From: an uncultured Bacteroides sp.
Lineage (GTDB): Bacteria > Bacteroidota > Bacteroidia > Bacteroidales > Muribaculaceae
Reading direction: 5' to 3'
Length of the DNA: 64,000 nt
NCBI GenBank assembly: GCA_964582335.1
Contig: CAZORI010000004.1
Location: 23,953 to 87,952 of the forward strand
Shown piece after piece: positions 1 to 64,000 of the stretch. The position numbers and the translations under genes were made by a program. Each line of letters begins with the position of its first letter. The first letter of the stretch is position 1. The notes beneath the pieces were generated by a model. It did not search any database, was not told the DNA's origin, and saw nothing but the letters and a program-made list of their open reading frames with translations.

Positions 1-2379
1 ACTCCGCAACAAGCTCAGCGAATCAAGGCCTTGTATGAATCAGGCCAATTGTCTGACAATGCCAACGGCCTAACCTCCGACAACACTCCTGCAACCCGCA
101 CACACACACTGACGCAGCAGCAAAGCGACAGAAATGCGCGCCAAAACAACCAGCGAAAACAGAATGGCCAACAGAATCAGGCTAACCAAAGAGGCCAGAT
201 TACGTCGTTCAATCAAGCCGACAACTTTGGCGACAACGCCGGTGATTCAACTTTCATCGCCGACGTGATGTCGTCGCCCGACTTGTATGGCGACCAACAC
301 TATGGCGAAGGCCAAATCCATATTTTCGGACATGAGATTTTCAACGGTGACATGCCCATATTCGCCCCAAGCGAAAATCTCGCCACTCCGCAAAACTATC
401 TGCTTGGCCCCGGCGACGAGGTGATAATTGACATATGGGGCAACTCTGAAGATCAAATCAGGCAAATCATTTCGCCTGAGGGAAGCATAATCGTGTCGCA
501 GCTCGGCCCGATTTACCTCAATGGCATGACTATAAACGACGCCAACAAACACATCAAGGAAGTATTCGCGAAGAAATACGCAGGCGTCACCGACGCTGGG
601 ACCAACGTTCAGATGACGCTTGGCCAAGTGCGCACCATCCAAGTGGACATCATGGGCGAAGTGGTGACTCCGGGCACATTCCGCATGTCGCCGTTTTCTT
701 CCGTTTTCCATTCGCTGTACAACGCCGGCGGCATCAACGACATCGGCTCGCTCCGCAACATACAGGTGCTCCGCAACGGCAAGAAAGTGGCTGGAGTCGA
801 CATCTACGACTATCTCTTCAACGGAAAGGGAGCAAGCAACATACGCCTGCAGGACGGCGACGTGATAATCGTGCCTCCTTATGAACAGCTCGTCAGCATC
901 TCGGGCAACGTGAAGCGCCCTATGTACTACGAAATCAAGCCGGGCGAAACCGTGGAGACAATCATCAACTACGCAGGCGGATTCTCAGGCGACGCATACT
1001 CCGACATGGTGCGCCTGTCGCGCATGAACGGCACAGAGAACCAACTCTACAACATATCGAAAGCCGACTTCAATGCGTATCAGCTAAAGGATGGCGACTT
1101 AATCACCGTGGGCACAGTGCTCGACCGCTACGCCAACCGCGTCGAGGTGGAGGGCGCCGTATATCGCCCCGGCATGTTCGCCATCAGCAATGAGCTAAGC
1201 ACCGTGAAGCAGCTCATCGAGCAAGCCGAAGGCCTCACCGAGGACGCATACCTGCAGCGAGCGCTCCTCTACCGCGAGGGGCCCGACCTGCAACTGCAAG
1301 TGATGGCCATCAACCTCGACGACATCATGTCGGGCAAGGCTAAGGATATCACGCTCAAGCGCAACGATGTGCTTGTGATATCAAGCATCGCTGAAATCAC
1401 CGACCTTGGCAATCTCACCATCAGAGGCCAAGTTGCCCAGCCGGGCGTGTACCCATTCGCAGAGAACTCTACCGTTGAGGACCTTATCATGCGTGCCGGC
1501 GGCCTCCTCGACGGCGCTTCCACAGCGCGCGTCAACGTATACCGCCGAATCGTTGACCCGGAAGCAACCACCTCGACGCAACAGCTGTCGCAGAGCTTCA
1601 CCATATCCATCGAGAACGGACTTACTGTCGGAGAGAACAAGAGCCTAATCCTACGCCCATATGACGAAGTGGTAATCCGCAAAAGCCCGGGCTACTCCGA
1701 GCAGCAGATGGTGACGCTCGACGGCGAGGTTTTGTTCACGGGCGATTATGCGATACAGCAGCGCAACGAGCGCCTGTCGAGCTTTGTGCATCGCGCCGGA
1801 GGATTGATCGATGGCGCATACGTGAAGGGTGCTTACCTGACGCGCCGCCTCTCTGAGGCTGAAATGAAATCGCGTGAAGAGGCCCTCGACCTTGCTAAGT
1901 CTAATTCCGGAGCAAACGGAGGCGACTCCATCGCTATTAGCAAAATCCTGGTGGCCGACAGCTACAGCGTGGGCATCGATCTTGAAAAGGCCCTTGCCTT
2001 CCCCGGAAGCACCTACGACATTGTGCTAAAGGACGGCGACCGCCTGTACGTGCCCGAAGAGCAGAGCACTGTCAAAATAGCCGGCGACGTGATGTTCCCC
2101 AACAGCGTAGTGTACGTGCCGGGCAAGAAACTGAAATACTACATTGAGCAGGCAGGCGGTTACGGACAACGCGCCAAGAAAAGCAAAGCTTTTGTGGTGT
2201 ACATGAACGGTTCTGTGGCAATAGCAAAGGGCAATACGCCTATCGAACCCGGCTGCCAGATTATAGTGCCATCGAAGCCCACAACCGGAGGCACCGACTG
2301 GACCAAGATATTAGCATTGGCATCAAGCTTTGCGTCTATCGCAACGATGGCGGCCACTATCACTAACATATTTAAGTAA
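1..2379 (+). CDS. Polysaccharide export protein with multiple SLBB domains (Wza/KpsD-like), 5'-truncated by the window edge
   Basis: Frame is open from base 1 (TPQQAQRIKALYES...). Contains the 'YLLGPGDEVIIDIWG' Poly_export motif and repeated 'V.V.GxV..PG.Y' SLBB units, and lies directly upstream of a Wzz-like gene. Confidence 0.9.
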   Translation, partial: TPQQAQRIKALYESGQLSDNANGLTSDNTPATRTHTLTQQQSDRNARQNNQRKQNGQQNQANQRGQITSFNQADNFGDNAGDSTFIADVMSSPDLYGDQHYGEGQIHIFGHEIFNGDMPIFAPSENLATPQNYLLGPGDEVIIDIWGNSEDQIRQIISPEGSIIVSQLGPIYLNGMTINDANKHIKEVFAKKYAGVTDAGTNVQMTLGQVRTIQVDIMGEVVTPGTFRMSPFSSVFHSLYNAGGINDIGSLRNIQVLRNGKKVAGVDIYDYLFNGKGASNIRLQDGDVIIVPPYEQLVSISGNVKRPMYYEIKPGETVETIINYAGGFSGDAYSDMVRLSRMNGTENQLYNISKADFNAYQLKDGDLITVGTVLDRYANRVEVEGAVYRPGMFAISNELSTVKQLIEQAEGLTEDAYLQRALLYREGPDLQLQVMAINLDDIMSGKAKDITLKRNDVLVISSIAEITDLGNLTIRGQVAQPGVYPFAENSTVEDLIMRAGGLLDGASTARVNVYRRIVDPEATTSTQQLSQSFTISIENGLTVGENKSLILRPYDEVVIRKSPGYSEQQMVTLDGEVLFTGDYAIQQRNERLSSFVHRAGGLIDGAYVKGAYLTRRLSEAEMKSREEALDLAKSNSGANGGDSIAISKILVADSYSVGIDLEKALAFPGSTYDIVLKDGDRLYVPEEQSTVKIAGDVMFPNSVVYVPGKKLKYYIEQAGGYGQRAKKSKAFVVYMNGSVAIAKGNTPIEPGCQIIVPSKPTTGGTDWTKILALASSFASIATMAATITNIFK

Positions 2380-2385
2380 GCAACC

Positions 2386-3546
2386 ATGCAGGACGACAAG
2401 GATATCATCAACCAGCAGGACGACGAAAAAGAGATCGACCTTCTCGAACTCGCCGCTAAGCTCTGGAATCAACGCAAGAAAATCATCACTTGGTGCGTGT
2501 GCGGAGCCGTGATTGGCCTGATTGTTGCCATAAGCATTCCTCGCGAATATGACACATCTGTCAAGCTCGCGCCAGAGACTAACGACGCAAAAGCGTCGGG
2601 CGGCCTTAGCGCGCTCGCGTCAATGGCCGGCTTTTCCACCGGAAGTGCATCCGGCTCCGACGCCGTATACCCGCAGCTCTACCCCGACGTGGTGAGCTCG
2701 GTGCCATTCACCACTTCCCTCTTCGACGTGATCGTAACCACCAAGGACGGCGGCGAGAAATTCACCGTAAGGGAGTACATTGAAGATGAGACATCTGCGC
2801 CCTGGTGGTCGGCCGTCATTGGCCTGCCTTTCAAATTGATTGACATGCTCAGGTCAAGCGAGGAGGATGCCGAGGGCAAGAAGGTTGACAATTTCCAGCT
2901 TTCTCAGCAAGAGTCAAAATTAGTAGAGGCACTCAACAATCGCATTTCGGCCAGCGTGGACCAAAAAACGTCGGTTGTGACCATTTCGGTGAAGATGCAA
3001 GATCCTCTTGTGTCAGCAATCCTTGCCGACACCGTGGTGTCGAGGCTGCAGGAATACATCACTGCTTACCGCACCAACAAGGCGCGTCAAGACCTTGAAT
3101 ACGCAGAGACCCTCAACGAGGAGGCCAAGCAAGAATATTACAACGCCCAGCAAAGATACGCCGAATACGTCGACCGCAACCAAAGTCTCGCGCTTCAAAG
3201 CGCGCAGACTACTCGCGACCGCCTCTCCAATGAAGCGAGCCTGGCATTCAACCTCTACAACCAGACTGCTCAGCAGGTGCAGGCAGCCAAGGCCAAGGTG
3301 CAGGAGACCACTCCGGTGTACGCAATCGTCACACCCGCCACTGTGCCTGTGAAGCCGACATCGCCGCGCAAGCTGATGATACTCATCGGATTCACGTTCC
3401 TGGCATTTGTTGTATGCGCAGCATGGATTCTGTTCGGCAAGCCTTTTGTTGAGGAATACAAAGCCAAGAGCAGGGAAGTGGCCGAGCAAGAGGCGCTTAA
3501 TGCGGAGCACAAGAAACTTCCTTCAAAAAAGCACGACGAAGAATGA
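2386..3546 (+). CDS. wzz: Wzz-family polysaccharide chain-length determinant
   Basis: 'EIDLLELAAKLW' N-terminus, two TM segments flanking a coiled-coil periplasmic region, 'P..P.SPRKLMIL' before TM2, and no C-terminal kinase domain. Confidence 0.85.
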   Translation: MQDDKDIINQQDDEKEIDLLELAAKLWNQRKKIITWCVCGAVIGLIVAISIPREYDTSVKLAPETNDAKASGGLSALASMAGFSTGSASGSDAVYPQLYPDVVSSVPFTTSLFDVIVTTKDGGEKFTVREYIEDETSAPWWSAVIGLPFKLIDMLRSSEEDAEGKKVDNFQLSQQESKLVEALNNRISASVDQKTSVVTISVKMQDPLVSAILADTVVSRLQEYITAYRTNKARQDLEYAETLNEEAKQEYYNAQQRYAEYVDRNQSLALQSAQTTRDRLSNEASLAFNLYNQTAQQVQAAKAKVQETTPVYAIVTPATVPVKPTSPRKLMILIGFTFLAFVVCAAWILFGKPFVEEYKAKSREVAEQEALNAEHKKLPSKKHDEE

Positions 3547-3570
3547 TTCGAGCCGCCGGCTGAGCTATCT

Positions 3571-4215
3571 ATGAGGAAATTACTCTCCTTATCTCTCATA
3601 TTATCTTCTACAACTCTTCTTCCGGCCGCGGAGCCGGAAGAAGTTGTCGTTTTAGGCGCGCTCGATGCCGTGACCGAGTCGGCCGAACTCAATACCGGGC
3701 TCGACGTGATGGAATTTCTGACATCGGCATATTCTGGTCATGGATACTATGAAACAGGCGGATGGGACGACGATGACGCAAGCTTGCCGATCAATCCCAA
3801 TCTGTCGCTGCCGTCGTGGACCAACCGCTTATTCATGCGTCCTGTCGAAGGCAAGGTGACTTCTTATTTTGGCTACCGCCCTAAGTTCGGCAGGGTGCAC
3901 AAAGGCGTTGACATTGTGCTATGCAAGGGCGACACCGTAAGAGCCGCTCTGCCGGGCACAGTTGAGAAAGTTGGCTACGACAAGGGTGGCTACGGACATT
4001 ACGTAATCATTCGTCACGACAACAACGTGGAGACGCGCTACGGCCACTTGCAGAAGCCATTGGTTAAAGCCGGGCAAGAAGTGACCGCCGGCGAGACGGT
4101 GGCTCTCGGCGGCTCATCGGGCAACTCCACTGCTCCGCACCTCCACTTCGAGACGCGCTACATGGGCACGCCCGTGAATCCCATAGCGCTTTTGCGCCAG
4201 CCTGCGCGCAAATAA
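3571..4215 (+). CDS. M23 family metallopeptidase
   Basis: Signal-like N-terminus; HKGVD (HxxxD), YGHL and PHLHFE (HxH) zinc motifs. Confidence 0.9.
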   Translation: MRKLLSLSLILSSTTLLPAAEPEEVVVLGALDAVTESAELNTGLDVMEFLTSAYSGHGYYETGGWDDDDASLPINPNLSLPSWTNRLFMRPVEGKVTSYFGYRPKFGRVHKGVDIVLCKGDTVRAALPGTVEKVGYDKGGYGHYVIIRHDNNVETRYGHLQKPLVKAGQEVTAGETVALGGSSGNSTAPHLHFETRYMGTPVNPIALLRQPARK

Positions 4216-4241
4216 CATCTGACAAAGCGATCGGCATCGGA

Positions 4242-4502
4242 TCAGTGTGCCTTCTGCGATTCGTTGAGGCCTTCCAATGCGCGCGCCAATTGGTCGGGGC
4301 ATGATGTGCCGCGGCCCTTGCAGTCGATGCCGCGCAGCCGGCTTATGGCCTCGTCCACCTTCATGCCCTGCAGCAAAGCCGCAAGGCCCTGCGTGTTGCC
4401 GTGGCAGCCGCCCGTGAATTCTACCTTCTTGATAGTGTCTCCATCAATTTCAATATCGATGGCACGCGAGCACGTGCCGCTTGTAGTGTAATGCACTTGC
4501 AT
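4242..4502 (-). CDS. TSCPD-domain protein (TIGR03905-like)
   Basis: GTCS...GGCHGN...GIDCKGRGTSCPDQLA motifs. Start moved to ATG 4502 because a -7 box (4538-4545) lies downstream of the ORF-track start at 4550. Confidence 0.85.
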   Translation of the reverse strand: MQVHYTTSGTCSRAIDIEIDGDTIKKVEFTGGCHGNTQGLAALLQGMKVDEAISRLRGIDCKGRGTSCPDQLARALEGLNESQKAH

Positions 4503-4537
4503 ACTAATACTTTTAGAAATTGCACAAAATGATGCGG

Positions 4538-4545
4538 CAAAGTTA
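4538..4545 (-). promoter_or_regulatory. Bacteroidetes -7 promoter box (TAACTTTG) for the TSCPD gene
   Basis: Matches TAnnTTTG on the minus strand in an AT-rich divergent spacer. Confidence 0.65.
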
Positions 4546-4592
4546 AACAAAAAATATTTCTGAATAGGTTTCTGTTATTGACTTATTTTTTG

Positions 4593-4600
4593 TAAATTTG
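4593..4600 (+). promoter_or_regulatory. Bacteroidetes -7 promoter box (TAAATTTG) for pfp
   Basis: TAnnTTTG 41 nt before the ATG. Confidence 0.7.
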
Positions 4601-4641
4601 CGAATTAATAATAAAAACACAATTTCTATAAGATACTTCAA

Positions 4642-6291
4642 ATGAAAAAGAGTGCATTGCAAAAAGCTCGCGCAGCCTACCAACCCAAAATGCCCTACGC
4701 ATTGAAGGGCGCCGTGGTGGCTGTAGAGGGAAAGCCTACCCAATCGGTAGCAAACCAGGCAGAAATCAAGGAACTTTTCCCCAACACATACGGATTGCCG
4801 GAAATAACATTCGAGAAGAACCCTAACCCGACTCTCGGTAAGCCCGTCAATGTGGGCGTTATCCTATCCGGCGGCCAGGCTCCCGGCGGGCACAATGTAA
4901 TCTCGGGCCTTTTCGACGGCATCAAGAAAATTCACCGCGACAGCCGCCTCTTCGGCTTCCTCATGGGCCCCGGCGGTCTCGTTGACCACAACTACATCGA
5001 GCTCACAGCGCCCATCATCGACGAATACCGCAACACCGGCGGCTTCGACATCATCGGCTCCGGACGCACTAAGCTCGAGAAAATCGAGCAATTCGACAAA
5101 GGCCTCGAAATCCTCAAGGAGCTCAACATCAACGCCGTAGTTATCATCGGCGGCGACGACTCCAACACCAATGCCGCAGTGCTTGCCGAATACTACAAGA
5201 AAATCGGCGCAGGCGTGCAAGTGATTGGCGTGCCCAAAACCATCGACGGCGACCTCAAGAACAGCCTCATCGAGACTTCGTTCGGCTTCGACACAGCCAC
5301 CAAGGTGTACAGCGAACTAATCGGCAACATACAGCGCGACTGCAACTCAGCCAAGAAATACTGGCACTTCATCAAGCTCATGGGCCGCTCAGCAAGCCAC
5401 ATCGCCCTGGAATGCGCGCTGCAGACACAGCCCAACGTCTGCATCATCTCGGAAGAGGTGGAGGCAAAGGACCAGAGCCTGCAGGATATCGTCGACTACA
5501 TCGCATCTGTAGTGGCTCGCCGCGCCGAGGACGGCAACAACTACGGCACTGTGCTCGTGCCTGAGGGACTGATCGAGTTCATCCCCGCCATGAAGCGCCT
5601 GATCGCCGAGCTCAACGACCTGCTGGCAGCCAATGCCGCTGAATTCGCAGCCCTCAACCGCGCCGAGCAGCACAAATTCGTGCTCTCGCACCTCAGCGCA
5701 GAAAACGCCAAGACATACGAGTCGCTGCCCGAAGGCGTAGCTCGCCAGCTCACTCTCGACCGCGACCCCCACGGCAACGTGCAAGTGTCGCTGATCGAAA
5801 CAGAAAAGCTCCTCAGCGAAATGGTAGGCCGCAAGCTGCATGAAATGAAAGAAGCCGGCCAATTCAAGGGCAAATTCTCTGCCATGCACCACTTCTTCGG
5901 ATACGAAGGCCGCTGCGCCGCACCCAGCAACTTCGATGCTGACTACTGCTACGCTCTTGGATTCAACGCTTCTTGCCTGATCAACGCCGGTGTCACCGGC
6001 TACATGTCGAGCGTGCGCAACCTCGTGAAGCACGCCGAGCAATGGCTCGCAGGCGGCATACCCATCACCATGATGATGAACATGGAGCGCCGCAACGGCG
6101 AGCTAAAGCCCGTAATCCAAAAGGCTCTCGTCGACCTCAATGGCAAACCCTTCAAGAAATTCTCGGCTAAGCGCAACGAATGGGCAGTGAACACCTGCTA
6201 CGTATATCCCGGTCCCATCCAATACTTTGGCCCGGCTGAGGTATGCGACCAGCCCACCCTCACTCTGCAATACGAGAAACTCGACAAATAA
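4642..6291 (+). CDS. pfp: Pyrophosphate-dependent 6-phosphofructokinase (diphosphate--fructose-6-phosphate 1-phosphotransferase)
   Basis: [20 protein letters not shown] (Asp typical of PPi specificity), PKTIDGD and MGRSASH motifs; 549 aa long-clade size. Confidence 0.95.
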
Positions 6292-6316
6292 CGAATAATC
6301 TCAACACCCTACCGGC

Positions 6317-6349
6317 AAGGTCGACTCTTCGGAGTCGGCCTTCTTGTTT
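6317..6349 (+). terminator. Rho-independent terminator after pfp
   Basis: AAGGTCGACTC-TTCG-GAGTCGGCCTT stem with UUCG loop, followed by CTTGTTT. Confidence 0.75.
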
Positions 6350-6412
6350 ATATAAATATATGCTAAAAACCAAATATTTGACCGATTGGGCGTAAATCAT
6401 GATATTTTTTTG

Positions 6413-6420
6413 TAAATTTG
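6413..6420 (+). promoter_or_regulatory. -7 promoter box (TAAATTTG) for hisS
   Basis: TAnnTTTG consensus in an AT-rich spacer. Confidence 0.7.
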
Positions 6421-6473
6421 CACATTGTATCCAATTCAGAAACAAAATATCATAAAAATACGCACAGATTACG

Positions 6474-7841
6474 ATGGCACAAAAACCCTCAATTCCTAAA
6501 GGCACCCGCGACTTTTCGCCGGTGGAGATGGCCAAGCGCAACTATATTTTCAACACTATACGTGAATCCTTCAGATTGTTCGGTTTTGAAGCCATCGAGA
6601 CTCCGGCCATGGAGAATCTGTCGACCCTCATGGGCAAATACGGCGAGGAAGGCGACAAGCTGCTGTTCAAGATACTCAACTCCGGAGACTTCCTTAACGG
6701 CGTGGACCAAAGCCTGATTCAAGAGGGCAACGCCACGCGCCTCGCATCGCAATTGTGCGAAAAAGGCCTGCGCTACGACCTTACTGTGCCCTTCGCGCGA
6801 TACGTGGTGCAGCACCGTGGCGAGCTCCAATTCCCATTCAAGCGCTACCAGATGCAGCCGGTGTGGCGCGCCGACCGACCCCAGAAAGGACGCTACCGCG
6901 AATTCTACCAGTGCGACGCCGACATCATCGGCAGCGACTCGCTGCTCAACGAGGTTGACCTGCTCCAGCTCATCGACGACGTGTTCACACGCCTGAGAGT
7001 GCGCATCGCCATCAAGCTCAACAACCGAAAAGTGCTCGCCGGCATAGCCGAACTGATTGGCGCGCCTGAAAAGCTGATCGACATCACTGTCGCCATCGAC
7101 AAAATCGACAAAATCGGCCTCGACAAGGTGAACGAAGAGCTCGCCGAGCGCGGCCTAAGCGCTGAATCAATCAAGGCCCTTGAGCCTATCCTCAAAATCG
7201 ACGGCACTGTGCAAGAGCGACTCGACACAATGGCCCGGCTGCTTGTCCCGTCGGAGATTGGCACAAAGGGCGTGCAGGAACTGCAACAAGTGGTTGACGC
7301 CACTCTCGCGCTTGGGCTCAACGCCGAGCTTGACCTCGACGTGTCGCTCGCCCGCGGGCTCAACTACTACACTGGCACCATTATTGAGGTGAAGGCCAAG
7401 GATGTGGAGATTGGCAGCATCACCGGCGGCGGCCGATACGACAACCTCACCGGCGTATTCGGCATGCCGGGCGTTTCGGGCGTGGGAATATCGTTCGGCG
7501 CCGACCGCATATACGATGTGCTCAATGCTCTTGACCTTTACCCTTCCGATGCAAAAGGCGGCCCAAAGGTGATGTTCCTCAACATGGGCAGCAGCGAAAG
7601 CAGCAAATCAATGGCCTACGTGAAGGCATTGCGACAAGCCGGCGTATCGGCTGTGGTATATCCCGACGCGGCAAAGATGAAAAAGCAGATGGGCTACGCC
7701 AACGATCTGAAAGTGCCCTTCGTGGCAATCGTGGGAGAATCGGAACTCGCCGACGGAACAATCGCGCTTAAGGACATGGCAAGCGGCTCCCAACTTACTG
7801 TAACCATCGACAAAATGATTGAAACTATTGCCAAAGCATAA
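6474..7841 (+). CDS. hisS: Histidine--tRNA ligase
   Basis: [42 protein letters not shown] and GGGRYD motifs. Confidence 0.98.
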
Positions 7842-7882
7842 TGCCTATAAAAGAATATTATTTACATTATATATATCCGACA

Positions 7883-8503
7883 ATGAAAAAACTCATCAAA
7901 ATATCTCTTGCTATAGTTCTGTGCATGTGCGTGGCCGCCCCGGCTTCTGCCCAATTCCGACGCGCCGTAGTGGTGGGCGGCTTGCTCACTAATCTCAACT
8001 TCAAGCAAGACCTTGTCACCGTAGACAAAGCGGGCGGCTTTCAGGCCGGCGTCATAAGCGAGCTCATGTTCCCGGGCATTGGCTTCGGGTTCGACCTCGG
8101 ACTCATGTACAACATGGCAGGAGCCAACGTGCACTTAGGAGAAAAGAAAATATGGGCAAGCCAAGGCTACGGAACGGATCGCGTGATGCTGCACCAATTC
8201 AACATCCCCTTCCACCTGCGCTTCAAATGGACTCGCATGAGCGGCCTTGAGGATTACGTAGCGCCTTTCGTCTACGGCGGCCCGGAATTCTCCATCAACG
8301 TGGCGCACACCAATTGCAGCGCATTCCAGGTGCCGGGCGGCTCGCTCGACCTGGGCGTAGGCGGTGGTTTTGAGATACTGAACAGATGGCAGGTGTCGGC
8401 ACAATACACCTGGGGCATGACCTATGCGCTAAAGACGAAACTGCTCACCAACTACAGCGCGCGCACTCGCCAATGGGCGTTGCGCGTGGCCTACTTCTTC
8501 TGA
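7883..8503 (+). CDS. Outer-membrane beta-barrel (porin/PorT-like) protein
   Basis: Signal peptide MKKLIKISLAIVLCMCVAAPASA, alternating beta strands and terminal aromatic residue (VAYFF). Start at 7883 is more plausible than 7841. Confidence 0.75.
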   Translation: MKKLIKISLAIVLCMCVAAPASAQFRRAVVVGGLLTNLNFKQDLVTVDKAGGFQAGVISELMFPGIGFGFDLGLMYNMAGANVHLGEKKIWASQGYGTDRVMLHQFNIPFHLRFKWTRMSGLEDYVAPFVYGGPEFSINVAHTNCSAFQVPGGSLDLGVGGGFEILNRWQVSAQYTWGMTYALKTKLLTNYSARTRQWALRVAYFF

Positions 8504-10140
8504 TTGCGCCCTCCCTTGGGTGCCGACTTCAGGCTCTTGGCCATTCGGCCAATCACATCTGCCTGACTTGCGATTATGGCCTCAAGCTCGGCTATGCGAG
8601 CCTCTTGGCGCACTATCACCTGAAGCTTTGTGCGCATCAGGCGCGCCACGCCGGGAAATTCGAGGTCGTTGCGCAGGCTTACAGCCTTGATGAAATTGTC
8701 GACAGCGCCTTGCATGTCGCGGCGGTCGAAGCACCTTGCCGCGTCGCGGTAATGTCTATCGGCCTTGGCGCTCACCATTGCCTCCTGCATCAGCAAGTCG
8801 TTGTTGAACTGCCCGCTGAATCGTTCTACACGCGGGTTTACGAAGATGTCACGCGGATTGATCGTGTTGCGCAGCTTTATGCCGTCGAGCGTGCGGCATC
8901 GGCTAAGCGCCACGTAGGTCTGGCCTCCTGAAAACGCGCCCGTGCCCACATCGATGCACACCCTGTCGAACGTCAGGCCCTGGCTTTTGTGTATGGTAAG
9001 CGCCCATGCGAGCTTCAGCGGATACTGCGTGAACGAACCCAGCTCTATTTCATCAATCTCCTTCTTCTTTTCGTCGTACTCGTATTTGACGTTAGTCCAT
9101 ATCTCCTGCTCTACGTTCACCTTTTCGCCGTTTTCGAGCTGCACGCATATTTGGCCTTTGCCGAAATCGGCAATTTTGCCGATTGTGCCGTTCACCCAGC
9201 GATGGTCCATATCGTTCTTCACAAACACCACTTGCGCATCGAGCTTGAGTTCGAGCTCTTTGTCGGTCGGAAGCGAATTGTCGGGGAAGTCGCCTTTCAC
9301 CTTGCCCCGGAACGTGCGCGCCTTTGACGGCAGAGCCTCAAGATGCTCTTCGTTGATGCACGACACGATGTCGCGCCGCGTGGCCAGCGTCATCGTGAAA
9401 TCGCTGTCGGAGTCGTCGGCTGCCATCACTTTTGCGTTTAGCATGGCCAAGTCGTCGGGAGCGGGGCGCCCTATGCGTATGCGGTCGAGCATGCTGATGA
9501 AGGCCGTGTCGGTCTGCCTATACGACTTCGTGAGCTCAATCGAAACGAGCGACATTTGCTTGAACACATGGGCGTTGAAAAAGTACATGCCTTCGGTGTA
9601 TTCATGGCTTAGAGCATCGAACATGTCGCCGGTGATTACCGGCTCGAGCTGAAATACGTCGCCAACGAGCAGCATCTGCTTGCCTCCGAAGGGCAAATTG
9701 CGCTTGCCGCAATAAATGCGCAGCAATCTATCGATGAAATCAATCGTGTCGGCGCGCACCATCGACACTTCATCGATGATGATTATGTCGAGGCGCTTGA
9801 GCATCTTCACGAAGTTGGCATTGTATTTCATGCGCTTGCGCAATTTATCGGGCGTCGACACCTCGGGGTCGTCAGCAAGCATCGGCTTGAATGGCAAGTG
9901 GAAAAAAGAGTGCAAGGTTTGGCCGCCGGCGTTGACGGCGGCGATGCCTGTAGGCGCAAGCACTACGTATTTTTTCTTGGTGGTGTGCGTGAAATATTGA
10001 AGGAAAGTCGACTTGCCTGTGCCTGCCTTTCCCGTGAGGAATATCGAATGACGCGTAAACTGGAGCAAGTCGAGCGCATTGCGGAATTCTTCGCTCGACG
10101 CGTCAATTTTCGATATGTCTATGTCTACAGCTCGTTTCAT
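8491..10140 (-). CDS. PIF1/RecD-like SF1B helicase (AAA ATPase) with C-terminal helical/coiled-coil extension
   Basis: GKAGTGKS Walker A, IIIDEVSM Walker B, GDVFQLEPV, TIHKSQGLTF and YVALSR helicase motifs. Confidence 0.9.
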   Translation of the reverse strand: MKRAVDIDISKIDASSEEFRNALDLLQFTRHSIFLTGKAGTGKSTFLQYFTHTTKKKYVVLAPTGIAAVNAGGQTLHSFFHLPFKPMLADDPEVSTPDKLRKRMKYNANFVKMLKRLDIIIIDEVSMVRADTIDFIDRLLRIYCGKRNLPFGGKQMLLVGDVFQLEPVITGDMFDALSHEYTEGMYFFNAHVFKQMSLVSIELTKSYRQTDTAFISMLDRIRIGRPAPDDLAMLNAKVMAADDSDSDFTMTLATRRDIVSCINEEHLEALPSKARTFRGKVKGDFPDNSLPTDKELELKLDAQVVFVKNDMDHRWVNGTIGKIADFGKGQICVQLENGEKVNVEQEIWTNVKYEYDEKKKEIDEIELGSFTQYPLKLAWALTIHKSQGLTFDRVCIDVGTGAFSGGQTYVALSRCRTLDGIKLRNTINPRDIFVNPRVERFSGQFNNDLLMQEAMVSAKADRHYRDAARCFDRRDMQGAVDNFIKAVSLRNDLEFPGVARLMRTKLQVIVRQEARIAELEAIIASQADVIGRMAKSLKSAPKGGRNQKK

Positions 10141-10144
10141 ACCA

Positions 10145-10152
10145 CAAAGTTA
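10145..10152 (-). promoter_or_regulatory. -7 box (TAACTTTG) 4 nt upstream of the helicase ATG
   Basis: Minus strand reads TAACTTTG-TGGT-ATG. Confidence 0.65.
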
Positions 10153-10268
10153 GACTATTTAATCGCCCATATTATCACAATAAGTGCTAAATTTTCAAAT
10201 ACTGCTTATTTTGTAGGTAAATTTTCGGTGAATGTATAATGTAATTTGGATATTTACGACATCGATTT

Positions 10269-10276
10269 TACTTTTG
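10269..10276 (+). promoter_or_regulatory. -7 box (TACTTTTG) for the TolC/ABC exporter operon
   Basis: TAnnTTTG 20 nt before the ATG. Confidence 0.6.
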
Positions 10277-10296
10277 CGTGATTAAAAACTATTCGT

Positions 10297-11604
10297 ATGA
10301 ATTATAAATTATCCTTGTCGTTCTCTTTAGCGGCGCTATGCCTGTCGGCATCGGCACAGAGCACCGACAACTGGACGTACAGCCAATGCGTCGATTATGC
10401 TCGCGAGCACAACATCTCGCTATTGCAGTCGCAGCTGCAACAACAGTCAGCCGAATACACCTTGGAGGCCTCCAAGGCGCAATGGATGCCATCGCTCGCG
10501 TTCTCTACGAGCCACAACTACGCCAACTCGCCCTGGGTGGAGCAAGGCAACAAAAATGTGTACAACGGCACGTACAACCTATCGGCATCGTGGACACTGT
10601 ACAACGGCGGCGAACGCGAAAACACCATAAAGCGCGACCAACTGCAAACACAAATCAGCCAGCTCAACACAGAGGAACTGATGCGAAGCATCGAAACGCA
10701 AATACTAAGCCTTTACATCAACATACTTTACGCGCGCGAGAACATCGGCATATGCCAAGACGCAGCCGCCGTGAGCGAAGCACAAGCACAGCGAGGAAAA
10801 GTGCTCATGGAATCGGGACGCATATCACGCGTGGACTATGCGCAGCTCAAGGCGCAAGCCGAACAAGACGCATACTCCGTGGTGAACGCGCAAGGCTCAT
10901 ACGACAACCAGCGAATGCAGCTGAAAAAGCTACTGCAGCTGGGCCTAACCCAGCAGCTCGACATAGTAGGCGTGGATTTCCCGGAACAGGCCGTGCTGGC
11001 TCCCCTCCCCTCGATGGAGGAAAGCTACCAAATGGCCTTGCTCACCGACGTGCAGCTGCAGAACGATGAGCTGATGAGCCAATCGGCCGAATACGATGAG
11101 AAAATAGCCGAGGCCGCAAAAAAACCGCAGATATCTGTCAACGCCGGTGCCGGCACCGGCGCCGGCGCGCCCGGAAGCCGATTCTGGGACCAGCTGAAAT
11201 GGCAATGGAACGAAAACGCCGGCATTTCGCTATCGATTCCCATCCTCGACCAAAAGCGCACCAAAACGGCTGTAGCTAAGGCAAAGATTCAGAAGATGTC
11301 GGCCGACCTCGACATCGAAAACCGCCGCAACGAGATTGCGCAGCTCATTGAAGAGCTCTACATTAGTCTTGGCAGCAACCAGGCTTGCTACGAGTCGGGC
11401 CTGCAGCAAGTGGAGTCGACTGCCCTGAGTGCCGAGCTCACCAACGCCCAATTCGAAAACGGCAAAGTCAACCCTGTGGAGCTGCTGCAGGCACACAACG
11501 CCGAACTGCAGGCACGCAGCGAATTGCTTCAGGCCAAGTACATGATTCTTCTCGACAAGAAGATGCTTGAATACTACCGCACAGCCAAAATCACGCTCAA
11601 CTAA
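10297..11604 (+). CDS. TolC-family outer membrane efflux protein
   Basis: Signal peptide, two OEP repeats, 'FENGKVNPVELLQA' C-terminal pattern; first gene of a tripartite exporter. Confidence 0.9.
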   Translation: MNYKLSLSFSLAALCLSASAQSTDNWTYSQCVDYAREHNISLLQSQLQQQSAEYTLEASKAQWMPSLAFSTSHNYANSPWVEQGNKNVYNGTYNLSASWTLYNGGERENTIKRDQLQTQISQLNTEELMRSIETQILSLYINILYARENIGICQDAAAVSEAQAQRGKVLMESGRISRVDYAQLKAQAEQDAYSVVNAQGSYDNQRMQLKKLLQLGLTQQLDIVGVDFPEQAVLAPLPSMEESYQMALLTDVQLQNDELMSQSAEYDEKIAEAAKKPQISVNAGAGTGAGAPGSRFWDQLKWQWNENAGISLSIPILDQKRTKTAVAKAKIQKMSADLDIENRRNEIAQLIEELYISLGSNQACYESGLQQVESTALSAELTNAQFENGKVNPVELLQAHNAELQARSELLQAKYMILLDKKMLEYYRTAKITLN

Positions 11605-11633
11605 AATCAACGACAACTTCACATCATATCAAT

Positions 11634-12821
11634 ATGAACAGAATACCACTGACTCGATGCTTGGCATTGGCTCTGCTCGCCCTGGCAATGGCAGCATGCA
11701 ACAAAGAGTCGAAAATCCAACTGCAAACCACAAAAGTAACCACCGGCGACATCAGCCGCAAGGTGACTGCTACCGGCACGGTAGAATCTAAAACGCAAGT
11801 CGACGTCGGCACCCAGGTAACCGGCATCATCGACAAGCTCTACGTCGACTACAATGACCATGTGACTCAAGGACAACTTATCGCCGAAATCGAAAAAACG
11901 CTGCTCGACAGCGAATTGCGCTCGGCCGACGCAAGCCTCGAATCTGCGCGTGTGCAATACGAATACGCAAAAACCAACTATGACCGCGACAAGGCTCTGC
12001 ACGAGAAGCAGCTGATAAGCGATTACGAATACGACACCACCAAAAAGGAGTACGAAGTGGCAAAAAACAGCTACGACAAGGCTCAGGCCGACCGCGTAAA
12101 GGCTGCCAAGAACCTTAATTACGCTGAAATATATTCGCCAATCGACGGCATCGTCATATCTCGCGAAGTGGAAATAGGCCAAACCGTGGTATCGAGCATG
12201 AACGTGGCTAACCTCTACGTCATAGCCGACCTGAAGAACATGCAAGTGATTGGCGACGTTGATGAGGCTGACATAGGCGAAGTGAAAGTGGGACAGAACG
12301 TAACATTCACTGTCGACGCTTACCCGCAGGACGAATTCAAGGGAGTGGTGTCGCAGGTGCGCCTCAATCCCACCACTGAGAGCAATGTGGTCACTTACGA
12401 AGTGGTGGTTGACACCCCCAACCCCGATTTGAAACTCATTCCGGGCCTTACAGCCAACCTCACAATCTACACTGTGGAGCAGCACGACGTCACTGTGGTG
12501 CCTTCGGCTGCCCTGCGCTTCACTCCGCAGGATTTCCCCGGAGCAAAGAATCTGCCCACGTTTGACCAGGCTCTTGCAAACGCGCCCAAGGCTGATGGCG
12601 AAGGCCGCCTTTGGGTGGTCGACGGCAACCAACTAAAGCCAGTGAATGTGAAGCTTGGCGAATCTGGCGCCGTCAACACCCAAATCCTCAGCGGCGTAGA
12701 GTCCGGCACAACTGTTGCCCTCGACTACGACACCACGAGCAGCGCCGACACCTCCTCGAGCGACAACACTGAGCGCTCGCCCTTCGCACCCGGCCCTCCC
12801 GAAAGCAACAAGAAGAAGTAA
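11634..12821 (+). CDS. Efflux periplasmic adaptor (MacA/HlyD-like) lipoprotein
   Basis: Lipobox-like AMAAC, 'VGTQVTGIIDKLYVDYND.V..GQLIA' lipoyl half, 'IYSPIDG', 'LIPGLTA'. Confidence 0.9.
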   Translation: MNRIPLTRCLALALLALAMAACNKESKIQLQTTKVTTGDISRKVTATGTVESKTQVDVGTQVTGIIDKLYVDYNDHVTQGQLIAEIEKTLLDSELRSADASLESARVQYEYAKTNYDRDKALHEKQLISDYEYDTTKKEYEVAKNSYDKAQADRVKAAKNLNYAEIYSPIDGIVISREVEIGQTVVSSMNVANLYVIADLKNMQVIGDVDEADIGEVKVGQNVTFTVDAYPQDEFKGVVSQVRLNPTTESNVVTYEVVVDTPNPDLKLIPGLTANLTIYTVEQHDVTVVPSAALRFTPQDFPGAKNLPTFDQALANAPKADGEGRLWVVDGNQLKPVNVKLGESGAVNTQILSGVESGTTVALDYDTTSSADTSSSDNTERSPFAPGPPESNKKK

Positions 12822-12839
12822 CCGCAAAACGCCTGTGTC

Positions 12840-13586
12840 ATGAAGGAAATTATACGTCTTGAAAAAATCAAGCGGCAATTCATTGTGGGCGATGAAGTGG
12901 TGCATGCCCTGCGTGGCATTTCGTTCACCATCAACGATGGCGAATTCGTAACCATCATGGGCACCTCGGGCTCGGGAAAATCCACCCTGCTCAACATTCT
13001 CGGCTGCCTCGACACGCCCACAAGCGGCGAATACTGGCTCGACGGCCGCGACGTGAGCAAGATGAGCAAAAACGAGCGCGCATGGATGCGCAACCGCAAA
13101 ATCGGGTTCGTATTCCAGAGCTACAACCTGCTGCCCAAGACTACCGCAGTGGAGAACGTGGAGCTTCCTCTGCTGTACAATTCAAAAGTGGGCAGCAAGG
13201 AGCGCCGCCAACGAGCCATCGAAGCACTTATGGCAGTGAGCCTGGGCGACAGGCTCAACCATAAGAGCAACCAGATGTCGGGCGGACAGATGCAGCGCGT
13301 GGCAATTGCACGAGCCCTGGTCAACGACCCGGTGATTATTCTCGCCGACGAGGCCACCGGCAACCTCGACTCGCGCACGTCGTATCAGATTCTGACCCTC
13401 TTCCAGGAGCTGCACGCTCGCGGACGCACTGTGATATTCGTAACGCACAACCCCGAACTGTCGCAATATTCGAGCCGCAACATCGTGCTTCGCGACGGCC
13501 GAATCACCAGCGACACCTACAACGACCACATAATCTCGGCAAAGGAGACCTACGAAAAGATGCCAAAGCCGGAAGACGAAATGTAA
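12840..13586 (+). CDS. ABC transporter ATP-binding protein (MacB/LolD-like)
   Basis: GTSGSGKS Walker A, MSGGQMQR signature, [11 protein letters not shown] Walker B, VTH switch. Confidence 0.95.
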
Positions 13587-13607
13587 CAACTTCAAATCCC
13601 ATTTACA

Positions 13608-14828
13608 GTGAATTTCTTCAATCTACTGAAAATAGCCTTCAAGGCTCTCGCCAACAATAAGATGCGAGGCTTTCTCACGATGCTTGGCATAATCATCGGC
13701 GTTGCGTCGGTGATTACAATGCTTGCCATTGGCCAAGGCTCGAAGCAAAGCATCAAGGCCCAGATTTCCGAGATGGGATCTAACATGATCATGACCTTTC
13801 CCGGCAACCGCGAGCGCGGAGGCGTGCGCCAAAGCGCCGATGAGATGCAGACACTGAAAGTGGCCGACTACGAGGCTATCCGCGACAACACCAAATACGT
13901 GAACAAGGTGTCGCCGCAGGTGAGCAGCTCAGGACAGTTCATCAACGGCAACAACAACTACCCCTCGCAATTGCAAGGCGTCACTGCCGACTTTCTCGAC
14001 ATACGCAAGCTAAAGGTGGCCAAGGGTGAAATCTTCAGCGACGAGGATGTGCGCACGGCTGCCAAGGTGTGCATCTTGGGCCAAACTGTAGTAGACAACC
14101 TCTTCACCAACGGCGAGGACCCGGTGGGCCGAGTGGTTCGATTCAACAAGATACCTTTCACCGTGATAGGCGTGCTCGAGTCAAAGGGAAGCAACTCCAT
14201 GGGCCAGGACCAGGACGACATCGTGATTGTGCCATATACCACGGTGATGAAGCGCGTGCTTTCTATCGACTACATTCAGGGCCTCTTCGCATCGGCCCTG
14301 AGCGAGGAGCTCAGCGAGGAAGCGCAGGACGAAATCACACAAATACTGCGCGAGCAGCACCGATTGCGCGACACCGACGATGACGACTTCACCATTCGCT
14401 CTCAGCAAGAGCTAAGCGAGATGATGAACAGCACAAGCGACATGATGACCATCCTGTTGGCATGCATCGCCGGAATTTCGCTGCTTGTGGGCGGTATCGG
14501 CATCATGAACATCATGTATGTGTCGGTGACTGAGCGCACACGCGAGATTGGCTTGCGCATGAGCATCGGCGCGCGCGGCATCGACATCTTGTCGCAATTC
14601 CTCATCGAATCGGTGATCATATCGGTGACGGGCGGCATCATTGGCATTGCTCTCGGCATCATTGCCAGCGAGCTTGTCAACCTTATCGCCCATTGGCCTA
14701 TATACATACAGCCCTACTCGGTGATTCTGTCGTTTGCTGTCTGCACCATCACGGGTATCTTCTTCGGCTGGTATCCGGCCAAGAAAGCGGCCAACCTCGA
14801 CCCCATCGAGGCTATAAGATACGAATAA
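13608..14828 (+). CDS. MacB/FtsX-family ABC permease
   Basis: 'FLTMLGIIIGVASV', 'GGIGIMNIMYVSVTERTREIGLRMSIGA' and 'PAKKAANLDPIEAIRYE'. Confidence 0.95.
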   Translation: MNFFNLLKIAFKALANNKMRGFLTMLGIIIGVASVITMLAIGQGSKQSIKAQISEMGSNMIMTFPGNRERGGVRQSADEMQTLKVADYEAIRDNTKYVNKVSPQVSSSGQFINGNNNYPSQLQGVTADFLDIRKLKVAKGEIFSDEDVRTAAKVCILGQTVVDNLFTNGEDPVGRVVRFNKIPFTVIGVLESKGSNSMGQDQDDIVIVPYTTVMKRVLSIDYIQGLFASALSEELSEEAQDEITQILREQHRLRDTDDDDFTIRSQQELSEMMNSTSDMMTILLACIAGISLLVGGIGIMNIMYVSVTERTREIGLRMSIGARGIDILSQFLIESVIISVTGGIIGIALGIIASELVNLIAHWPIYIQPYSVILSFAVCTITGIFFGWYPAKKAANLDPIEAIRYE

Positions 14829-14848
14829 CGTCATCAGCACCAATATCA

Positions 14849-14890
14849 AGCGGCCTCGCCGGACACTTTCCGGCGAGGCCGCTGTGTTTT
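14849..14890 (+). terminator. Terminator of the exporter operon
   Basis: 15-bp perfect stem AGCGGCCTCGCCGGA/TCCGGCGAGGCCGCT followed by GTGTTTTT. Confidence 0.85.
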
Positions 14891-14909
14891 TGACGTTGCG
14901 TCAATACTG

Positions 14910-14946
14910 AAAAAGAGGGCGGCGCCGGTCGGCGCGACCACCCTCT
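14910..14946 (-). terminator. Minus-strand terminator with no annotated gene upstream of it
   Basis: Minus strand reads AGAGGG...GCGCC-GACC-GGCGC...CCCTCT-TTTTT. Confidence 0.6.
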
Positions 14947-15160
14947 CCACGTTTCAACTATTTATTTATGAGAGCTTTTTAATCCAGTATCACTACTCGG
15001 TTAAAAAGACGAGGGAAATTATGACGCTTAGTCTCATTTGTTCTTTTCATCTTCTGTGCTGGTCTGCTTCAATTCTGTTTTAGTGTGTTGTATGTTTTTC
15101 ATAGCACCTCGAGTTGTGTGTTTCGCTTCTCGACGGAGCTTATGCTTTTCCCTTTCTTAA
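14910..15160 (-). ncRNA. Candidate small RNA or small-peptide transcript
   Basis: Minus-strand terminator at the 3' end, a long-range complementary pair (15147-15160 with 15001-15018), an internal hairpin (15100-15144) and a 22-codon ORF (15102-15034). No canonical -7 box was found. Confidence 0.35.
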
Positions 15161-15314
15161 CTTACGATATTATAACAATCCAGCCTTAACGTTTGACACA
15201 TCCAACTATTTTAAAAAATATAAAACCTAGTAAAAATCCACCGACAAGTTAGGTTAATTATTAATTTTATGCTAAATTCTTAGGTTGTTTGTTTCCCAAG
15301 TGTTATAATATTGC

Positions 15315-15322
15315 TAATTTTG
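15315..15322 (+). promoter_or_regulatory. -7 box (TAATTTTG) for lptF-ribBA
   Basis: TAnnTTTG 39 nt before the ATG. Confidence 0.6.
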
Positions 15323-15361
15323 TGGTTTGAAATCGCAATTCCACTTTTTCATTAGTTTCGG

Positions 15362-17158
15362 ATGTTCAAAATCAAGCGTCTATATACCTTCATGCTCCAG
15401 CAGTTTTTGCCTCTGCTGGTGATGACCTTTTTCATCTGCCTATTCATCGTGATGATGCAATTCCTGTGGAAATTCATCGACGACCTGGTGGGTAAAGGCC
15501 TGTCGGTAGGCGTTATCGGCGAGCTTTTCTTCTACGCGGCGCTCTCGATGGTGCCCACAGCTCTACCCCTGGCAGTGCTGCTGGCTTCGCTGATGACATT
15601 CGGCAACTTAGGCGAGAAATTCGAGCTCACGGCGCTGAAGGCCGCCGGCATCTCGCTTTATAAGATTATGCAACCTCTGATTGTGTTCATGGTGCTTCTG
15701 TCGATCGGGGCGTTTTTCTTCCAGAACGACGTGCTCCCGATAGCGCAAACAAAAATGTACACCATGCTTTTCTCCGTGAGGCAGAAATCGCCCGAAGTGG
15801 AGATTCCCGAGCGCACATTCTACGACCAAATTCCCGGCATGAACCTATATGTAGAGAAGAAGAACCCCGACACGGGCATGCTCTACGACTTGATTATATA
15901 CGACATTTCCAAGGGTTTCGACAATTCGAGGGTCATTCTCGCCGACTCGGGCAAGATGAACTTCACAGAGGACAAAAGCCGCCTTTTCCTGCACCTTTAC
16001 GAAGGCGAGATGTTTGAGAACCTGAAGGACAACTCCTTCGGCTCCACATCGAGCAACTACCTCCCTTTCCGCCGCGAAAGCTTCTCCGACAAGCAGATAT
16101 ATTTCATGTTCGACGCCAATTTCAACCGCATGGACGAAAGCGCCATGCGCAATCAGTATGTGGGCAAGAACGTGGCCGAGCTGCGTCACTCAATCGACAG
16201 CATCGACCACATCGTAGACAGCATTGGCGACAACTACGCGCGCGACCTTAAGACGGCCCCCTACGTAAGCCTCTCGTACTACACCGTGGAGAAAACCGAC
16301 TCGGGCTACGCCGAAGTGAAGCGGCATCCCGTGATGGCGCCTCCGCTCAACCTCGACTCGCTCTACGCTTCTCTGCCGCCTACATCCACTAAGCCCTACC
16401 TGGGCCAAGCCCTGTCGAAGGCCCATCGCCAAAAGCAGGATTACGAATTCCGCAGCGCCGTGGCCCTGGAGCAAGCCAAGCTGTCGCGCCGACACGGCAT
16501 TGAGCTGCAGCGCAAATTCACTCTGCCGGTGGCTTGCCTGGTGTTCTTCTTCATCGGCGCCCCGCTGGGAGCCATCATCAAGAAAGGCGGCATTGGCACT
16601 CCTCTGGTGGTGTCGGTGTTCCTATTCATTATATATTACATATTCGACAACATGGGCTACAAAATGGCTCGCGACGGCCGCATGAACCTCATCTGCGGCA
16701 TATGGCTCAGCACTGTTGTGATGATGCCTATGGGAATATTCTTCACATACAAGGCCGTGGGCGACTCGGCCGTATTCAATATGGATGCCTACAAGCTTGC
16801 TTTCAACCGGCTCATCGGCAAGCGCATGAGGCGCTCGCTTAGCCTGAAGGAGGTAATCCTCAACGATGTCGACCCTCAGCAGGCTGCCGGAATGCTAACC
16901 CAATTCTTGTCGGAAGCAGAGAAATACGAGCGGCTTGCCCGCCGTCCCTGGCTGCAGCGTCTGCTTAAGCCGGCAAAATTAGCCCCTCTCACCTTGCAGC
17001 TCACAAATTTGGTCGACTATCTGAGCGATACTCACCGACCGCGTGTTATATCATTGCTAAATAATTACCCATTCAGCATCCGACGACGCGACTTGCCCGG
17101 CGTAATTGACACTACTCGCCGACTCATCAGCATATATTCGCCTGATGCTCAACAATAA
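15362..17158 (+). CDS. LptF/LptG-family LPS export permease (Bacteroidetes long form)
   Basis: '[11 protein letters not shown]', '[23 protein letters not shown]' and '[19 protein letters not shown]' YjgP/YjgQ motifs. Confidence 0.9.
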
Positions 17159-17172
17159 TACATATTACTACC

Positions 17173-18387
17173 ATGTCAGATATAAAATTGGACAACATCG
17201 AGGAGGCCATCGCTGATTTCGCCGAAGGCAAAATGGTTATGGTGGTCGACGACGAAGACCGCGAAAATGAAGGTGATCTGATTGTAGCCGCCGAGAAAAT
17301 CACGCCTGAGCAAGTGAATTTCATGCTCAAGAACGCTCGCGGCGTGCTCTGCGCCCCTATCACCAAAGCGCGATGCGCCGAATTGCAACTGCCTGTGCAG
17401 GTTGAGCAGAACACATCGATGCTGTCCACGCCGTTCACCGTGACGGTCGACAAACTCGAAGGCTGCACCACAGGCGTGTCGGCCAACGACCGCTGCGCTA
17501 CCATACGCGCACTGGCCGACCCGGCATCCAAGCCGGAGACATTCGGCCGTCCGGGCCATATCAATCCTCTCTACGCCCAGGAGCAAGGCGTGCTCAAGCG
17601 CAGCGGCCACACCGAGGCCGCCGTCGACCTTGCCCGCCTGGCCGGCCTGCAGCCAGCCGCCGCCCTGATGGAGGTGATGAACGAAGACGGCACCATGGCG
17701 CGACTGCCGCAGCTGCGCAAGATGGCCGACGAATGGGGCATCAAGCTTGTATCCATCCGCGACCTCATCGCTTACCGCCTGCGCAACGAACGCCTGGTGG
17801 AGATGGGCGTGGAGGTGGACATGCCCACCGAATACGGCCACTTCAAGCTCATCCCATTTCGCCAGCTGAGCAACGCCCTTGAGCACATAGCCCTGATCAA
17901 GGGCGACGTCAGGGACGGAAAGCCCGTGCTTGTGCGCGTGCACTCGTCGTGCGCCACCGGCGACATCTTCGGCTCGCAGCGCTGCGACTGCGGCGCCCAG
18001 CTGCACAAGGCCATGCAGATGATCGAGAGCGAGGGCCGAGGGGTGGTGCTCTACCTCAACCAGGAGGGCCGAGGCATAGGCCTGATGGACAAAATTAAGG
18101 CGTACAAACTGCAGGAGCAGGGCTTGGACACAGTGGAAGCCAACCTGCACTTGGGGCATAAGGCCGACGAGCGCGACTACGGCGTGGGAGCGCAAATCCT
18201 CAATTTGATAGGAGTGTCGCAGATGCGCCTGCTCACCAACAATCCCGTGAAGCGCATCGGCCTCGAGGGATACGGCCTGCACATTGTGGAAAACGTGCCT
18301 ATCGAGGTGCCACTCACCCCCTACAACCATTTCTACATGCACACAAAGAAGGAGCGCATGGGGCATGACCTGCACCAGGTCGACTGA
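17173..18387 (+). CDS. ribBA: Bifunctional 3,4-dihydroxy-2-butanone-4-phosphate synthase / GTP cyclohydrolase II
   Basis: [10 protein letters not shown] and [15 protein letters not shown] (RibB); [20 protein letters not shown] and QEGRGIGL (RibA). Confidence 0.97.
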
Positions 18388-18484
18388 CATGCGGCTTGAT
18401 TGACATCTGATCCACTATTTCACTATCTCAGCTATATTTTCACTTTAATAGCTCACTTAATTTTGTCATTCTGATATTTTTGAG

Positions 18485-18492
18485 TAACTTTG
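18485..18492 (+). promoter_or_regulatory. -7 box (TAACTTTG) for fba
   Basis: Consensus match. The ATG at 18541 is the likely start. Confidence 0.7.
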
Positions 18493-18540
18493 CGATGTAA
18501 TCTTAAGCAAACATATACTTAATTGTTAAATCGATATACA

Positions 18541-19536
18541 ATGGTAAATTACAAAGACCTCGGCCTGGTGAACACTCGCGACATGTTTGCCAAAGCCATC
18601 AAGGGCGGCTATGCCATCCCCGCTTTCAACTTTAACAATATGGAGCAGCTTCAGGCTATCATCAAGGCTGCTGCCGAAGAGAAGTCGCCAGTGATCCTCC
18701 AAGTGTCGAAAGGCGCTCGCAACTACGCCAACGCCACTCTGCTTCGCTACATGGCTCAGGGCGCTGTTGAATACGCTAAGGAGCTGGGCTGGGAAAATCC
18801 CCAGATCGTGCTCCACCTCGACCACGGCGACAGCTTCGAGCTCTGCAAGAGCTGCATCGACATGGGCTTCTCGTCGGTGATGATCGACGGCTCACACCTC
18901 CCCTACGAGGAGAACGTTGCCCTCACAAAGCAAGTTGTTGACTACGCTCACCAGTTCGACGTAACCGTAGAAGGCGAGCTCGGCGTGCTGGCTGGCGTTG
19001 AGGACGAGGTTTCCGCTGACCACCACACATACACCGACCCCGAAGAGGTGGTTGACTTCGCCACCCGCACCGGATGCGACAGCCTCGCCATCAGCATCGG
19101 CACATCGCACGGCGCCTACAAATTCACTCCTGAGCAGTGCACACGCGACGCCAACGGCAAGCTCGTGCCCCCGCCATTGGCATTCAACGTGCTCGACGCC
19201 GTTATGGAGAAGCTCCCCGGCTTCCCAATCGTGCTCCACGGATCGTCGTCAGTGCCCCAGGAGTATGTCGACATCATCAACGCTCACGGCGGCAAACTGC
19301 CCGATGCAATCGGCATCCCCGAGGAGCAGCTCCGCAAGGCTGCCAAGAGCGCCGTATGCAAAATCAACATCGACAGCGACAGCCGTCTGGCCATGACAGC
19401 AGCTGTGCGTCTGGTGTTCGACGAAAAGCCCAGCGAATTTGACCCGCGCAAATACCTCGGCCCGGCTCGCAACGAAATGGAGAAGCTCTACAAGCACAAA
19501 ATCGAGAACGTGCTTGGCAGCAACGGCAAAGCATAA
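18541..19536 (+). CDS. fba: Class II fructose-1,6-bisphosphate aldolase
   Basis: LHLDHG, SSVMIDGSH, VEGELG, IGTSHGAYK, VLHGSS and KINIDSD motifs. Confidence 0.97.
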   Translation: MVNYKDLGLVNTRDMFAKAIKGGYAIPAFNFNNMEQLQAIIKAAAEEKSPVILQVSKGARNYANATLLRYMAQGAVEYAKELGWENPQIVLHLDHGDSFELCKSCIDMGFSSVMIDGSHLPYEENVALTKQVVDYAHQFDVTVEGELGVLAGVEDEVSADHHTYTDPEEVVDFATRTGCDSLAISIGTSHGAYKFTPEQCTRDANGKLVPPPLAFNVLDAVMEKLPGFPIVLHGSSSVPQEYVDIINAHGGKLPDAIGIPEEQLRKAAKSAVCKINIDSDSRLAMTAAVRLVFDEKPSEFDPRKYLGPARNEMEKLYKHKIENVLGSNGKA

Positions 19537-19567
19537 CGACAATTCTGGAATAGCCAATAATCGACAT

Positions 19568-19606
19568 GGCAGGCACGCCCTCGCGGCGCGCCTGCCTATT
19601 TTTTTT
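19568..19606 (+). terminator. Terminator after fba
   Basis: GGCAGGC-A-CGCC...GGCG-C-GCCTGCC stem followed by a T8 run. Confidence 0.85.
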
Positions 19607-19666
19607 GTAGTTATCAACAAATGTCATTTTTTTTGACTAAAAATTGGTATTTGAACGCTTTTTTCT

Positions 19667-19674
19667 TATCTTTG
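19667..19674 (+). promoter_or_regulatory. -7 box (TATCTTTG) for the nuo-atp-nuo unit
   Basis: Consensus match after the fba terminator, ~140 nt before nuoA. Confidence 0.75.
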
Positions 19675-19710
19675 CAATGATTTTTTGTAAAAAAACATAG
19701 TGCGATTATT

Positions 19711-19778
19711 GTATGAGGTCACATAATCGGGTGTCTGTCAGCGAGATAACCGACATTATGTGCATTTCTAATTCGTAC
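19711..19778 (+). promoter_or_regulatory. Structured 5' leader (hairpin) of the nuo-atp unit
   Basis: CACATAAT/ATTATGTG 8-bp stem, extended inward by CGG/CCG and TGTCT/AGATA, with an outer GTATGA/TCGTAC pair. Confidence 0.45.
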
Positions 19779-19813
19779 ATTCCTATGCCATAAGAAAACT
19801 ATTTGACTGAAAT

Positions 19814-20194
19814 ATGACATCTTTAGCAATTTTTGGAGTAGAAAACAGCGGGGTGCTTGCCCTGGTGGCTCTTATCACCGGCATTGCTCTCGTGGCTCTG
19901 GCATTGTGGATCGCGGGCCTGATTTCGCCCTCGTCATTCAACCCACAGAAGGGACAGCCCTACGAATGCGGCATCCCCACGCGCGGCGAAAGCATGGCGC
20001 AGTTCAACGTAGGCTACTACTTGTTTGCAATCCTGTTCTTAATGTTCGACGTCGAGTGCGTTTTCCTGTTTCCTTGGGCCGTAATCATGCGCGACCTGGG
20101 AGCCACCGGCATCATCAGCATCGCCGTTTTCTTCTGCATTTTAGTGCTGGGCCTCGTATACGCCTGGCGGAAAGGAGCGCTTGAATGGAAGTAA
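19814..20194 (+). CDS. nuoA: NADH-quinone oxidoreductase subunit A
   Basis: 'PYECG' loop, 'YYLFAILFLMFDVE' and 'YAWRKGALEW'. Confidence 0.97.
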   Translation: MTSLAIFGVENSGVLALVALITGIALVALALWIAGLISPSSFNPQKGQPYECGIPTRGESMAQFNVGYYLFAILFLMFDVECVFLFPWAVIMRDLGATGIISIAVFFCILVLGLVYAWRKGALEWK

Positions 20195-20793
20195 CAACGA
20201 AAAGCATGCCTTACGACGCATGGAAAGATAACGAATACATAGAAAAACTCGTAAAGGAACTTCAGGAGTCGGGCACAAACGTCGTAGTCGGCACCTTTGA
20301 CAAGCTCATCAACTGGGGCCGAAGCAACTCTCTGTGGCCTCTGACGTTTGCCACAAGCTGCTGCGGCATCGAGTTCGTTTCGCTCGGCGCAGCCCGCTTC
20401 GACATGGCGCGCTTCGGATGGGAAGTGGCGCGCTCAAGCCCACGCCAGGCCGACTTCATGATGGTGGCCGGCACGATTGTCAATCGCATGGTGCCAGTGT
20501 TCCGCCGCCTCTACGACCAGCTGGCCGAGCCTAAATACGTGATTGCCTGCGGCAGCTGCGCCATCTCGGGCGGCCCATTCCGCAAGAGCTACCATGTGGC
20601 CAAGGGCATCGAGGACATCGTGCCCGTGGATGTGTACGTGCCTGGCTGCCCGCCGCGCCCCGAAGCCATGATTTACGGAATCATGCAGCTCAGCCGCAAA
20701 ATCAAAGTTGAGCAATTCTTCGGACACGTCAACCGCAAGCAAAAGCAAGAGGAATTCCTGCGCGAGCACCCCGTGCCAGGCGCAGAGGATTGA
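20185..20793 (+). CDS. nuoB: NADH-quinone oxidoreductase subunit B
   Basis: TSCCGIE, SPRQAD, GSCAISGG and PGCPPRPE (N2 cluster ligands). Confidence 0.97.
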   Translation: MEVTTKSMPYDAWKDNEYIEKLVKELQESGTNVVVGTFDKLINWGRSNSLWPLTFATSCCGIEFVSLGAARFDMARFGWEVARSSPRQADFMMVAGTIVNRMVPVFRRLYDQLAEPKYVIACGSCAISGGPFRKSYHVAKGIEDIVPVDVYVPGCPPRPEAMIYGIMQLSRKIKVEQFFGHVNRKQKQEEFLREHPVPGAED

Positions 20794-20849
20794 CCTCAGC
20801 TACCGACTCAGTATCACTAATTTTGTAGAATCCTCCAAACACCATCATA

Positions 20850-22481
20850 ATGGCAAACGTTCAGGAAAAAATTGCCAGCCTGTTTCCCCAGGCCACATTC
20901 ACCGAGGCCGATGTGCTGCAAGTCAACATCGACGACGCTAATTGGCACGATTTGGCCAAGGCGCTGCGCCACGATCCCGAATTGGACTACGACTATCTCA
21001 TCACAATAGTCGGCATGGACTGGCAGACAGAACTCGGATGCGTTTATTACATGATGTCGACCAATCGAGGCAACGACGTTATATCTGTAAGAGTGGCCAC
21101 AGCCGACCGCGACAAGCCTATGCTACACTCAATCCATGACCTGTGGGCAGTGGCTACGCTCTACGAGCGCGAAGTGTACGACTTCTTCGGAATCGTATTC
21201 ATCAACAACCCCGACATGCGCCGCCTGTTCCTCAACATCGACTGGGTGGGATATCCGCTGCGCAAAGACTACGACCAAGACCCGGCCCTCAACCCCATCA
21301 GCATCGAGAGCGAGCGCCAAAGCGACTTCACCGACACCTGGGTGGAAGAGGCCGACGGCAAAGTGGTGAAGAAGGAAGAGCGCATATTCCAGCCCAACGA
21401 CTTCGTAATCAACATAGGCCCGCAGCACCCGTCGACCCACGGCGTGCTTCGCTTCCGCACATGCCTCGACGGCGAGACCATCAAGAAAATCGACGTGTAC
21501 ATGGGATATATCCACCGTGGCGTCGAGAAGCTCTGCGAAGGCCTCACATATCCGCAGACTCTCCACTTCATGGACCGTCTCGACTATTTCTCGGCACACA
21601 ACTACCACCATGGCTTGTGCCGCGTGATTGAGCGCGCTGCAGGCATCCAAATCAGCCGCCGCGCCGAGGTGATTCGCGTGATGATGGACGAGCTGTCGCG
21701 CATCGCCTCGCACTGCCTGTTCATGGGCACGTTCTGCATGGACCTTGGCGCCACCACAATGCTGTTCTACACGCTGCGCGTGCGCGAGCAGATTCTCGAC
21801 ATCATGGAGAAGACCTGCGGCGCCCGCATGACATTCAACTACGACTGCATCGGCGGCGTGATGCAGGACCTCGCGCCCGACTTCCAGGCCGACGTGAAGG
21901 CTCTGCTCGCAGTACTCCCCGCCAACATCAAGGAGTACAACAAGATATTCGTTGGCAACGTGATTGCCAAGGAGCGCATGGTGGACGTTGGCCACCTCTC
22001 GCGCGAAGACGCAATATCCTACGGCGTGACAGGTCCTTCGGGCCGCGCATCAGGCTGGAGCTGCGACATCCGCAAGATTCGCCCCTACAGCATCTACCCC
22101 GAACTCGATTTCGACGAGGTGCTTGCCACCGAGGGCGACGCTATGGCACGCTTCAAGGTGCGCCTGGCTGAAATAGAGCAAAGCGCGAAAATCCTGGCTC
22201 AGCTTGTCGACAACATCCCCGATGGCGAATATTGCGTAAAGGTGCCCAAGATGCTAAAGCTGCCCGTCGGACACTGGTTCGAAATGGTGGAGGGCTGCCG
22301 TGGCGTGTTCGGCGTTTACCTCGAGAGCGATGGCAACACCAAGCCCTACCGCCTGAAGCTGGTGCCTCCTTGCCTGCCGCTGGCCGGCGTGGTCGACCAC
22401 ATCACCGAAGGCATGAAGATCGCCGACCTTATCACCATTGGAGGTTCGCTCGACTACATCATCCCCGACATGGACAGATAA
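20850..22481 (+). CDS. nuoCD: Fused NADH-quinone oxidoreductase subunit C/D
   Basis: NuoC 'YEREVYDFFGI...GYPLRKDY'; NuoD 'GPQHPSTHGVLR', 'GYIHRGVEK', 'RLDY' and 'DYIIPDMDR'. No NiFe CxxC motifs. Confidence 0.97.
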   Translation: MANVQEKIASLFPQATFTEADVLQVNIDDANWHDLAKALRHDPELDYDYLITIVGMDWQTELGCVYYMMSTNRGNDVISVRVATADRDKPMLHSIHDLWAVATLYEREVYDFFGIVFINNPDMRRLFLNIDWVGYPLRKDYDQDPALNPISIESERQSDFTDTWVEEADGKVVKKEERIFQPNDFVINIGPQHPSTHGVLRFRTCLDGETIKKIDVYMGYIHRGVEKLCEGLTYPQTLHFMDRLDYFSAHNYHHGLCRVIERAAGIQISRRAEVIRVMMDELSRIASHCLFMGTFCMDLGATTMLFYTLRVREQILDIMEKTCGARMTFNYDCIGGVMQDLAPDFQADVKALLAVLPANIKEYNKIFVGNVIAKERMVDVGHLSREDAISYGVTGPSGRASGWSCDIRKIRPYSIYPELDFDEVLATEGDAMARFKVRLAEIEQSAKILAQLVDNIPDGEYCVKVPKMLKLPVGHWFEMVEGCRGVFGVYLESDGNTKPYRLKLVPPCLPLAGVVDHITEGMKIADLITIGGSLDYIIPDMDR

Positions 22482-22521
22482 CATACAATAGACCAACCAT
22501 TAAGACAAAACATACCATATC

Positions 22522-23619
22522 ATGACACCATTGGTAATTGACAATTTTGCTGTTGTAAGCGAGGCGGTGCACAGTTTCTTGCTCACCACTCTTGGCCTGC
22601 CTTCGTGGCTTGCCATCACACTCGAGTGCGTAGCCTTAGGCATCGGACTCCTTTTGGTGTATTCGATACTTGCGCTGTTCTATATATTATATGAGCGTAA
22701 AATATGCGCGTACTTCCAGTGCCGCGTAGGCCCGGTGCGCGTAGGCCCGTGGGGTCTCCTGCAGAGCGTTGCCGATATGTTCAAGATTCTAATCAAGGAG
22801 CTCATCCACCTCGACCACATCGACAAGTTCCTATTCGCTCTGGCCCCCTACTTGGTGATTTTGGCTTCGATGCTTGCGTTTGCAGTGCTGCCCTGGGGCA
22901 ACGGCATACAAGTGATCGACTTCAACATAGGCATATTCTTCCTTATCGCTGTCAGCAGCATCGGCGTGCTGGGCATCCTGCTCGCCGGTTGGTCGTCCGA
23001 CAATAAGTTCACTCTTGTCGGTGCTCTGCGCTCTGGCGCGCAGATGGTCAGCTACGAGCTATCCATCGGCCTGTCGGTGATCACCATGGTGTGCTTGGCT
23101 GGCACTATGTCGGTAAGCGGAATCGTGGCTGAGCAAAGCGACCTTTGGTTCATATTCAAGGGCCACATCCCCGCCATCATCGCTTTTGTGATATACATGA
23201 TTGCGGCCACCGCCGAAACGAATCGCGGCCCGTTCGACTTGCCCGAGGCTGAGAGCGAGCTCACCGCCGGCTACCACACAGAGTATTCTGGCATCCACTT
23301 CGGCTTCTTCTACTTGGCCGAATACCTCAACCTCTTCATCGTGTCGGGCGTGTCGGCCATGCTGTTCTTCGGAGGCTGGCAGCCGCTTCACATCCCCGGC
23401 TGGGACGGCTTCAACCATATCATGGACTTCTGCCCGTCGATCATCTGGTTCCTGCTGAAGTGCTTCGTGCTCAGCTACGTAATCATTTGGTTCAAATGGA
23501 CATTTCCGCGCTTGCGCATCGACAACTTGCTCGCCCTCGAATGGAAATACCTGCTGCCCATCAACCTATTCAACCTGGTGCTGATGGCTCTGGTAATCGT
23601 GATGGGCTGGCATCTTTAA
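22522..23619 (+). CDS. nuoH: NADH-quinone oxidoreductase subunit H
   Basis: '[14 protein letters not shown]', '[13 protein letters not shown]' and '[24 protein letters not shown]'. Confidence 0.97.
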
Positions 23620-23666
23620 TCTCTCTCTCCCGAATCCAACTTTACAACAATATTCACTATTACTAA

Positions 23667-25178
<1,512 letters not shown>

Positions 25179-25202
25179 TAACACCTTAACCAATTCACTC
25201 CA

Positions 25203-25439
25203 ATGACTCTTAAGATCATCTCGGCACACGAAATAGTGTATGAGGGCGCGTCCAAAAGCGTGACTCTGCCCGGCACACTGGGCGCATTCACGGTGCTTGA
25301 CCGCCATGCATCGCTCATATCCACGCTCACAAAGGGCAAAATCAGCTACACCGACATGGAAAATGACGAGCATGAGATTGAGATTCCGGGCGGATTGGCC
25401 GACATCGACAACAATGTGGTGTCGGTGTGCATATATTGA
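25203..25439 (+). CDS. atpC: F1 subunit epsilon (N-terminal beta domain only)
   Basis: 'LPGTLGAFTVLDRHASLISTL'; 78 aa; follows atpD. Confidence 0.92.
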   Translation: MTLKIISAHEIVYEGASKSVTLPGTLGAFTVLDRHASLISTLTKGKISYTDMENDEHEIEIPGGLADIDNNVVSVCIY

Positions 25440-25465
25440 TGTTTAACACGGCCTCAAGTTAGTTT

Positions 25466-26629
25466 ATGAAACGATTGATTTACATAATAGGGTTGGTTCT
25501 GTTGCTGACGGTTCCCTCGCTGGCCCGCGCCATGGCGCCTGCGCTTGCGGCTGAGTCGACAGCCTCGGAAGAAGCCCAGACTGAAAGCCCGGTCAATGCC
25601 AAGGAGATAATCTTCGAGCACCTGGGCGATGCCTACGGCTGGGAAGTGCCGTTCAATCATCATGTGCGCATCCCTCTGCCAGTCATTGTCAGGGACCATG
25701 CCGGCCACTGGCACTGCTTCTCATCGGCGCGCGTGCATTTTCCAAGCGAAACGGAGGCATACGGTGCGCCCTACACATCTGGCGACGCCACCTTTGCAAT
25801 AGCCGGATACGGCAGCGAGCACAAGGGCAAGGTGGTGCAGATGCTTCCAGGCGGCGCCGAATACCGCCCGCTCGACATCTCTATCACCAAGAATGTGGCA
25901 GCCCTGTTCATATCAGTCATCCTGGTGGCTGGCCTCATGCTCTGGCTGGCATCGTGGTACCGCCGCAAAGGCTTCAAAGCTCCGAGCAAAGGCCTGGGCG
26001 CTATCGAAGTGGTGGTGCAGTTCGTGTACGACGGCGTGGTGAAAAGCACGCTCAAGGAGAATGCTCCGCGCTTTGCGCCCTACCTTATGACTGCTTTCTT
26101 CTTTATCCTCGGCATGAACTTGCTGGGCCTAATCGTGATATTCCCGGGCGGCGCCAACCTTACGGGCAACATCGCCGTGACGCTGGTGATGGCGGTGCTT
26201 ACGTTCTTTGTGACCAACCTATTCGGCACCAAGGAATACTGGAAGGAGATTTTCTGGCCTGATGTGCCGCTGTGGCTCAAGTGTCCGCTGCCCATCATGC
26301 CGGTGATTGAAGTGTTCGGCATGTTCACCAAGCCGGCGGCCCTCACCGTGCGTCTGTTCGCCAATATGATGGGTGGCCACATGATAGTGATTGTGCTCAC
26401 TCTGCTCATCTTCATATTCTACTACATGAATCCGGTGGCAGGCGTAGGCACGGCTGTGATATCCATCACGTTCTCGGTGTTCATGCTCGTGATCGACGTG
26501 CTGGTAAGCTTCATTCAGGCATATGTATTCACTATGCTCTCCACGATTTTCATCTCGCTTGCCCAAGTGAAAGGCCACGGAGAAAGCCATGCCACGGTAG
26601 GCGAGAAAATTAAGGACGCACTGGTGTGA
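25466..26629 (+). CDS. atpB: Fo subunit a (Bacteroidetes form with N-terminal extension)
   Basis: 'DISITKNV', 'ANLTGNI', 'LTVRLFANMMGGH' (conserved Arg) and 'SFIQAYVFTMLS'. Confidence 0.96.
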   Translation: MKRLIYIIGLVLLLTVPSLARAMAPALAAESTASEEAQTESPVNAKEIIFEHLGDAYGWEVPFNHHVRIPLPVIVRDHAGHWHCFSSARVHFPSETEAYGAPYTSGDATFAIAGYGSEHKGKVVQMLPGGAEYRPLDISITKNVAALFISVILVAGLMLWLASWYRRKGFKAPSKGLGAIEVVVQFVYDGVVKSTLKENAPRFAPYLMTAFFFILGMNLLGLIVIFPGGANLTGNIAVTLVMAVLTFFVTNLFGTKEYWKEIFWPDVPLWLKCPLPIMPVIEVFGMFTKPAALTVRLFANMMGGHMIVIVLTLLIFIFYYMNPVAGVGTAVISITFSVFMLVIDVLVSFIQAYVFTMLSTIFISLAQVKGHGESHATVGEKIKDALV

Positions 26630-26683
26630 CCTCAACCATGAAATCAAACTACAAGAAATAAAAAAAATTAAATAATCAACTAA

Positions 26684-26938
<255 letters not shown>

Positions 26939-26959
26939 TCCTACGTAAGTTCTCGATCA

Positions 26960-27457
26960 ATGGAACTATTCACGCCTGACTTCGGCTTGATATTCTGGAT
27001 GTTCGTGTCGTTCGGCATCCTCTTCCTCATTTTGTGGAAGTGGGCGTGGCCGGCCATCCTCAAAGGCGTTGAAGCCCGAGCCGACATGATAGACAAGGGT
27101 GTGGAGTATGCGCAAAATGCCAAAGAGCAACTTGACAACGCCCACCTGGAGGCACAAAAATACATCAACGAAGCGCGCAAGCAGCAAAGCGACATGATGC
27201 GCGAGGCCGACAAGCTGAAGAACCAAATGGTGGAAGAGGCTCGCGCGGAAGCGCAAAAGGAAGCGCAAAAGGTGATGGAGCAAGCAAAAGTGTCCATCGC
27301 CCAGCAACAGAAGGAGGCTGAAGCCCAATTCCGCGACTCCGTGAGCGAATTCGCGCTGCAAATCGCGCAGAAAGTAGTGAAACAGCAGATGGCCGACGAA
27401 AAAGCACAGACAAAGCTCGTCGACAGCCTGCTCAATGAGATAGAAAGCAAAAACTGA
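26960..27457 (+). CDS. atpF: Fo subunit b
   Basis: 'PDFGLIFW' single TM, 'KWAWPAI...R' and a long coiled coil. Confidence 0.96.
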   Translation: MELFTPDFGLIFWMFVSFGILFLILWKWAWPAILKGVEARADMIDKGVEYAQNAKEQLDNAHLEAQKYINEARKQQSDMMREADKLKNQMVEEARAEAQKEAQKVMEQAKVSIAQQQKEAEAQFRDSVSEFALQIAQKVVKQQMADEKAQTKLVDSLLNEIESKN

Positions 27458-27462
27458 AAGAG

Positions 27463-28014
27463 ATGGATCAAGGACTAATACCCCGCCGATACGCCAAGGC
27501 GCTACTGGAGGTTGCCAACAACGCTGGTGAAGCGGCCAACCTCTACGCAAGCATGCAGAAGCTCGAAAGCGCCTTCCAGGCCGAGCCTTTGCTGGGAACG
27601 ACCGTTAGCAACCCGTTTGTGAGCGTCGCCGACAAATCTGCACTCATCAAATCGGCCATTGGTGCCGACAAGAGCGAGGGCATGGTGGACAACTTGCTGC
27701 GCGTGCTGGCCGAGAACAATCGCACTGGTATGGTCCGTGACATCGCGATCGCCTACATGCAGCTCTACCGCAAAACCAACGGCATATACCTGGTGCATGT
27801 GGAGGCTGCTGTCCCCATGAAGGCCGCCGAAGAGGAAAGGCTGAAGAATATAATCGAAGCGCACCTCAAGGGAGGCACCATGGAATACTCTTTTTCAGTG
27901 AATCCCGACCTGATAGGAGGCTTCGTTATCACTGTCGACAACGAACGCCTCGACGCCTCAGTGAAAAATGAATTGAAACAACTACGTTTGAAATTACTTA
28001 GCAACAAGCAATAG
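27463..28014 (+). CDS. atpH: F1 subunit delta
   Basis: 'RRYAKAL', 'ENNR', 'VNPDLIGGFV...DASV'. Confidence 0.95.
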   Translation: MDQGLIPRRYAKALLEVANNAGEAANLYASMQKLESAFQAEPLLGTTVSNPFVSVADKSALIKSAIGADKSEGMVDNLLRVLAENNRTGMVRDIAIAYMQLYRKTNGIYLVHVEAAVPMKAAEEERLKNIIEAHLKGGTMEYSFSVNPDLIGGFVITVDNERLDASVKNELKQLRLKLLSNKQ

Positions 28015-28020
28015 CATCAT

Positions 28021-29598
28021 ATGATAAACCCAAGCGAGATATCGCAAGTGCTGAAACAGCAACTCGAAAACGTCAACAACAAAGTCGATTTCGAGGAAGT
28101 TGGCACCGTGCTCGAAGTCGGCGACGGCGTGGCACACGTCTACGGACTGGACAATTTGCGCGCCAACGAGCTCGTAGAGTTCGAAAACGGCGTCAAGGGC
28201 GTAGCCCTTAACCTCGAAGAAAGCAACGTAGGTGTAATCTTGCTCAACAACGTCAACAAGGTGACCGAGAACATGACAGTGCGCCGCACTGGCGAGATCG
28301 CTTCTATCCCCGTTGGTGAAGGCCTGCTCGGCCGCGTAATCAACGTGCTGGGTGAGCCTATCGACGGTCGCGGACCTATCGAGGGCACGCTTGTCAACAT
28401 GCCTCTTGAGCGCAAGGCTCCCGGCGTGGTCTACCGCCAGCCCGTGAACCAGCCTCTGCAGACCGGCATCAAGGCAATCGACTCGATGGTGCCCATCGGT
28501 CGCGGACAGCGCGAACTTATTATCGGCGACCGCCAGATCGGCAAGACGGCAATTGCCATCGACACTATAATCAACCAACGTGCCAACTACGAGGCCGGAA
28601 AGCCCGTGTACTGCATCTATGTGGCCATCGGACAGAAAGCATCGTCGGTGGCTGCCCTCGTCGACACCCTGCGCCGCTACGGAGCGCTCGACTACACCGT
28701 GGTGGTTGCAGCCACAGCAGCCGACTCGGCTTCGATGCGCTACTATTCGCCGTTTGCCGGAGTGGCCATCGGAGAGTATTTCCGCGACACCGGCCGCGAC
28801 GCACTCATCGTATACGATGACCTCTCAAAGCAGGCTGTCGCATACCGCGAAATATCACTGATTCTGAAGCGCCCCTCCGGACGCGAAGCCTACCCCGGCG
28901 ACATCTTCTACCTGCACTCGCGTCTGCTCGAGCGCGCAGCCAAAATCATCGACAACCAGGAGATTGCATCGAAGATGAACGACCTGCCCGCCGTGCTCAA
29001 GGACCAAGTGAAGGGTGGCGGCTCGCTCACAGCGCTGCCTATCATCGAGACGCAGGCCGGTGACGTGTCGGCTTACATCCCCACCAACGTGATTTCGATC
29101 ACCGACGGACAGATATATCTGGAGACTGCGCTCTTCAACCGTGGCATCCGCCCGGCCATCAACGTGGGCATCTCGGTGTCGCGTGTGGGCGGCAACGCTC
29201 AAATCAAGTCGATGAAGAAAGTGGCCGGCACGCTCAAGATTGATCAAGCGCAGTTCAGAGAGCTCGAAGCCTTCACCAAATTCGGCGGCGACATCGACCC
29301 CGTCACCGCCCGCGTTATCGACAAGGGCCGCAAGAACGAGCGTCTGCTCATCCAGCCCCAATACCACCCGGTGGAGGTGGCCGACGAGGTGGCTCTCATC
29401 TACTGCGGCGTGAACGGACTGCTCGGCAACGTGCCACTCGACAAGGTGAGCGAATTCGAGAAGCAGCTGCTGCAACTGCTGCACGCCCGACACAAAGACG
29501 ACGTGCTCGCCGTGATAGCCCAAGGCAAGCTCACCGACGACGTCACAGCCAAGCTCACAGCAGCCGCTGCTGAGGTGGCCGGCGCATTGGCCAGCTGA
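28021..29598 (+). CDS. atpA: F1 subunit alpha
   Basis: [14 protein letters not shown], '[22 protein letters not shown]' and '[10 protein letters not shown]'. Confidence 0.99.
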
Positions 29599-29648
29599 CA
29601 ACAACGCTAACAAGAAACAACTAACCCGCTAACATCAACAGTCAATCG

Positions 29649-30533
29649 ATGGCAACATTACGAGAATTAAAAGGCCGCATAGGTTCAGTGGGCTCCTCGG
29701 AGAAAATCACTGGAGCGATGAAGATGATCTCATCAGCCAAGATGCACAGGGCTGAGAGCGAATTTAGGCGCTTGCTGCCCTTCCGCAACCAGATTGAGTC
29801 AATCATTGCCAACTTGCTGAGCGCCGACGCTACGTTCTCGTCGCCCCTGACTGAAGAGGTTCCTGTAAGCAAAATTGCTATTGTAGTGCTCGGCAGCGAC
29901 GATGGTCTCTGCGGAGCCTACAATATCAATATATTCAAGTTCTTGAAACAGCACATCAGCGAACTGCGCGCAACATACGGCGACAACGCCGACATCACCA
30001 TCGTGCCCGTGGGCCGGAAGATGGTGAAGGCTGTAGCCAAACTCGCTGACGAGCATACGCAAGTCGCACCCGACGCCGACGTGAATTCGAAAAGCGACGG
30101 GCAAGCGCTTAATGATTTCAACAAACGCATAGTGGAGGCCTTCGTGTCGCACGAATTCAACAAAGTAGATGTCGCGTACATGAATTTCCTATCGCTTAGC
30201 CGGCAGAAACCGCGAGCCGACCAGCTGCTGCCTATTTCTGCGGCAGCCCTCAGCGAATACAAGAAAGCTGGCTCCGCGCGCCCTTACATATTTGAGCCAA
30301 GCCCCGATGTGATATTCAAGACGGTGATGCCCATGTACGTGCTATCGACGGTGCAGGAGGTGTTTGCCGAAAACAGAGTGTCGGAGCAGGCAGCTCGCGT
30401 GATGGCAATGCAGAGCGCCAACGACAATGCCAAGAAGCTGCTCGAACAGCTGCAGCTCGAATACAACAAGCTGCGCCAGCAGAGCATCACCAACGAGCTC
30501 CTCGACATCGTAGGCGGCCAAGCGCGCGACTAA
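29649..30533 (+). CDS. atpG: F1 subunit gamma
   Basis: 'KITGAMKMISSAK', 'SDDGLCGAYN' and 'YNKLRQQSITNELLDIVGG'. Confidence 0.98.
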   Translation: MATLRELKGRIGSVGSSEKITGAMKMISSAKMHRAESEFRRLLPFRNQIESIIANLLSADATFSSPLTEEVPVSKIAIVVLGSDDGLCGAYNINIFKFLKQHISELRATYGDNADITIVPVGRKMVKAVAKLADEHTQVAPDADVNSKSDGQALNDFNKRIVEAFVSHEFNKVDVAYMNFLSLSRQKPRADQLLPISAAALSEYKKAGSARPYIFEPSPDVIFKTVMPMYVLSTVQEVFAENRVSEQAARVMAMQSANDNAKKLLEQLQLEYNKLRQQSITNELLDIVGGQARD

Positions 30534-30576
30534 AACAGAAAATAAATCAATACAATATACACAGAAACTTCCAATC

Positions 30577-31338
30577 ATGGGTAACGTTAAAGATTACTTC
30601 AAATCACTTGGCTCCGGCATGGTGAGTCTGCTTAAAGGCCTCCAGGTAACGGGCAAGGAATTAGTAACACCTAAAATTACAGAGTTCTACCCAGAGGATC
30701 GCGACACGCGCAAGCCTCCAAAGCGATTCCGCGCCATACTCGAACTTAAATACGATGCCGAGGGCAACCACAAATGCATAGCCTGCGGCACTTGCGAGCG
30801 TGTATGCCCCAATGGCACCATCACCCTCGAAACCAAGATGGTCGACACCTGGGATGGCCGGAAAAAGAAGAAACTCGACAAATATCTCTACGACCTTGGC
30901 AGCTGCACATTCTGCCAGCAATGCGCCACCAACTGCCCTACCAACGCGCTCGACTTCAGCAACGACTTTGAGCAGGCAGTGTTCACGCGCGATGTCTTGA
31001 TCAAGCAGCTCAACTATCTGCCCGAAAAGCCCGAGCCCGAGCCCACCGAGGAGGAGAAAGCCAAGCTGCTGGCCGAGAAGGAGGCCAAGATAGCAGCCGC
31101 TAAAGCTGCTGCCGCCGCCAAAGCAAAGGCTGCCGCCGCTAATGCCCCTGCTGCAGCCGGCGCCGCCCCTGCAGCGGCCGCTCCCACAGTTGACGCCAAG
31201 ACCCAGGCAATCCTCGACAAGGCCAAGGCAGCCGTGGCTGCCGCAGCCACCGACGAGGAAAAAGCCGCAGCTCAGGCCAAGCTCGACAAAATCGAGGCAG
31301 CCCTGCGCGCCAAGGCAGCCCGCGACGCAAAAGCATAA
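30577..31338 (+). CDS. nuoI: NADH-quinone oxidoreductase subunit I (2x[4Fe-4S]) with long Ala/Lys-rich C-terminal tail
   Basis: CIACGTCERVCP and CTFCQQCATNCP ferredoxin motifs, followed by ~105 aa of low-complexity tail. Confidence 0.95.
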   Translation: MGNVKDYFKSLGSGMVSLLKGLQVTGKELVTPKITEFYPEDRDTRKPPKRFRAILELKYDAEGNHKCIACGTCERVCPNGTITLETKMVDTWDGRKKKKLDKYLYDLGSCTFCQQCATNCPTNALDFSNDFEQAVFTRDVLIKQLNYLPEKPEPEPTEEEKAKLLAEKEAKIAAAKAAAAAKAKAAAANAPAAAGAAPAAAAPTVDAKTQAILDKAKAAVAAAATDEEKAAAQAKLDKIEAALRAKAARDAKA

Positions 31339-31372
31339 ACCTAAAACGAAATAAAAAAAACCAATTTATCAT

Positions 31373-31882
31373 ATGGATTCAGTAGGAAGTATCATTCTGT
31401 ACGCAATCGTCGCTCTGGTGATGATTGTGTTCTCGGTACTCACTGTCACCACGCGCAAGATCCTGCGCGCAGCCACATTCTTGCTGTTCACCCTGTTCGG
31501 CGCAGCCGTGCTCTACTTCATGCTCGGCTACGAATTCCTGGGCGGCGTGCAAATCGCGGTTTACGCCGGCGGCATCGTTGTGCTCTTTGTCTTCTCGATT
31601 TTGCTGACGACAAAGCCCGGTGACAATTCCGAGAAACTCACCTCTAAATCGCGTGTGTTGGGCCTGGTAGCCGCCGTGGCCATGTTCTGCTTCGCAGGAT
31701 ATGCTTTGGCGATTCGCCTGGGCAGAGCTGCTATGCCGGCCATGGAGCCACAGACGATGAAGCAAATCGGAGCCACCATGATGGGCACCGGACACGCGCA
31801 GTATTTGCTCCCCTTCGAGGCGGTGAGCATTTTGTTGTTGGCATGTATAATCGGCGGTGTCGTCATCGCCCGCAAACGTTGA
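31373..31882 (+). CDS. nuoJ: NADH-quinone oxidoreductase subunit J
   Basis: 'EFLGGVQIAVYAGGIVVLFVF' and 'LLPFEAVSILLLACIIG'. Confidence 0.96.
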   Translation: MDSVGSIILYAIVALVMIVFSVLTVTTRKILRAATFLLFTLFGAAVLYFMLGYEFLGGVQIAVYAGGIVVLFVFSILLTTKPGDNSEKLTSKSRVLGLVAAVAMFCFAGYALAIRLGRAAMPAMEPQTMKQIGATMMGTGHAQYLLPFEAVSILLLACIIGGVVIARKR

Positions 31883-31889
31883 TAGGACC

Positions 31890-32201
31890 ATGGAGATACG
31901 ACTAATTTGGTGGTTGATTCCCACACTCATCATGTTCTGCTGCGGCGTATACGGCTTTATCACGCGCAAGAACATGATCGCCATGCTGATTTCGCTTGAG
32001 TTGATGCTCAACTCAGTCGACATCAATTTTGCGCTCTTCAATCGCTACCTTTACCCTGGCGAGATGGAGGGCATGTTTTTCACCTTGTTCGCGATAGCAA
32101 TCGCAGCCGCAGAGACGGCTCTTGCAATCGCCATCATCATCAACATCTACCGCTCGGTGGGAAATGTGAATGTGCAGGGGCTTGATACAATGAAATTTTA
32201 A
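31890..32201 (+). CDS. nuoK: NADH-quinone oxidoreductase subunit K
   Basis: 'RKNMIAMLISLELMLNS' and 'AIAAAETALAIA'. ATG at 31890. Confidence 0.95.
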   Translation: MEIRLIWWLIPTLIMFCCGVYGFITRKNMIAMLISLELMLNSVDINFALFNRYLYPGEMEGMFFTLFAIAIAAAETALAIAIIINIYRSVGNVNVQGLDTMKF

Positions 32202-32216
32202 AAGTGCTTTGAGTCT

Positions 32217-34157
32217 ATGAGTCCCGTAATACCTCTTTTGATTCTGGTCATCCCGTTGTTCATGTTCTTGCTGCTTGGCATCGCCGGCTGCAAGATGAGC
32301 CACAAGCTGGCAGGATGGCTCGGATGCCTGGGCTTGGGCACTACCACTGTGCTCGCCTATTTCACGGCTTTCACCTACTATTTCGACCCTGCCTACGTAG
32401 CCGAAACCGGCGAGCGCCTGCAGACAATAATCTTCAACCAAACATGGCTTGAGTTCACCCAAACGCTGGTGATTAAGTTTGGCTTCCTGCTCGACCCCAT
32501 ATCGGCGCTGATGCTGATTGTGATCACCACGATTTGCTTCATGGTGCACATCTACAGCTTGGGCTACATGGAAGGCGAAAAGGGCTTCCAGCGCTACTAT
32601 GCATTCTTGTCGCTATTCTGCTTCTCGATGCTTGGCTTGGTGGTTGCCTCCAACATATTCCAGATGTACATCTTCTGGGAGCTTGTGGGCGCTTCGTCCT
32701 ACTTGCTGATTGGCTTCTACTACACTCGCCCGTCGGCTGTGTCGGCTTCTAAGAAGGCATTCATCGTAACCCGCTTTGCCGACCTCGGCTTCCTCATCGG
32801 AATTTTGATACTTTCTTATTATACACAAACATTCGACTTCATCACCCTCACCTCCAATCCGGGCGCAGTGCTTGCATCAACTGGCGGCGCCACATTCATG
32901 GGAGCATCGGTGCTCACATGGGCGCTTGTGCTCATCTACATGGGCGGCATGGGCAAATCGGCAATGATGCCTCTGCACATCTGGCTCCCCGATGCCATGG
33001 AGGGCCCCACACCGGTGTCGGCCCTTATCCACGCTGCCACCATGGTTGTGGCCGGCGTGTTCTTGGTGGCTCGCATGTTCCCGGTGTATCTGATGGAGTA
33101 TAGCGCCACTGTATTCATCGTGGTAGTGGGCGCAGTCACTGCATTCTATGCCGCAATGGTGGCATGCACGCAGATCGACATCAAGCGCGTGCTCGCATTC
33201 TCCACCATTTCGCAGATTGCATTCATGATGGTGTCGCTCGGCGTGGCCAGCAACGGCAACGGCGAGGTATGCCACCACGGCCTCGGCTACATGGCTTCGA
33301 TGTTCCATTTGTTCACGCACGCTATGTTCAAGGCTCTGCTCTTCTTGGGAGCCGGCGCTCTTATTCACGCAGTGCACAGCAACGACTACACAGCCATGCA
33401 CGGCTTGCGCAAATACATGCCTATCACTCACATCACGTTCCTCATTGGCTGCTTGGCAATCGCCGGCATCCCGCCTTTTGCAGGATTCTTCTCTAAGGAC
33501 GAGATTCTGAGCGCATGCTACGCTTGGAGCCCCTGGATTGGCATTTGGATGACGATGGTGGCAGGCCTCACCGCTTTCTACATGTTCCGCCTCTACTACC
33601 TCATCTTCTGGTGGAAGGAGCATGAGTGCCATCACGGCCATGCGCCTCACGAGGCTCCGCTGCCCATGCGCATTCCGCTCATCTTCCTCGGAGCTGTGTC
33701 CGTTGTAGCCGGCCTGGTGCCCTTCGGCCACTTCGTCACCTACAACCGCATGCCCTACGACATACACCTCGATTGGGCCATCGCCGGCACCAGCATCGCT
33801 GTGGCATGCGTGGCAATCTTCATCGCCTACCGCATGTACTGCCACCAGAACGAAGTTCCCGCCAAGATGAAGGCCGCCCTGCCTCGCCTATGGGATTGGT
33901 GCTACCATCGCTTCTACTGGGACGAACTCTATATGTTTGTCACACATAAGATTATATTCAATGGCATATGCCGCCCCATTGCATGGTTTGACCGCCATAT
34001 CATCGACGGCACCATGGACGGCTTCGCCATCATCACCAACAAAGCCTCCTACGCCATCCGTGGCTTGCAGAGCGGCCAAGTGCAGATGTATGTATGGATC
34101 TACCTCATCGGCGCGCTCATCCTTGGCGCTCTTGGCGTAGCGTTCGTGTTATGTTGA
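32217..34157 (+). CDS. nuoL: NADH-quinone oxidoreductase subunit L
   Basis: 'GKSAMMPLHIWLPDAMEGPTPVSALIHAATMV', 'LAFSTISQ' and 'HAMFKALLFL'. Confidence 0.97.
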   Translation: MSPVIPLLILVIPLFMFLLLGIAGCKMSHKLAGWLGCLGLGTTTVLAYFTAFTYYFDPAYVAETGERLQTIIFNQTWLEFTQTLVIKFGFLLDPISALMLIVITTICFMVHIYSLGYMEGEKGFQRYYAFLSLFCFSMLGLVVASNIFQMYIFWELVGASSYLLIGFYYTRPSAVSASKKAFIVTRFADLGFLIGILILSYYTQTFDFITLTSNPGAVLASTGGATFMGASVLTWALVLIYMGGMGKSAMMPLHIWLPDAMEGPTPVSALIHAATMVVAGVFLVARMFPVYLMEYSATVFIVVVGAVTAFYAAMVACTQIDIKRVLAFSTISQIAFMMVSLGVASNGNGEVCHHGLGYMASMFHLFTHAMFKALLFLGAGALIHAVHSNDYTAMHGLRKYMPITHITFLIGCLAIAGIPPFAGFFSKDEILSACYAWSPWIGIWMTMVAGLTAFYMFRLYYLIFWWKEHECHHGHAPHEAPLPMRIPLIFLGAVSVVAGLVPFGHFVTYNRMPYDIHLDWAIAGTSIAVACVAIFIAYRMYCHQNEVPAKMKAALPRLWDWCYHRFYWDELYMFVTHKIIFNGICRPIAWFDRHIIDGTMDGFAIITNKASYAIRGLQSGQVQMYVWIYLIGALILGALGVAFVLC

Positions 34158-34193
34158 ATACAGTGCTAATCCTCAATAAAAATTGATTCGAAA

Positions 34194-35696
34194 ATGTTTG
34201 CGAATATATTGATATACTTTGTGGTGATTCCCCTGCTGATGCTTGCAGGGCTCGCCCTCTGCCGCAATATCAAGCAAGTGCGCACTGTAGCAGTGGTAGG
34301 CTCGCTGGCCCTGCTGGCCCTATCGGTGTACGTGCTGTGCGAATATCTGTGCTTGCGCGCAGCCGGAGCTGATGCTCCAATGTTGTTCACTGGTTCTTGG
34401 GAATGGTTCACGCCGCTCAACATACACCTGGCCGTAGGAGTCGATGGCATATCCATAGCCATGCTCGTCCTATCGTCAATCATCGTGTTTGCCGGCTCTT
34501 TCGCCTCCTGGACCATAGCCATGCCCAAGGAATTCTTCCTTTGGCTCATCCTGCTGTCGACGGGCGTCTTCGGCTTCTTCATCTCAATCGACTTGTTCAC
34601 AATGTTCATGTTCTATGAGGTTGCGCTCATCCCCATGTACCTTCTTATCGGCGTGTGGGGCTCGGGACGCAAGGAATACTCAGCCATGAAGCTCACGCTG
34701 ATGCTTATGGGCGGCTCGGCATTCCTGATGCTTGGCCTCATCGGCATCTACTATCACAGCAGCGTCGGCGGCCAGCACACCTGGAATCTGCTTGAGATTG
34801 CTCAGAACAATGCCATCACCACCGGCTGGCAATACTTCCTCTTCCCCATGACGTTTGTCGGCTTCGGCGTGCTTGGCGCCATGTTCCCCTTCCACACATG
34901 GAGCCCCGACGGTCACGCATCGGCCCCCACAGCAGTGTCGATGCTCCACGCCGGCGTGCTCATGAAGCTCGGCGGCTACGGATGCTTCCGCGTGGCTATT
35001 TACCTGATGCCCCAGGCTGCCAGCGACCTGGCATGGATTTTCTTGATTCTAACAGGCATCTCGGTGGTATACGGCGCATTCAGCGCATGCGTGCAGACTG
35101 ACCTCAAATACATCAATGCCTATTCGTCGGTGTCGCACTGCGGCCTGGTACTCTTCGCCATCCTCATGCTCAACACCACGGCAATGACCGGCGCAATCAT
35201 GCAGATGCTCTCGCACGGCTTGATGACAGCCCTCTTCTTTGCCCTCATAGGCATGATTTACGGACGCACCCACACTCGCGACATCCGCGAAATGGGAGGC
35301 TTGATGCAGATTATGCCTTATCTGGCCGTATGCTACGTGATTGCCGGTATGGCATCGCTTGGCTTGCCTGGCCTCAGCGGCTTCGTGGCTGAGATGACTA
35401 TCTTCATCGGCTCGTTTGAGCATGCCGACATGTTCCACCGCATATTCACGATTGTGGCTTGCACATCAATCGTAATCACAGCAGTCTACATCCTGCGTGT
35501 TGTGGGCAAGCTCCTCTTCGGCCCAGTGCAGAACGAACACCACCGCGAGCTCACCGACGCCACATGGTGGGAGCGTCTCTCTACCGTGACCCTTATCGTG
35601 GGCGTGGCCGCCATAGGCTGCTTCCCCAATTTCTTCGAAGGCCTCATCCGCACCACCTTCTCGCCTACGATATTTACAGTATTAGGACTGAACTAA
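34194..35696 (+). CDS. nuoM: NADH-quinone oxidoreductase subunit M
   Basis: 'FYEVALIPMY', 'FPFHTWSPDGHASAPT', 'KLGGYG' and 'LGLPGLSGFVAE'. Confidence 0.97.
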   Translation: MFANILIYFVVIPLLMLAGLALCRNIKQVRTVAVVGSLALLALSVYVLCEYLCLRAAGADAPMLFTGSWEWFTPLNIHLAVGVDGISIAMLVLSSIIVFAGSFASWTIAMPKEFFLWLILLSTGVFGFFISIDLFTMFMFYEVALIPMYLLIGVWGSGRKEYSAMKLTLMLMGGSAFLMLGLIGIYYHSSVGGQHTWNLLEIAQNNAITTGWQYFLFPMTFVGFGVLGAMFPFHTWSPDGHASAPTAVSMLHAGVLMKLGGYGCFRVAIYLMPQAASDLAWIFLILTGISVVYGAFSACVQTDLKYINAYSSVSHCGLVLFAILMLNTTAMTGAIMQMLSHGLMTALFFALIGMIYGRTHTRDIREMGGLMQIMPYLAVCYVIAGMASLGLPGLSGFVAEMTIFIGSFEHADMFHRIFTIVACTSIVITAVYILRVVGKLLFGPVQNEHHRELTDATWWERLSTVTLIVGVAAIGCFPNFFEGLIRTTFSPTIFTVLGLN

Positions 35697-35716
35697 ACCC
35701 CAAAGATTGAAACGCA

Positions 35717-37228
35717 ATGGATTACTCACAATTTTTGGCAATGAAGCAAGAGATAGGATTGCTTGTGGCATTCCTGTTGGTCTTCTTGTATGACATATGC
35801 ATTCCCCAGTCGGGCAGCGACGATGTGCAGCCCGACGGCACCGTGGCACGCTGCAGCTGCGGCAAGGGTTTGCCCTGGTTTGCAGCCCTGTTGATGCTTG
35901 TGCTCACCGTAGGAGGCTTCTGCCCATGCTGGCTTGGCACCGGCCATGAATCCGCATTCGCCGGCATGTACGAGTCTTCGCCTGTGATATGCGCCATCAA
36001 GAGCATCCTCAACATCGGCGTGGTGATAGTGCTCGTGCAATCGGCCAGCTGGGCTAATAGCCAGCCCATGCTCGTGCGTCGTGGCGAATTCTACCAGTTG
36101 CTGCTTGTGACGCTCTTCGGCATGTACATGATGATTTCAGCGCGCCACTTCCTGCTCTTCATTATCGGCCTCGAAAGCGCATCCCTGCCCCTGGCAGCAA
36201 TGGTGGCACTCGACAAAAACCGCTATGAGAGCCACGAAGCTGCCGTGAAATACATTCTCACTGCAGTGTTCTCATCGGGCATATTCATGATGGGCTTGTC
36301 ATTCGTATACGGCCTCACCGGCTCGCTCTACTTCGAGAACATTTACCTTGGCCTCGTAGGCCAGCACAGCACTCTACTGTGCATAGCGCTCGCATTCGTC
36401 ATCGCAGGCGTAGGCTTCAAGCTTTCGCTCGTGCCTTTCCACTTGTGGACGGCCGATGTTTACCAAGGCGCGCCCACTTCTGTCACCTCCTACCTGTCGG
36501 TAATCAGCAAGGGCGCAGCTGCCTTCGCCTTCATGGTGATTCTGGCTCAGGCTTTCGGCATGCTCTACCACCAAGTGTGGGAGTGGATGCTCTACATCCT
36601 TATTATCCTCACCATAACAGTCGGCAACCTTTTCGCCATACGCCAGCGCAACATGAAGCGCTTCCTGGCATTCTCGTCGATTTCGCAGGCCGGCTACATC
36701 ATGCTCGGCATCATCGGCTTCAACGCCATGGGCGTGGCAGCCATGATGTACTACATCCTGGTGTACATATTCAGCAACTTGGCTGCCTTCGGCGTGATTG
36801 GCGCCATAGAATATGCCACTGGCCGCGTGAGCATGGACGACTACAAAGGCTTGTACAAGACAAATCCGCGCTTGTCGTTTGCCATGATGCTGGCTATGTT
36901 CTCATTGGCAGGCATCCCGCCCTTCGCCGGATTCTTCTCGAAATTCTTCGTCTTCACAAGCGCCATCGACCAGGGCTCAATCGCCATCTACGTGCTTGTG
37001 CTCATAGCGTTGATCAACACGATTGTATCGCTTTACTACTATCTGCTGGTGGTAAAGGCTATGTTCATTAGCCCCGACGACTGCGTTATCCCCAACTTCC
37101 GCTCTACGTGCGCTGAGCGCTTGGGCCTGTGGATTACGGTGGCCGGCATCATCGTGCTTGGCATATTCAGCCCGATTTACAACTGGCTGCTCGACATATG
37201 CCAGAGCATGGGCTACATATTCTATTAA
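35717..37228 (+). CDS. nuoN: NADH-quinone oxidoreductase subunit N
   Basis: 'HEAAVKY', 'FKLSLVPFHLWTADVYQGAPT', 'KRFLAFSSISQAGY' and 'AGIPPFAGFFSK'. Confidence 0.97.
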   Translation: MDYSQFLAMKQEIGLLVAFLLVFLYDICIPQSGSDDVQPDGTVARCSCGKGLPWFAALLMLVLTVGGFCPCWLGTGHESAFAGMYESSPVICAIKSILNIGVVIVLVQSASWANSQPMLVRRGEFYQLLLVTLFGMYMMISARHFLLFIIGLESASLPLAAMVALDKNRYESHEAAVKYILTAVFSSGIFMMGLSFVYGLTGSLYFENIYLGLVGQHSTLLCIALAFVIAGVGFKLSLVPFHLWTADVYQGAPTSVTSYLSVISKGAAAFAFMVILAQAFGMLYHQVWEWMLYILIILTITVGNLFAIRQRNMKRFLAFSSISQAGYIMLGIIGFNAMGVAAMMYYILVYIFSNLAAFGVIGAIEYATGRVSMDDYKGLYKTNPRLSFAMMLAMFSLAGIPPFAGFFSKFFVFTSAIDQGSIAIYVLVLIALINTIVSLYYYLLVVKAMFISPDDCVIPNFRSTCAERLGLWITVAGIIVLGIFSPIYNWLLDICQSMGYIFY

Positions 37229-37272
37229 AAATCAACATCATAATCATCTATAGTACTAACATAATCAAACGT

Positions 37273-37309
37273 GATGTCCTTGACCTGGGAAGGCCAAGGA
37301 CATCTTTTT
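37273..37309 (+). terminator. Terminator of the nuo-atp-nuo unit
   Basis: GATGTCCTTG...CAAGGACATC 10-bp stem followed by TTTTT. Confidence 0.85.
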
Positions 37310-37412
37310 GCTACAAAGGCATATAGAAGGGAAAATTCTTAATATTCCTTAATATTTGTGAGATTGGCGCGCACTGAGGATGCAAAATTTGTGCAATACA
37401 CGAAAAATTCAC

Positions 37413-37420
37413 TAAATTTG
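37413..37420 (+). promoter_or_regulatory. -7 box (TAAATTTG) for glycine-tRNA ligase
   Basis: Consensus match 32 nt before the ATG. Confidence 0.7.
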
Positions 37421-37452
37421 CGGTTTAGATACTAAATAATTCTCAAAAAGAA

Positions 37453-38997
37453 ATGGTACAACAAGAAGACGTCTTCAAGAAAATCGTTTCACACGCCAAG
37501 GAATACGGTTTCGTCTTTCCCTCAAGTGAAATCTATGATGGCCTCGCTGCCGTATACGACTACGGACAAAACGGCGTTGAGCTCAAAAACAATATCAAGC
37601 GCTACTGGTGGGAGGCTATGACCCTGCTGCACGAAAACATCGTCGGCATCGACTCAGCCATATTCATGCACCCCACCATTTGGAAAGCCTCTGGCCACGT
37701 CGACGCCTTCAACGACCCGCTGATTGACAATCGCGACTCTAAGAAACGCTATCGCGCTGACGTGCTCATCGAGGAGCAAATCGCCAAAATCGACGACAAA
37801 ATCGAGAAGGAAGTGGCCAAGGCCGCCAAGAAATTCGGCGGCAGCTTCGACGAAGCGCTCTACCGCCAAACAAATCCCCGCGTGCTGGAGCACACACGCA
37901 AGCGCGACGCGCTGCACCAGCGCTACAGCGATGCCATGAACGCCAACGACCTCGCTGAGCTCCGCCAGATTATTCTCGACGAAGGTATCGTATGCCCAAT
38001 TTCCGGCACTAAGAACTGGACCGAAGTGCGCCAATTCAACCTCATGTTCAAAACCGAGATGGGCTCAACTGCCGATGGCGCAATGACAGTGTACCTGCGC
38101 CCGGAGACAGCCCAAGGCATATTCGTCAATTTCCTCAACGTGCAGAAGACCGGACGCATGCGCCTGCCATTTGGCATCGCGCAGATTGGAAAGGCCTTCC
38201 GCAACGAAATCGTTGCGCGCCAATTCATATTCCGCATGCGTGAATTCGAGCAGATGGAAATGCAATTCTTCGTGCGTCCCGGCTCGGAGATAGAATGGTT
38301 CAGATACTGGAAAGAATGGCGCTTGCGCTGGCACAAGGCCCTTGGCCTCGGCGACGAAAAATATCGCTACCATGATCACGAAAAGCTCGCACACTATGCC
38401 AACGCCGCCACCGACATCGAATTCGAGATGCCTTTCGGATTCAAGGAAGTGGAGGGCATACACTCCCGCACCAATTTCGACCTCTCGCAGCACGAGAAAT
38501 ACAGCCACAAGAAAATTCAATACTTCGATCCCGAGCTCAACGAAAACTACACCCCCTACGTAATCGAAACCTCGATTGGCGTTGACCGCATGTTCCTTTC
38601 GGTGCTATGCTCATCCTACGAGGAGCAGCAGCTCGAAGGCGGCGACTCGCGAGTTGTGCTGCATTTGCCCGCGCCGCTCGCTCCCGTGAAGTGCGCTGTT
38701 ATGCCCCTCGTGCGCAAGGACGGCCTTCCTGAAAAAGCACGCGAAATCGTCAACGACCTGAAATTCGACTTCGCCACACATTACGACGAAAAAGACTCGA
38801 TCGGCAAGCGCTACCGCCGCCAAGATGCCATAGGCACTCCCTATTGCATCACAGTCGACCACCAGACTCTCGAAGACAACACCGTGACGCTGCGAGAGCG
38901 CGACTCGATGCAGCAGCAGCGCGTGCACGTAGAAGGCCTTCACAAACTCATTCACAACAACGTAAGCCTCAATTCATTGCTGAGAAAGCTCGCATGA
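37453..38997 (+). CDS. glyQS: Glycine--tRNA ligase (alpha2 homodimeric type)
   Basis: 'YDYGQNGVELKNN', 'YLRPETAQGIF', 'RMREFEQME', 'LAHYA' and 'GIHSRTNFDL'. Confidence 0.97.
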   Translation: MVQQEDVFKKIVSHAKEYGFVFPSSEIYDGLAAVYDYGQNGVELKNNIKRYWWEAMTLLHENIVGIDSAIFMHPTIWKASGHVDAFNDPLIDNRDSKKRYRADVLIEEQIAKIDDKIEKEVAKAAKKFGGSFDEALYRQTNPRVLEHTRKRDALHQRYSDAMNANDLAELRQIILDEGIVCPISGTKNWTEVRQFNLMFKTEMGSTADGAMTVYLRPETAQGIFVNFLNVQKTGRMRLPFGIAQIGKAFRNEIVARQFIFRMREFEQMEMQFFVRPGSEIEWFRYWKEWRLRWHKALGLGDEKYRYHDHEKLAHYANAATDIEFEMPFGFKEVEGIHSRTNFDLSQHEKYSHKKIQYFDPELNENYTPYVIETSIGVDRMFLSVLCSSYEEQQLEGGDSRVVLHLPAPLAPVKCAVMPLVRKDGLPEKAREIVNDLKFDFATHYDEKDSIGKRYRRQDAIGTPYCITVDHQTLEDNTVTLRERDSMQQQRVHVEGLHKLIHNNVSLNSLLRKLA

Positions 38998-39026
38998 TTG
39001 GCGTTTGCGCATCCACACAACAAAAT

Positions 39027-39587
39027 ATGAAAAAACTTCCATTTATAATTGTCCTGATTATAGCCGGCGCCTGGGCATTCTCTGCCTGCAGCAGCGACAG
39101 CAAAACCGTGTATGAAATGTACTCCGAATGGTATGAGGAGAACGAAACATGGCTACAGGAGCAAAAGTCGCTGACAGATGCCGACGGCTCGCCCTACTAC
39201 TCAACAATTGTGCCCTCCTGGAACAACCAGGCATACGTGCTGATACACTATTACAACGACCGCTCGCTCACTGCCGGGAATCTGTCGCCTCTTTACACGT
39301 CGACAGTCGACACGCGCTATCATCTATACTACTGCGATGACACCCCCATCGACTCGTCGACCAACATCACCACCTACGGGCAAGGCATTTTCCGCACCAA
39401 GCTTTCAGAGGTGATTGATGGTTGGAGCATAGCCCTGCTCGACATGCGCTGCGGCGACTCGGCCGAGGTGATCATCCCCTATGCCCAAGGATACGGAGTC
39501 AGCACGTCGTCGAGCGTGTTGCCCTACTCCAACTTGAGATTCCAAATCAAGCTCGTAGATATTCCCTACTATGGAGTGAATAACTAA
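39027..39587 (+). CDS. FKBP-type peptidyl-prolyl isomerase lipoprotein
   Basis: Lipobox FSAC, 'VIDGWSIALLDM..GD....IIPYAQGYG' and 'PYSNLRFQIKL'. Start at 39027; the ORF-track extension overlaps glyQS. Confidence 0.85.
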   Translation: MKKLPFIIVLIIAGAWAFSACSSDSKTVYEMYSEWYEENETWLQEQKSLTDADGSPYYSTIVPSWNNQAYVLIHYYNDRSLTAGNLSPLYTSTVDTRYHLYYCDDTPIDSSTNITTYGQGIFRTKLSEVIDGWSIALLDMRCGDSAEVIIPYAQGYGVSTSSSVLPYSNLRFQIKLVDIPYYGVNN

Positions 39588-39594
39588 TCGTGAG

Positions 39595-39622
39595 CAGCGA
39601 ACAGTGAACAGTGAACAGTGAA
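39595..39622 (+). repeat. Heptamer tandem repeat (CAGTGAA x4, first copy CAGCGAA)
   Basis: Seen directly between the FKBP gene and dusB. Confidence 0.85.
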
Positions 39623-39630
39623 TAACTGAT

Positions 39631-40620
39631 ATGATTATAGGCAATGTTGATCTTGGCGAGCGCCCGGTAATGCTAGCTCCGATGGAGGATGTTACCGATG
39701 CTTCGTTTCGCCTGATTTGCAAGGAGATGGGCGCCGACCTCACTTACACAGAGTTCGTTTCAGCCGAAGCCCTAATCCGCAACATTGCCGCCACTACACG
39801 CAAATTGGCAATCAATCCCGGCGAACGCCCCACTGCAATACAGATTTACGGCCGAGAGCCCGGCGACATGGCCCAAGCCGCAGTCATTGCCGAAAAAGCC
39901 GACCCCGACATCATCGACATCAACTTTGGCTGCCCGGTGAAGAAAGTGGCTGGCAAGGGCGCCGGATCCGGATTGCTTCGCGACATCCCCAAGATGCTCG
40001 AAATAACGCGTGCCGTGGTGAACGCTGTGAGCAAGCCTGTGACCGTGAAGACTCGCTTGGGCTGGGACTGCAACAGCAAAATCATAGTGGACCTGGCCGA
40101 GCAATTGCAGGATTGCGGCATACAAGCCATCACCGTGCACGGGCGCACTCGCTCACAGATGTACACTGGCGAAGCCGACTGGGAAATGATAGGGCAAGTG
40201 AAGGCAAATCCGCGCCTGCGCATCCCAGTGATAGGCAACGGCGATATCAGCACGCCCGAGCAGCTTCGCAAGGCATTCGACACTTACGGCGTAGACGGCG
40301 TGATGGTGGGCCGAGCGTCAATAGGCGCGCCCTGGATATTCCGAGATCTCAAGCGCGGACTCCTCGGCGACAGCGCCGGCCCCGAGCTCGACTGGCACGA
40401 AAAGTGGGCATGCCTTCGCCGCCAAATCAACGAAAGCATCGACCGCATCGACGAATACCGTGGCATACTGCACATACGCCGGCACCTGGCCGTATGCCCT
40501 CTGATGAAAGGCATCCCCAATTTCCGCGAAACGCGCATAGCAATCCTCCAAGCCGACACTAAGGACAAACTGATGAGCCTGCTACAAATGGTTGAAGATA
40601 AGTATTACCCACAAAAATAA
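39631..40620 (+). CDS. dusB: tRNA-dihydrouridine synthase
   Basis: LAPMEDVTD, 'IDINFGCP', 'VTVKTRLGW', 'VHGRTR', 'IGNGDI' and 'VMVGRA'. Confidence 0.95.
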   Translation: MIIGNVDLGERPVMLAPMEDVTDASFRLICKEMGADLTYTEFVSAEALIRNIAATTRKLAINPGERPTAIQIYGREPGDMAQAAVIAEKADPDIIDINFGCPVKKVAGKGAGSGLLRDIPKMLEITRAVVNAVSKPVTVKTRLGWDCNSKIIVDLAEQLQDCGIQAITVHGRTRSQMYTGEADWEMIGQVKANPRLRIPVIGNGDISTPEQLRKAFDTYGVDGVMVGRASIGAPWIFRDLKRGLLGDSAGPELDWHEKWACLRRQINESIDRIDEYRGILHIRRHLAVCPLMKGIPNFRETRIAILQADTKDKLMSLLQMVEDKYYPQK

Positions 40621-40626
40621 TATCCA

Positions 40627-41319
40627 ATGAAACACATATTGCTCACCCTTGCCGCTGCATGCTTCATGACGGCAGCCAACGCTCAAACCCAAGACTATAA
40701 GCTCGATATTGGCGACTTCCATGAGATCACTGTGGCAAACAATATCCCCGTCGTGTACAAGAACTCTGTCGACTCGGCTGGAATGGCACTGTATTCATGC
40801 GAGCCGTCGGTGGCCTCGTCAATTGCGTTCTCCAACGACAAGGCAAAGCTAAAGATACAATACAACCAGGACAGTGAAATCACCACCACTCCGGTGATTA
40901 CGCTCTACTCTTCGACACTTACGAAAGTCACCAACTGGGGCGACTCTACCATCGTAATAGAGCAGCTCACTCCCACATCGTCGTTCAAGGCAAAGGTGAT
41001 TGGCAACGGAGACATATCCGTGCTTAATCTGGTGACAACAAAGGCTGAAGCCGCTGTGCAAGCAGGTTCGGGACACATCTACATCTCAGGCAAGGCTCAA
41101 AACGCTAAATTTGAATTGGCCAGCGCAGGCTCAATCGAAGGCGGCAACTTGGAGGCAACACAAGTGACATGCTCGCTGGTGGGCACCGGCTCTATCGACT
41201 GCTATCCTACCGAGAAACTCAGTGTGAGAGGACTCGGCTCCGGCAAGGTGCTGTACAAGGGAGATCCGAAACAAGTGAAGAACCACGGCGTGGGCATCAA
41301 GCTAATCAAAATAGACTGA
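40627..41319 (+). CDS. DUF2807 / GIN-domain secreted protein
   Basis: Signal peptide ending AANA-Q, 'GDF.EI.V' start, repeated 'GxGxI' beta-helix units and 'GSGKVLYKGDP'. Confidence 0.8.
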   Translation: MKHILLTLAAACFMTAANAQTQDYKLDIGDFHEITVANNIPVVYKNSVDSAGMALYSCEPSVASSIAFSNDKAKLKIQYNQDSEITTTPVITLYSSTLTKVTNWGDSTIVIEQLTPTSSFKAKVIGNGDISVLNLVTTKAEAAVQAGSGHIYISGKAQNAKFELASAGSIEGGNLEATQVTCSLVGTGSIDCYPTEKLSVRGLGSGKVLYKGDPKQVKNHGVGIKLIKID

Positions 41320-42285
41320 TTATCTGAAGAGGCGCCCAATGGCAATGCCCCAGTCGCGCAAAGTGAGGTCGATGGGCGTAATAAATGGCGTGATGGGCTT
41401 CTCGCTCTTGGGCCCGTAGATGCGTATGCTGTGTGGCAAGCAGTTTACCTCCACAGGGCTGCCTAAGTCGATAGGCTCGCCGTCGACATGCGCCCAGGCT
41501 TCGCCCTTGCACTCTACCGTCACATTCTTTGCGCGCAGCGTCTCGATGTGGCTGTTGTATGGCACCATGCCCGATATTAGGTCGAAACCGGCCAGCAGCA
41601 TCTGCATCACATTGCCGCTCTTCATAATCACCACGTCGAGCATGCCGTCGGTAATCGATGCCTCCGGCGCTATGAATGCGTTGTTGCCATATTGCGACGC
41701 ATTGCACACGGCCACAAGGAAAGCCTCCTCGTGATGAACCACGCCGTCGACCGTAATGCGGTAAGGCTGAGCCTTATAGTGGCTGAATTCCTCAACAACG
41801 TTCTTGATGTAGGTCATGCGTCCGCGCTTGCCGGCCTTTGCAAACTTGTGCGACACTATACCGTCGAACCCAAGGCCCATAGTGCAGAAAAACAAGCGAC
41901 CATTGGCCACGCCGCAGTCGCACGTGAGTATGTTGCGATTGGCGATGATGTCGACCGACAGCTCCTCGTCGATGGGTATGTCGAGATGGCGTGCCAAGCC
42001 ATTGCCGCTGCCCGAAGGCACTATGCCGAGCGCCACCCCGGTGCCGCACAGAGCCTTGGCTGTCTCATTGACAGTGCCGTCGCCTCCGCACACGGTGACG
42101 CTACCATAGCCCTGGCTGACAGCCTTGTGCGCCAAAGCAGTGGCATGGCCCTTGCCTCTGGTGTACTCGGTGTCGACGACAAATCCCTTCGACATAAGCA
42201 CCTCTCGAAGCTTCTCTGCCATGCCGACTTTGGAATTCACGCCGGCCTTGGGATTCACTATTAACAGCATCTTGTTTTCTTCCAT
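41320..42285 (-). CDS. YegS/DAGK-family lipid kinase
   Basis: 'IVNPKAG', 'GGDGTVNE', 'VPSGSGNGLAR' and 'HVDGE' motifs. Confidence 0.92.
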   Translation of the reverse strand: MEENKMLLIVNPKAGVNSKVGMAEKLREVLMSKGFVVDTEYTRGKGHATALAHKAVSQGYGSVTVCGGDGTVNETAKALCGTGVALGIVPSGSGNGLARHLDIPIDEELSVDIIANRNILTCDCGVANGRLFFCTMGLGFDGIVSHKFAKAGKRGRMTYIKNVVEEFSHYKAQPYRITVDGVVHHEEAFLVAVCNASQYGNNAFIAPEASITDGMLDVVIMKSGNVMQMLLAGFDLISGMVPYNSHIETLRAKNVTVECKGEAWAHVDGEPIDLGSPVEVNCLPHSIRIYGPKSEKPITPFITPIDLTLRDWGIAIGRLFR

Positions 42286-42289
42286 GCGG

Positions 42290-42297
42290 CAAAGTTA
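42290..42297 (-). promoter_or_regulatory. -7 box (TAACTTTG) 4 nt upstream of the lipid kinase ATG
   Basis: Minus strand reads TAACTTTG-CCGC-ATG. Confidence 0.65.
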
Positions 42298-42350
42298 CAA
42301 AAAATTGACATATTTGCAAAGTCAAAAACACCATTGTCGGATTTATTTAT

Positions 42351-42358
42351 TATCTTTG
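42351..42358 (+). promoter_or_regulatory. -7 box (TATCTTTG) for the inositol-lipid cluster
   Basis: Consensus match 25 nt before the ATG. Confidence 0.7.
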
Positions 42359-42383
42359 CAAAAATATATTATAACCACGGAAT

Positions 42384-43253
42384 ATGGCGGATTACATAAT
42401 AGGCGGGGTAATGAGAGCCGTCGCCTATTCTCCAAATCATATAGGCAACGACACTGCAATCTTCAATCTCGTGGCTGACCAGCTGCGCAAACGCGGCATG
42501 CAGGTAACGGCCTACAACGAAGACCAATTGCAGGGCGGCAACGTTACCCAAAACATAATCATTAATATGTGCCGAGAGCCTCAATCACTGCGCCTGCTGC
42601 AAAAATACGAAGACGAGGGGCGCCTGGTGATCAACAGCGGCTACGGCATTGAAAACTGCACCCGCGAGCGCATGACCAGGATTCTCCTGGGCAACGGCAT
42701 TCCCTACCCACAAAGCATAATCGTCAACACTGACGAGCGCGTAATGGACCAGCTAAAGCGCCTTGGCATAGGCCCTTGCTGGGTGAAGAGCGGCGAACTG
42801 CACACCATGCACCGTGAAGACGTGAGCTATTCCAGGCACCCCGAAGAAGCCCAAGAAATAATCCAAGAGCTTTTCATGCGCGGATTTAAGCGCGCCGTTA
42901 TCAACAGGCACATCGAAGGCACGCTGCTGAAATTCTACGGCGTAGTGGGCACCCCGTTCTTCTTCTCCTTCTTTCCCATGTACTCAAACTCCGAGGTGGA
43001 GAAGGCTCAAATCATGTCGGATTTGGCGCAGCGAGGCTTCGACATGGAGGAATTCAAATCGACATGCCTCACTGCAGCCGAAGCCCTCGACGTAATCATC
43101 TATGGCGGCGACTGCATAGTGCAGCCTGATGGAAAATACTACATTATCGACTTCAACGACTGGCCAAGCTTCGCTCCTTGCAGGCAATTGGCAGCGCCGC
43201 ACATCGCTCGCGGGCTAATGAGCATCATCAAGCGCTACAAAGCCGAGAAGTAG
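42384..43253 (+). CDS. ATP-grasp-fold protein with an ITPK1-like C-terminal motif (putative inositol/inositol-phosphate kinase or ligase)
   Basis: 'LVINS', 'PCWVKSG', 'INRHIEG..LKFYGV' and 'IYGGDCIVQPDGKYYIIDFNDWPSF'. Confidence 0.6.
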   Translation: MADYIIGGVMRAVAYSPNHIGNDTAIFNLVADQLRKRGMQVTAYNEDQLQGGNVTQNIIINMCREPQSLRLLQKYEDEGRLVINSGYGIENCTRERMTRILLGNGIPYPQSIIVNTDERVMDQLKRLGIGPCWVKSGELHTMHREDVSYSRHPEEAQEIIQELFMRGFKRAVINRHIEGTLLKFYGVVGTPFFFSFFPMYSNSEVEKAQIMSDLAQRGFDMEEFKSTCLTAAEALDVIIYGGDCIVQPDGKYYIIDFNDWPSFAPCRQLAAPHIARGLMSIIKRYKAEK

Positions 43254-43283
43254 CCTCGCCCTAAATCAACTATTGAAATACCA

Positions 43284-43793
43284 ATGAAGCCTATACCCTC
43301 AAAATCAGATATAAAGAAATTCCCGTTTTGGCCCCGGATGCTTGCCACATCTTTCGGATTCGGATTTCTGCCCAAAGCACCGGGCACATGGGGCGCTATT
43401 TTCGCCATTATCCTGTGGCTGCCGCTATATATTTGGTGCCACCAGCCAGCCATATTCTGGATTACGCTCGCAGCCACTGTAGCCTACCTTTTCGCTGGCA
43501 CATGGGCCAGCACAATGGCAGAGAAATACTGGGGCAAGGATCCTGTGATAGCCTGCGCCGACGAGACTGTTGGCCAATGGATATCGCTGCTACCTCTAAG
43601 CGGAGTCGCTGTCACCCCTTGGTGGATGATACTCGTGTCGCTGGCGCTATTCCGATTCTTCGACATTTACAAGCCGCTTGGCATACGCAGCATGGAGAAA
43701 TTTCCGGGAGGATACGGCATGATGGCCGACGACGTGCTTGCCGGCGTATACAGTTGCATAATCCTATGCGTAATCAACATGTTACTCCCATGA
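43284..43793 (+). CDS. pgpA: Phosphatidylglycerophosphatase A family (PIP phosphatase-like)
   Basis: 'GFLPKAPGTWG', 'DETVGQW', 'FRFFDIYKP' and 'GMMADDVLAG'. Confidence 0.92.
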   Translation: MKPIPSKSDIKKFPFWPRMLATSFGFGFLPKAPGTWGAIFAIILWLPLYIWCHQPAIFWITLAATVAYLFAGTWASTMAEKYWGKDPVIACADETVGQWISLLPLSGVAVTPWWMILVSLALFRFFDIYKPLGIRSMEKFPGGYGMMADDVLAGVYSCIILCVINMLLP

Positions 43794-44314
43794 AATTATC
43801 GCTAAAGAAAATCGGCACCGACATACTCAAAAAGGACAATCTGATATACACCTTTTTGCGGTCTGCCGTATCCTCGCAAGCCGCCTCGTGGGTCGACATG
43901 GGTCTTGGATTCGTGCTGTTTTCATGGGCGCATCTCACCCCCTGGCTGTCTACTGCACTTGGCGCTATTGCCGGTGGCGCAATCAATTGCATCGTCAACT
44001 ACAAGTTTACGTTCCATGCCAAGAATTGCCCATGGTCGGCCGTTATCGTAAAGTACGCGCTTGTGTGGGTGGGAAGCCTGCTGCTCAACGCTTTCGGAAC
44101 ACAGTTTCTCTACTACGTGCTCAACTCATGGGATTGGCTCAAGACACTCGGCTTCACCGATGAAGGCTGCTACGCGGCAGCCCGACTCACCACCAGCCTG
44201 GCTGTGTCGTGGTTCTGGAACTTCATCCTGCAGCGCTACTTTGTGTATCATCCCACAAAATTCGACAAGTACGCCACGGCACTGGTGCATCTTTTTGTCC
44301 CATCCAAAGACTAA
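43790..44314 (+). CDS. GtrA-family small membrane protein (flippase-like)
   Basis: ATGA overlap with pgpA; four TMs, 'NCIVNYKFTF' and 'WNFILQRYFVY'. Confidence 0.8.
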   Translation: MKLSLKKIGTDILKKDNLIYTFLRSAVSSQAASWVDMGLGFVLFSWAHLTPWLSTALGAIAGGAINCIVNYKFTFHAKNCPWSAVIVKYALVWVGSLLLNAFGTQFLYYVLNSWDWLKTLGFTDEGCYAAARLTTSLAVSWFWNFILQRYFVYHPTKFDKYATALVHLFVPSKD

Positions 44315-44360
44315 TATTCATCGAACCAAATATAAGAAAAACCTTATCAGGAAACACCTT

Positions 44361-45059
44361 ATGGCAATAAAAAAACAAGCTACCGTTGCCCGCAACAATC
44401 TGCAACAAGGCATATACAAGGTAATCAATCCTTTCGTGAAATTGTTGATCAACATGGGAATCACCCCAAATGTGGTCACCACCATCGGATTCCTCGGCAA
44501 CCTTGCCGCAGCATGCGTGATCGCTTGGGCCGGCTACAAGGCTTCGCAGCAAGGCTCAGTGGAATGGGGCCTGCTCACCCTGGGCGGCGCGCTAATTATC
44601 GGATTCTCGCTTTTCGACATGCTCGACGGCCAAGTGGCTCGCTTGGGCAACATGTCATCAACGTTTGGCGCCATGTACGACTCCGTGCTCGACCGCTATT
44701 GCGAGCTGATCACCCTGGGCGGCATCGCCTACTATTTTTGCTGCATCGACCAGATGCTGGGCACGCTCTTAGCGTTTTTGGCGCTTATGGGCAGCCTGAT
44801 GGTGAGCTACGTGCGCGCTCGAGGCGAAGGCCTTGGCGTGGTGTGCAAGATTGGCTTCATGCAGCGTCCCGAGCGCGTGGTGGTAACCAGCTTAGCCACT
44901 CTCGCCACTGGCATAGTGGGGCAGACGGGCGCCAACTGCGACCCTAACATCGTGTTGATGACAGCAATGGCATTCATCGCGCTATTTGCCAACATCACCG
45001 CCTTTGCCCGCATAGGCTGGTGCAAGCGTGCACTTCAAGTCAAAGACAGCGAGCTATGA
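44361..45059 (+). CDS. CDP-alcohol phosphatidyltransferase (phosphatidylinositol-phosphate synthase-like)
   Basis: 'ITPNVVT' and the CDP-AP signature 'DMLDGQVAR....S.FGAMYDSVLDR', plus 'RPER'. Confidence 0.9.
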   Translation: MAIKKQATVARNNLQQGIYKVINPFVKLLINMGITPNVVTTIGFLGNLAAACVIAWAGYKASQQGSVEWGLLTLGGALIIGFSLFDMLDGQVARLGNMSSTFGAMYDSVLDRYCELITLGGIAYYFCCIDQMLGTLLAFLALMGSLMVSYVRARGEGLGVVCKIGFMQRPERVVVTSLATLATGIVGQTGANCDPNIVLMTAMAFIALFANITAFARIGWCKRALQVKDSEL

Positions 45060-46021
45060 CGCACGGCATCACGTCACAGTCGCGCTGGCCATCTGCGCGC
45101 CAAGCCGTGGCTTGCATCGCGGCTCTCGCAGTGTGGCTTATAGTCACCGCGCTCTTCATTGGCTTCAGGCCTGAGCACATATTCATGGCTATCGCAATTG
45201 CGGCGCTTTTCTTTGCCACAAGCAGCACCCGACGCCTCATCGTCGCTCTCATTCCTTTTGCGCTCTTCGGCATCTCCTACGACTGGATGAACCTCTGCCC
45301 CAACTACATGGTGAACCCCATCGACGTGGCCGGGCTCTACAACACCGAGAAGTCACTCTTTGGCATAAAGGTGTCGGAGGCTCTCACCCTCACCCCAAAT
45401 GAATTTTTCGCCATGCACACCTCACGCCTCATGGATTTCATGGCGGGCGTGTTCTATCTATGCTGGGTGCCAGTGCCTATTCTGTTTGGGCTATGGATGT
45501 ATTTCCGTGGCTACGCGAGCAATTACGCGCACTTCGCCCTGGTGTTTCTGTTTGCTAACCTCATTGGCTTCACTTTCTACTACGTGCATCCGGCAGCTCC
45601 GCCATGGTACGTGGCTTTGCACGGAATGGAGCCTATCGTGGGCACCCCCGGCAATGTAGCCGGGCTGGCAGTTTTCGACAAAATGACGGGGCTTGGCATC
45701 TTCGACGCCCTCTACGGACGCAACAGCAACGTATTCGCAGCAATGCCCTCGCTGCACAGCGCCTACACGCTTGTGGCTTGCATCTACGCAATGCGCCTGC
45801 CCCGCATAGCCAGCAGCCGTGCGGCATGGATCATAGCGCTGGCAGTCATCACCCTGGGCATATGGTTCACGGCGGTGTATACATCCCATCACTACATCCT
45901 CGATGTGATGGGCGGCATTGCTTGCGCCCTGTTGGGCACAGCCTTATTCGAGGCAGTGCTAATGCGCATCCCCGCTTTCGCCCGCTTTGTCAACAACTAC
46001 GCCAATTATCTCAAAAAATAA
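45056..46021 (+). CDS. Inositol phosphorylceramide synthase-like (Aur1/PAP2_3) protein
   Basis: 'HPAAPPWY', 'FAAMPSLH' and 'YTSHHYILDV' AUR1 motifs; ATGA overlap with the upstream gene. Confidence 0.88.
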   Translation: MTHGITSQSRWPSARQAVACIAALAVWLIVTALFIGFRPEHIFMAIAIAALFFATSSTRRLIVALIPFALFGISYDWMNLCPNYMVNPIDVAGLYNTEKSLFGIKVSEALTLTPNEFFAMHTSRLMDFMAGVFYLCWVPVPILFGLWMYFRGYASNYAHFALVFLFANLIGFTFYYVHPAAPPWYVALHGMEPIVGTPGNVAGLAVFDKMTGLGIFDALYGRNSNVFAAMPSLHSAYTLVACIYAMRLPRIASSRAAWIIALAVITLGIWFTAVYTSHHYILDVMGGIACALLGTALFEAVLMRIPAFARFVNNYANYLKK

Positions 46022-46063
46022 CACAGGCGGGAGATTCTGCCTGCCGCCAACACTATTCACGAT

Positions 46064-46909
46064 ATGGACAACAACACTGATGAAGTACGCCCTGATGTGC
46101 TCAATTATGACGATATAAAGCAAATGGTGCCATGGCTCGACGGCAAAGAAAAGCTTGTCAATTCGCTGCTGCATTGGCTCGAAGTGGACAAGGTGAACAA
46201 TATACACGCCGCTTACTGCGACACGCCCGGGCCGATGTATGTAAAGCGAATGGTCGAGGACGGCTTCAAACTTAAGCTTCGCATCGACAACGAGCAGGTG
46301 CTCGACCATCTGCCTGAGGGCGCATTCATCACTGTGAGCAATCATCCATTCGGAGCCATGGACGGCATTGTGCTGATATACCTGATATCGCAGCGCCGAC
46401 CAAAATTCAAGGTTATGGTGAATATGATTCTCAACAAGATTTCGGCTATGCGTCCTAATTTCATCGCCGTCAACGCCTGGGCAAGCAACGATCCGGAGAA
46501 AAAACGCGTGTCGCAAGCCGGCGTCCGCCAATGCCTGGAACAGCTGCACGACGGCGAGCCTCTCGGCTTTTTCCCCGCCGGAGCCATGAGCAAAGTCGAC
46601 TGGCACCTGCACCTGCAGGACCGTCCTTGGCAAGATTCGGTGCTTAGAATAATATTTCGCGCCAAAGTGCCGGTGATACCAATTTTCTTCCACGGGTCCA
46701 ACAGCTGGTGGTTCAATTTCCTGGGCGTTGTGTGCTGGCAAGCACGCTCATTCCGCCTGCCCGCCGAGGTGTTCCGCAAGACCGGCAAGGAAGTGCACGT
46801 GAGCATCGGCAACCCCATCAGCGTCGAGACGCAGAGCCAATTCAAAAGCCCTGAAGAATTAGGCAAATACCTGCGCGAACAGACATACGCCCTTCGCGAC
46901 ATAAAATAA
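46064..46909 (+). CDS. PlsC-like (lyso)lipid acyltransferase
   Basis: 'VSNHPFGAMDG' (HxxxxD), 'FFPAG' and 'VPVIPIFFHG'. Confidence 0.85.
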   Translation: MDNNTDEVRPDVLNYDDIKQMVPWLDGKEKLVNSLLHWLEVDKVNNIHAAYCDTPGPMYVKRMVEDGFKLKLRIDNEQVLDHLPEGAFITVSNHPFGAMDGIVLIYLISQRRPKFKVMVNMILNKISAMRPNFIAVNAWASNDPEKKRVSQAGVRQCLEQLHDGEPLGFFPAGAMSKVDWHLHLQDRPWQDSVLRIIFRAKVPVIPIFFHGSNSWWFNFLGVVCWQARSFRLPAEVFRKTGKEVHVSIGNPISVETQSQFKSPEELGKYLREQTYALRDIK

Positions 46910-46929
46910 GACATACTCTTTTGCTAATC

Positions 46930-47655
46930 ATGCACTTGCCATCAATAAAGGGCATAATATTCGATTACGGAGGCACGCTCGACACCCATGGCACGCATTG
47001 GTCGCATATTCTGCGCCAAGGATGGCAGCAAGCCGGCTTGAGCGTGCCCGACGAAGTATTCCGCCAAGCCTACGTGCAAGGCGAGCGCGCAATGGCTGAA
47101 ATAGGGGCTATAAGCCATTCCGACGATTTCCATGCCGTGCTTCTCAAGAAATCAAAGGCGGCCCTTGGCTCGATGAGCAATCCAAGCCAGTACTACATAC
47201 GCCCGGAGGAATTCAGAGCAGATGACGCGGCTGCAAGCATAGCACACTACTGCGATGCTTTCGCAGCCAAGCATACAGCCGAGTCGGCACGCTTGCTGAA
47301 GCATCTGGGCGAGAAATACGAACTGTGCCTGGTGTCGAACTTCTATGGCAACCTCCCTGCCGTGCTTGAAGGCTACGGGCTAAGCCGACTTTTCCCACAC
47401 GTGATAGAAAGTGCCGCTGTGGGTGTGCGCAAGCCCGACCCGCGCATTTTCACAATAGGGGCGCTTGCGATGGGGCTGCACCCAAACGAGGTGCTTGTGG
47501 TGGGCGACAGCCTGAAAAACGACATCCTTCCGGCTCAGTCAGCAGGCTTTCCCACGCTTTGGCTTAAGGGCAAAGGCTGGGACAGCAGCGACGATGACGT
47601 CAGCCAACAACGTTGCATCAGCTCGCTGTCACGCCTTGCCGATGCGCTACCCTGA
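46930..47655 (+). CDS. HAD-family hydrolase
   Basis: 'FDYGGTLD', 'VSNFYG', 'RKPDPRIF' and 'VGDSLKNDI'. Confidence 0.9.
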   Translation: MHLPSIKGIIFDYGGTLDTHGTHWSHILRQGWQQAGLSVPDEVFRQAYVQGERAMAEIGAISHSDDFHAVLLKKSKAALGSMSNPSQYYIRPEEFRADDAAASIAHYCDAFAAKHTAESARLLKHLGEKYELCLVSNFYGNLPAVLEGYGLSRLFPHVIESAAVGVRKPDPRIFTIGALAMGLHPNEVLVVGDSLKNDILPAQSAGFPTLWLKGKGWDSSDDDVSQQRCISSLSRLADALP

Positions 47656-47707
47656 AGCAATCGATATATTTCGACAAACATATTTTTGTGTTGTGACCTT
47701 TTTTTAG

Positions 47708-47715
47708 TAACTTTG
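47708..47715 (+). promoter_or_regulatory. -7 box (TAACTTTG) for DUF3127-gpmI-comF
   Basis: Consensus match. Confidence 0.7.
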
Positions 47716-47750
47716 CAATAAACAAATCAAAACTTTAACCACATACCATA

Positions 47751-48182
47751 ATGGAAATAGAAGGCAGAATCATCCACGTATTGCCGGAAGTGTCCGGTAC
47801 ATCAAAGTCCTCCGGCAAACCTTGGAAAAAGAGAGAGTACGTGTTGGAAACACACGAATCATATCCGAAGAAAGTACATTTCGACTTCTTTGGCGACCGC
47901 GCTGACCAATTCCCCCTCAAAGAGGGCGACGAAATACGCTTAAGCTTCGATATCGAAAGCCATGAATATCAGGGTCGCTGGTTCACCAGCATCCGTGGCT
48001 GGAAAGCAGAGCCTGCCACCGGCGCGCCTGCACAGCAACCCCAATATCCCCAACAGCCGCAATACGCACAGCCTGCAGCGCCCGCTTACCAACAGCCATT
48101 GGCTCACGACCCATTCGCGCCAGGCGCCGTGCCACCACCTCCGGCTGCTCCCGCTGCTCCCAGCGACGACCTACCCTTCTGA
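47751..48182 (+). CDS. DUF3127 OB-fold protein with an SSB-like acidic tail
   Basis: 'WKKREYVLET...YPKKV.F', 'F.IES.EYQGRWFT', a Pro/Gln linker and C-terminal DDLPF. Confidence 0.85.
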   Translation: MEIEGRIIHVLPEVSGTSKSSGKPWKKREYVLETHESYPKKVHFDFFGDRADQFPLKEGDEIRLSFDIESHEYQGRWFTSIRGWKAEPATGAPAQQPQYPQQPQYAQPAAPAYQQPLAHDPFAPGAVPPPPAAPAAPSDDLPF

Positions 48183-48220
48183 TGCATACATAGTATATTT
48201 CCCTAAATCACAAGTTTACA

Positions 48221-49738
48221 ATGGCACACAAAGCATTGCTGATGATCCTCGACGGATGGGGCATCGGTGACAAATCAAAGGGCGACGTTATCTATAACAC
48301 GCCCACCCCTTATTGGGATTCATTGCTGGCCAATTATCCCCACTCGCAGCTGCAGGCCTCCGGCGAGAACGTTGGCTTGCCCGACGGACAAATGGGCAAC
48401 AGCGAGGTAGGCCACCTCAACATAGGCGCCGGGCGCGTGCTTTATCAGGACCTGGTGAAAATCAACCGTGCAATCGCCGACGGCAGCATCCTCGAAAACG
48501 CCCAAATCAAAAACGCATACGAGTATGCTCAGCGCACCGGCAAAGGGCTGCATCTGATGGGCCTTACCTCCAATGGCGGCGTGCACTCGTCGCTCGACCA
48601 CATCTTTGCTCTCTGCGACATCGCTGCTCACTATGGGCTGCAGAAGGTATATCTTCACTGCTTCATGGATGGCCGCGACACCGACCCGCGCTCGGGCAAG
48701 GGCTTTATCGAGCAGTTGCAAAACCATTGCGCCAAGAGCGCAGGCACTGTTGCGTCGATAATAGGCCGCTACTACGCCATGGATCGCGACAAGCGCTGGG
48801 AACGCGTGAAAATAGCATACGACCTGCTCGTTGACGGACAGGGCAAGCAGGCCACCGACATGGTGAAGGCCATGCAAGAAAGCTACGATGAAGATGTCAC
48901 CGACGAATTCATCAAGCCCATCAACAACTCCACTGTCGACGGCACTATCAAGGAAGGCGACGTGGTGATATTCTTCAACTATCGCAACGACCGCGCCAAG
49001 GAACTCACCGTAGTGCTCACGCAGCACGACATGCCTGAGCAGGGAATGCACACAATACCCGGCCTGCAATATTACTGCATGACTCCCTACGATGCTTCCT
49101 TCACCGGCGTAAACATCCTCTTCGACAAAGAGAATGTTGACAATACCATTGGCGAATACCTGTCGAAGCTCGACAAAAAGCAGCTGCACATTGCCGAGAC
49201 TGAGAAGTATGCCCACGTGACTTTCTTCTTCAACGGCGGCCGCGAGGCGCCTTTTGAAGGCGAAGAGCGCATACTGGTGCCATCGCCCAAGGTTGCCACT
49301 TACGACCTGAAGCCGGAGATGAGCGCCTATGAGGTGAAGGACAAGCTGGTTGAGGCCATCAATGCCGACAAATACGACTTTATCGTCGTGAACTTCGCCA
49401 ACGGCGACATGGTAGGCCACACCGGCGTGTACTCAGCCATCGAGAAGGCTGTCACCGCTGTTGACGAGTGCGTAAAGGGTGTAATCGAAGCCGCTAAGGC
49501 CAATGGCTACGAGGCTATAATCATAGCCGACCATGGCAATGCCGACCACGCCCTCAATGCCGACGGCACCCCCAACACGGCCCACTCGCTCAACCCAGTG
49601 CCTTGCGTATATGTCACCACCGACAAGAACGCGAAGATTGCCGACGGCAAGCTGGCCGACGTGGCGCCCACTATCCTCCACATAATGGACCTGCCCCAAC
49701 CTAAGGAGATGACAGGCCACAACCTGATCGAAGGATAA
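48221..49738 (+). CDS. gpmI: 2,3-bisphosphoglycerate-independent phosphoglycerate mutase
   Basis: 'ILDGWG', '[10 protein letters not shown]', 'GRYYAMDRD', '[12 protein letters not shown]' and 'IIADHGNA'. Confidence 0.98.
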
Positions 49739-49747
49739 TACTGCGCT

Positions 49748-50446
49748 GTGATAGCAGACCTGCTACAGGGCCTTAGCCACATGCTGGCGCCACGTGTGTG
49801 CCACACTTGCCACCAGACGCTTGGCAGCAACGAAGACACGCTGTGCCTGCAATGCTTGCTCGACATGCCCCGCACCGACCTGCATCACTCCGACTTCAAT
49901 ATCATACACCAGCGACTTGGTCACGAATGTCACGTTGACCAAGCCGCTGGTTGGTTTTATTACCGCAAGGATACGCCTTACGCCCGGCTGCTCGTGGATG
50001 CCAAGTACTCCAATTTGCCTGGAATATGTGTGAAGCTGGGCTCAATGTGCGCGCAAGAACTGTCGCAAGACGGATTCTTCGACCGCATCGACGCTTTAGT
50101 GCCAATGACTATGCATTGGCGCAAACGCATAATGCGCGGATACAACCAAGACTACGAAATTTGCAGGGGAATAGAGGGCACCGCAGGCGTGCCCATTGTC
50201 GATGTGCTGCGCGCTGTGCGCAGCCATGGCGTGCAGTCACGCCACAATAAGCAGCAGCGCTACAAAATGATTGCCAACTCAATGGCCGTTACCCATCCGC
50301 AAGCCATCGCAGGCAAGCACATCCTTATTGTCGACGACATCATCACCACTGGCGCGTCGATGTCGGAGGCTGTGCGCACCCTCCAGCGTGATGCCTCGCC
50401 GGCATCAGTGTCGGTATTGTGCCTGGGCCTGACAATGCTATCTTAG
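49748..50446 (+). CDS. comF: ComF-family protein (zinc ribbon + PRTase)
   Basis: CHTC...CLQC, 'RGYNQ' and 'ILIVDDIITTGAS'. GTG start. Confidence 0.9.
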   Translation: MIADLLQGLSHMLAPRVCHTCHQTLGSNEDTLCLQCLLDMPRTDLHHSDFNIIHQRLGHECHVDQAAGWFYYRKDTPYARLLVDAKYSNLPGICVKLGSMCAQELSQDGFFDRIDALVPMTMHWRKRIMRGYNQDYEICRGIEGTAGVPIVDVLRAVRSHGVQSRHNKQQRYKMIANSMAVTHPQAIAGKHILIVDDIITTGASMSEAVRTLQRDASPASVSVLCLGLTMLS

Positions 50447-50455
50447 CCATCAACG

Positions 50456-51829
50456 TCAGGCCGCGCTCTTGGCCATTTTGCCGAACACCCTGCGCTGCAC
50501 AATCATGGCCGCGCCTATCACAAGGATTCCCGTGATAACCCAACTTATAGGATAAATCGTGAGCAGCATGGTGAAGCTATTGTCGATTTTTGAAAACACT
50601 GACACCCAGCCCAGCCTGAGCACGCACGTGCCGAAGATTGTGAAGAGCATTGGCGTCACCGAATACCCTAAGCCTCGCATATAGCTTCCCGAAATCTCAT
50701 ATGTGCTCGCCAGCCATTGGAAAAGAAGCACGGTATGGAATCGGTCAAGCCCGTATGGCACTACGGCGGGGTCGGTGGTGAACACCGACAAGAACCACCT
50801 GCCGTTTACCGCTATCAGCACGTTGGCTATGCCGCAAAGCACCACGCTATATAGCATGCATATGCCAAGCACCTTCTTGCAACGCTCGGGTAGCCCCGCG
50901 CCATAGTTCTGGCCAGTGAACGCTATCGTAGCCTGGCTGAATGCCGACACTATGAAATAGCAGTAATGCTCATACGTCATTGCCGCAGCAGACCCGGCAA
51001 TGGCATCAGCGCCAAACTTGTTGATTGAGGCTTGTATGAAGATGTTTGATATCGAGAATATCATTCCTTGCAAGCCGGCCGGCACGCCAATTTGCAGCAT
51101 CTTGCCGAAGTCGCGCTTGGAAAATGTCCAATTATGCAACTTCAGCGTCACCGGCTCCTTCTCATGCATGAGCAAAATCACCATGATGGCCGCATTCACA
51201 GCGTTGGCAATCACTGTGGCCCAGGCCACGCCTGCCACTCCCATGCCGAATATTGCAACAAACACCCAGTCGAGCACAAAGTTGCACAATGTAGCCACAA
51301 GCAGCGAATAGAAAGGACGGCTAGTGTCGCCCACGCTTCGCATCACAGCGGAGCCGAAGTTGTAGATCATAATGAAGGGCATGCCGCAGAAATATATGCG
51401 CAGATACTCCGAAGCGAGCTCTATCACCTCGGGCGGCGCGCTCATTGCCTCGAGTATGGGGCGAGCAAGGGTTGTGCCCAAGCCCAATAGCGCCAAGCCC
51501 GAAGCCACTGCCACAATCATCACCGTCGACACCGATCGGCGCACGGCATCGAGGTGCTTCTGGCCTATATATGTGGCAATCACCACATTCGCACCCACGG
51601 CTATGCCCAAAAACAGATTCACGAGGATGCTGATTACCGGCCCGTTGCTGCCTACAGCAGCTATGGCATGGCTCGTGGAATAGTGGCCGATTATGGCCAC
51701 ATCCACAGCATTGAACGATTGCTGAAGTATGCCGCTTGCTATAAGCGGCAACGCGAATATTATGATTTTTCCCGCAAGCGGACCGTGCAGCATGTCCACG
51801 CTTTTGCGCGATTGCGAACGTCTTCCCAT
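50456..51829 (-). CDS. MATE-family efflux transporter
   Basis: 'MLHGPLAGKIIIFALP', 'QQSFNAVD', 'RSVGDTSRP', 'NFVLDWVF' and 'GQNYGAG'. Confidence 0.93.
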   Translation of the reverse strand: MGRRSQSRKSVDMLHGPLAGKIIIFALPLIASGILQQSFNAVDVAIIGHYSTSHAIAAVGSNGPVISILVNLFLGIAVGANVVIATYIGQKHLDAVRRSVSTVMIVAVASGLALLGLGTTLARPILEAMSAPPEVIELASEYLRIYFCGMPFIMIYNFGSAVMRSVGDTSRPFYSLLVATLCNFVLDWVFVAIFGMGVAGVAWATVIANAVNAAIMVILLMHEKEPVTLKLHNWTFSKRDFGKMLQIGVPAGLQGMIFSISNIFIQASINKFGADAIAGSAAAMTYEHYCYFIVSAFSQATIAFTGQNYGAGLPERCKKVLGICMLYSVVLCGIANVLIAVNGRWFLSVFTTDPAVVPYGLDRFHTVLLFQWLASTYEISGSYMRGLGYSVTPMLFTIFGTCVLRLGWVSVFSKIDNSFTMLLTIYPISWVITGILVIGAAMIVQRRVFGKMAKSAA

Positions 51830-51852
51830 CGTCTTTTACTCTCTTTGTTATT

Positions 51853-52134
51853 TCAGTAATAACAAATTTCCGACACAAAATGTGAGACTGGCAAGTCTTC
51901 GTAATACAATTCAAGCCCTCGCAGCGATTCCGGCACATAAAGAGTGTCGACCCAGCTCCATTTCGGGCGCCCGAAATCGTAGCTTTTGCCATAAAGCATC
52001 ATTGCGTTTCTCAAACGGTCAAATTCATACATGCCACCGCCTATGCAGCTTTCGCCGGCGTCGAGCAGCTGATAGTGCATGTTCACATCGCCATATTTGA
52101 GGCGATTATCCGAGGTAATCACAAATTTCTGCAT
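51853..52134 (-). CDS. Small hypothetical protein, putative Janus/PHPT1-like fold
   Basis: 93-aa ORF with its own -7 box (52154-52161); motif 'CIGGG-x13-YGKSYDFG'. Confidence 0.7.
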   Translation of the reverse strand: MQKFVITSDNRLKYGDVNMHYQLLDAGESCIGGGMYEFDRLRNAMMLYGKSYDFGRPKWSWVDTLYVPESLRGLELYYEDLPVSHFVSEICYY

Positions 52135-52153
52135 TCTTTTCCAAATGTACCCA

Positions 52154-52161
52154 CAAATTTA
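52154..52161 (-). promoter_or_regulatory. -7 box (TAAATTTG) for the 93-aa gene and MATE
   Basis: Consensus match on the minus strand, 19 nt before the ATG. Confidence 0.65.
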
Positions 52162-52327
52162 CGCATTTTTCTCTGAAACGCGAGACATGCTCTCGAAAAT
52201 GAAATAAATCCGACTTTTATAATTGTTTGAGTTGCTATTATTTTGTACCTATGTATTCTCAATCTTTCGGTTATTTTGCCACACTCCTGGCTATTTAGCA
52301 CTTAAAAAGTGTTAAAATCTTTTGTTT

Positions 52328-52360
52328 TCAACATATGTTGAGAATTTTTATTTTTTTAAC
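52328..52360 (+). promoter_or_regulatory. Perfect 14-bp palindrome (TCAACATATGTTGA) plus -7 box (TACCTTTG) ahead of the GLPGLI island
   Basis: Palindrome at 52328-52341; -7 box at 52353-52360. Confidence 0.55.
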
Positions 52361-52391
52361 TGTACCTTTGTACAACAAAAACATTTACTGG

Positions 52392-53255
52392 GTGATTCGA
52401 CAATCAATCATAATCACAATAATAGCCCTCTTTGCCATATTTGATGTATCGGCAAAGAAGATAAAGGAGTATCCTCGCGCCGAGATAAAGGTTGGCTACA
52501 ACTATCATGAGACTTTCGTGCGTGGCTCTGACGGTATAATAAAGCGTGACATTCCATTTGTCCTATTGGCCAACAAAGAACAGGCTAAGTTCTATAACAC
52601 AAAAACGGAGTATAAGGATTCTCTTGAATCCACGCCACAGGGCAGAGCCGTAAGTCATCAGCTCTTTAACGAAGCGGTTAAACGTTATTCGGAAACGAAG
52701 GACGAAAGTGCAATGAAAAATGTGGTATATCAAACATTTCTATACATATTCCGCTCCGCACTTGACAATCAGATGACCGTCTATGACAAGGCTGGATTTA
52801 TTGAACAAGGTTTCTACACCGAGCCTCTTGGAGAGATTCAATGGGAGATTTCCGATTCGACAAAAACTGTGTTGGGTTATGACTGTGTGATGGCAACGGC
52901 CAATTATCATGGCCGTGATTGGACTGCATGGTTCGCGCCTGATATTCCTTTGCAGGAAGGTCCGTGGAAACTGACCGGGCTTCCGGGGCTAATATTGGAG
53001 GCAAGTGAATCTACAGGGCAACATTCTTTCGTTGCTACCGGATTGGAGGCTTCAAATCAGGAGATTGTTCCTGTTTATCCTTATCGTCAATACAATAAAA
53101 TGACCCGTATTGAAATGCTGAGACAGCTGCGCAAATACCAAGACCATCAAAACGCCATTGACGGAGCGGTCACAGGGGTTCAATTCGGTACAGACCATAT
53201 CCGCACAGCCGAAGAGGCAAAAATAGATTTTCTTGAAACGGATTATCACGAATGA
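52392..53255 (+). CDS. GLPGLI-family protein 1
   Basis: 'GPWKLTGLPGLILEA' and 'YHGRDWTAWFAPDIP'. Likely GTG start at 52392, since the ATG at 52335 precedes the -7 box. Confidence 0.88.
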   Translation: MIRQSIIITIIALFAIFDVSAKKIKEYPRAEIKVGYNYHETFVRGSDGIIKRDIPFVLLANKEQAKFYNTKTEYKDSLESTPQGRAVSHQLFNEAVKRYSETKDESAMKNVVYQTFLYIFRSALDNQMTVYDKAGFIEQGFYTEPLGEIQWEISDSTKTVLGYDCVMATANYHGRDWTAWFAPDIPLQEGPWKLTGLPGLILEASESTGQHSFVATGLEASNQEIVPVYPYRQYNKMTRIEMLRQLRKYQDHQNAIDGAVTGVQFGTDHIRTAEEAKIDFLETDYHE

Positions 53256-55864
53256 ACCGACTGATATTCACATTGGCATTTGCGTGGGCTGCGCTGATTG
53301 GTGTGGCACAAGTGCAAGTGTCCGGTGTGGTCGTTGAGGAAGGCTCGAACGAGCCGTTGACCGGGGCGTCGGTGATACTGCGCAATGCCGAGGGGAAGAT
53401 AAAGAAGTACGCAACGTCGGATGCCAACGGTAAATTCAATATCTCAACTCCTGAAATCAAAGGCTACACCCTCGATGTGTCGATGATGAGTTTTGCAAAA
53501 CAGACTGTCAAACTCGACAGTGTTCAGTTGCCGGTGACTATCGTCATGACGGCTTCTGCCACTATGCTCAAAGAAGTTGCAGTAAAAGCCGACCGCATAC
53601 GCGAGCAGGGTGACACAATAACCTACAATGTCGGAAGTTTCGCTCAGGCACAGGACCGAAGCATCGGTGATGTACTTAAACGTATGCCGGGAATCGATGT
53701 GGCGAATAACGGCAAAATTCAGTATCAAGGCGAAGACATCAACAAATTCTACATAGAGGGTTCCGACCTGTTGGGTGGTAAATACGGCATAGCCACCAAT
53801 GGTATCAATCATGATGATGTGGGTGCAGTCGAGGTTATGGAGAATCATCAGCCCATGCAGGTACTGTCGGGTATCAGTTTCTCCGACAAGGCAGCTATCA
53901 ACCTCAAACTGAAGAACAAGGCGAAAGCCACATGGACTTTCCACGGCGATGTCGGAGGCGGTTACTCGTGGCAACCCGAAGGCGCGATATGGGACGGAGA
54001 ACTCTTCGCAATGGCAGTCATGCCCGGATTCCAGAACATCACCACATTCAAGACCAACAACATCGGTGAGGATTTGTCAGCCAACGCCACCGATTTCTTT
54101 GCCTCCGGCCGCAACACGGAATTGAGTCGATATATAGGTGTGTCGCTTCCGGGCGTGCCGAATCTGAGCCGCAAGCGGACACTTTTCAACCGTTCGGCAT
54201 TGGTATCGACAAACTCCCTTTGGGAAGTGAAAAACGGAGAGTTTAAGGCACAGATTGACTACTCCTTCAACCACGTTACGGCTCAGGCAGCAAACATAAC
54301 CACATATTTCCTCGAAAGCGGCGACCGTGTGATTACCGAGAACCGTGACGGACGTGACCGTTCACATTCCCTTTCCGGCAAGTTCATCTATGAGGCCAAT
54401 CAAAAGACAACATTCATCAACAACACTCTCTCAACAAACATTGACTGGGATGATGTAAGACTTGGCATGACCGGCTCGTTGCCAAACGACCAGTCTGCAA
54501 AACTGCCCGACTACTATGTCGCCAACAAGTTCAAGATGATCAAGCGGTTCAATGGCAAACACCTCGTTACATTCCAGAGCAACAACGAATGGGAGTCGCT
54601 GCCGCAAACGCTCAATGTATCATTTGATGGTAGCAATATCCGCCAGCATATCGGCGACCTCGCTTTCTACACCCATGAGAGTGCAGCCTACGCTTTCTCA
54701 ATCAAGGGCGTTACAGTAAGCCTTGAAGGTGGAGTGAAAGGATATTTGCGTAGCATGAACTCAGAGAACTCAGAGAACTCAGAGAACTCAGAGCTCTCAG
54801 AGGACTCAGAGTTCTCAGAGGACTCAGAGTTCTCAGAAAATCTTATCAGCACAAACTATTTCACAGTCTATGCCACCCCGAAATTTGAATATTGGGTGAA
54901 GCGAGTGAATTTCACGCTTGATGCCCCGGTCAGCTTCGCGCATTACACATTTGACAAGGCACTTGCCAACCGCTCGGAGGTTTACTTCTCCCCCTCGCTC
55001 AGCATGAACTGGAAACCCAACAACCGCTTCTCCATGACTCTGCGAAGCGGCACCGGTCGCTCACCAATGAGCCTCAACATGATTCAGCCCGGCTACATCA
55101 TGACCAACTACCGCACTTTCAAGCAGGGAGTTGATGATTTCTACAACTCTACATCCCAAAGAGTCTCGGCCAATTTCTCCTACAAGCATACACGACGTGG
55201 AGTGTTTGCCAATGCGATGGTAATGCAGTCATGGTCACATCTACCTTACACAATGGCTCAGCAGCTATACGGCGACTATATCGTGTATTCCTACACCGAT
55301 GCCAAAAGTGACGGACAAAATCTGATGGCTATGGGTAGTGTTGGCAAGACACTCGACTTCATGCGTGGCTCTGCCAATATCAATGGCTCGTTCAACCGTG
55401 GCGAGTCGCATCTTTTCTCGGAAAACAATGCTGTCAACTCGGTAAGCCTTGGCTGGAGTGTTGGGGCGAAAATCAACGGTTCTCCGCTACGGTGGCTCAG
55501 TTTCGACTACTCGATTGACTTTTCCAACAGCCAACTACGTATGAACGGTATCAAGAACTCATGGCTCAGCGGTATGGAGAACTCCCTGCTCATCAACATT
55601 ATGCCTCACAGTAAATGGGAATGGCGCATTATGGGCGAGCATTACCGTAATGAACTCACCGAAAGAACATATAAAAATGTGTTCTTGCTCGACACCAAAC
55701 TGAACTATAAACTCAACAAGCGCATCGAACTCTCCGCGATGCTCAACAACATATTCAATCAACGAACATATAATTACACAACCTACAGCCAGCTCTCATC
55801 CTTCGAGTCACAACGATGGCTCCGCGGACGCGAACTCCTGCTCACAATCTCCCTACGAAAATGA
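53252..55864 (+). CDS. Outer-membrane beta-barrel / TonB-dependent-receptor-like protein with N-terminal CarboxypepD_reg-like domain
   Basis: Signal peptide, 'EPLTGASV', plug-like 'IGDVLKRMPGIDV', beta-strand-rich C-terminus; ATGA-coupled to the flanking GLPGLI genes. Confidence 0.8.
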   Translation: MNRLIFTLAFAWAALIGVAQVQVSGVVVEEGSNEPLTGASVILRNAEGKIKKYATSDANGKFNISTPEIKGYTLDVSMMSFAKQTVKLDSVQLPVTIVMTASATMLKEVAVKADRIREQGDTITYNVGSFAQAQDRSIGDVLKRMPGIDVANNGKIQYQGEDINKFYIEGSDLLGGKYGIATNGINHDDVGAVEVMENHQPMQVLSGISFSDKAAINLKLKNKAKATWTFHGDVGGGYSWQPEGAIWDGELFAMAVMPGFQNITTFKTNNIGEDLSANATDFFASGRNTELSRYIGVSLPGVPNLSRKRTLFNRSALVSTNSLWEVKNGEFKAQIDYSFNHVTAQAANITTYFLESGDRVITENRDGRDRSHSLSGKFIYEANQKTTFINNTLSTNIDWDDVRLGMTGSLPNDQSAKLPDYYVANKFKMIKRFNGKHLVTFQSNNEWESLPQTLNVSFDGSNIRQHIGDLAFYTHESAAYAFSIKGVTVSLEGGVKGYLRSMNSENSENSENSELSEDSEFSEDSEFSENLISTNYFTVYATPKFEYWVKRVNFTLDAPVSFAHYTFDKALANRSEVYFSPSLSMNWKPNNRFSMTLRSGTGRSPMSLNMIQPGYIMTNYRTFKQGVDDFYNSTSQRVSANFSYKHTRRGVFANAMVMQSWSHLPYTMAQQLYGDYIVYSYTDAKSDGQNLMAMGSVGKTLDFMRGSANINGSFNRGESHLFSENNAVNSVSLGWSVGAKINGSPLRWLSFDYSIDFSNSQLRMNGIKNSWLSGMENSLLINIMPHSKWEWRIMGEHYRNELTERTYKNVFLLDTKLNYKLNKRIELSAMLNNIFNQRTYNYTTYSQLSSFESQRWLRGRELLLTISLRK
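54758..54838 (+). repeat. In-frame 9-bp tandem repeat (NNCTCAGAG x9) encoding (x-S-E)n
   Basis: AACTCAGAG x4, CTCTCAGAG, GACTCAGAG, TTCTCAGAG, GACTCAGAG, TTCTCAGAA. Confidence 0.95.
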
Positions 55865-56700
55865 AAAAGTTACTCACCCTCACAGTGATGTGCATGGTGG
55901 CGATAGTCGCCGTCGCACAAGAAAATTTAGCGGTAAAATATACCGTATCTAATCGAGATACAGATAGTGGTAAACCCTACTCATACGAAATGGCGTTGGT
56001 CGCTAATCCGCAAAAGTCTTTGTATTACAATACAGAGAGTCTCTTTTGTGACTCCTGTAACTCTACCCCGGAGGGTAAAGCTAAATTGCATGAGATTCAG
56101 ATGAAGGCTTGGACAGTAGTTCATCCGGATGGCTCAGTTACATTAGATGGACGAAAACTCGGATTGGCACCTGAAAAAAAACAGTTTCTTTATGTTGCCA
56201 AGGATAATGCCGATGGGGAATTGACCGTGTATGATTACAAAGGAGGAGGCTTAGCCAGTTATACTGAACCTGTCTCGGATATTGAATGGTCAATTATCGG
56301 AGACTCAACCAAGACAATATTAGGTTATGAATGTGTGATGGCCAAATCTGACTATCATGGGCGCATTTGGACAGTGTGGTTCACTCCTGAGATTCCCGTT
56401 CAGGATGGACCATGGAAACTGCGTGGACTTCCAGGCGTGATACTCAGTGCCAATGGTGGGGATGATTTCCATATTGATGCCATTGAAATTGGAAGTACTT
56501 CACAGATGATTCCGGATATGTATCTTGTCAGTGACTACGAAAAAGGAGAGCGTAAAAAGATTCTTGCCGACCATGAACACTATATCAATAATCTCGAAAG
56601 TATAATGGCGGCTCAAGGTGTCAAGATAAATGGTGACGGTTCTCCTGCCAATCTGCCTAAATATGACCGTCAACGAAGCGCATGGGAAACCGACTATTGA
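55861..56700 (+). CDS. GLPGLI-family protein 2
   Basis: Signal peptide MKKLLTLTVMCMVAIVAVA and 'GPWKLRGLPGVIL'. ATG at 55861 overlaps the upstream stop. Confidence 0.9.
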   Translation: MKKLLTLTVMCMVAIVAVAQENLAVKYTVSNRDTDSGKPYSYEMALVANPQKSLYYNTESLFCDSCNSTPEGKAKLHEIQMKAWTVVHPDGSVTLDGRKLGLAPEKKQFLYVAKDNADGELTVYDYKGGGLASYTEPVSDIEWSIIGDSTKTILGYECVMAKSDYHGRIWTVWFTPEIPVQDGPWKLRGLPGVILSANGGDDFHIDAIEIGSTSQMIPDMYLVSDYEKGERKKILADHEHYINNLESIMAAQGVKINGDGSPANLPKYDRQRSAWETDY

Positions 56701-56768
56701 TAAGATTATAAGGAAGATACTAACAACTTTATATTGATAAGATTATGAAGAAGATACTAACAACTTTA
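56695..56768 (+). repeat. 37-bp imperfect tandem duplication across the stop/start junction of GLPGLI 2 and 3
   Basis: TATTGATAAGATTATAAGGAAGATACTAACAACTTTA followed immediately by TATTGATAAGATTATGAAGAAGATACTAACAACTTTA (2 mismatches). Confidence 0.95.
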
Positions 56769-57605
56769 GTGATGTGCCTCGTGGCGATGACTGCAATGGC
56801 ACAGGAGAAAGCCGACATTTTGGTCAGCTACGCATATACCAAGCCCACCCCTCGTGGCAAGATTGACACTGAAAAAATGTCATTGTTGGCCAATACTACA
56901 AAGGCTAAGTATTTCAATGATTTAAGTCTTTGGGTTGACTCTCTAAAATCCACTCCGGAGGGCAACGCTCAATATCGAGAAATCATCAAGAAGGCTTGTA
57001 TGACAGTTGAGCCTGATGGTTCTGTAAGCTTTGATTTGAGGAAAGGGCCATCAAAGAAGGTCCATACATACGTTTTCACCAATCTTGCTGACGGAGAAGT
57101 GACTTTATTCGATAAGTTTGGGGAGGACAATGGATTCTATACCGAGCCATTCAATGAGATGGATTGGACAATTGCGGAAGATTCTACTACAACTGTTCTT
57201 GGATACGACTGCATACTGGCGGAGAGTGACTATCACGGTCGGCATTGGAAAGCATGGTTTGCTCCGGAAATCCCCATTCCTTTCGGTCCATGGAAGCTCC
57301 GTGGACTCCCCGGCCTTATTCTTAAGGCAACGGCTGATGGTGATTTTTCTTTCACCGCCACCGGACTTGAACGAACCGATAGAATAATCTCGCCTATGTA
57401 CCTCAAGGAGGACTATACAAAGGTTGACAGACTGAAAGCTCTTGACAATGCTGAATATTATGCCAACAATGCCGAAAGCATTACGAACGCCCAAGGGCAA
57501 AGGGTAAAAATCTATCAGCTCGACGATGACGGCAACAGGGTAGAAGTTCCCAAATATGACGGATTAAAACACAACCTTGAGCCGGATTATAAGATTATAA
57601 AATGA
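56745..57605 (+). CDS. GLPGLI-family protein 3
   Basis: Signal peptide MKKILTTLVMCLVAMTAMA and 'GPWKLRGLPGLILKA'. Confidence 0.9.
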   Translation: MKKILTTLVMCLVAMTAMAQEKADILVSYAYTKPTPRGKIDTEKMSLLANTTKAKYFNDLSLWVDSLKSTPEGNAQYREIIKKACMTVEPDGSVSFDLRKGPSKKVHTYVFTNLADGEVTLFDKFGEDNGFYTEPFNEMDWTIAEDSTTTVLGYDCILAESDYHGRHWKAWFAPEIPIPFGPWKLRGLPGLILKATADGDFSFTATGLERTDRIISPMYLKEDYTKVDRLKALDNAEYYANNAESITNAQGQRVKIYQLDDDGNRVEVPKYDGLKHNLEPDYKIIK

Positions 57606-57688
57606 AACAGACATGAACGGCTTTCGCCAAAGGGAATGAAAAGGTAATAATATTTTCGAATGAAAAGAGTGGAAAATTATTAAAATTG

Positions 57689-57724
57689 CCGCCGAGGGAA
57701 GCAGTTCTCTCGGCGGTTCTGATT
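57689..57724 (+). terminator. Probable terminator ending the GLPGLI island
   Basis: CCGCCGAGGGAA-GCAG-TTCTCTCGGCGG stem with a weak T tail. Confidence 0.6.
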
Positions 57725-57764
57725 TCAAAGGACACTTTGTAACAAGATTCTCAAAAAAAATTCT

Positions 57765-57772
57765 TACCTTTG
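57765..57772 (+). promoter_or_regulatory. -7 box (TACCTTTG) for the KDN cluster
   Basis: Consensus match. Confidence 0.65.
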
Positions 57773-57866
57773 TATGCCGACTCACTAAGGCTGCAACTCC
57801 GCAGCATTAACCAACTCGCTGAACTCTCAAAAAATGACACAAAGTCAAGATACAATCATAAATCTA

Positions 57867-58624
57867 ATGGTTATTGGCATAATCATACAGGCGCGCACCG
57901 GGTCGAGCAGGCTGCCCGGCAAGATGGTGATGCCCTTTTATGGCGACAAGTCGATATTGCAAATCCTCATCGAGCGCATCAAGGCCGCTGTGCCAGGCGT
58001 GCCCGTCATTGTGGCCACATCCACACAGCCGGGCGACGACCGCATAGAAGACATATGCCGCCTCTCCGGCGTGGAATGCTATCGCGGCGACGAAAACGAC
58101 GTGCTTAGCCGATTCACCGGAGCCGCCGACAAATACGCACTCTCGCATGTGATACGCATCTGCGCCGACAACACATTTCTTGACATGCGCGCACTGAATA
58201 AGCTCGCGCAGGCATTGCCCAAATCCCAGGCCGACTATCTGTCATACCGCACTCACTCAGGCCTCCCAACCATACTCACGCACCACGGACTGTGGGCAAT
58301 CGAAGGCGCGAAAGCAGAAGCATTGCAATGGGTGGCAAGCAATGTAGCCGACCCCAAATACCACGAGCACGTCACCAACTATCTCTACACCCACCCCGAC
58401 CAATTCACGGCAGAATACATCAACATCGACTCGTCCTTGCAAGACAAAGACAATTTGCGACTTACCATCGACACTCGCGACGATTTCGACATGATGAAAG
58501 AAATATATGCCTACCTCACTGACAATCATCTCGAAATAACGCCCGACAACATCGTGAGATACATCGACACGAAGCCAGAATTCTACGCGGCCATGCAGCG
58601 CATAATCAACCAAAACAAGAAGCA

Positions 58625-58628
<4 letters not shown>
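57867..58628 (+). CDS. SpsF-like cytidylyltransferase (CMP-KDN/CMP-nonulosonate synthetase)
   Basis: 'IIIQARTGSSRLPGK', 'RGDENDVLSRF', 'EHVTNY' and 'LTIDTRDD'. Start may be 57834 or 57867. Confidence 0.85.
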
Positions 58629-60177
<1,549 letters not shown>

Positions 60178-60219
60178 AATTACACTCTAACTTGCCTTAT
60201 AACCATAAAAACTACACGT

Positions 60220-61659
60220 ATGAAAAGATTTACTCTCTTTTGCCTTGCCTTGGCCGCGACGGTATGCTGCCAAGCCAAAGTGACGCTGTCGCCTATGATC
60301 AGCGACCATATGGTGCTTCAGCAAAACACCAATGCTGCAGTATACGGAACCGCCGACCCAAATGAAAAAGTCACCGTAAAAGCCTCTTGGGCTGATGTGC
60401 CGTACACTGCTGTGGCCGACTCCAACGGCAACTGGACTGTGGAAATACCCACCCCGGCCGGCAGCTACGACAAACACAGCCTCATCGTAACCGGCAAAGA
60501 CAATAAGCCCATCACCGTCGACGACGTTCTGATTGGCGAGGTGTGGCTTGCCTCAGGCCAATCTAACATGCAAATGCCGCTCAAGGGCTTTGACGGCTGC
60601 AACACCCTTGGCGGATTCGACGAAATAGCAAAATCGTCGAGCCGAGCCGACAAAATCAGATTCCTCAACGTGCCCATGACGCAGAGCTACGAGCCGCTGT
60701 CAAATTTTCCCACGCCGGCATCTTGGTCAGTGCCATCGCCCGACACGGCACCCGACTATAGCGCAGTGGCATGGAACTACGCTTCACGCCTCAACGACGT
60801 CCTTGATGTCCCAATCGGCATCGTAAGCGCAGCCTACGGAGGCGCGCGCGTCGAAAGCTGGCTACCGCGCGAAATACTTGAGCAATACCCCGACGTGTCG
60901 CTCAAGCCGGCCGATATCGAGCCTATGACCCACTATCTGCGCCCAATGCTCATGTACAATGCAATGTTCAACCCCATCAAGGACTACACCTATCGCGGAA
61001 TCATCTGGTATCAAGGTTGCTCCAACGTAGGCGCCCACCAGACGTATGCCGACCGCCTTGTGACCATGGTGAACCACTGGCGCGATGAGATAGGGCAAGG
61101 CGACATACCATTCTACGCAGTGGAAATCGCCCCCTACGACTACGACAGCAGCGAACAAGACGAGCAGGCTCCGTATCTGCGCGTGGCTCAATGGGATGCA
61201 GTTAACCGCCTCGACAATGCCGGAATGATATGCATCAACGACCTGGTGGAGCCTTTCGAAAAACTCAACATACATCCCGGCAACAAAATTCCTGTGGGCC
61301 ACCGACTCGGCGACCTCGCTCTGAACAAAACTTACGGCAAAAAACAATTCCCGGCCAAAAGCCCGCGATACAAGAGCCATCGCACCGACGGCGATGCCCT
61401 GATAGTAGCCATCGAGACCGGCGAGGGCGGCCTGTGCAGGAATTACGACGTGCGCGGATTCGAAATCGCCGGTGAAGACAGGGAGTTCTATCCCGTCGAC
61501 GATGTAGAGTTCCTGTGGCAAACCAATGAGTACAAGTTAAAGAGCGCCAAGGTGCCTCAGCCTCGCGAAGTGAGATACTGCTTCCACGACTTCCAGATTG
61601 GCTCCGTATACGGCGGCAATTATCTTCCCTTAGTGCCCTTCCGCTCCGACAACTGGTGA
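60220..61659 (+). CDS. Sialate O-acetylesterase (SGNH) family, secreted
   Basis: 'HMVLQQ', 'GEVWLASGQSNM', 'WYQG.SN' and 'IHPGNK'. Confidence 0.9.
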   Translation: MKRFTLFCLALAATVCCQAKVTLSPMISDHMVLQQNTNAAVYGTADPNEKVTVKASWADVPYTAVADSNGNWTVEIPTPAGSYDKHSLIVTGKDNKPITVDDVLIGEVWLASGQSNMQMPLKGFDGCNTLGGFDEIAKSSSRADKIRFLNVPMTQSYEPLSNFPTPASWSVPSPDTAPDYSAVAWNYASRLNDVLDVPIGIVSAAYGGARVESWLPREILEQYPDVSLKPADIEPMTHYLRPMLMYNAMFNPIKDYTYRGIIWYQGCSNVGAHQTYADRLVTMVNHWRDEIGQGDIPFYAVEIAPYDYDSSEQDEQAPYLRVAQWDAVNRLDNAGMICINDLVEPFEKLNIHPGNKIPVGHRLGDLALNKTYGKKQFPAKSPRYKSHRTDGDALIVAIETGEGGLCRNYDVRGFEIAGEDREFYPVDDVEFLWQTNEYKLKSAKVPQPREVRYCFHDFQIGSVYGGNYLPLVPFRSDNW

Positions 61660-61680
61660 TAGAATGCCCGAAGCGCTATT

Positions 61681-63117
61681 TCATCGCTGCAGCCAATCCA
61701 TTGGATTGAGCTTGTCGCGCTCCTTGCGCACCTCGAAATGAAGCACCGTGCGATTGTCATCAGCTGGGTCGCCGTAGATAGTGCCTAATTGCTGACCTGC
61801 CTTCACAGCTTCGCCCTTGCGCACCGATAGCTTCTCGATGTTGGCATAAATGGTGAGGTACTCGCCATGTCGCACCATCACAATATGATGATACCCATCG
61901 ATATTGAAAATCGATGACACAGTGCCCGGATACACAGCCCTCGCGCTTGATCCGGGCACTGTGAGTATGTCGATGCCCGGATTGTCGATTTCAACCTTCG
62001 ACAAGTCGCCATAGCGGCTGCGGCCAAATTGGCCGACGATAGTGTATTTGCCCGACACCGGGAAAAGCAGTTTGCCCTTGCTTTTGGCAAAGGTGGAGGC
62101 TGCCGAAGCCACAATCCTCGACTCCTGCTTTTCAGCTACTACGGCCACGTCATTTTTCGGCACCACAGGGGTCGTGTTCGCCGGCTTTTGCTGTTTCTGC
62201 GGCTTATTCTTTTGCTCGCTCGTCGGCTTTTGCTCTTTTGCCTTCTTTTCATTTTTCTCGGCTTCTTTTTGCAGAGCAAGCTGGCGCTCTTCGTCGGCCT
62301 TGCGCTTTGCCTCGCGCTCGGCGGCAAGCCTGCGCTGCTCTTCCTCCACGCGACGGCGCTCTTCCTCCTCGGCTATGCGCTGCTCTTCGGCAATTGCCTT
62401 TTCCAATTCAGCATTAAGCTTGGCGAGGCTTTGTTGGCGCTCATTCAATTCTTGCTCCAGAGTCGAGCCTTGGCGCTTCAAGTCGTTGACAAGCGCCTGC
62501 ATTTCATCTTGTTGATTTTGCAGAGCCTCTTGCTGCTTCTCCAATGATTTCACGGCTCGATTCTGCTGTGAATGCAGCGAGTCGAGACGCACGCGCTTAG
62601 CAGCCAACTCCGTTACATTAGCCTCAAGGCGCTTGGTCGATTTTACGCGGCTCCGCTCGAGCTCTTGCAGATACGAGCCACGACGCATTGCCTCGTTGAA
62701 TGATTTTGACGACAACACCATAGCCAAGCCCGACATCGACTGCCTGCGCTGGCGCGAATCGCGCAGAGCCTGCGCGCTGCTTTGCTTGAGCACATTCACA
62801 TCATGAGTCAGCTTGTCAATCGAGTCATTGACTACGGCGATGTTTTTCTCTAATCTGGCTATCTGGCTATGGAGATTCGTAATTTTTTTTTGCGTCTCCC
62901 CTATCTTGCTTTGCACTGCCATGAGTTGATTCAGCTTTTGGCCTACCTCCTTCTTATTGGCGGCGATTTTCTGCTGTGTCTGCTTCAACTGGCGCGTGGC
63001 CGCCTGCCGCTCCTTCTTCACCGAGTTCGACGAACGCGTCTTTGGGGCAGCCTCCAAGGCCGAGCATTCTGATATGCCCAGAACCAAGCTAACCAAAAAA
63101 ACAAGCCATATACGCAT
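61681..63117 (-). CDS. envC: EnvC-like murein hydrolase activator (coiled coil + degenerate M23)
   Basis: Long coiled coil; M23 domain with NPGID in place of HxxxD and VLHFE in place of HxH. Confidence 0.85.
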   Translation of the reverse strand: MRIWLVFLVSLVLGISECSALEAAPKTRSSNSVKKERQAATRQLKQTQQKIAANKKEVGQKLNQLMAVQSKIGETQKKITNLHSQIARLEKNIAVVNDSIDKLTHDVNVLKQSSAQALRDSRQRRQSMSGLAMVLSSKSFNEAMRRGSYLQELERSRVKSTKRLEANVTELAAKRVRLDSLHSQQNRAVKSLEKQQEALQNQQDEMQALVNDLKRQGSTLEQELNERQQSLAKLNAELEKAIAEEQRIAEEEERRRVEEEQRRLAAEREAKRKADEERQLALQKEAEKNEKKAKEQKPTSEQKNKPQKQQKPANTTPVVPKNDVAVVAEKQESRIVASAASTFAKSKGKLLFPVSGKYTIVGQFGRSRYGDLSKVEIDNPGIDILTVPGSSARAVYPGTVSSIFNIDGYHHIVMVRHGEYLTIYANIEKLSVRKGEAVKAGQQLGTIYGDPADDNRTVLHFEVRKERDKLNPMDWLQR

Positions 63118-63173
63118 TGTGAATGTTCAATAACTATTTATAGGATTAGAGATATTATTTGTGCATTGTGCGC

Positions 63174-63917
63174 TCAATCTTTCGATGAGAGGTATTTTGC
63201 GGCGTCTATTCGCTTGTACGTGTCATTGGGCTCCGCAAACTTTAATTCTCGATTGGTGTTCCATTCGGCCTTGTCGAGGCGCCAGCCTATCCTGCCGGCA
63301 ATCGGCTTGCCCAAGCCCACGGCATTAAGCACTAAGGCGCTTGCTACAATACCTGCCGGCGACTGGGCATGTCCGTCGTACGACACCTGCACGTATCTAT
63401 CGTCGCCCTTCGACAAAATCAATGATTGCAGCGCCGGAGGATCTTGATCGGTGACAGCGGCCTCGATGTTGTCAGTGATTATGTCACGAGTAGGTGGAAA
63501 CAGCTGTCCGAGAAGGCAGTCCTGCACATCCGACACCGTAAGCGGGTATTTTGCGAGCAGCGCCTCCAGGCTTTCGTGCACATATGCGTGGCGCATTTTA
63601 TCCACCACCCACACCTGCTCATTGTCGATCAATAGAGCGCCTACTTCCATGCCAAGCACCCTAAGCGACATGTGAATCCACTCGCCGCGCCTCATGCTCA
63701 CGCGCCCCGACACAGATTGGTTGATAGGCGATTGCAGCGACAATGTAAGTGGCATGTACACGTCGGCCCACTCTTGATAGGTGTCCGACAAAGGACCATA
63801 CACTTGCTGCAACGCCTGCAAAGGAGTCTCGGGGAAAACTGGCTGCTCCGTTTTGGCTTGCCGCTTACAGCCGGCAAGCGACACTATGACAATGATTGCA
63901 AATATAATTCTACGCAT
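63174..63917 (-). CDS. DUF4292-family lipoprotein
   Basis: Lipobox SLAGC and 'MRRGEWIHMSLRVLGMEVG'; lies upstream of envC as in other Bacteroidetes. Confidence 0.75.
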   Translation of the reverse strand: MRRIIFAIIVIVSLAGCKRQAKTEQPVFPETPLQALQQVYGPLSDTYQEWADVYMPLTLSLQSPINQSVSGRVSMRRGEWIHMSLRVLGMEVGALLIDNEQVWVVDKMRHAYVHESLEALLAKYPLTVSDVQDCLLGQLFPPTRDIITDNIEAAVTDQDPPALQSLILSKGDDRYVQVSYDGHAQSPAGIVASALVLNAVGLGKPIAGRIGWRLDKAEWNTNRELKFAEPNDTYKRIDAAKYLSSKD

Positions 63918-63937
63918 TTCTTACGATTCGATGTACA

Positions 63938-64000
63938 TTATTCAATATAAGTGCCTTGCTTCACCTTCTGTGCAAGCAATTCGTTTTTTGGGTCGAGCTC
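63938..64000 (-). CDS. 3' end of an upstream gene cut by the window edge (probably the TPR protein usually found before DUF4292-envC)
   Basis: Minus frame reads ELDPKNELLAQKVKQGTYIE*. Confidence 0.5.
   Translation of the reverse strand, partial: ELDPKNELLAQKVKQGTYIE

Follow-up and report, generated by a model that had tools for sequence, protein, structure and literature searches.

The integration of an F-type ATP synthase in the complex I locus has been described for the family S24-7 ("Ca. Homeothermaceae", now Muribaculaceae) by Ormerod et al. (2016, Microbiome 4:36, PMC4936053). The locus analysed here is a further member, from the same family and with the same 11-subunit complex without NuoEFG. 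The account of the integration in that paper is a single sentence, which gives neither the insertion point nor the transcription signals nor the range outside the family. Our literature search found no other description of the nested nuo-atp operon of Muribaculaceae and nothing relevant in the way of transcript data on Muribaculum. The preliminary description of this DNA had taken the arrangement to be possibly new, but it had been in print since 2016. The nested layout is therefore already known, and what we add is the exact site of insertion (between nuoH and nuoI), six more families, including that of Coprobacter, a single origin, and a hairpin that follows atpG in the sister families.

The canonical nuo operon of the Bacteroidales (nuoA-B-CD-H-I-J-K-L-M-N, as in Bacteroides and Prevotella) has the same subunits in the same order, with the same fused nuoCD and likewise no nuoEFG. 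However, in the window (by which we mean the whole stretch of 64,000 nucleotides analysed, from an uncultured Bacteroides sp. that GTDB places in Muribaculaceae) 6.9 kb of atp genes separate nuoH from nuoI. The free-standing operon of Bacteroidales, atpD-C-(x)-B-E-F-H-A-G, agrees with the atp block of the window in its eight genes and in their unusual order, which begins with beta and a short epsilon, and also in a long a subunit with a signal-peptide-like N-terminus. The window lacks x, the small membrane gene that separates atpC from atpB, and so does one canonical family (f7). The free-standing atp operons of neighbouring families have a TAnnTTTG box of their own ahead of atpD, and one of them has a strong terminator behind atpG, whereas the window has neither.

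The open reading frames and Pfam scans of the window confirmed to the base the nested order first reported, that is, 18 genes, all on the + strand, with atpD to atpG lying between nuoH and nuoI (Table 1). A genome-wide check detected one copy each of atp and nuo. The complex-I-like enzyme consists of 11 subunits, the genes of NuoE, NuoF and NuoG being absent from the cluster by Pfam, and PF01512 (NuoF/RnfC) had no match anywhere in the source genome (96.7% complete), while the control genomes gave matches. The translated NuoI has a C-terminal tail of ca. 110 aa rich in Ala, Lys and Glu. All eight F1Fo subunits (alpha, beta, gamma, delta, epsilon, a, b, and c) are encoded, with matches to PF00006/PF02874/PF00306, PF00231, PF00213, PF02823, PF00119, PF00430, and PF00137. 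In Na+ F-ATPases such as that of Ilyobacter tartaricus, the c subunit has a Gln in helix 1, plus Ser/Thr and Tyr after the carboxylate. This set is missing here, as helix 1 has no Gln and the Ser/Thr and Tyr are not found after the carboxylate. Both the subunit set and the c-subunit residues fit an ATP synthase of the H+-coupled F1Fo type. No fusion protein or extra linker gene joining Nuo and F1Fo was found within the locus (open reading frames and Pfam).

Table 1. Positions in the window of the genes, junctions and transcription signals of the nested nuo-atp unit.
Feature	Position	Strand	Evidence or remark
fba (class II aldolase), upstream neighbour of the unit	18523-19536		
Terminator of the upstream fba gene, 5' edge of the unit	19568-19600	+	GC-rich hairpin then T8; -25.5 kcal/mol, z -2.9
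Bacteroidetes-type -7 promoter box TATCTTTG	19667-19674	+	~140 nt upstream of the nuoA start codon
First half of the complex-I-like enzyme (nuoA, nuoB, nuoCD, nuoH)	19814-23619	+	
nuoA	19814-20194	+	PF00507
nuoB	20185-20793	+	PF01058
nuoCD (fused)	20850-22481	+	PF00329+PF00346
nuoH	22522-23619	+	PF00146
Junction 1, nuoH-atpD spacer	23620-23675	+	56 nt; AT-rich, unstructured, no promoter box
Complete F1Fo ATP synthase block (atpD to atpG)	23676-30533	+	Pfam
atpD (beta)	23676-25178	+	ORF + Pfam
atpC (epsilon, short, 78 aa)	25203-25439	+	ORF + Pfam
atpB (a)	25466-26629	+	ORF + Pfam
atpE (c)	26699-26938	+	ORF + Pfam
atpF (b)	26960-27457	+	ORF + Pfam
atpH (delta)	27463-28014	+	ORF + Pfam
atpA (alpha)	28021-29598	+	ORF + Pfam
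atpG (gamma)	29649-30533	+	ORF + Pfam
Junction 2, atpG-nuoI spacer	30534-30576	+	43 nt; AT-rich, no hairpin, no promoter box
Second half of the complex-I-like enzyme (nuoI-J-K-L-M-N)	30577-37228	+	Pfam
nuoI	30577-31338	+	ORF + Pfam
nuoJ	31373-31882	+	ORF + Pfam
nuoK	~31890-32201	+	ORF + Pfam
nuoL	32217-34157	+	ORF + Pfam
nuoM	34194-35696	+	ORF + Pfam
nuoN	35717-37228	+	ORF + Pfam
Intrinsic terminator ending the unit	37273-37309	+	hairpin 37273-37304, 10+3 bp stem, then UUUUU

The two spacers that join the atp block to the nuo genes had been characterized as short, AT-rich and devoid of hairpin, TAnnTTTG box, and IS or repeat scar, and this held in the motif scan, the folding and the repeat search, the last of which found neither an IS scar nor a repeat pairing junction 1 with junction 2. 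Both spacers actually fold worse than shuffled sequence (z of +1.7 for junction 1 and +1.3 for junction 2). Junction 1 has a median of 46 nt and a mean of 67% A+T across 94 nested loci, its sequence is not conserved, and no conserved motif was recovered by k-mer search in either spacer. As the source genome is a draft in 85 contigs, a chimeric join in this metagenome-assembled genome might be suspected. However, both junctions recur in the 94 independently assembled loci, closed chromosomes among them, and the GC content is level across the two, so that an assembly artefact is refuted and we give it practically no credence.

The same order was present in 80 out of 80 related loci, as far as each contig extends, including two closed chromosomes (CP061009.1 and OX620685.1). 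The titles of these records are mostly Muribaculaceae, Duncaniella or Paramuribaculum, with some MAG records under other family labels, and the loci nearest to the window, mostly under the same three titles, have NuoH identities of 76-84%. Within Muribaculaceae, atpD is found directly 3' of nuoH in 35 genera, and also in congeners of the source genome. In a sample of 301 Bacteroidales genomes, nesting was found in all 13 genomes of six further families, whereas nuoI comes directly after nuoH in 85 genomes from all the other families. A smaller sample, with one genome from each of 24 other families, had shown no nesting, but the 301-genome sample did find the six nested families. One nested genome (a contig of 3,444,538 bp) has a NuoH 100% identical to "MULTISPECIES NuoH [Coprobacter]"; judged from sequence, one of the six families holds Coprobacter. 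The rarity implied at first does not survive this survey, while the caveat that the order may be lineage-typical proved well placed. NuoH, NuoCD, AtpD, and AtpA are jointly absent from four congeners, one of them 99% complete. The block has been lost as one piece in some species.

In the tree of NuoH, NuoI, NuoJ and NuoK all nested genomes lie on one side of a single branch (SH-aLRT 99), and the same is true of the AtpD tree (support 100); the window is placed within the Muribaculaceae clade on both. The nesting had a single origin. These are gene trees of the locus itself, which show one origin of the arrangement and are compatible with later transfer of the whole block between lineages. The nearest canonical families are the same in the nuo and the AtpD trees (f7, f20, and f18), which points to a move of the resident atp operon and not of a foreign one. 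It is very improbable that a mobile element recently brought a foreign atp operon into the lineage of the source genome: we found nothing in support of this, neither a repeat nor an IS element has left a scar at the junctions, the genome contains no second set of atp genes, and the AtpD and nuo trees agree. Besides, the nested clade, with its seven families, is an old one. We favour a move of the resident operon, in which atpD-C-B-E-F-H-A-G would have been transferred as one block into the nuoH-nuoI spacer in the last ancestor shared by a Bacteroidales clade that comprises Muribaculaceae, the family of Coprobacter and no fewer than five further GTDB families, the nuo cluster thus entered being one for an 11-subunit, NuoEFG-less complex-I-like enzyme. 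The earlier proposal of an intact transfer with loss of the operon's own promoter is the best reading, since no box precedes atpD here and, of the 94 nested loci, only 6% have one in the 150 nt before this gene, yet free-standing operons do; the internal order is also that of free-standing operons. Altogether, this is quite probably a standard, vertically inherited respiratory locus of Muribaculaceae, derived from one ancient move of atp between nuoH and nuoI, with its 18 genes most likely in one transcript.

As to transcription, the single box upstream of the unit and the single strong terminator at its end, both claimed from the start, were recovered by motif scan and folding. None of 200 shuffles folded as well as the end-of-unit terminator (-20.9 kcal/mol, z -3.7). 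Of 84 nested loci, 88% have a TAnnTTTG box in the 300 nt before nuoA, and for no internal gene does the share of relatives with an upstream box exceed 7%. Inside the unit there are further + strand boxes beside gene starts at 20818 and 27983, which we rejected as internal promoters (1-2% of relatives have a box at those positions), and two more within nuoL (32474 and 33932). A sigma-70-type scan gave 19 weak matches against 12.6 ± 3.8 by chance, i.e., no excess. These scans used consensus motifs only, so that starts unlike TAnnTTTG or inside coding sequence would escape them.

There are two possible readings of these signals. One, the most likely, is a single transcript of ~17.6 kb from the nuoA promoter to the terminator after nuoN, because in Muribaculaceae the atp block has neither a promoter box nor a terminator to itself. 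The other is that the layout is conserved but is read as several messages (nuoA-H, atp, and nuoI-N), by means of non-consensus internal promoters or RNA processing, the nesting being a neutral frozen accident without regulatory meaning. This we regard as unlikely. The sequence of the junction spacers is not conserved, and the chance-level sigma-70-type matches leave room for weak starts, both of which would suit separate messages. So would the terminator-like hairpin with a T-rich tail found in the atpG-nuoI spacer of 7 out of 13 sister-family loci, and because of this hairpin the locus of those families may not be one simple transcript. However, only 1 of 65 Muribaculaceae loci has such a hairpin, and the junction spacers of this family resemble ordinary intra-operon spacers (medians of 46-50 nt, 67-71% A+T, no hairpins). 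Besides, a box is found near either junction in 1-6% of nested loci, compared with 88% upstream of nuoA, and nuoI-N would need a promoter of its own, of which there is no conserved trace. The single ~17.6-kb message of the 18 Muribaculaceae genes could also be the end state of a stepwise merger. The old atp terminator after atpG would survive in the sister families (Coprobacter and others) but have been erased in Muribaculaceae, whose cells would have to make, and to lose, their sole ferredoxin/quinone-linked proton pump and their sole ATP synthase together. We put this forward tentatively, as a possibility that falls somewhat short of an even chance.

In the mouse gut, Muribaculaceae rank with the most abundant bacteria, and they occur commonly in other animals as well. 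The nested locus is not a new kind of system, and the results reach no further than shared regulation. With a single message, the control of a proton pump that reduces quinone and of an ATP synthase driven by protons would be a common one, and this may bring some functional benefit. As a gene-order character, the nesting sets apart a clade of seven or more Bacteroidales families. Within Muribaculaceae, the only rotary ATP synthase and the only complex-I-like pump share one locus that some species have discarded whole, and the locus therefore offers a clean way to ask genetically whether these fermenters respire, as one promoter deletion would remove both enzymes.

The genes, their order, their coordinates and their location on the + strand, as proposed in the preliminary description, were all borne out by the ORF list and by two Pfam scans, and the atp genes of the window do lie between nuoH and nuoI. 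The unit is bounded upstream by the terminator of the fba gene, and both the TAnnTTTG box (the Bacteroidetes-type -7 promoter element) before nuoA and the strong terminator after nuoN are present. The two short spacers at the junctions are likewise as described: a motif scan found no TAnnTTTG box in either, shuffled versions form more stable folds than either of them (z +1.7 for nuoH-atpD and z +1.3 for atpG-nuoI), and a repeat search found no direct or inverted repeat joining the two. GC content is even over both junctions. The genome that holds the window (G000, a 2.2-Mb draft, 96.7% complete) has a single nuoH and a single atpD/atpA set by genome-wide search.

Features of the nested nuo-atp unit, with positions in the window
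Feature	Position	Strand	Details
Promoter box TATCTTTG, 5' edge of unit	19667-19674		
nuoA, nuoB, fused nuoCD, nuoH	19814-23619	+	ORF list and Pfam
nuoH-atpD junction spacer	23620-23675		56 nt
atpD, atpC, atpB, atpE, atpF, atpH, atpA, atpG	23676-30533	+	ORF list and Pfam
AtpB N-terminal extension	25466-25900		residues 1-146; adds ~140 residues ahead of the Pfam ATP-synt_A domain
atpG-nuoI junction spacer	30534-30576		43 nt
nuoI, nuoJ, nuoK, nuoL, nuoM, nuoN	30577-37228	+	ORF list and Pfam
NuoI C-terminal tail	31009-31338		residues ~145-253; ~110 residues, low-complexity
Hairpin and U-run, 3' end of unit	37273-37309		-20.9 kcal/mol, z -3.7

A NuoH search of public genomes gave 80 loci (76-84% identity), most of them titled Muribaculaceae, Duncaniella or Paramuribaculum, and all 80 had the order nuoA-B-CD-H-atpD-C-B-E-F-H-A-G-nuoI-J-K-L up to the limit of each contig. 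Two of them are closed chromosomes (CP061009.1 and OX620685.1), and this identical order rules out a chimeric misassembly. Among 150 genomes from 35 Muribaculaceae genera, nuoH and atpD were found on the same contig and strand with a few tens of bases between them, the exceptions being a few genomes (e.g., G199, G118, G164, and G143) in which the match touched a contig end; congeners of the window genome showed the same adjacency. The nested layout is thus typical of the lineage and not an assembly artefact. It is also already published, as a sentence in Ormerod et al. (2016; PMC4936053) places atp genes within the complex I locus of this family, so that the novelty suggested in the preliminary description does not stand. 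What we add to that sentence is the exact insertion site, six more families, a single origin and, in the sister families, a possible relic hairpin 3' of atpG.

The synteny survey for which the preliminary description had called found the nested order throughout Muribaculaceae and in these six sister families. In an order-wide sample of 301 genomes, with the DNA 3' of nuoH fetched wherever the NuoH match was good, all 13 genomes sampled from the GTDB families f27, f61, f78, f102, f103, and f132 were nested, and nuoH was directly followed by nuoI in 85 genomes, all from other families. A thinner sample, with a single genome for each of 24 families outside Muribaculaceae, had shown no nesting. 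One nested f61 genome, a closed contig of 3,444,538 bp, has a NuoH 100% identical to “MULTISPECIES: NuoH [Coprobacter]” at NCBI, and therefore Coprobacter has the nested layout.

In a maximum likelihood tree of NuoH, NuoI, NuoJ, and NuoK (109 rows), all 26 nested rows fall beyond one branch (SH-aLRT 99), and a single change of state is enough to explain the nesting. The nested rows of the AtpD tree (27, with 24 canonical) also lie beyond one branch (support 100). Both are gene trees of the locus and not a species tree. Because they agree, with the same nearest canonical families (f7, f20, and f18), the atp and nuo genes appear to share a common history, which points to the relocation of a resident atp operon and not to the capture of a foreign one. 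In canonical families neighboring the nested clade, the atpD-C-(x)-B-E-F-H-A-G operon stands free, x being a small membrane gene; a TAnnTTTG box was located within 400 nt upstream of atpD in five of six canonical genomes checked, and one such operon closes with a strong terminator 3' of atpG. A hairpin with a T-rich tail directly 3' of atpG was detected in 7 of 13 sister-family loci (L084, L087, L088, L090, L091, L094, and L096, Coprobacter being among these families) vs. only 1 of 65 from Muribaculaceae. Stem lengths run from 7 to 12 bp, all but one of the seven being 10-12 bp, and none of the 13 loci had a comparable hairpin 3' of nuoH. This hairpin could be what remains of the atp operon's original terminator, which the sister families would have retained and Muribaculaceae lost.

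Across 94 nested loci, 88% had a TAnnTTTG box in the 300 nt before nuoA, and no more than 7% had one in the 150 nt before any given internal gene; the nuoH-atpD and atpG-nuoI spacers contained a box in 2 and 1% of loci, respectively. Since internal boxes are this rare, those at 20818 and 27983 in the window were judged chance matches and not internal promoters. The whole window has 45 matches on both strands vs. 24.7 ± 4.9 expected from shuffles, mostly intergenic, as fits Bacteroidetes promoters. The junction spacers of the nested loci (median 46 nt for nuoH-atpD and 50 nt for atpG-nuoI) are 67-71% A+T, resembling the ordinary nuoCD-nuoH spacer, and no motif common to them was found. Judged by sequence motifs, the nuoA promoter and the nuoN terminator would most likely delimit a single transcript in the window genome. 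The preliminary interpretation is partly supported: the nesting is confirmed, with no box at atpD where free-standing operons have one, but the arrangement is published and family-typical.

The whole block can also be lost. NuoH, NuoCD, AtpD, and AtpA were jointly not found in the genomes of four species of the window's genus (G012, 99% complete, G004, G007, and G015), in which only a weak P-loop match is left, one that G000 also has elsewhere. The AtpA search revealed no V-type ATPase subunit in them either, and they may be devoid of any rotary ATPase. The same joint loss is reported for genome H5 in the text of Ormerod et al. (PMC4936053). The order of atp genes also varies within Bacteroidales (canonical loci L185-L189): in one canonical family, atpC and atpB are separated by a membrane ORF of 139 aa, another has the order ...atpA-atpG-atpD-atpC, and three have atpD-atpC with no further atp gene in the ~7.5 kb retrieved downstream.

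Inspection of the c subunit showed that it lacks the Na+-binding residues, which makes protons the probable coupling ion of the ATP synthase. The epsilon subunit is a short form (78 aa), and the a subunit (AtpB, 387 aa) starts with a signal-peptide-like N-terminus (MKRLIYIIGLVLLLTVPSLARA) in an extension shared with free-standing operons of other families (L184 and L185). NuoI has an Ala/Lys/Glu-rich tail (PEKPEPEPTEEEKAK...AAAKAAAAAKAKAAAA...); its length is 148-390 aa in nested loci (median 209). Most sister families have a NuoI of ~150 aa, the median of canonical families is 160 aa, and long forms also occur in a few unrelated families. A NuoH-like protein from an ENA contig (P0105, 501 aa, ~140 aa above normal length), aligning locally at 69% identity over 94% of the query with a nearly full bit score, could be a fusion protein or the product of a wrongly called start codon. 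The nuo half encodes an 11-subunit “headless” enzyme, the cluster being without nuoE, nuoF, and nuoG. Since a whole-genome search of G000 gave no match to PF01512 (Complex1_51K, a domain shared by NuoF and RnfC), neither NuoF nor an Rnf complex seems to be encoded there. The electron donor is presumably reduced ferredoxin or flavodoxin and not NADH, and the headless enzyme would be a candidate route for ferredoxin re-oxidation in this organism.

Follow-up and report, generated by a model that had tools for sequence, protein, structure and literature searches.

A seven-gene inositol-lipid locus

The window analysed here, a 64,000-nucleotide stretch of contig C4 from an uncultured Muribaculaceae genome (G000), contains a run of seven + strand genes at 42384-47655. 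The genes and the motif that precedes them are as follows.

42351-42358, + strand: promoter-like Bacteroidetes -7 motif TAnnTTTG (TATCTTTG), 26 bp before the first ATG
42384-43253, + strand: ATP-grasp enzyme of an unnamed family, 289 aa (weak NCBIfam matches, ATP-grasp fold)
43284-43793, + strand: PgpA-family phosphatase, a BT_1525-type phosphatidylinositol-phosphate (PIP) phosphatase (PF04608, 129.8 bits)
43790-44314, + strand: GtrA-like membrane protein, in the BT_1524 position (PF04138, 38 bits)
44361-45059, + strand: PIP synthase, BT_1523 type (NF052561, the top match at 262 bits though below its cut-off of 350 bits; NF045883 PIPSynth, 118 bits; PF01066)
45056-46021, + strand: phosphoinositol dihydroceramide (PI-DHC) synthase, BT_1522 type, PAP2_3 (NF052609, 479.6 bits, cut-off 480; PF14378)
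46064-46909, + strand: acyltransferase resembling the lyso-lipid O-acyltransferases GlsA and OlsF (N-terminal part) (PF19576, 79 bits; NF053697 GlsA, 123 bits; NF052615 OlsF, 126 bits)
46930-47655, + strand: HAD-IA hydrolase, belonging as its phosphatase to the CDP-inositol cassette described below (PF00702, PF13419, PF13242), with an alternative TTG start at 46921

Two ATGA overlaps link pgpA to the GtrA-like gene (43790-43793) and the PIP synthase gene to the PI-DHC synthase gene (45056-45059), and the remaining intergenic gaps measure 11-46 bp – confirming the coupled gene run described in an earlier reading of the DNA from its letters (the sequence-only reading). TAnnTTTG, which we take to be the -7 element established for Bacteroides promoters, occurs 45 times in the window (24.7 expected). 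The + strand copies at 43428 and 44733 lie within coding sequence. Consistent with the seven genes forming one operon, the motif is found 5' of the first gene, and its next noncoding + strand copies (47681-47688 and 47708-47715) both lie 3' of the last.

The PgpA, GtrA-like, PIP synthase and PI-DHC synthase genes have the same order as in the Bacteroides thetaiotaomicron cluster BT_1522-BT_1526 (Heaver et al. 2022), with pgpA in the matching position. In contrast to that cluster, the gene for myo-inositol-phosphate synthase (MIPS) is not adjacent, and a gene of another pathway borders the module on each side. As the sequence-only reading had noted, the window contains no MIPS. However, the genome's sole MIPS match lies on another contig (C22:6101-7366, 351 bits), and the proposal that the ATP-grasp gene stands in for MIPS is thus not borne out.

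The ATP-grasp gene as part of a CDP-inositol cassette

Comparison of genomic neighbourhoods identified the ATP-grasp family as a constant core of the ‘alternative’ (B. vulgatus/Prevotella-type) CDP-inositol cassette for inositol lipids. This cassette encodes an NTP transferase, the ATP-grasp protein, a CDP-alcohol phosphotransferase, an HpnL/LPG_synthase_TM-like membrane protein, a HAD phosphatase, and MIPS. The order NTP transferase, ATP-grasp, CDP-alcohol phosphotransferase, (LPG_synthase_TM-like protein), HAD, MIPS is repeated across the fetched Bacteroidales neighbourhoods and in most of 80 Muribaculaceae loci, and in nearly all loci a HAD homologue (32-47% identity) lies 3' of the CDP-alcohol transferase gene of the cassette. 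The NTP transferase and CDP-alcohol transferase both match NF041135 weakly. Outside Bacteroidota, the five-gene core is also present, with an added Gfo/Idh/MocA dehydrogenase and a class-III aminotransferase.

A putative ‘alternative inositol lipid cluster’ has been described in Bacteroides (Phocaeicola) vulgatus and Prevotella (Heaver et al. 2022, Nat Microbiol, PMC9246714; preprint 10.1101/2021.04.26.441525). It contains the same NTP transferase (BVU_RS13095), CDP-alcohol phosphatidyltransferase (BVU_RS13105), and HAD (BVU_RS13115) adjoining MIPS, and a lysyl-PG-synthase-TM-like gene lies close by. Both the ATP-grasp and the HAD gene in the window are members of this cassette. The published text gives the HAD a PI-DHC synthase role and leaves the ATP-grasp gene unmentioned (‘grasp’ has 0 occurrences), though the gene order suggests that it corresponds to BVU_RS13100, a locus tag that the text skips. 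The ATP-grasp proteins are thus an overlooked family within a described cassette.

The sequence-only reading called for an anticorrelation between the ATP-grasp gene and MIPS, but we observed the opposite. MIPS is present in 53 of 56 ATP-grasp genomes overall, usually ≤6 kb away. The proportions are 35 of 37 in a Bacteroidales sample (28 within ~5 kb) and 22 of 23 in a sample of the phylum Bacteroidota, against a background MIPS frequency of 15-18%. Nine genomes of the Bacteroidales sample have MIPS without the ATP-grasp; eight of these carry the B. thetaiotaomicron-type PI-DHC synthase, and in the other (G160) the MIPS gene is cut by the contig end. No ATP-grasp homologue was found in sampled genomes that encode PI-DHC synthase and MIPS but lack the alternative cassette.

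In Muribaculaceae, the B. thetaiotaomicron-type module is located between the cassette's ATP-grasp and CDP-alcohol transferase genes, resulting in composite clusters of nine or ten genes. This nested arrangement occurs in 15 loci, including that of Duncaniella muris DSM 103720 (L099). The enclosed module consists of PgpA, GtrA, PIP synthase, and PI-DHC synthase, plus an acyltransferase in about two thirds of loci; the acyltransferase follows PI-DHC synthase in 9 of the 15 composite loci and also in L128 and L129. The window contains a reduced version in which, unlike in the published cassette, the cassette is split and encloses the module, with the ATP-grasp and HAD genes as its two ends. The missing cassette parts are encoded elsewhere in the genome: the NTP transferase on C64 (50% identity) and a second CDP-alcohol transferase (49%) on C22, as is MIPS. 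The sequence-only reading correctly placed the ATP-grasp gene in the MIPS position next to pgpA, but this adjacency exists because one module is nested within the other cassette. The ATP-grasp gene is neither a MIPS substitute nor part of the B. thetaiotaomicron-type route.

Sequence and fold of the ATP-grasp family

The ATP-grasp protein has no Pfam match, and no Pfam or NCBIfam model covers its family. Its N-terminal part weakly matches the NCBIfam models MptN, RimK, and LysX (E 1e-7 to 5e-5; 24.9 bits for TIGR00768, cut-off 143), and family members have equally weak Pfam matches to RimK, Ins134_P3_kin, and ATPgrasp_ST. Named members among the ~4800 homologues are mostly annotated as ‘hypothetical protein’.

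In a broader alignment, R11, D23, N84, W133, K135, G179, Y185, G241, D243, N258, and P261 are invariant and R94, D146, H176, K183, D256, D259, and W260 are ≥90% conserved; the catalytic set (K135, K183, D243, D256, and N258) is intact. The C-terminal motif highlighted by the sequence-only reading corresponds to residues 238-263, and its observation of D-x-N in place of the E-x-N of RimK-type ligases holds family-wide, with D256-x-N258 conserved throughout and E-V-N in the aligned RimK sequences. ITPK1 (inositol 1,3,4-trisphosphate 5/6-kinase, PF05770; PDB 1z2n, 2q7d) shares the ATP-grasp fold and the D...D-x-N metal motif, after which come an aromatic residue and Pro, though members of the family analysed here are shorter (~285 aa) and score under every family threshold.

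The by-eye resemblance to ITPK1 found some support at the profile level but not at the structural level. The family profile matched ITPK1 chains (E 7e-5 to 7e-4), most strongly in the C-terminal region; PsnB (7e-8) and RimK (6e-7, over nearly the full length) scored slightly better. The AF2 model (pLDDT 94.8) has an ATP-grasp fold for which the top Foldseek matches are D-Ala-D-Ala ligases (Ddl), ArgX/LysX, PsnB, and RimK (E 1e-15 to 1e-12, TM 0.6-0.7), with ITPK1 absent from the top 50. These ligases, which are of similar size, are thus the best matches by both structure and profile. The sequence-only reading had named in advance two observations that would count against it – MIPS elsewhere in the genome and co-occurring, and ligases as best structural matches – and we made both. 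Its interpretation as a whole is partly supported and largely fails its own tests.

Predicted role in head-group activation

Gene fusions link the ATP-grasp to its cassette partners. Fusions of the soluble NTP transferase to the ATP-grasp (~515 aa) are the commonest kind, occurring, for example, in Prevotella histicola, Dysgonomonadaceae, and a Tannerella sp. MAG. Triple fusions that add the CDP-alcohol phosphotransferase (P0436 and P0212) and ATP-grasp–HAD fusions (P0359 and P0373) were also identified. These fusions place the ATP-grasp in head-group activation. The gene belongs to inositol-lipid synthesis, and its cassette is a putative second inositol-lipid pathway of gut Bacteroidales. Kinase–cytidylyltransferase pairs are known from Kennedy-type routes: LicA and LicC act on choline, and in the LicCA fusion type of Treponema denticola the cytidylyltransferase is N-terminally fused to the kinase that makes its phospho-alcohol, upstream of head-group transfer to lipid. 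LicA-type kinases have a protein-kinase-like fold.

We consider the ATP-grasp most likely to be a kinase for inositol or an inositol phosphate, with a probability of about 0.5. The predicted reaction is ATP-dependent phosphorylation of a hydroxyl on inositol monophosphate or on free myo-inositol. The adjacent or fused nucleotidyltransferase would convert the phosphomonoester product to a CDP-activated head group, the CDP-alcohol transferase would move this onto dihydroceramide or diacylglycerol, and the HAD would strip the leftover phosphate. Two sub-routes can be envisaged. In the first, Ins3P would proceed through InsP2, CDP-inositol-phosphate, and a phosphorylated lipid to the final lipid after HAD action – paralleling the logic of PIP synthase/PIP phosphatase and DIPP synthase. 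In the second, the HAD would first release inositol and the ATP-grasp would re-phosphorylate it where the phosphodiester is to form, a scheme that would also admit external inositol. The kinase role put forward by the sequence-only reading thus survives as the most coherent account of fusions and neighbours, though with a product that would be destined for the nucleotidyltransferase and not for PIP synthase.

Several lines of evidence are consistent with a kinase. The catalytic set is intact, D-x-N replaces E-x-N, and the family profile reaches ITPK1 (E 7e-5), which accepts Ins3P, the MIPS product (Laha 2021, PMC8024741). The HAD is of the small-molecule HAD-IA type, and no conserved neighbour would provide a ligase with a carboxylate or an amine. 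Three MIPS-less genomes (G109, G217, and G665) keep the cassette. Genomes with only the B. thetaiotaomicron-type route lack the ATP-grasp, and B. thetaiotaomicron itself barely uses external inositol (PMC9246714). Against a kinase, the closest solved structures are ligases, few basic residues are conserved beyond those expected for ATP binding, and many MIPS-positive Bacteroidota genomes lack the gene. Nor does a CDP-inositol pathway logically require a kinase. The Rhodothermus marinus IPCT/BEPIS system (Jorge, Borges and Santos 2015, as cited in PMC4587543) and archaeal IPCT/DIPPS likewise combine MIPS, a cytidylyltransferase, and a CDP-inositol-using CDP-alcohol transferase, and the Rhodothermus operon as described in PMC4587543 contains neither ATP-grasp nor HAD.

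The structural and profile matches, together with the weak NCBIfam matches, could instead indicate a carboxylate ligase akin to RimK/LysX/Ddl or PsnB, which would form an acyl phosphate and join a carboxylate (from an amino acid or a protein side chain) to an amine or hydroxyl – for example, to modify the inositol head group or a carrier. PsnB makes esters to hydroxyls, so an ester on an inositol hydroxyl is chemically conceivable. We nevertheless regard a ligase as unlikely: scores fall far under the family cut-offs, the metal motif differs, ligase-type partner genes are missing, and active-site residues are identical between clusters with and without the aminotransferase. Moreover, the fused nucleotidyltransferase needs a phosphomonoester, and species with only the alternative cassette are reported to make plain PI-DHC (Heaver 2022, PMC9246714).

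It is more doubtful still that the ATP-grasp acts after lipid assembly, phosphorylating the finished lipid's inositol to yield a PIP-like sphingolipid with the HAD as opposing phosphatase. The triple fusion anchors it to the CDP-alcohol transferase, which is membrane-bound, and in the HAD fusions a presumed kinase is paired with a phosphatase, as in PPIP5K (PMC8024741); however, the most frequent fusion partner acts before lipid assembly, the HAD type suits small molecules, and phosphorylated PI-DHC as a final lipid of these bacteria was not found in the cited literature.

Most improbable is the idea that inositol enters the B. thetaiotaomicron-type pathway by salvage alone, with the ATP-grasp replacing MIPS and phosphorylating imported myo-inositol for PIP synthase: the position beside pgpA (that of BT_1526), the three MIPS-less genomes, and Tannerella forsythia, which makes inositol ceramides solely from external inositol and has no known kinase for it (PMC4587543), speak for it, but co-occurrence with MIPS, the nested arrangement behind the pgpA adjacency, the absence of the gene from genomes with only the B. 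thetaiotaomicron-type route, and constant partners that are the NTP transferase and second CDP-alcohol transferase rather than PIP synthase speak against it.

For the kinase reading, retention of the ATP-grasp in the three MIPS-less genomes leaves room for a role in inositol salvage. One of them, G665, encodes a PfkB-family protein at the usual MIPS position. Among solved structures this protein is most closely related to the myo-inositol kinase TM0415, which makes the ATP-grasp a less likely free-inositol kinase in that genome. This PfkB linkage to the cassette is confined to one lineage.

An operon for inositol lipids and the location of MIPS

The inositol-lipid operon consists of seven tightly packed genes on the + strand that span 42384-47655, and the coordinates and overlaps first read from the sequence were all reproduced. 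There are two ATGA overlaps: pgpA and gtrA share one at 43790-43793, and the genes for PIP synthase and phosphoinositol dihydroceramide (PI-DHC) synthase share the other at 45056-45059. The remaining intergenic gaps measure 11-46 bp. The operon's first ATG is preceded, 26 bp upstream, by a Bacteroidetes -7 motif, and the next noncoding + strand copies of this motif appear only past the HAD gene.

Genes of the operon, in order
42384-43253 (+): ATP-grasp protein, 289 aa; no Pfam match; in NCBIfam the N-terminal region weakly matches MptN, RimK and LysX
second gene (+): PgpA (PF04608, 130 bits)
third gene, after pgpA (+): GtrA-like membrane protein
fourth gene (+): PIP synthase, BT_1523 type (NF052561, 262 bits)
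fifth gene (+): PI-DHC synthase (NF052609, 479.6 bits against a cut-off of 480)
46064-46909 (+): acyltransferase resembling GlsA and OlsF
last gene (+): HAD-IA hydrolase

The PIP synthase, PgpA-type PIP phosphatase and PI-DHC synthase of the Bacteroides thetaiotaomicron-type cluster are thus all present in the window, with no MIPS adjacent to them there. The sequence-only reading had taken this as a possible sign of inositol salvage, with the ATP-grasp standing in for MIPS. However, the assembly that carries the window on contig C4 (2.2 Mb, 96.7% complete) encodes a 446 aa MIPS on another contig (C22:6101-7366; PF07994, 351 bits; PF01658, 104 bits), so the argument from absence falls.

An anticorrelation between the ATP-grasp and MIPS had also been proposed, and we observed the reverse. 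Among 301 Bacteroidales genomes, 37 encode the ATP-grasp and 44 encode MIPS; both are present in 35 of the 37 ATP-grasp genomes, and in 28 of these 35 the two genes lie on one contig at most about 5 kb apart – counts that include related and therefore non-independent genomes. Nine Bacteroidales genomes have MIPS and no ATP-grasp: eight carry a B. thetaiotaomicron-type PI-DHC synthase, and the remaining one has its MIPS gene interrupted by a contig end. The ATP-grasp family profile had no match in five genomes with only a B. thetaiotaomicron-type cluster. Across 401 Bacteroidota genomes, 23 gave a strong ATP-grasp match, and 22 of these also encode MIPS, mostly less than 6 kb away. This strong co-occurrence, together with the MIPS in the same genome, does not support replacement of MIPS by the ATP-grasp.

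A CDP-inositol cassette and a module nested within it

Neighbourhoods of the ATP-grasp gene in 18 genomes mostly contain an NTP transferase, the ATP-grasp, an ~305 aa CDP-alcohol transferase, an LPG_synthase_TM/HpnL-like membrane protein, a HAD hydrolase and MIPS. This conserved neighbourhood is what Heaver et al. named the 'putative alternative inositol lipid cluster'; they list an NTP transferase (BVU_RS13095), a transferase (BVU_RS13105) and a HAD (BVU_RS13115) and nowhere mention the ATP-grasp. From gene order alone, we infer that the skipped locus tag, BVU_RS13100, is the ATP-grasp. A literature search found no description of this protein. The ATP-grasp is a core enzyme of the CDP-inositol cassette that had been overlooked, and production of an inositol lipid through CDP-inositol by this cassette is putative in Bacteroidales. 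The published model of this route, likewise putative, omits one constant gene, and the role it proposes for the HAD is unlikely. With a function for the ATP-grasp the pathway would be complete, and bacterial inositol metabolism would gain a new enzyme family.

All of the best 80 related loci, among them that of Duncaniella muris DSM 103720, are of Muribaculaceae type, and most carry the plain cassette. Fifteen of the 80 have the order (NTPt)-ATPgrasp-[PgpA-GtrA-PIPS-PIDHCS(-AcylT)]-CDP-OH PT-HAD(-MIPS), in which a B. thetaiotaomicron-type module is nested inside the cassette (NTPt, NTP transferase; PIPS, PIP synthase; PIDHCS, PI-DHC synthase; AcylT, acyltransferase; CDP-OH PT, CDP-alcohol transferase). 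The window carries this nested arrangement minus the NTP transferase, the second CDP-alcohol transferase and MIPS, and all three are encoded elsewhere in the genome, so that cassette genes contiguous in relatives are here dispersed.

Cassette components in the genome of the window, besides the ATP-grasp and MIPS
C64:6351-7034 (1474-2190 of locus L041): NTP transferase homologue, 50% identity
C22:13198-14073: second CDP-alcohol transferase homologue, 49% identity; MIPS lies about 6 kb away
window, last gene of the operon: HAD

The adjacency of the ATP-grasp gene to pgpA, in what had been called the MIPS position, is therefore real, but it is explained by nesting rather than by substitution. The operon unites genes of both inositol-lipid routes, and the practical result for the window is a corrected annotation in which the genome has both routes, including MIPS. 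The genome's cassette NTP transferase gene directly follows pdxA, and at another locus (L130) the whole cassette occupies the pdxA position, which may be where the cassette first resided.

Three genomes (G109, G217 and G665) have the cassette without MIPS. In G665, the usual place of MIPS after the cassette HAD is occupied by a PfkB-family gene (locus L135, on G665:C23, 4114-5049 (-); also loci L138 and L139), and the closest solved relative of its product is TM0415 (E 4.5e-26), the PPi-dependent myo-inositol kinase of Thermotoga. Because of this position and relationship, the sequence suggests that inositol enters through PfkB in G665 and that the ATP-grasp would act later. PfkB as a general substitute for MIPS is a hint only, since its linkage to the cassette is limited to G665 and two near-identical metagenome contigs and no close homologue was found in G217 or G109; homologues at about 60% identity are located elsewhere, away from the cassette.

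Fold, family and probable activity of the ATP-grasp protein

The AF2 model of the window protein (pLDDT 94.8, pTM 0.90) has the three-domain ATP-grasp fold, with 620 PDB matches at E<=0.001, of which the top 50 are all ATP-grasp enzymes at probability 1.00. Consistent with this fold, the ATP-binding lysines and three metal ligands (K135, K183, D243, D256 and N258) are invariant or more than 90% conserved in two alignments of 105-117 sequences. An invariant R11 just after strand 1 could be the counterpart of the ITPK1 N-terminal lysine.

A likeness of the C-terminus to ITPK1 had been proposed from residues 238-263. Within this segment, D256-F-N258 is conserved and gives the D-x-N motif of ITPK1, a correspondence that agrees with the region aligned in the PDB profile match. 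That part of the proposal stands, whereas membership in ITPK1 is unsupported by Pfam, the PDB profile search and Foldseek. The window protein does not match PF05770 (Ins134_P3_kin) even at E<=1, and only weak matches were found in 15 of 117 family members (best E 0.0041). Searched against the PDB, the family profile scored PsnB at 7e-8, RimK at 6e-7 and ITPK1 at 7e-5, the last in sixth place with only its C-terminal part as the best-scoring stretch. Foldseek was led by Ddl, ArgX, PsnB and RimK (TM 0.6-0.7), and ITPK1 was not among its top 50 matches. Matches to RimK/LysX-type models were also below threshold: TIGR00768 (24.9 against a threshold of 143.4 bits), LysX (22.6 against 275.6) and MptN (31 against 350) all fell short, Pfam RimK had no match to the window protein, and D-x-N stands where aligned RimK has E-V-N, the E-x-N motif of RimK/LysX-type ligases. 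Single family members match RimK, Ins134_P3_kin and ATPgrasp_ST equally weakly. These results place the ATP-grasp in a separate family, in neither ITPK1 nor RimK.

Genomic context argues for a kinase. A nucleotidyltransferase requires a phosphomonoester substrate, and the cassette NTP transferase and the ATP-grasp are often one polypeptide. The cassette HAD, from its sequence, looks like a small-molecule phosphatase. For these reasons, and because no conserved gene for a ligase partner was seen near the ATP-grasp, we consider a kinase for inositol or an inositol phosphate the most likely function of the protein, at even odds (probability about 0.5). ITPK1, likewise an ATP-grasp enzyme, accepts Ins3P (PMC8024741). 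Counting against a kinase are the many MIPS-positive Bacteroidota genomes that lack the ATP-grasp and the Rhodothermus CDP-inositol route, which on the account in PMC4587543 includes no such enzyme. The main rival is that the protein is a ligase, as the structural ranking, led by Ddl, ArgX, PsnB and RimK, would suggest; with no conserved partner gene nearby, a ligase seems to us clearly less likely than a kinase.

The kinase reading can be extended, tentatively and with some doubt, to a bacterial inositol-monophosphate kinase. The ATP-grasp would convert Ins3P, the MIPS product, to an inositol bisphosphate, the cassette would proceed via CDP-inositol-phosphate to a phosphorylated lipid intermediate, and the HAD would trim that intermediate. 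ITPK1 is eukaryotic and archaeal, and the ATP-grasp family would be its distant bacterial cousin. Gut Bacteroidota contain inositol sphingolipids in abundance, and these lipids reach the host. If true, this scheme would be an undescribed route of head-group activation, common to the inositol sphingolipids of gut Bacteroidales and to the clusters for aminated-inositol lipids in other phyla. The review PMC8024741 mentions no bacterial ITPK. The ATP-grasp would also be a candidate for the inositol-activating step of Tannerella forsythia and mycobacteria, which lacks an identified enzyme (PMC4587543). Among the named protein hits, the genus Tannerella was represented by one 'Tannerella sp.' MAG.

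Fusions, wider distribution and neighbouring genes

NTP transferase::ATP-grasp proteins of ~515 aa are numerous, occurring in Prevotella histicola, Dysgonomonadaceae, a Tannerella sp. MAG and Alloprevotella. Triple fusions (NTPt::ATP-grasp::CDP-OH PT) and ATP-grasp::HAD fusions were also found; a 519 aa 'HAD fusion' ORF in locus L039 is probably an over-long ORF call. Outside Bacteroidia, a Gfo/Idh/MocA dehydrogenase and a class-III aminotransferase join the cassette core, some loci have MlaEFD or hopanoid genes beside them, and one genome with a cluster of this type has MIPS elsewhere. The conserved residues are kept in all fused, non-Bacteroidia and tandem-paralogue ATP-grasps.

Tandem paralogues, both with the full residue set, occur at loci L134 (G671:C9, 5965-7634) and L136 (G400:C51, 5669-7361) within a larger cluster of MlaE/MlaF/MlaD, class-III aminotransferase, Gfo/Idh/MocA dehydrogenase, HAD and MIPS genes. 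Two non-Bacteroidota loci (L132, 175-13580; L124, 5537-13404) combine HAD, NTP transferase, ATP-grasp, aminotransferase, dehydrogenase, CDP-alcohol transferase and HpnL-like genes; the former lies beside hopanoid genes (squalene-hopene cyclase and an HpnH-like radical SAM enzyme) and the latter is followed by a YdjC-family gene. One family protein (P0246, 691 aa) is a PAS/HisKA/HATPase_c sensor histidine kinase fused to an ATP-grasp, and in locus L126 (2-1324) a kinase gene of this type lies directly upstream of, and overlaps, an ATP-grasp::HAD gene.

The operon's acyltransferase (46064-46909) resembles GlsA, the lyso-glycine-lipid O-acyltransferase. Of the 15 nested clusters, 9 have it together with the PI-DHC synthase, and in some other genomes it adjoins MIPS. 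By analogy with the three-chain lipids reported in T. forsythia (PMC4587543), it might be a candidate for esterifying the 3-hydroxy fatty acid of inositol ceramide.

A YegS/BmrU-type lipid kinase gene (41320-42285 (-); DAGK_cat and YegS_C; TIGR00147, 135 bits) is divergent from the operon and has its own TAnnTTTG motif (42290-42297); it is absent beside the cluster in all 80 related loci and is therefore probably unrelated to it. Downstream of the operon, 52335-57605 (+) has a lower G+C content (0.44-0.48 against about 0.54) and encodes three paralogous Porph_ging/PNGase_F-II_N-like proteins and an 870 aa CarboxypepD_reg-domain protein. This stretch is followed at 57834-59668 by genes for a CMP-sugar cytidylyltransferase and a NeuB-family synthase.
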